A stretch of 18,611 nt of DNA from Paraphysomonas bandaiensis (GCA_965644295.1 CBFFRP010000226.1:1-18611), one strand, 5' to 3'; positions 1 through 18,611 are shown, numbered from the stretch's first letter. Numbers and translations: made by a program. Notes: generated by a model from the sequence alone, not told the origin.

Positions 1-323
1 CTATTAGTAGAATAATATGTTGACATGCATTACCAAGATACCTGGTAATCGTAGGTAGTATATATTGATTAGTAATAACAAGATGTAATTTCTTCACTCT
101 GGAAGTTGCATGTAAATAGTATCGTAATTGTAGACTGATCCATTGTTGTTGGTTTATTGCTAATATATGGAAGAAGCGCCTAAGAAAGAGGTTCTAAGTT
201 AAATGCAGCTATGGCGGTACTAAGAATGGTGTGGGAGAAAATGATCCACCAATGGCTAGTTACCCCAATGAAGAGTATGTCAGGAGCATTGGTTCGATTA
301 AATGATGCCGATATCGACATACT

Positions 324-1130
324 CAGGGATAGGGAACAATATATTGTATTGCAATACATTGTACAATATATTGCAATATATTATATTGTAAAATATATTG
401 ATTGGTGGACTGGTCAAATATTCCATCAATAGTGTTTCTGCTAAAAGAGCTCACAATACTATTGCAATATATTGCAATCAATATTATGATAGTCATATAA
501 GAGAAGATTCTCAACTGTAGGGTGCAAAATGGATATAAATAACCGAGAAATTGATTACAACATTACAAAGGATAATGAAGCTGATGTTGACTATACGACT
601 AAAAATCTTCAGTCAGCTCAAAAAATTAAGAAACGTACAGATCCACGAGTCATTAACGGTTGCCTGGCCTTGGTATGCACTTCCAATACATGGGAACGTC
701 TGTTCAGCACAGCTAAACATATTATATCAGTGTTGCGCAAAAGTATCCATCCTACTTAATAATATGCTGTTGTTTTAGAAAGCTATTCGACAGTTATGGC
801 CGGATACTAGCATATTTCAATTAATTCTGTGGATGAATATGGTGATGTTGACCTCACCGATGATGGCTCAGAGGATGAGGACGAGGTGGATTTTTAGTAG
901 CTATAAGCAGCAGTTGGTTTGGTTGTCATGTGATCTTAATGACTAATACTAAAAATGAAATCTACGGATGTGTTTACCTACTGATTAGTCAAACTAATAT
1001 ATCGCAATACATTGACAATATATTGCAATATATTGTAATTGTATTGTAGGACCGGTTTAAAAAATCCATCAATACTATTGATGGAACGCTATCTAACAAT
1101 AGTATTGCAATATATTGTTCCCTATCCCTG
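324..1130 (+). mobile_element. Non-autonomous (internally deleted) hAT-superfamily DNA transposon, 807 bp
   Basis: Perfect 23-bp TIRs CAGGGATAGGGAACAATATATTG (324-346 and 1108-1130). 8-bp TSD GACATACT at 316-323 and 1131-1138. CAGGG termini and 8-bp TSD are hAT hallmarks. Subterminal TATTGCAATA-type palindromes at both ends, and an internal transposase fragment. Confidence 0.95.
529..897 (+). pseudogene. Remnant of hAT transposase C-terminus (dimerisation domain and acidic tail)
   Basis: ORF 529-759 ends in TSNTWERLFSTAKHIISVLRKSIHP, matching the hAT (S/C)ERxFS..R dimerisation motif. It continues after frameshifts as MLLF.. and DEYGDVDLTDDGSEDEDEVDF* (TAG 895-897). Confidence 0.8.
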
Positions 1131-1698
1131 GACATACTGATATTGCACTAATACTTCATACCTAATCGTCTCCCTAGAGGTGGTACCTATAACCTCTACA
1201 TTTCCTACTGATAAGTATCCCTATTTATATTAAAATGTACCTATAGGCACTGCCTATATGCATCAATACTACCTATAGGTACTACCTAAAATATAATACC
1301 AATACGACCTGGAGGTACTATAAGTAACAATAATAAACACAGTATAATATGTATTGCAAAGTAGGAAATAATATAAAAGCAAGCAATAATGCAGATCTGT
1401 ATTATGAATGAAAAGACAAAGCATGTATTCAATTAAAATAAGACGGTATTCGTATTAACATATTACGAAGTAAAAGTTAACGGCAATTACTAATTAGAAC
1501 CTACTAATATACATACCACGACAAATCTGAACCAAAGCGTAATCTAGCTCCCAATCACCTGTGACCACGTGGCATTTCACATGCCTCAGTCACGTGTCTA
1601 TAGTAAGTGAAAAACTACTAACTACGGGATGAAGACAGAGCCGATAGAAGTATCAGAAACATATCATTATTACGCTACAGATTACTGAAGAACTAGCA

Positions 1699-1974
1699 CT
1701 AGGACAGGAGGTACAATTTCCCATAATCTGCCAACAGCTCTTCGCCGGCCGCAACTGCCCGAGTGGTCTGCACCCAGACCACGTCCAAGCCGGACTCATC
1801 TACTACAAATTCGCAGTTGAAGCGCCAGCCAGCAGCATGGTCAGAAGGATACACCGTGTTTATATACCCACCATGATTATGAGGCACCCGGGCCAAATAA
1901 GCTTGGGACCCCAGCGGCCAAAGGTAACCTATGTCCCGAGTGTCCCACACCTCTGGTAGAAGTCCAACACGCAC
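1699..1974 (-). CDS. SET-domain-like ORF (central and C-terminal part), antisense within the 5' LTR; true start uncertain
   Basis: NHGGYINT...NCEF...VWVQTTRAVAAGEELLADYG matches the SET-C signature (N..RFINHS..PN....A.R.I..GEEL..DY). GTG start only, with an in-frame TGA 4 codons upstream. Confidence 0.65.
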   Translation of the reverse strand: MRVGLLPEVWDTRDIGYLWPLGSQAYLARVPHNHGGYINTVYPSDHAAGWRFNCEFVVDESGLDVVWVQTTRAVAAGEELLADYGKLYLLS

Positions 1975-2222
1975 TGGCAGACTTCACCTCTTGCATCATA
2001 CGATGACGAGTGCAAGTAAGGAACAACTTTGCACAGTTGCCTATGTGCATCAAGTTGTCCCTCGGGGCATCGAACGGAGCGTTCCCACATACGCCTAGCA
2101 GCAGCCCTTTCACGGTAGGCATACCGATACCGATGGGACCTACGTAATAGAGAGCCCCGTCCCCTACGATTGCGAGGTTTAGGCTTAGTGGAGACCGCTG
2201 CTGGATCTGTAGTGGCAGACAT
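1929..2222 (-). CDS. Arg/Lys-rich 97-aa antisense ORF in the 5' LTR; possible N-terminal part of the SET-like protein
   Basis: ATG-initiated with a basic NLS-like stretch KPKPRNRRGR. Overlaps the SET frame and can be joined to it by a GT..AG intron (1974-2092) or a 1-nt frameshift near 1980. Confidence 0.4.
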   Translation of the reverse strand: MSATTDPAAVSTKPKPRNRRGRGSLLRRSHRYRYAYRERAAARRMWERSVRCPEGQLDAHRQLCKVVPYLHSSSYDARGEVCQCVLDFYQRCGTLGT

Positions 2223-3015
2223 TGTTTATGCAGCAATGGATATGATGTATGTATCTGATGTGGACATTGGTTCTTAGTCTGAGATAGTAGATGTAGAAAA
2301 AGCATCATACGGTATGCTGCACACTCACATACATGTTGGTCCATTGTAATACAGTAGCAGTACTCTGAATACGCAGTATTCAACGGCTAATTTACAAACT
2401 GGCGAGTGTGGTGTGTGGTGTCATCGCGAGTGTGGTGTGTTGTGCTGGTTCTATGTTGCATTGCTTTACAGCTCAGTGTTTTGTTAAGTGTTGTTCTGTT
2501 TGTACACTAGTGTTCTGACTTCACTGGAGGTGGGGTTTGCGCGGTGATTCTTGGAGGGAGTCACTAGTACAAGCTTGCAACGCTTGACATACTGTTTAGA
2601 GTAATAATCATCCTGTTCTCCTGCAATCAGACGTACATATAGCTCTGGTTAACTCATTGTGTTTGTTTCTGCTGCACAGCCTTGGTTATCAAACCTGGCT
2701 GTGTCACAGTAATTAATTACTTAAAAAAGCAGATCAGCGCTGATAGTAATTGTTACACATACAACTCATTTTGCAATATTTGCAACACTTGTCATTCTTG
2801 CACATTAGAATACTGAGCTTGGCCTTTATTAGCCTCCTCGTATTCGAATAGTCCTTAGAGTCTATAGATTGCATACCAGTGCAAGCTTAGGGATTAAGGA
2901 GTGATATCTTGCAGTGTTTGAGAATACATATCCGTGAGCGCGGACTCCGTTAGACTGCGCCGTTAAGAGTGTACCTTGGACACTGCAACAAACTCAATAT
3001 TTTGGAAAACTGCTC

Positions 3016-3141
3016 TTATCGCATTGACAACTGACCGTCTGCGAAATGAGTGGATACCTCAATTATTGAGTGGGTGAGAAAGACCTTGTAAGAGACTTGC
3101 AATACAATTTTATCGCATTGACAACTGACCGTCTGCGAAAT
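3016..3141 (+). repeat. Perfect 32-bp direct repeat in the retrotransposon 5' leader (3016-3047 and 3110-3141)
   Basis: TTATCGCATTGACAACTGACCGTCTGCGAAAT occurs twice. Each copy can fold (TCGCA/TGCGA and GAC/GTC). Confidence 0.9.
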
Positions 3142-3236
3142 ACTTGTACAGCAATATCTACATAGTTCGATCTTGCGATAGCTCCAACAAACCTGAGCCC
3201 AAGCTGTCCTGGGATTGATAAAGACCGCAATTCATA

Positions 3237-5039
3237 ATGTCTACTCCTAGTGGCAAAAAGTCCAGCAAGAAGTCGTCCACTGCCCCACTGCGTCCTAAAC
3301 CAGTGGTACAGGAGGACTCACCAGATAAAATAGATGAGAGTCAATACGAAGAAGCGCCCATGATGCCTTCACCTTCTGCCCCAGCATCCTCAGCAACCCA
3401 ACAGATTCTGGACTCAGTACAGGAGATCCAAGGCACCCTGGGACAAGTAGCCTTTGCGATATCCAACCTAGACAGTAGGGTACAAGCTCTGGAGAGTTCT
3501 AAGAGAGCAGATACACCTGATTCACCAGACACCCAGAGTGATGACACACCTGATGCATTCAGTAGCAAGGGCAGTAAAGCAAGTACCACACCCAGGGGAG
3601 TCACTAAGCGTGCTAAGAAAGACCGACCAAAACCCCGTTATTCCACTTTAGGAGATCTGGCTACATTCAGGAGATTGCCAGAGAAGAAAGAGCAACTGAG
3701 TGAGGAGAGCTCCGACTCAGAGCTTGAGGAAGAGGCAGAAGAACATTTGGGGCGTCTTGCCAGTGTTTTTGGAGAGAAGCGTCCAGGAAAGTTCTTCCGG
3801 AATTTGAAACGCAGCGCCAAGGTGGCCCAAGCTAAGACTGTCAATATAACTAGGCTTGAGAAGAAGTGTCACGTCAGGATTGAGACATTCAAACTTGGTA
3901 GAGTTTCAAGGGCGATCAAGGAGATTCTGGATTTCCAAGAAGAGGAAGAAACAGAAGTCCGCATCCAGAAAGTTTTATCTAGAAACCTGAAGGATCACTT
4001 GCGTTCCGTCTATGATATTCAACACGCAGAATTAGCTAGCATGGACATATCTGACCTCATGAGAATCGTAGCCCTAGAGACGAAAGTTTTCAGCTGTGTT
4101 GGGTTTTACAACGAGCTGAAAGAATCTCTCAGCCATATGAAGGTCATGGAGTGGGACAATGTCAACGCTGTCAATTTTGAAGCCTTCTATTTTCAACAAC
4201 TTCGTTTGATAGAATCCTTTAAAAGGATGTTGTCTATCATGTTGGAAAATGAAAGCAACAGGCGTTGGTGTCCACAGGCTGATGACAAGGAATACGGCCT
4301 TATTAGGCTATTTAAAACCCTGAACGACGTCACATATGTGAAATTTGTGCTAGGTTGTATTCCGAAGAAGAAGTTCGACTTTATGGAAGACTTCTTCAAA
4401 CTATATACGGAGGTACTGTTAGACCATTACCAGATCACGATTGCTTATAAACAGTTGCCCTTCAAAGCAACCGTGCAACATCAGGCGAAGTATGAGGAAT
4501 ACATGAAGCGCAAGCGTGAAATGTTTTCTAGACCTAAGCCTGGAGTGGCAAAGAATTCCACTAGCACCCACTCTTCTACCAGGTTATTTAACATGGAAGA
4601 GGAACAGGCTTCTTTTTCTTCAAATGAATTTTCTCATGATGAAGAAGATTTATGGGATGCCTATGGGGATACATGGAAAAGCAACAACCACAGTACCGAT
4701 GTTCCAACTGGCGGCAAACCTAATGGCGAGCCAGCGACCGAAACTTCTGAAGAGAAAGATACATCCGACTCAGAAGGAGCTTTGCAAGCTATGGATGGCC
4801 AGAATCCATCTCATAAACCCAAACAAGAGAAGTATGGGTGCATGAGAAAAATCATGTATGGCAAGTGCGACAAGAGTGATTGTCGTTATAGCCATAATCC
4901 TAGAGCTCTCGCCAATACCGCTTCGGAATTGGCTGAGAAATCCCAAGCTTATTTGAAGACCACTTCTTCAACTTCAGGGTCTCAGGATAAACCTCCTGCT
5001 ATTTTAAGGAGAGATCGCTTCGGCGACTCTCGTCCTTGA
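3237..5039 (+). CDS. gag: Gag-like polyprotein (600 aa) with a C-terminal CCCH zinc finger
   Basis: Intact ORF in the gag position. Low-complexity N-terminus with a short coiled-coil-like segment, helical-looking core, and C-x8-C-x4-C-x3-H at 4839-4895. Assigned as Gag by position rather than by a recognised capsid motif. Confidence 0.85.
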   Translation: MSTPSGKKSSKKSSTAPLRPKPVVQEDSPDKIDESQYEEAPMMPSPSAPASSATQQILDSVQEIQGTLGQVAFAISNLDSRVQALESSKRADTPDSPDTQSDDTPDAFSSKGSKASTTPRGVTKRAKKDRPKPRYSTLGDLATFRRLPEKKEQLSEESSDSELEEEAEEHLGRLASVFGEKRPGKFFRNLKRSAKVAQAKTVNITRLEKKCHVRIETFKLGRVSRAIKEILDFQEEEETEVRIQKVLSRNLKDHLRSVYDIQHAELASMDISDLMRIVALETKVFSCVGFYNELKESLSHMKVMEWDNVNAVNFEAFYFQQLRLIESFKRMLSIMLENESNRRWCPQADDKEYGLIRLFKTLNDVTYVKFVLGCIPKKKFDFMEDFFKLYTEVLLDHYQITIAYKQLPFKATVQHQAKYEEYMKRKREMFSRPKPGVAKNSTSTHSSTRLFNMEEEQASFSSNEFSHDEEDLWDAYGDTWKSNNHSTDVPTGGKPNGEPATETSEEKDTSDSEGALQAMDGQNPSHKPKQEKYGCMRKIMYGKCDKSDCRYSHNPRALANTASELAEKSQAYLKTTSSTSGSQDKPPAILRRDRFGDSRP

Positions 5040-5051
5040 GATAAGGAGGTT
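4990..5051 (+). promoter_or_regulatory. Predicted 27-bp RNA stem-loop with cUUCGg tetraloop spanning the gag stop codon
   Basis: 4990-4997 pairs with 5044-5051 and 5000-5018 pairs with 5023-5043. Bulges at 4998-4999, 5027 and 5032; two G-U pairs; loop TTCG 5019-5022. UGA 5037-5039 lies in the 3' arm. Confidence 0.7.
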
Positions 5052-5054
5052 AAC

Positions 5055-8000
5055 ATGATTGAGGACCTAGAAGAACATGTGATCAGTGTTTGTGATGGGA
5101 ATGATGATTGTGATTATCTCCCAGAGGCTAAAACATTGAATACTACTTCTTCAAAGGTCCATTTCAAGGATGGAGCTAAGCTGTATGCTTCATATCCTTC
5201 AGCCAAGAAATTTTCATCAGCACATACCGTAGGTAGAGTAATTATAGACAAGAAGTTCGGAGTGGAAGAATTAGTGAAAGTTTTATGTGACACAGGAGCC
5301 CTATCCGCTAACTACGTAGCACGTGATCTTGTGGATAGATTGCGTACCAAGCTAGAACCTAGCAGGTTCTACAAGGTCAAACACCGTGTGGTTTTGGCAG
5401 ACAGTAGAACCGTAAAGGATCTTGACGAAGGGGTTCGATTGAACCTAGTGTTTACCGATCCCAAGAGTCACACTTACCAGTACACTGGTGAGTTCATCGT
5501 GATCGACATGTCATCTAATGACATTATTTTGGGACTACCAGCCCTGACTGGGAAGCTATACCCTTTCATGTGTGCTGTCATGGAGCAGGCCCATGAGAAT
5601 CATCTCGAAGATTCGGCTCAAGGGAACCATAATTTGAGTGCCCTACAAAATGAGGACATGGAATCCAGAGAGGAACACCGACGTCCCTGGAGTAAAGCGA
5701 ATGATGCTATTGCTCCAGAAGATAACGAGACTGAGTTACCCGTTCAATTCAAAGATGCTTTGACATTCCTCGGAAAGTCTAGAGAGGAAGCTCTTAACGA
5801 CTACTATGAACAAATAGAAACTCACGTCAGTCAGGAGATGAAACAAGAGACCAACATTATGGATCTCTTATCTTCCAAAGCTGAGAAGGTATTCGTGCCT
5901 GATGAGTGGACAGGAGTCCGAGGTGTTGACCCTTTGACTCTTAAGTGGAAAGAAACTTTACCTGAAAGAATGAAACCCAGAGCCAGGCCGATCAACCCTA
6001 AGCTCTGGGAAGCATCCGAAAAGGAGTTCAGGAGACTATGTGGTTATTTTTACCAGAAGAGCAGATCTCCTTGGGCTTCATGCTTGGTGGTTGCTCCCAA
6101 GGCTACTCCACCTTATATCCGATTCTGCGGCGATTATGTTAATATCAACAAGCACATGCAAGTGGGTAATTATTCAATTCCCAATGTCAAGCATGAATTG
6201 GACAAGATCATCAATTTCCCATTGTATATGGACATCGACTTGACCAACGCTTTCCATCAGATACCTCTAGCGGAAGAAACATCAGAGAGGCTTTCTATCC
6301 AGACGCCATGGGGCCAATATGCGCCAAAGTTCATGCCAGAAGGTATTGCGCCGGCTACTGGAATTCTGCAAGAGGTAGTCAGGGAAATATTTGAAGATTT
6401 TTCTGACTGGGCCATTGTAATATTTGACAACATGTTGATATTGGCCAACGACCCTCAAGATGCGTATCAGAAATTTGAGAAAGTGATTGACAGATGCATC
6501 GAGAGGAATCTCAAACTGAAAATGCCAAAGAGTTGGCTTGGATTTAGAAAAGTAGACTTCTTCGGATACGTATGCAGACACAAATCCTATGAAGTCAATC
6601 CTGAGAAGAAGGAAGCCCTAGGCAAAATCCCAATGCCTACCAACACCAAACAAGCGAGGTCTCTGCTTGGCAAGGGCGTGTTCTTTTCCAGTTTTACCCC
6701 TAGATATTCAGACTTGGTTGCTCATCTCACGGATTTGACCAAATCGAAATTCAATTGGGACAAGACTACGTGGCGGCACGATTATGAGGCTGAATATCGT
6801 CGCTTCATAAAAGGCCTGCAAGATTCCTGCGAATTGTTCTACCCAGACTACAATTTGGAGTGGACACTGCGTACTGACGCTAGTGAGCTAGGAATCGGCT
6901 CGGTGCTTCTGCAGAAAAAGATTCTCGCAGATGGAACAGAGCAGTTGCAACCCATTGCCTTCCTGTCAAAGAAGTTTTCAGCTCAGGCTCAGAAATGGGC
7001 TACGATAGAGCAAGAAGCTTATGGTATTTACTACAGTGTCAAGCACTTAGCGTACTATTTGATTGGGAAGCAGTTCACTATAGAGACTGACCACAATAAT
7101 CTCTTGTGGATGGAGTCGTCTGAAGTACCTAAGATCACAAGATGGAGAATTTTCTTGCAATCTTTCAACTTCAGCATTAAACACATATCGGGTGCCAAGA
7201 ATTGGTTAGCAGATTGGTTATCTCGGGAGCATCAAGTTGCGGCGTTGTCCGGTATGTTCTTAGATGAAGACTATGCCGATGCCTACTTCCTTGGAGAGGA
7301 CTGCACTGAGGATGAATTTTTTAACTTCTTGGGCAATTTTATGAACCCAGAAGACAGGGAAGTATCTCCTCATGCGCAAAGTTCAGTCACTCCCGAGGAT
7401 GCCTTGCAACAAGTACATAATGCCCGAGTTGGACATCTCGGTGGGCGAGCCACTTGGATTCGACTTAATAAGCAATTCCCCGGCCATGGCATTCCTTACA
7501 AAGTAGTCGAAGACTTCATTGCGAAGTGTCCAAACTGTGTTAAGACTAGATTGGCGATGAAAGAAGCGCTGATCCCTATAGTCCGAAACCTTAAGCCTCC
7601 GAGCGCTCGGAGTGCTATTGGTATTGATGCGGTAGAAATCACACCCCATGGTGCTGATGGATACACGCACATTAATGTCGTAGTCAACCTGTACACCAAG
7701 TTAGTTTATCTTGAGCCAGTCAAAGGAGTGACTGCCCTCAACTTGGCAAACACGGTATGGAAGTATTGGAGTTACTACGGACACACTGATCTTATCATCT
7801 CAGATCAGGGTCCTGACCTAACTTCCGATCTTTTCAAACAACTGACTGAATATATGGGCGTCCGACACACCTTCAGCATAGCCAACAGGCATGCTAATGG
7901 TTGTGAACGCATCATCGGTGAGGTGGTCCGACATTTGCGTGCCCTAGTATATGAAAACAGCAAGCGTGTAGAACGAAAGGATGTTTTTGAGGATCCCAGC

Positions 8001-9020
8001 TGGATACCCAGCGCTCAATACATTCTGAATTCAGAAGTCTCATCCGAGACGGGGTACTCACCCTTTGAGCTCACTTTTGGCTCTAATGATCTGGAATATT
8101 TAACTATGAATATACAGACTTTGCCTGAGCGTGCACACGCCAGACTGACTGCTCTTAATGAACAGCTAGAAGGCCTACGGGCGGCTTCCAAAACTTACCA
8201 GCAGCAGTTAGCGAGTGAACGTGCTGGGGAGGGAGTTCACCCGGACAAGCAGAACCGATATCAACCGGGCGATTTCATTTTATTTGACAAAGGCGCCAAG
8301 GTTCATCCCAAGATGTCACATCGATACATGGGACCTTTTGTTGTTAAGACCCAGTACAAAAATGACATTGATTGTCAGCACCTTGCTACAGGGCAAGTGG
8401 TACGTGTTTCAGTGACAGACGTCAAACTGTTTCCAGGTGATAGAGAAACTGCGTACAGCATGGCTCTACGAGACCAGGATCAGCATGTCATTGACAAGAT
8501 TCTCTACTATCGGGGTGACAGAGAGTCACGCTCCACTTTGATTTTTACTGTGAGATTTCAGGATGGTGATGTCAGAGAAGTGCCTTATAGCAAGGACCTT
8601 TTTGACTCAGTGCCTTACGCGGACTTTTGTTCCAGCAAACGGTACCTCTACCACCTGATTTATCCAGCGGAGGGTGCCAAGAAATATATCTCGGACATCC
8701 GACGCCAGTCTATCACTCAGTTCAAACCCGGTGACCATGCATATGTTGACCTACGCATTTATGGCGACGTATGGTACGACGGACTGCAGTTACCAGACTC
8801 CCACTTACTGACCTATGTAGCTCCGATCCAGTTCACACACTGGTATCATCGAAGCTCTAGGAGAGTATTATCCGTCAAGGATCTTCTCACTCTCCGCACT
8901 TACCGTTATGACAACTACCTCGTGCATTGTTTCGTTCACCCTGAACTAGACACTACCACTATGGTACTAGTCGACAAGGACTTGGCTACACGCTACCCTC
9001 AAGTCCTTGAGTCCGTTTAG
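5055..9020 (+). CDS. pol: Pol polyprotein (1321 aa): aspartic protease, reverse transcriptase, RNase H, integrase, chromodomain-like and extra C-terminal domain
   Basis: Protease LCDTGA and IILGLP. RT RFCGDY, DLTNAFHQI, MPEGI, IFDN. RNase H TDAS, EQE, TDH, ADWLSR. Integrase H-x5-H..CPNC, IDAV/SDQG/ERI (DDE) and YMGPF (GPY/F). Chromo-like HVIDKILYYR..FTVRF. Confidence 0.97.
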   Translation: MIEDLEEHVISVCDGNDDCDYLPEAKTLNTTSSKVHFKDGAKLYASYPSAKKFSSAHTVGRVIIDKKFGVEELVKVLCDTGALSANYVARDLVDRLRTKLEPSRFYKVKHRVVLADSRTVKDLDEGVRLNLVFTDPKSHTYQYTGEFIVIDMSSNDIILGLPALTGKLYPFMCAVMEQAHENHLEDSAQGNHNLSALQNEDMESREEHRRPWSKANDAIAPEDNETELPVQFKDALTFLGKSREEALNDYYEQIETHVSQEMKQETNIMDLLSSKAEKVFVPDEWTGVRGVDPLTLKWKETLPERMKPRARPINPKLWEASEKEFRRLCGYFYQKSRSPWASCLVVAPKATPPYIRFCGDYVNINKHMQVGNYSIPNVKHELDKIINFPLYMDIDLTNAFHQIPLAEETSERLSIQTPWGQYAPKFMPEGIAPATGILQEVVREIFEDFSDWAIVIFDNMLILANDPQDAYQKFEKVIDRCIERNLKLKMPKSWLGFRKVDFFGYVCRHKSYEVNPEKKEALGKIPMPTNTKQARSLLGKGVFFSSFTPRYSDLVAHLTDLTKSKFNWDKTTWRHDYEAEYRRFIKGLQDSCELFYPDYNLEWTLRTDASELGIGSVLLQKKILADGTEQLQPIAFLSKKFSAQAQKWATIEQEAYGIYYSVKHLAYYLIGKQFTIETDHNNLLWMESSEVPKITRWRIFLQSFNFSIKHISGAKNWLADWLSREHQVAALSGMFLDEDYADAYFLGEDCTEDEFFNFLGNFMNPEDREVSPHAQSSVTPEDALQQVHNARVGHLGGRATWIRLNKQFPGHGIPYKVVEDFIAKCPNCVKTRLAMKEALIPIVRNLKPPSARSAIGIDAVEITPHGADGYTHINVVVNLYTKLVYLEPVKGVTALNLANTVWKYWSYYGHTDLIISDQGPDLTSDLFKQLTEYMGVRHTFSIANRHANGCERIIGEVVRHLRALVYENSKRVERKDVFEDPSWIPSAQYILNSEVSSETGYSPFELTFGSNDLEYLTMNIQTLPERAHARLTALNEQLEGLRAASKTYQQQLASERAGEGVHPDKQNRYQPGDFILFDKGAKVHPKMSHRYMGPFVVKTQYKNDIDCQHLATGQVVRVSVTDVKLFPGDRETAYSMALRDQDQHVIDKILYYRGDRESRSTLIFTVRFQDGDVREVPYSKDLFDSVPYADFCSSKRYLYHLIYPAEGAKKYISDIRRQSITQFKPGDHAYVDLRIYGDVWYDGLQLPDSHLLTYVAPIQFTHWYHRSSRRVLSVKDLLTLRTYRYDNYLVHCFVHPELDTTTMVLVDKDLATRYPQVLESV

Positions 9021-9172
9021 AGCACGGGACCAATCAACTTACACGCGATCTTCCAACTCCAACGCTCCTCTGCTGCACCTTCGTTTTGATGGCTAATTTT
9101 TAGTTCCGTTGAAATTTGTGGGCCGCAGAGTGACGCCCGTCTTCATCATTTCGCATAATACTTATATCAAAC

Positions 9173-9199
9173 AAAAAAAAAAAAAAAGGGGAGGCGGGG
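9173..9199 (+). other. Polypurine tract (A15 followed by GGGGAGGCGGGG)
   Basis: Purine run ending 3 nt before the 3' LTR start at 9203. Confidence 0.9.
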
Positions 9200-9341
9200 C
9201 AATGTGACCACGTGGCATTTCACATGCCTCAGTCACGTGTCTATAGTAAGTGAAAAACTACTAACTACGGGATGAAGACAGAGACGATAGAAGTATCAGA
9301 AACATATCATTATTACGCTACAGATTACTGAAGAACTAGCA

Positions 9342-9617
9342 CTAGGACAGGAGGTACAATTTCCCATAATCTGCCAACAGCTCTTCGCCGGCCGCAACTG
9401 CCCGAGTGGTCTGCACCCAGACCACGTCCAAGCCGGACTCATCTACTACAAATTCGCAGTTGAAGCGCCAGCCAGCAGCATGGTCAGAAGGATACACCGT
9501 GTTTATATACCCACCATGATTATGAGGCACCCGGGCCAAATAAGCTTGGGACCCCAGCGGCCAAAGGTAACCTATGTCCCGAGTGTCCCACACCTCTGGT
9601 AGAAGTCCAACACGCAC
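9342..9617 (-). CDS. Second copy of the SET-domain-like antisense ORF (3' LTR)
   Basis: Identical translation to 1699-1974. Confidence 0.65.
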   Translation of the reverse strand: MRVGLLPEVWDTRDIGYLWPLGSQAYLARVPHNHGGYINTVYPSDHAAGWRFNCEFVVDESGLDVVWVQTTRAVAAGEELLADYGKLYLLS

Positions 9618-9865
9618 TGGCAGACTTCACCTCTTGCATCATACGATGACGAGTGCAAGTAAGGAACAACTTTGCACAGTTGCCTATGTGCATCAAGTTG
9701 TCCCTCGGGGCATCGAACGGAGCGTTCCCACATACGCCTAGCAGCAGCCCTTTCACGGTAGGCATACCGATACCGATGGGACCTACGTAATAGAGAGCCC
9801 CGTCCCCTACGATTGCGAGGTTTAGGCTTAGTGGAGACCGCTGCTGGATCTGTAGTGGCAGACAT
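9572..9865 (-). CDS. Second copy of the basic 97-aa antisense ORF (3' LTR)
   Basis: Identical translation to 1929-2222. Confidence 0.4.
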   Translation of the reverse strand: MSATTDPAAVSTKPKPRNRRGRGSLLRRSHRYRYAYRERAAARRMWERSVRCPEGQLDAHRQLCKVVPYLHSSSYDARGEVCQCVLDFYQRCGTLGT

Positions 9866-11563
9866 TGTTTATGCAGCAATGGATATGATGTATGTATCTG
9901 ATGTGGACATTGGTTCTTAGTCTGAGATAGTAGATGTAGAAAAAGCATCATACGGTATGCTGCACACTCACATACATGTTGGTCCATTGTAATACAGTAG
10001 CAGTACTCTGAATACGCAGTATTCAACGGCTAATTTACAAACTGGCGAGTGTGGTGTGTGGTGTCATCGCGAGTGTGGTGTGTTGTGCTGGTTCTATGTT
10101 GCATTGCTTTACAGCTCAGTGTTTTGTTAAGTGTTGTTCTGTTTGTACACTAGTGTTCTGACTTCACTGGAGGTGGGGTTTGCGCGGTGATTCTTGGAGG
10201 GAGTCACTAGTACAAGCTTGCAACGCTTGACATACTGTTTAGAGTAATAATCATCCTGTTCTCCTGAAATCAGACGTACATATAGCTCTGGTTAACTCAT
10301 TGTGTTTGTTTCTGCTGCACAGCCTTGGTTATCAAACCTGGCTGTGTCACACACCTGCTAAGAAGCAGAAGCATTGTGCACTTCAGATGTCTTCACCGCC
10401 AATCTGAGTTCATTCAGTTTTAGCTTCCAAGGTAATGATAACATTTGTTCGTCCAAGCCATCTTACACCGATCTCACACCGAGATAACTTCTGGGGTACG
10501 ATACTGATACAGAGGTATATATATAGGAAATAATTTACCCAAAATATTATTTCTATTAATTGCATGCATTAATAATACTAATATGAACGCTGCCCCCCAT
10601 TGATGTATATTGAAGATGTTAACTGTCACATTACTTGAATCCTTGAATTATCGGGAGAACTTCACAGGATGCACACTAAGCATACATTCTGCAATATAAC
10701 GGCTCAAGCAGTATTTCATCCACCTGTAAGGGCCCTCTTCCACTTCACTGAGGGTAATAACCCACACATGAATCAGTTGTCTCAAGCGGTTAAAAGTCAT
10801 CCTACTGGTCTTGAACAGCATGAAGCTTGCGGTACAGTGAAGTCATGTCAGTCCATTAACGACTCCATCAATCGTCCTTTGTTTTAATCTGCAGGTGGGG
10901 TCATAATTTCACCCCACAATAGACTCTCTGTTATTATGTGGGTCAGTATTCCAGTGTAGCAGTTGCAGTGTATACTTCCATAGGAATACGTACTGGCATT
11001 ACCCATATATACTACCCTATAGGGGGGCACGTACATATCACATCAAGGGTGAATGGATATTATATACTCGAGGTGCACGAGTGTTCATACCAGACTCAGT
11101 GGGGAATCAATTGCCGCATGCAATACGTGGTATGCAGGATTGTATTTACGTATAACCTGGATATTAGAGGGGTTTTGGGTTCTTGAATGCTAAAATACAT
11201 AAAAGTGGCGGTATACTGTTTTTGTATGGGTATTTAGGTAGAAAGTAAAACGTAGGATGTAGTGTACTATTAGTATGCGGTTATACGTTGCTCCTAGGTT
11301 GCTGTGTGTATTCAGTTTATAGAATAAACACGTTTCTGTGGGTGGTTGTGACGTTGCAGGGTGTTGTGATGTTGTTGAGGAGTAGGAGTGAGTGTAACAT
11401 GTATGCTATATGGTGTTATGCACTTGTTTAGGCTTAACCGAAGTGCTTGGTGCCAACGATCTTGTTGCACTGGCGGTGTTACCTGCGTGGTGATTTCTGG
11501 CGGAAATCATTAACTAGGCATTAGGTTATTGCTAGAGCAGTCAAACATTAATAATACATTGTT

Positions 11564-13022
11564 TTACACTTGTGTGTTTTGTGTGGTATACCTGTACTGC
11601 GAGCCGTGATTTCGGTTTTCAAACCGGGTTGCGCCATACAGCGGGTGTCCCTGCCAGAACTGGAATCGGAGTCGTAGTAGGTTAAGCATGAGTAGGAAGT
11701 CTTCGGTGTCCATGTAGTTTTGTGGCGGGGAGGGCTCTGGCCTGTGAGTTGGGGGAGCGGAGGGAATTCCTCATGCGGGTGAGTGTACGCCTCAGTGTTT
11801 GGATACGTGTGGCAGTGATGCCTGCAGTGAGGCATAGGGCCAACAAGCGTTGCACCAGTGACAATAATGCGGTGGTATCCTCTTCGCTAGAAAGGTGCAC
11901 AGGGTTGTATTTTCCTGGTGCTGTTGACCTCAGAATTTGATGAGCTGCTGCCACCGAGCAGAAGCCACGTCCGGGGGTGGCGGCGTAATCCGTATCGCAG
12001 TTGAACGAGGTGACGTGTATGTAGTTGGAACTGTCGTTGACAGTATTGAAGAGTGTGGGCCAGGCTGTTGGGTCCGGAGAGGTCATGATGGTGGTGTGGA
12101 GTTGGTGTAGGAGATCCTCTCGCAGGGGATCCTCTCGCAGGGACGCTGCTATTTTGCCGGTGTTGTCGTAGGCAGCCCAGGTGTTGGTGAGTAAATTGGT
12201 GAAGGGGACTGTGCTGTCCTGTTGTGGGGGCTTAGCCTCCAGCTGGTTAGCTTTTTGGCAGTCGTGGGGGAAGTGGGGCCAGTCGTGGTGGACAGAGGAG
12301 TGAAGGTATTATCTGTGGTGCCAGACCTGTTCGGTTTCAGGAGCTGGGGTGTGGGAGTGATACAGTGAGTTGAGGACAGAGTCGCTGAGCCGTGGTTCCT
12401 CTGTGGAGCGATCGACGAATTGATCTCTTGGAGTTTGGAATAGCGACAGCTGAATGTGTCGACTTTCTGTTCGTTGACGCCCTTTGTCGTCAACTGAGGT
12501 GCCAGTTTCAATATGGAGATCAAAACAAAGAGGCGCTGAGAGCATGCATGAATCAGCGGCGACATTCTGACCCATACCCTGCCTGACCTCGTACCCAGCA
12601 GGTCTACCAAGGGCGAACGCTCGGATTACTCTGCTCGCCGTAGGAGCAGGTAAATCTGAGCAAGTTCGCGCATCCGCGGCTGCCCTGAAAGTAGCGAGGT
12701 CTTGCGGGGTAGGGAGTGGAATTGGAAACCCCAATTCATGGATTAGGTAATGTATAATTCCAAAGAACGCCGTCGTATCGTCTTGCATTTATAGGTTACT
12801 GACCACTAGAGTTCTGTATTCCATAGCTGGTGCGAAGCTTCTCCATTCCAAGAACGTGCGAGTAGATGGAAGCTGAAGTCTGGGCACGTCGGCTTTGGAT
12901 TTCTTGAAATCCGATAGGGCGCTCTTAACATGCGCATCATTGTCCATCAGTTGATGGGAGGGAGGGAGAACAAACTTCGAGGTGTAAGTTCTTTTGTTAG
13001 AGGGAGTGGCTCCACGTTGCAT
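11564..13022 (-). pseudogene. Decayed ORF (about 485 codons), probably transposon-derived, with an OTU-like cysteine protease motif
   Basis: ORFs 12789-13232, 12309-12788 and 11682-12086 share one frame, separated only by single TAA codons (12789-12791, 12309-12311); 12087-12308 is also open. Contains TPGRGFCSVAAAHQIL, then after a frameshift near 11728, YMDTEDFLLMLNLLRLRFQFW. Confidence 0.55.
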
Positions 13023-14253
13023 TGTACCAGGTGGTTGTTGTAAGGAGGATGAATTGAGTAAGTATGCTTCCAAAGGGTGGTTATATAGGAGGTGCACATA
13101 TAAGTGGGAAAGGCGGTGGTGATAGTGTTGTGTGTAGTCGACGAGATTGACTGGAAGAGAACAGCGTGATACGCTGTATATTGTGTAGAGTGACTGTATT
13201 CGCGTATACCACGTATAGAATACAGTAGTCATTCAATGAGATGTGTAGCCTGTAGGAATGATAGGTAAGCCGGGAGAGGTGGGGGGTTGTTTGGTGAGTG
13301 CACCATGTATAGGCCATGTGGAGTTGGCTTGTGCGGTTGCCAAGAAATGGTCCTGTCTTACAAAGTAGCGGGGTCGATGGAGTACAAAGGTGTTAGGGAA
13401 TGAACAAGTGCACCTTTTTCGAGTGCCTACCCGTACGAGCCATGCGCGGAGTGGTTGTAACCGTAGAGAACGGTGTGTGAGACAGATACGTCTACAAGGG
13501 AGATGTCCGATAGGAGCAGTCAGCGCTGCATTGGTGCAGGCACTTGGTTTAACTGAAGGCGTTAGGTAAGAGGAAAGTTGCAAAGCCAAGTTATTGAACT
13601 GGAAACATGTACAACATGGTAGGACAAGATATTTGTCGGCAGTGTGGTGTGTTACAAAATTCATCCATGCTTGCAGAGAGGTGGACAATCTGAGCCCTGA
13701 CCCACTGATGTGACACAACCAAGGTCTCCATAGAGACATTTAGCTTGTAGCTAGCTAATAAAGGTGTAACTTTTTGTTGGACGGTGTTTACCAGGAGAGG
13801 AAGAGGAATTTTTTTTTCACACTTCTAACTATTCCGTTGTGCATGATAGTTATGTTCTATATTGTGATTCATAATTCTCACTCTACTGTGTTCATCACTT
13901 TACACTCTAATAATCACAACATTGTTTTCCTATTACTAAGATCATTTCTTTATTCTATCTGAGCGACAAATTTTCACTTCCTAGAATTATTGCTGTCCTA
14001 TTCTATCAAGGATGTAGCTTTTAATATGTACTGCTCGCGGTTGCATATAGCAGCGTACACATTACACATCAATTGGTATCAACACACCACCCAAGGTTCG
14101 ATTAAAACGTTATGCACGTGAAAGTGACGAGCGCATTATTAAAAAGCGGACGAAACACAATACTCCTACTCTAACGGGTGGATAATCGGGGTAATGTTAC
14201 CACCGGCTGCACAGTACAGACAATACAAAGTATAAAAGACCTCGGGCGATTCT

Positions 14254-15898
14254 TTATAAAGTAAACGAGGCATATATTAGCAAGCCGATGATCAAATATG
14301 AAGCGATAATGGCAGTGTAGTTCATGGTTTTCATTAGCAGAATGAAAGGTGCAGATGCGGGGAGGCGCTCTTTACCTTCGTCTGCAAATTTAACCACAGT
14401 GGATGACACAGACGGTTTCATGTTTCTCTTACCACATGTGAACTGACTTCTGGAGGAATTCATACATTCCTTGGAGCTATCCGCTAGGGTTTGTACACTC
14501 GCCGTGGCGTTCAAAAAAGGCTCTGCAAAAGTCTTGACAAACCAAAAATTGCAGCATATATACGAGAGAAAAGTTCGACCTTGACCATGAGGGGTCGCCA
14601 TCAGCTCTCGAACATACTCGGGGTTTCGGTGCCGCACAATAGCATCTTTGTAGTTTTCAGCCATTTGCTGGAGAATTTTATTTCTCTCGAACCGCCAAGC
14701 GCTCTCTCGAGCATTTTTACTCATCTGCCGGCGAAGCTTGTCATCTTGCACCAGATTCTTAGTAGCCTGGTAGAATCCCTCCAGGTCACCAGGAGCACAA
14801 GTATAACCATTGAATCCATTCTGCACCAAGTGCCCACTGCACGTATTAACTACAACCGATACACACCCACTTGCTAGAGCTTCTAGGGTAACGTTACCGA
14901 AAGTCTCCACGTCGCTGGGAAAGAGGAGAATGTCTGCAGACGCATACGCCTCCGCGAGTGCGACGCCAGATAGCCATCCGGCACAGCTCACATTCGGCAT
15001 TTGGCTGAGTGTTGTCTCGAAGGTCCCGTGTCCAACTACAATGCCTTTCGCGTTGATACCCTCACTATGCAGACGCTGCATTACGTTTGTCCAAATATCT
15101 GGACGCTTCTCTGGAACTAACCGTCCCACCCAGAGAACAAGAACATCTTGCTCGGAAATGCCTCTCGAGGCACGGAACTCAGATGACCTGCGGTCAGGTG
15201 TGAAAAGCTTGAGGTCCACACCTCGTCCCCACTCGAGCAGCTGGGTATTCTTTCCAAAGCCTTCACGTTTCAGCTTATCAAGCATAAATGGTGTCTATAT
15301 CAGCCAATTGTAAGACAAAGTAAGTGGGTTAGTGTGACTGACTTACCGGTACATACACAGCAGGCATTTGTTCATAGAAACCTTTCAAATACACCATAAA
15401 CCCTGGTTTCAATACCCACTCAAGGAAGTAGTATTTTAAGTAGTCAGAGTAGTTGCTGTGCCATGTAGCCATATATCCAACGTTGTTCCTCTGGCACCAC
15501 CGGATGCCATCTAGACTAACTAAATCAGGAACGGTGAAATGAACGCAGTTGGGGTTGAATTCTTCAATTTCACGCAGAGTATTAGCACCTAAACTACCGC
15601 CAAATGCATACCCCTCCCCCGCAGCTGTAAACGGAATCTTAATTCCAGGGATAATGATGATGTCCTTAGTCTGCTCCTCAGTGAACTCATCTGGTACCGT
15701 GGATGCGATTTTGACCACCGCTCCACGGGCTCTTAAATGTGCTTCCAGTCGACGAATCGTCAGCGTCACACCATCCAACACAAAATAGCACGCAGTGAAT
15801 ATCAGCACCCGCAACTCATCGTCTCGAGGCCGTGTGTGTAATTTCACCTCTGAGAGGGCTCCCATTTCCATCTGCTCTTCAGTACTTGGAGCACTCAT
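14254..15898 (-). CDS. GT4-family (GT-B) glycosyltransferase, PimB/MgtA/SQD2-like, 530 aa, two exons (15898-15347 and 15294-14254)
   Basis: LDGVTLTIRRL, WHSNY, WGRGVD..LF.P, VGRLVPEK, ETFGNVTLEALASG (E-x7-E). The spliced junction reads VYVP|TPFMLDKL in frame. Hydrophobic C-terminal tail. Confidence 0.93.
15295..15346 (-). other. 52-nt spliceosomal intron in the glycosyltransferase gene
   Basis: GTAAGT donor, CACTAAC branch-point-like motif, TAG acceptor; removal restores the frame. Confidence 0.9.
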
Positions 15899-16643
15899 GT
15901 GTGGAAATAAAATAGGGAGAGTACGAGAAAAGATAAAACTGCAATGCTATAAGACCCTAGTCGTCACGTGGAATACGAACGCAATGGGAGAGGAGAAGGA
16001 TTAATACAAGGAAAGAGCACTGTATTTTATTGCCACCTGGAATCTATACATGCACTCCACACTCGCGACAGGGAGTATACATATATCCATATACTGCTGT
16101 ATCATACGGCAGGTGTATGTGGAACCAGCAATTATTTTATTGGGTGACCCATAAGCCGAAGCAGGACCAGCAGAACCTCTGTCAGAATTTGGTAAAGTAT
16201 CTTGAGTAGTCGGCCATTCATTCACAACTGCAGGAAAACTGAAAACTACGTAATTACGTAAGTACTCTGTGGACACCTAAAAAACCTTATTATAGAAGGT
16301 CCGCTTTATGTGTATACTGTTGTATATTGCTGTCGTTGTATAACTGTTATACTGTTGTATATGGTGTTGTATGGTGAACTGCCATATGAACTGTGTGTAT
16401 GTCAACTAACGTTCATCTGTATATGTTACTTTAAACTGTCAATCATGCCACATGAAACAAGATGATTTCTACACCAGAAGTCGATATCTCTCTACTTGAC
16501 CATCATATTCTTATCAACCCCTCCACTAATGCGATGCCTGTTCATATATATACGTGAAGGGGACTACACACAGAAAGGGGGACGGACACGGGCCGCTCTA
16601 AGCCGCTTAGGCATTCTTCCTGAGCCAGAAGGGCTCTCGTATC

Positions 16644-16729
16644 GTAATAAAACTTCGTTTTATTACTCTTTCCTTTTCACTCTATCATAATAAAACATTC
16701 GTTTTATTATTCTTCCTTTTCACTCTATC
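16644..16729. repeat. Tandem duplication of about 43 bp, each unit with a 10-bp hairpin
   Basis: GTAATAAAAC-TTC-GTTTTATTAC (16644-16666) and ATAATAAAAC-ATTC-GTTTTATTAT (16687-16710), each followed by a pyrimidine tract ending CCTTTTCACTCTATC. Confidence 0.85.
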
Positions 16730-16826
16730 TTTAAATATAATAATATTAATAATACTATACTTTAAATAAAAATTAATTACTTTATATAATATTAAATAAT
16801 TATCTTATAATAAAATAAAAATATAG

Positions 16827-16905
16827 TTTTGGCTTTTTGGCTTTCTGGCTTTTTGGCTTATGCCTGTGGTGGTGATGATGCTGGTGGTGATGATGCTGGT
16901 GGTGT
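16827..16905. repeat. Short tandem repeats: (TTTTGGCT-like) x4 and (GGTGGTGATGATGCT) x2.5
   Basis: Directly visible in the sequence. Confidence 0.85.
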
Positions 16906-16953
16906 TGTAACAGTGAAGCCAGTGCCATAATGCCAGTTGTAATGGTGTAGTAA

Positions 16954-18318
16954 TTAGATTAAACCATAGTCTGCAACCATACTGAAAAAAATAGAAAAAA
17001 AACTGAAAATAACGTCGATTTTCATACATAAAATAACTGTCATAAAATCAGTCAAAATCAGACAATGTGATCCACACTTCACACTTCACATCACAGTGTT
17101 GAGTCAGCGAATTGCAGGTCAAATTAATGTGCTGGTAAGTTCATTGTATCCCCCATTCACTCATAGTTTAACATGGCATTTCGAAAGCGCAAATCAGGTT
17201 CTCTTTGCAACGATGAAGATGACGCGACATGAAGCTCAGTGCGTGCTCAGGAAATAGAGATCACTGGGCGCTGGAGACCAATTGATTTGGCCAATGAGTC
17301 ATACCATCTGCCTCATACGGTTGATGCAGATCGATACCCTACGTTTAATTTGCGCACTGTCAGCTTCCTCAAGATATTCGTGCGTTTTGTTACAGTATCT
17401 CTTGCGACGAAAATAGCCCAGGATATTGACCCTGCCGACTTGAGATATGACTGTGGATCAGTAATTTTGCTTTCATTGCGTTCTATATATAAGCCTCTTG
17501 CAATTTGGATTCGAATTTATGGAGAACAACATGCCCCAAATGGTGTAATACGTCATTCGCGACCTTTGCGCGAGCAACTTATATGGTACTGAGACCACTT
17601 TAGGGATTGCTATCCAAGGATTGATTCTCTTGGCATACGATTCATGGAAATTGTGACAACAAAATTTTTATTTGACAGTTGACTCGTATTATCTTGATGA
17701 AGCTGCAAGAGAAGGGCTTGCAAGGAAGAAAGTAAGATATTGGAGCTTAGAACCCACAGCGCTTCCAAGCACTCACTCGTGAAGTTCGTGAAGGTGTCAA
17801 TAAGCGAGGACAGTGGAATGGAGTGTGGAATCAACAGCGTAAAGAACCCCTAGTTCATTCTTATACCAAGGATGGCAAGAAATAAACCGCCTTGTTCAAT
17901 GCTTATCATAGATCACCTACGAAGTCTACCACCAATTCTGTGCCTGTGTGCTCCGACTACGGTAAGATGTTTGCAGCATGTGATGTATTCAATTCGCAGA
18001 TTAAAGAGAGGATATGGCCTCATCGGCATGGTAGTGGAGGGCATCTACGCGAAAGAGGAAAGTGTAGCTCGTTTGCGTTCGGCTGTGGTTCGCAAAATAC
18101 ATTCCATGCGTATTGTAGTATTTGTTCGATAGATACAAATAGTATCGATTATTATAGTTCTGTAACTCGTTAGCTAGTGAATTGTACACACATGCTGATA
18201 CTCTATCTAAGGAAACTATAGAATAGAGGGGTACCGTGATTGGTTTACTCAGTGTTGTAATAATTCCACTTTATATCATTGGTTACAGACTATGGTTACA
18301 GACTATGGTTTAGTCTAA
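16954..18318 (+). mobile_element. Degenerate piggyBac-like transposon remnant; true ends uncertain
   Basis: 28-bp inverted repeat with 2 mismatches (16954-16981 and 18291-18318). It encloses broken ORFs with piggyBac-like segments: FLKIFVRFVTVSLATKIA, IYKPLAIWIRIYG and DYGKMFAACDVFN...QNTFHAY (compare DYN..MGGVD..DQ...NA...Y). Confidence 0.5.
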
Positions 18319-18319
18319 A

Positions 18320-18378
18320 TGGTGATGGTGTTGATGATGGTGATGATGATGGTGGTGATGATGATGATCGTGATGATG
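18320..18378. repeat. (TGA/TGG)n trinucleotide microsatellite
   Basis: Directly visible in the sequence. Confidence 0.85.
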
Positions 18379-18430
18379 TAAAATTTATTATATAGTTTAT
18401 GTTATAAAAAGCCAGTGCCATAATGCCAGT

Positions 18431-18611
18431 TTCTATTCAAAATATTTTTTCAAAATAATTTATCAAAATAATTTATTCTATTCAAAATATTTTTTCAAAA
18501 TAATTTATTCTATTCAAAATATTTTTTCAAAATAATTTATCAAAAATATTTATTCAAAATAATTTATTCTATTCAAAATATTTTTTCAAAATAATTTATC
18601 AAAATAATTTA
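18431..18611. repeat. AT-rich minisatellite (32-bp TTCTATTCAAAATATTTTTTCAAAATAATTTA units with optional 13-bp TCAAAATAATTTA subunits), running off the window
   Basis: At least 4 visible units. Confidence 0.9.

Follow-up and report, generated by a model that had tools for sequence, protein, structure and literature searches.

A conserved SET-domain gene lies antisense within the U3 region of a Gypsy retrotransposon lineage and is broken in both LTRs of a young element

The long terminal repeats (LTRs) of a Ty3/Gypsy retrotransposon lineage harbor a SET-domain gene that is nested in antisense orientation within the U3 region, and both the existence of this gene and its conservation are well supported. 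At least three diverged Gypsy families share this antisense placement within the LTR; the gene is an accessory gene of the lineage, and the LTRs described here carry a dead copy of it. LTRs are textbook non-coding regulatory repeats, and a selected protein gene placed antisense in U3 would change what an LTR, even a solo LTR, can be.

The window (the whole stretch of DNA that was analyzed, 18,611 nt) contains a young Ty3/Gypsy LTR retrotransposon whose gag and pol ORFs are intact. Its parts are as follows:

1556-1559 (left) and 10352-10355 (right), no strand: target-site duplication (TSD) CACC, 4 bp, adjoining the LTR ends
1560-2708, plus strand: 5' LTR, 1149 bp, TGTGACC...GTGTCACA; the 211-bp-deleted variant of a 1360-bp LTR
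2223-2626, no strand: putative divergent promoter region plus R, the poly(A) site being placed by homology to a sister copy
2506-2563, no strand: conserved block within the promoter region, 58 bp, 81% between LTR families A and B
2709-2720, plus strand: palindrome GTAATTAATTAC, 12 nt long, directly after the 5' LTR end, at the primer-binding-site position
3237-5039, plus strand: gag-like ORF, 600 aa, with a CCCH knuckle, uninterrupted
5055-9020, plus strand: pol ORF, 1321 aa, with RT, RNase H, and integrase in Ty3/Gypsy order, uninterrupted
9175-9202, plus strand: polypurine tract, directly before the 3' LTR
9203-10351, plus strand: 3' LTR, 1149 bp, with the same broken SET gene inside

The first-pass annotation of this DNA had described a recently inserted Gypsy element, and that description holds, given two LTRs with TG..CA termini that differ at only two positions (1641 and 2624), the flanking CACC duplication, and intact gag and pol. 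The same annotation had placed the LTRs at 1699-2222 and 9342-9865; those repeats are real, but they are only parts of the true LTRs at 1560-2708 and 9203-10351. No tRNA-type primer-binding site was recognised after the window's 5' LTR, where the perfect palindrome GTAATTAATTAC is found instead, and the palindrome may point to an unusual priming mode. Its counterpart in a distant family is GTAAATTTAC (L065, element-sense position about 1790). Pfam recognised no chromodomain in the C-terminal 321 residues of pol and so lends no support to the idea that the window element might combine a chromatin "reader" with a "writer". About 4 kb from the element lies a host gene for a GT4-family glycosyltransferase (Glyco_transf_4 plus Glycos_transf_1; window 14254-15898, minus strand), divided between two ORFs with a gap of 43 bases (15286-15328); this length is not divisible by three and would suit a short intron. 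At 11000-14000, GC skew is strongly positive (0.25-0.28), and minus-strand ORFs of 130-170 aa follow one another in shifting frames; Pfam recognised none of them, and the stretch could represent either a decayed repeat or a gene that has escaped annotation.

Each LTR of the window element contains two minus-strand ORFs, which are the halves of one 244-aa gene split by a frameshifting 211-bp deletion:

1699-1974 (identical 3' LTR twin at 9342-9617), minus strand: SET C-terminal remnant, 91 aa, GTG start, approximately residues 163-244 of the intact protein
1929-2222 (3' LTR copy at 9572-9865), minus strand: SET N-terminal remnant, 97 aa, ATG at 2222, residues 1 to approximately 94, then out of frame
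1941-1946 (9584-9589 in the 3' LTR), no strand: junction of the 211-bp deletion, with the 6-bp microhomology TGTCCC; the joint is also present in public sequencing runs

The deletion takes out approximately 70 residues (roughly 94-164), corresponding to the first half of the SET core with its GxG and YxG motifs, and shifts the reading frame. What remains upstream is the basic N-terminal helix and the pre-SET part, which overlaps the 91-aa ORF in another frame, while the downstream remnant retains the motifs GGYINTV, NCEF, and GEELLADYG. A further difference of the window copy is an R-to-G change, at 1869, within the otherwise conserved GRYxNT motif. As had been reported from the first inspection, a minus-strand frame ends in GYINT..NCEF..; the ORF at 1699-1974 reads GYINTV..NCEF..VWVQTTRAVAAGEELLADYG at its end, as does its twin at 9342-9617. 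The accompanying view of a 91-aa protein as the gene product was not upheld, as this frame begins with GTG, lacks the N-terminal half of the SET core, and is the remnant of a 244-aa gene. Against the Pfam SET model PF00856, the fragment scores 18.4 bits (E 0.003), below the gathering score of 22.4 bits, over profile positions 71-105, the last third of the domain. This weak match is not due to chance, because the piece represents the C-terminus of a 244-aa ORF of which other LTR copies have the complete form. The window element therefore encodes no functional SET enzyme, since the out-of-frame deletion breaks the gene in both LTRs, and there is no complete SET domain in the window. An intron was considered as an explanation of the 211-bp gap and rejected: the ORF of the long form runs through without interruption, a length of 211 does not divide by 3, neither strand offers GT..AG ends, and the 6-bp microhomology marks a deletion instead.

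The intact gene is found in the window's own assembly (62.6 Mb in 669 contigs, with at least seven silicon-transporter genes over the Pfam cut-off, as would suit a probable diatom), where about 20 copies of the window LTR are present, several of which are 211 bases longer, the additional sequence being at LTR position 382. LTRs of this 1360-bp form have the two ORFs fused into a single 244-aa minus-strand ORF (e.g., L010:1048-1782, minus strand) that occupies LTR positions 140-874 of 1360, antisense and wholly inside U3. Six LTRs carry the SET ORF uninterrupted (two on contig C70 and one each on C218, C496, C589, and C242); it is absent in intact form from the other 14 of the approximately 20. 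The sequences analyzed throughout are naturally occurring copies, used unaltered. The deletions fall into four classes, all wholly inside the SET ORF and all with microhomology at the junction:

LTR positions 382-592: the window's type
LTR positions about 155-440: C153 (twice) and C196
LTR positions 376-691: C309
LTR positions 553-850: C645 (twice), C378 (twice), and the 3' LTR of C589

The window-type deletion is present at four sites whose flanks are all different, namely the window element, C36 and C564 (where the LTR directly follows a polypurine tract and is hence a 3' LTR), and a solo LTR on C120. The deletion is common to the two LTRs of the window element and hence predates the insertion, and its presence at four independent sites indicates that a SET-less variant has transposed repeatedly and that the gene is dispensable in cis. 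The same follows from the copying of ORF-confined deletions to more than one LTR or site. Dispensability in cis together with long-term conservation fits a trans-acting product, and the SET product probably acts in trans. Two expectations voiced at the outset, that the gene is duplicated with the LTR and would persist in solo LTRs, were both borne out: the SET ORF lies antisense and wholly inside the LTR, in both LTRs, and the C120 solo LTR, flanked by the TSD GGTG, carries a SET remnant. The element on C589 (L056, L012, L019) combines a full-length 5' LTR bearing an intact SET ORF with a 3' LTR of the 553-850 class, a mismatch that implies deletion after insertion or recombination between variants. 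Head-to-tail arrays with shared LTRs (LTR-body-LTR-body-LTR) are seen on C70 (L052, 1-10000) and L065, and in the second C70 body an internal deletion joins the LTR directly to mid-gag.

Judged from profile comparisons and a structural model, the intact LTR ORF is a genuine SET domain, for which catalysis is a prediction. Taken alone, the 244-aa protein scores 21.2 bits against PF00856, just under the 22.4-bit threshold, and an exhaustive homologue search with this ORF collected 101 representative clusters at E<=1e-3. Among 58 aligned relatives, PF00856 is matched by 55 (best E 1e-13) and the PR-domain model PF21549 by 29 (best E 5e-7); there is no linked zinc-finger array, and the window family itself gave no PR-domain match. 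Against solved structures, the family profile retrieves the SET methyltransferases EHMT2, KMT2C, KMT5A, LegAS4, and EZH2 (E about 1e-8), and phmmer with the single protein against PDB sequences gives marginal KMT5A matches (E about 0.08). Folding of the single sequence without an alignment was unusable (pLDDT 36.7), and an AlphaFold2 model of an intact sister copy with the 58-sequence alignment reached a pLDDT of 93.4 and a pTM of 0.84. The best 50 Foldseek matches listed for this model in the PDB are all SET lysine methyltransferases (E about 2e-7), including MLL1/3, SET7/9, SETD8, LegAS4, and NSD1, and the best structural matches among predicted viral proteins (BFVD) are giant-virus SET proteins. 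VIA-align gives Z scores of 10.3-11.8 over 112-141 aligned residues for Set1/COMPASS, MLL1/3/4, SETD8, SET7/9, and ATXR5; the substrate is not readable from the structure, because these scores are tied across H3K4, H4K20, H3K27me1, and H3K36 enzymes.

Nearly invariant in the alignment are Y135-x-G137, N192, N206, and G230-E-E-L-L-x-D-Y237. We take these positions to correspond to the classical SET motifs, N192 being the Asn of "NHS", on the basis of the alignments with PDB sequences and profiles combined with the known layout of SET7/9 and SETD8. The His of NHS is replaced by Thr throughout the family (RYxNT), and the GxG motif reads GKG in the family consensus and QQG in the window's family. 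An insert of approximately 20 residues precedes RYxNT, there is no post-SET region, and the conserved N-terminal extension of approximately 95 residues includes a very basic helix. The C-terminal SET signature noticed in the window thus belongs to a family with an intact 244-aa homologue, 55 of 58 relatives matching PF00856, and a confidently modeled SET fold, and the reported change of NHS to NTV, of a divergent or PR-type, proves to be family-wide, with the PR model matched by half of the relatives (29 of 58). On the Pfam model and predicted fold, to which the original suggestion had pointed, the 91-aa piece and the single intact protein both fall below threshold, but the intact ORF with its alignment is predicted to adopt a SET fold.

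The position of the gene is conserved well beyond the window's own family (family A). Across families, the pol proteins are 64-84% identical and the SET proteins 41-58%. Family B, which relative to family A is 83.7% identical in pol, 52% in gag, and 54-58% in SET, is represented by a complete element on contig C599 with 1432-bp LTRs (3498-4921 and 11395-12826, 98.4% identical), both of which contain the minus-strand SET ORF. Tara Oceans contigs of this family have in common a block of exactly 1431 bp around SET and differ in both flanks (three different flanks), one running on into pol and the others into unrelated DNA. In family F (SET 41-45% identical; pol about 64-73% over the integrase and C-terminal parts), two contigs have the SET ORF downstream of pol, and a third has it upstream of gag. 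The gag-side contig has a polypurine tract and TGTGACC on one side of SET and GTGTCATA with the palindrome-like GTAAATTTAC on the other, and these termini define a 1487-bp LTR. Family A metagenome contigs carry an identical SET protein on both the gag side and the pol side, and C599a, C491, C206, and P0011 likewise show pol followed by a convergent SET. When the LTRs of family A are compared with those of family B, nucleotide similarity is left only at the termini, in parts of the SET coding sequence, and in the 58-bp block that corresponds to window 2506-2563. Four further loci (L039, L043, L048, and L049) offered no readable element context. On one metagenome contig, a fragment with a DUF7869 domain (L032:602-892, E 4e-13) adjoins a family B LTR, and the region around that LTR appears repeat-rich.

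Comparisons of the coding sequences indicate that the SET gene is under purifying selection. A codon model fitted to 11 natural sequences (221 codons) gave an omega of 0.113, with a log-likelihood of -4680.7 versus -4849.8 at omega=1, with saturation of synonymous sites along the long branches. For the pair that behaves best, family B versus a sequence from MMETSP (66% amino acid identity), dN is 0.23 and dS about 2, and distant pairs within family A have pN/pS ratios of 0.3-0.5 (Fisher p 0.006-0.16, most <0.05, the pairs being non-independent). Frame conservation and dN/dS, proposed from the start as a gauge of function, came out as intact ORFs across families and an omega of 0.11 rather than a value of about 1. 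At the same time, SET is only 54% identical between families A and B versus 84% for pol, so that its divergence is similar to that of gag and much faster than that of pol. Such a pace would fit either an arms race or weak constraint.

Evidence for transcription comes from several sources. The MMETSP transcriptome contig L040 (915 nt) contains a complete SET ORF encoding a protein 52% identical to that of the LTR, with 104 nt upstream and 97 nt downstream, and ends in AAAAAA, 16 nt after a AATAATGAT motif, this terminal run being only six bases long and possibly genomic. A second 915-nt contig, an independent one from Logan belonging to family B, starts at the same -104 position and stops well inside the LTR. 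The MMETSP contig has the appearance of a separate SET-sense mRNA of 0.9 kb, possibly with a poly(A) tail, and together these sequences suggest a compact antisense unit of approximately 0.9 kb within U3, divergent from the sense promoter region. A candidate poly(A) signal for this unit can be pointed to in the window:

1666-1676, minus strand: GTAATAATGAT motif, 30 nt past the SET stop codon, a candidate antisense poly(A) signal

The GTAATAATGAT motif also precedes the observed sense poly(A) site and the terminal A-run of L040. In the more general form GTAATAAT(C/G)AT, the motif is found on both LTR strands (window 2599-2626, plus; 1666-1676, minus), the plus-strand occurrence lying about 17-25 nt before the poly(A) addition site in a cDNA contig of a sister copy, and it may be the poly(A) signal used in the source organism. 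That contig bears 22 non-templated A residues where window 2626 would align, a point that is read as the R/U5 border of the sense element RNA. The LTR is likewise present in poly(A)-selected and cDNA marine metatranscriptomes, where RNA of family A consists of unstranded contigs only, which sense element RNA (with U3-R at its 3' end) could explain; among family A contigs in public runs, none ends at the predicted antisense start. The depth of LTR versus pol contigs in poly(A) RNA (about 45-190 versus 1-10) is suggestive and was set aside as evidence, because contig depth cannot rank regions and the 553-850 variant adds a high-depth joint. In one cDNA contig, 50 nt with GT..AG ends on the plus strand are missing immediately before the SET start codon (L052:8134-8185 of a sister copy, LTR 898-949), which could reflect either a short intron in the sense strand or a further length variant.

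No close host paralogue of the LTR SET was found in the assembly, in which SET matches above 37% identity are multi-copy or adjoin element genes, and the weak matches fall in giant LINE-like ORFs that have SET upstream of an apurinic-type endonuclease. These are represented by an open frame of 1960 aa on C566 (L057, 1-7000) and one of at least 2629 aa on C644 (L059, 1-10000). The C566 ORF has two SET domains, of which the N-terminal one is of the same subtype as the LTR SET (hhalign probability 99.5%, E 2e-22) and the second, further downstream, is of a different, "NDPL" type. In another example, a 15-kb metagenome contig (Ga0308003_1000687; L072, 994-7693) encodes DUF6570, Helitron_like_N, and a PIF1 helicase, followed on the same strand by a 237-aa SET ORF that is 31% identical to the LTR SET family. 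A search for the loci of relatives with nine sequences returned four loci, and all members of the SET clade with readable surroundings are located in or beside a mobile element. The initial idea of a captured gene has accordingly been narrowed: recent capture from the host is unlikely, there being no close paralogue and the readable closer homologues all residing in mobile elements. The occurrence of the same SET clade in LTR, LINE-like, and Helitron elements points to a recurrent, general strategy rather than a one-off capture.

Taken as a whole, the best explanation, and one that seems somewhat probable on balance, is that the antisense U3 SET gene of this lineage has its own transcription unit and encodes a trans-acting nuclear lysine methyltransferase that benefits the element. 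The gene would form a small unit transcribed divergently from the element's promoter region, with polyadenylation about 50 nt past the SET stop codon and still inside the LTR; as the unit lies wholly within the LTR, every LTR, including solo LTRs, could express SET. The product would be a nuclear lysine methyltransferase working in trans on histones at or around the element's copies, and its most likely benefit would be a mark that counteracts or steers host silencing. Window-type copies would then be free-riders on protein supplied by intact copies, and lineages that lose the SET gene altogether would presumably not last. A broader version of this proposal, which we regard as possible and hold only tentatively, is that the SET clade is confined to mobile elements, those of diatoms and marine protists related to them, and has been taken up repeatedly (in the Gypsy U3, as a LINE-like N-terminal domain, and as a Helitron passenger) as a trans-acting epigenetic counter-defence, with a histone mark that would protect the copies against silencing by the host, a shared good with recurrent SET-deleted free-riders.

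Among the alternatives, the enzyme could instead write a repressive or targeting mark, either for self-limitation of copy number or to create or recognise heterochromatic "safe havens" for integration, in place of an anti-silencing role. The viral protein vSET represses host transcription through H3K27 methylation, and the elements described here form tandem arrays and nested clusters, a pattern that integration into repeat-rich regions would produce; the sequence, however, does not tell the two directions apart, with structural matches tied among H3K4, H4K20, H3K27me1, and H3K36 enzymes, and we consider a repressive mark unlikely. Slightly less likely still is a protein that is made but catalytically inactive and serves for binding or as a decoy, whether it occupies histone tails or titrates a host silencing complex. 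The family-wide change of the NHS His to Thr, the degenerate GxG of family A, and the sub-threshold Pfam score would all be in keeping with such a role, as would the existence of PR/SET proteins without measurable activity. Nevertheless, purifying selection has preserved the Tyr of GEELLxDY, YxG, the two Asn residues, and the fold, and activity is possible in PR-type domains that have RYVN(C/A) instead of NHS, as in PRDM9. It is improbable that the substrate is a non-histone protein, be it Gag or integrase of the element itself or a restriction factor of the host. SET7/9 and SETD8, the closest structural classes, have many non-histone substrates, and the same SET clade is fused directly to LINE-like polyproteins, but the basic N-terminal helix points, weakly, to nucleic-acid or nuclear targeting. 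Finally, a passive captured gene fragment without function is very improbable and largely refuted by the selection results: although the window copy is broken and most copies in the assembly carry deletions, intact ORFs of 230-276 aa persist in families with pol down to about 64% identity, omega is 0.11, LTR position and orientation are conserved, and a transcript with a complete ORF exists.

If the favored reading of a trans-acting methyltransferase is correct, a retrotransposon lineage with its own candidate SET enzyme would provide a direct handle on the interplay of mobile elements and chromatin silencing in diatoms, in which the histone-mark biology of transposons is little explored. The presence of intact and deleted copies side by side likewise offers a natural system for the study of public goods and cheaters among transposons.

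A literature search, conducted outside the Repbase Reports, turned up no account of SET genes located in LTRs or carried by Gypsy elements of diatoms, and the known systems that come closest each share one part of the arrangement. The superantigen gene (sag) of MMTV is a complete coding gene in U3 that is present in both LTRs; the LTR SET gene resembles it in lying whole within U3 and being duplicated in both LTRs. The sag gene, however, is in sense orientation and encodes an immune modulator of a vertebrate retrovirus, whereas the gene described here is an antisense SET gene with an apparent promoter and poly(A) signal of its own. Antisense accessory proteins are also known from retroelements, including the extra ORFs of plant Ty3/Gypsy elements and the retroviral HBZ and ASP, and the LTR SET gene is similar in being a retroelement accessory protein encoded antisense. 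Those ORFs occupy the internal region (from pol to the 3' LTR, or opposite env/pX), whereas the SET ORF lies wholly in U3, and none of them is known to have a SET domain. Chlorovirus vSET and giant-virus SET proteins are likewise small, parasite-encoded SET proteins without pre-SET or post-SET zinc clusters, but they are only 11-22% identical to the LTR SET, which has in addition an N-terminal extension of approximately 95 residues and a 20-residue insert before RYxNT.

With respect to function, retrotransposons are reported to have acquired cytosine DNA methyltransferases in the elements themselves (PMC5890265). These enzymes and the VANDAL anti-silencing protein resemble the LTR SET as element-encoded epigenetic writers or anti-silencing factors that presumably act on the element's own chromatin. 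The retrotransposon enzymes differ in methylating cytosine, and none is described as located in an LTR; here a lysine-type SET protein is encoded within one. Finally, SET accessory genes are on record for HarbingerS DNA transposons, for Helitrons, which have captured them, and for Plavaka (PAG2) (Kojima and Jurka 2014, cited as reference 9 of PMC12730594; bioRxiv 10.1101/2025.02.11.637652). As in the lineage described here, a mobile element has its own SET accessory gene; in contrast, HarbingerS, Helitrons, and Plavaka are class II (DNA) elements that carry the gene in the element body, whereas here it is carried by an LTR retrotransposon, antisense and inside the LTR.
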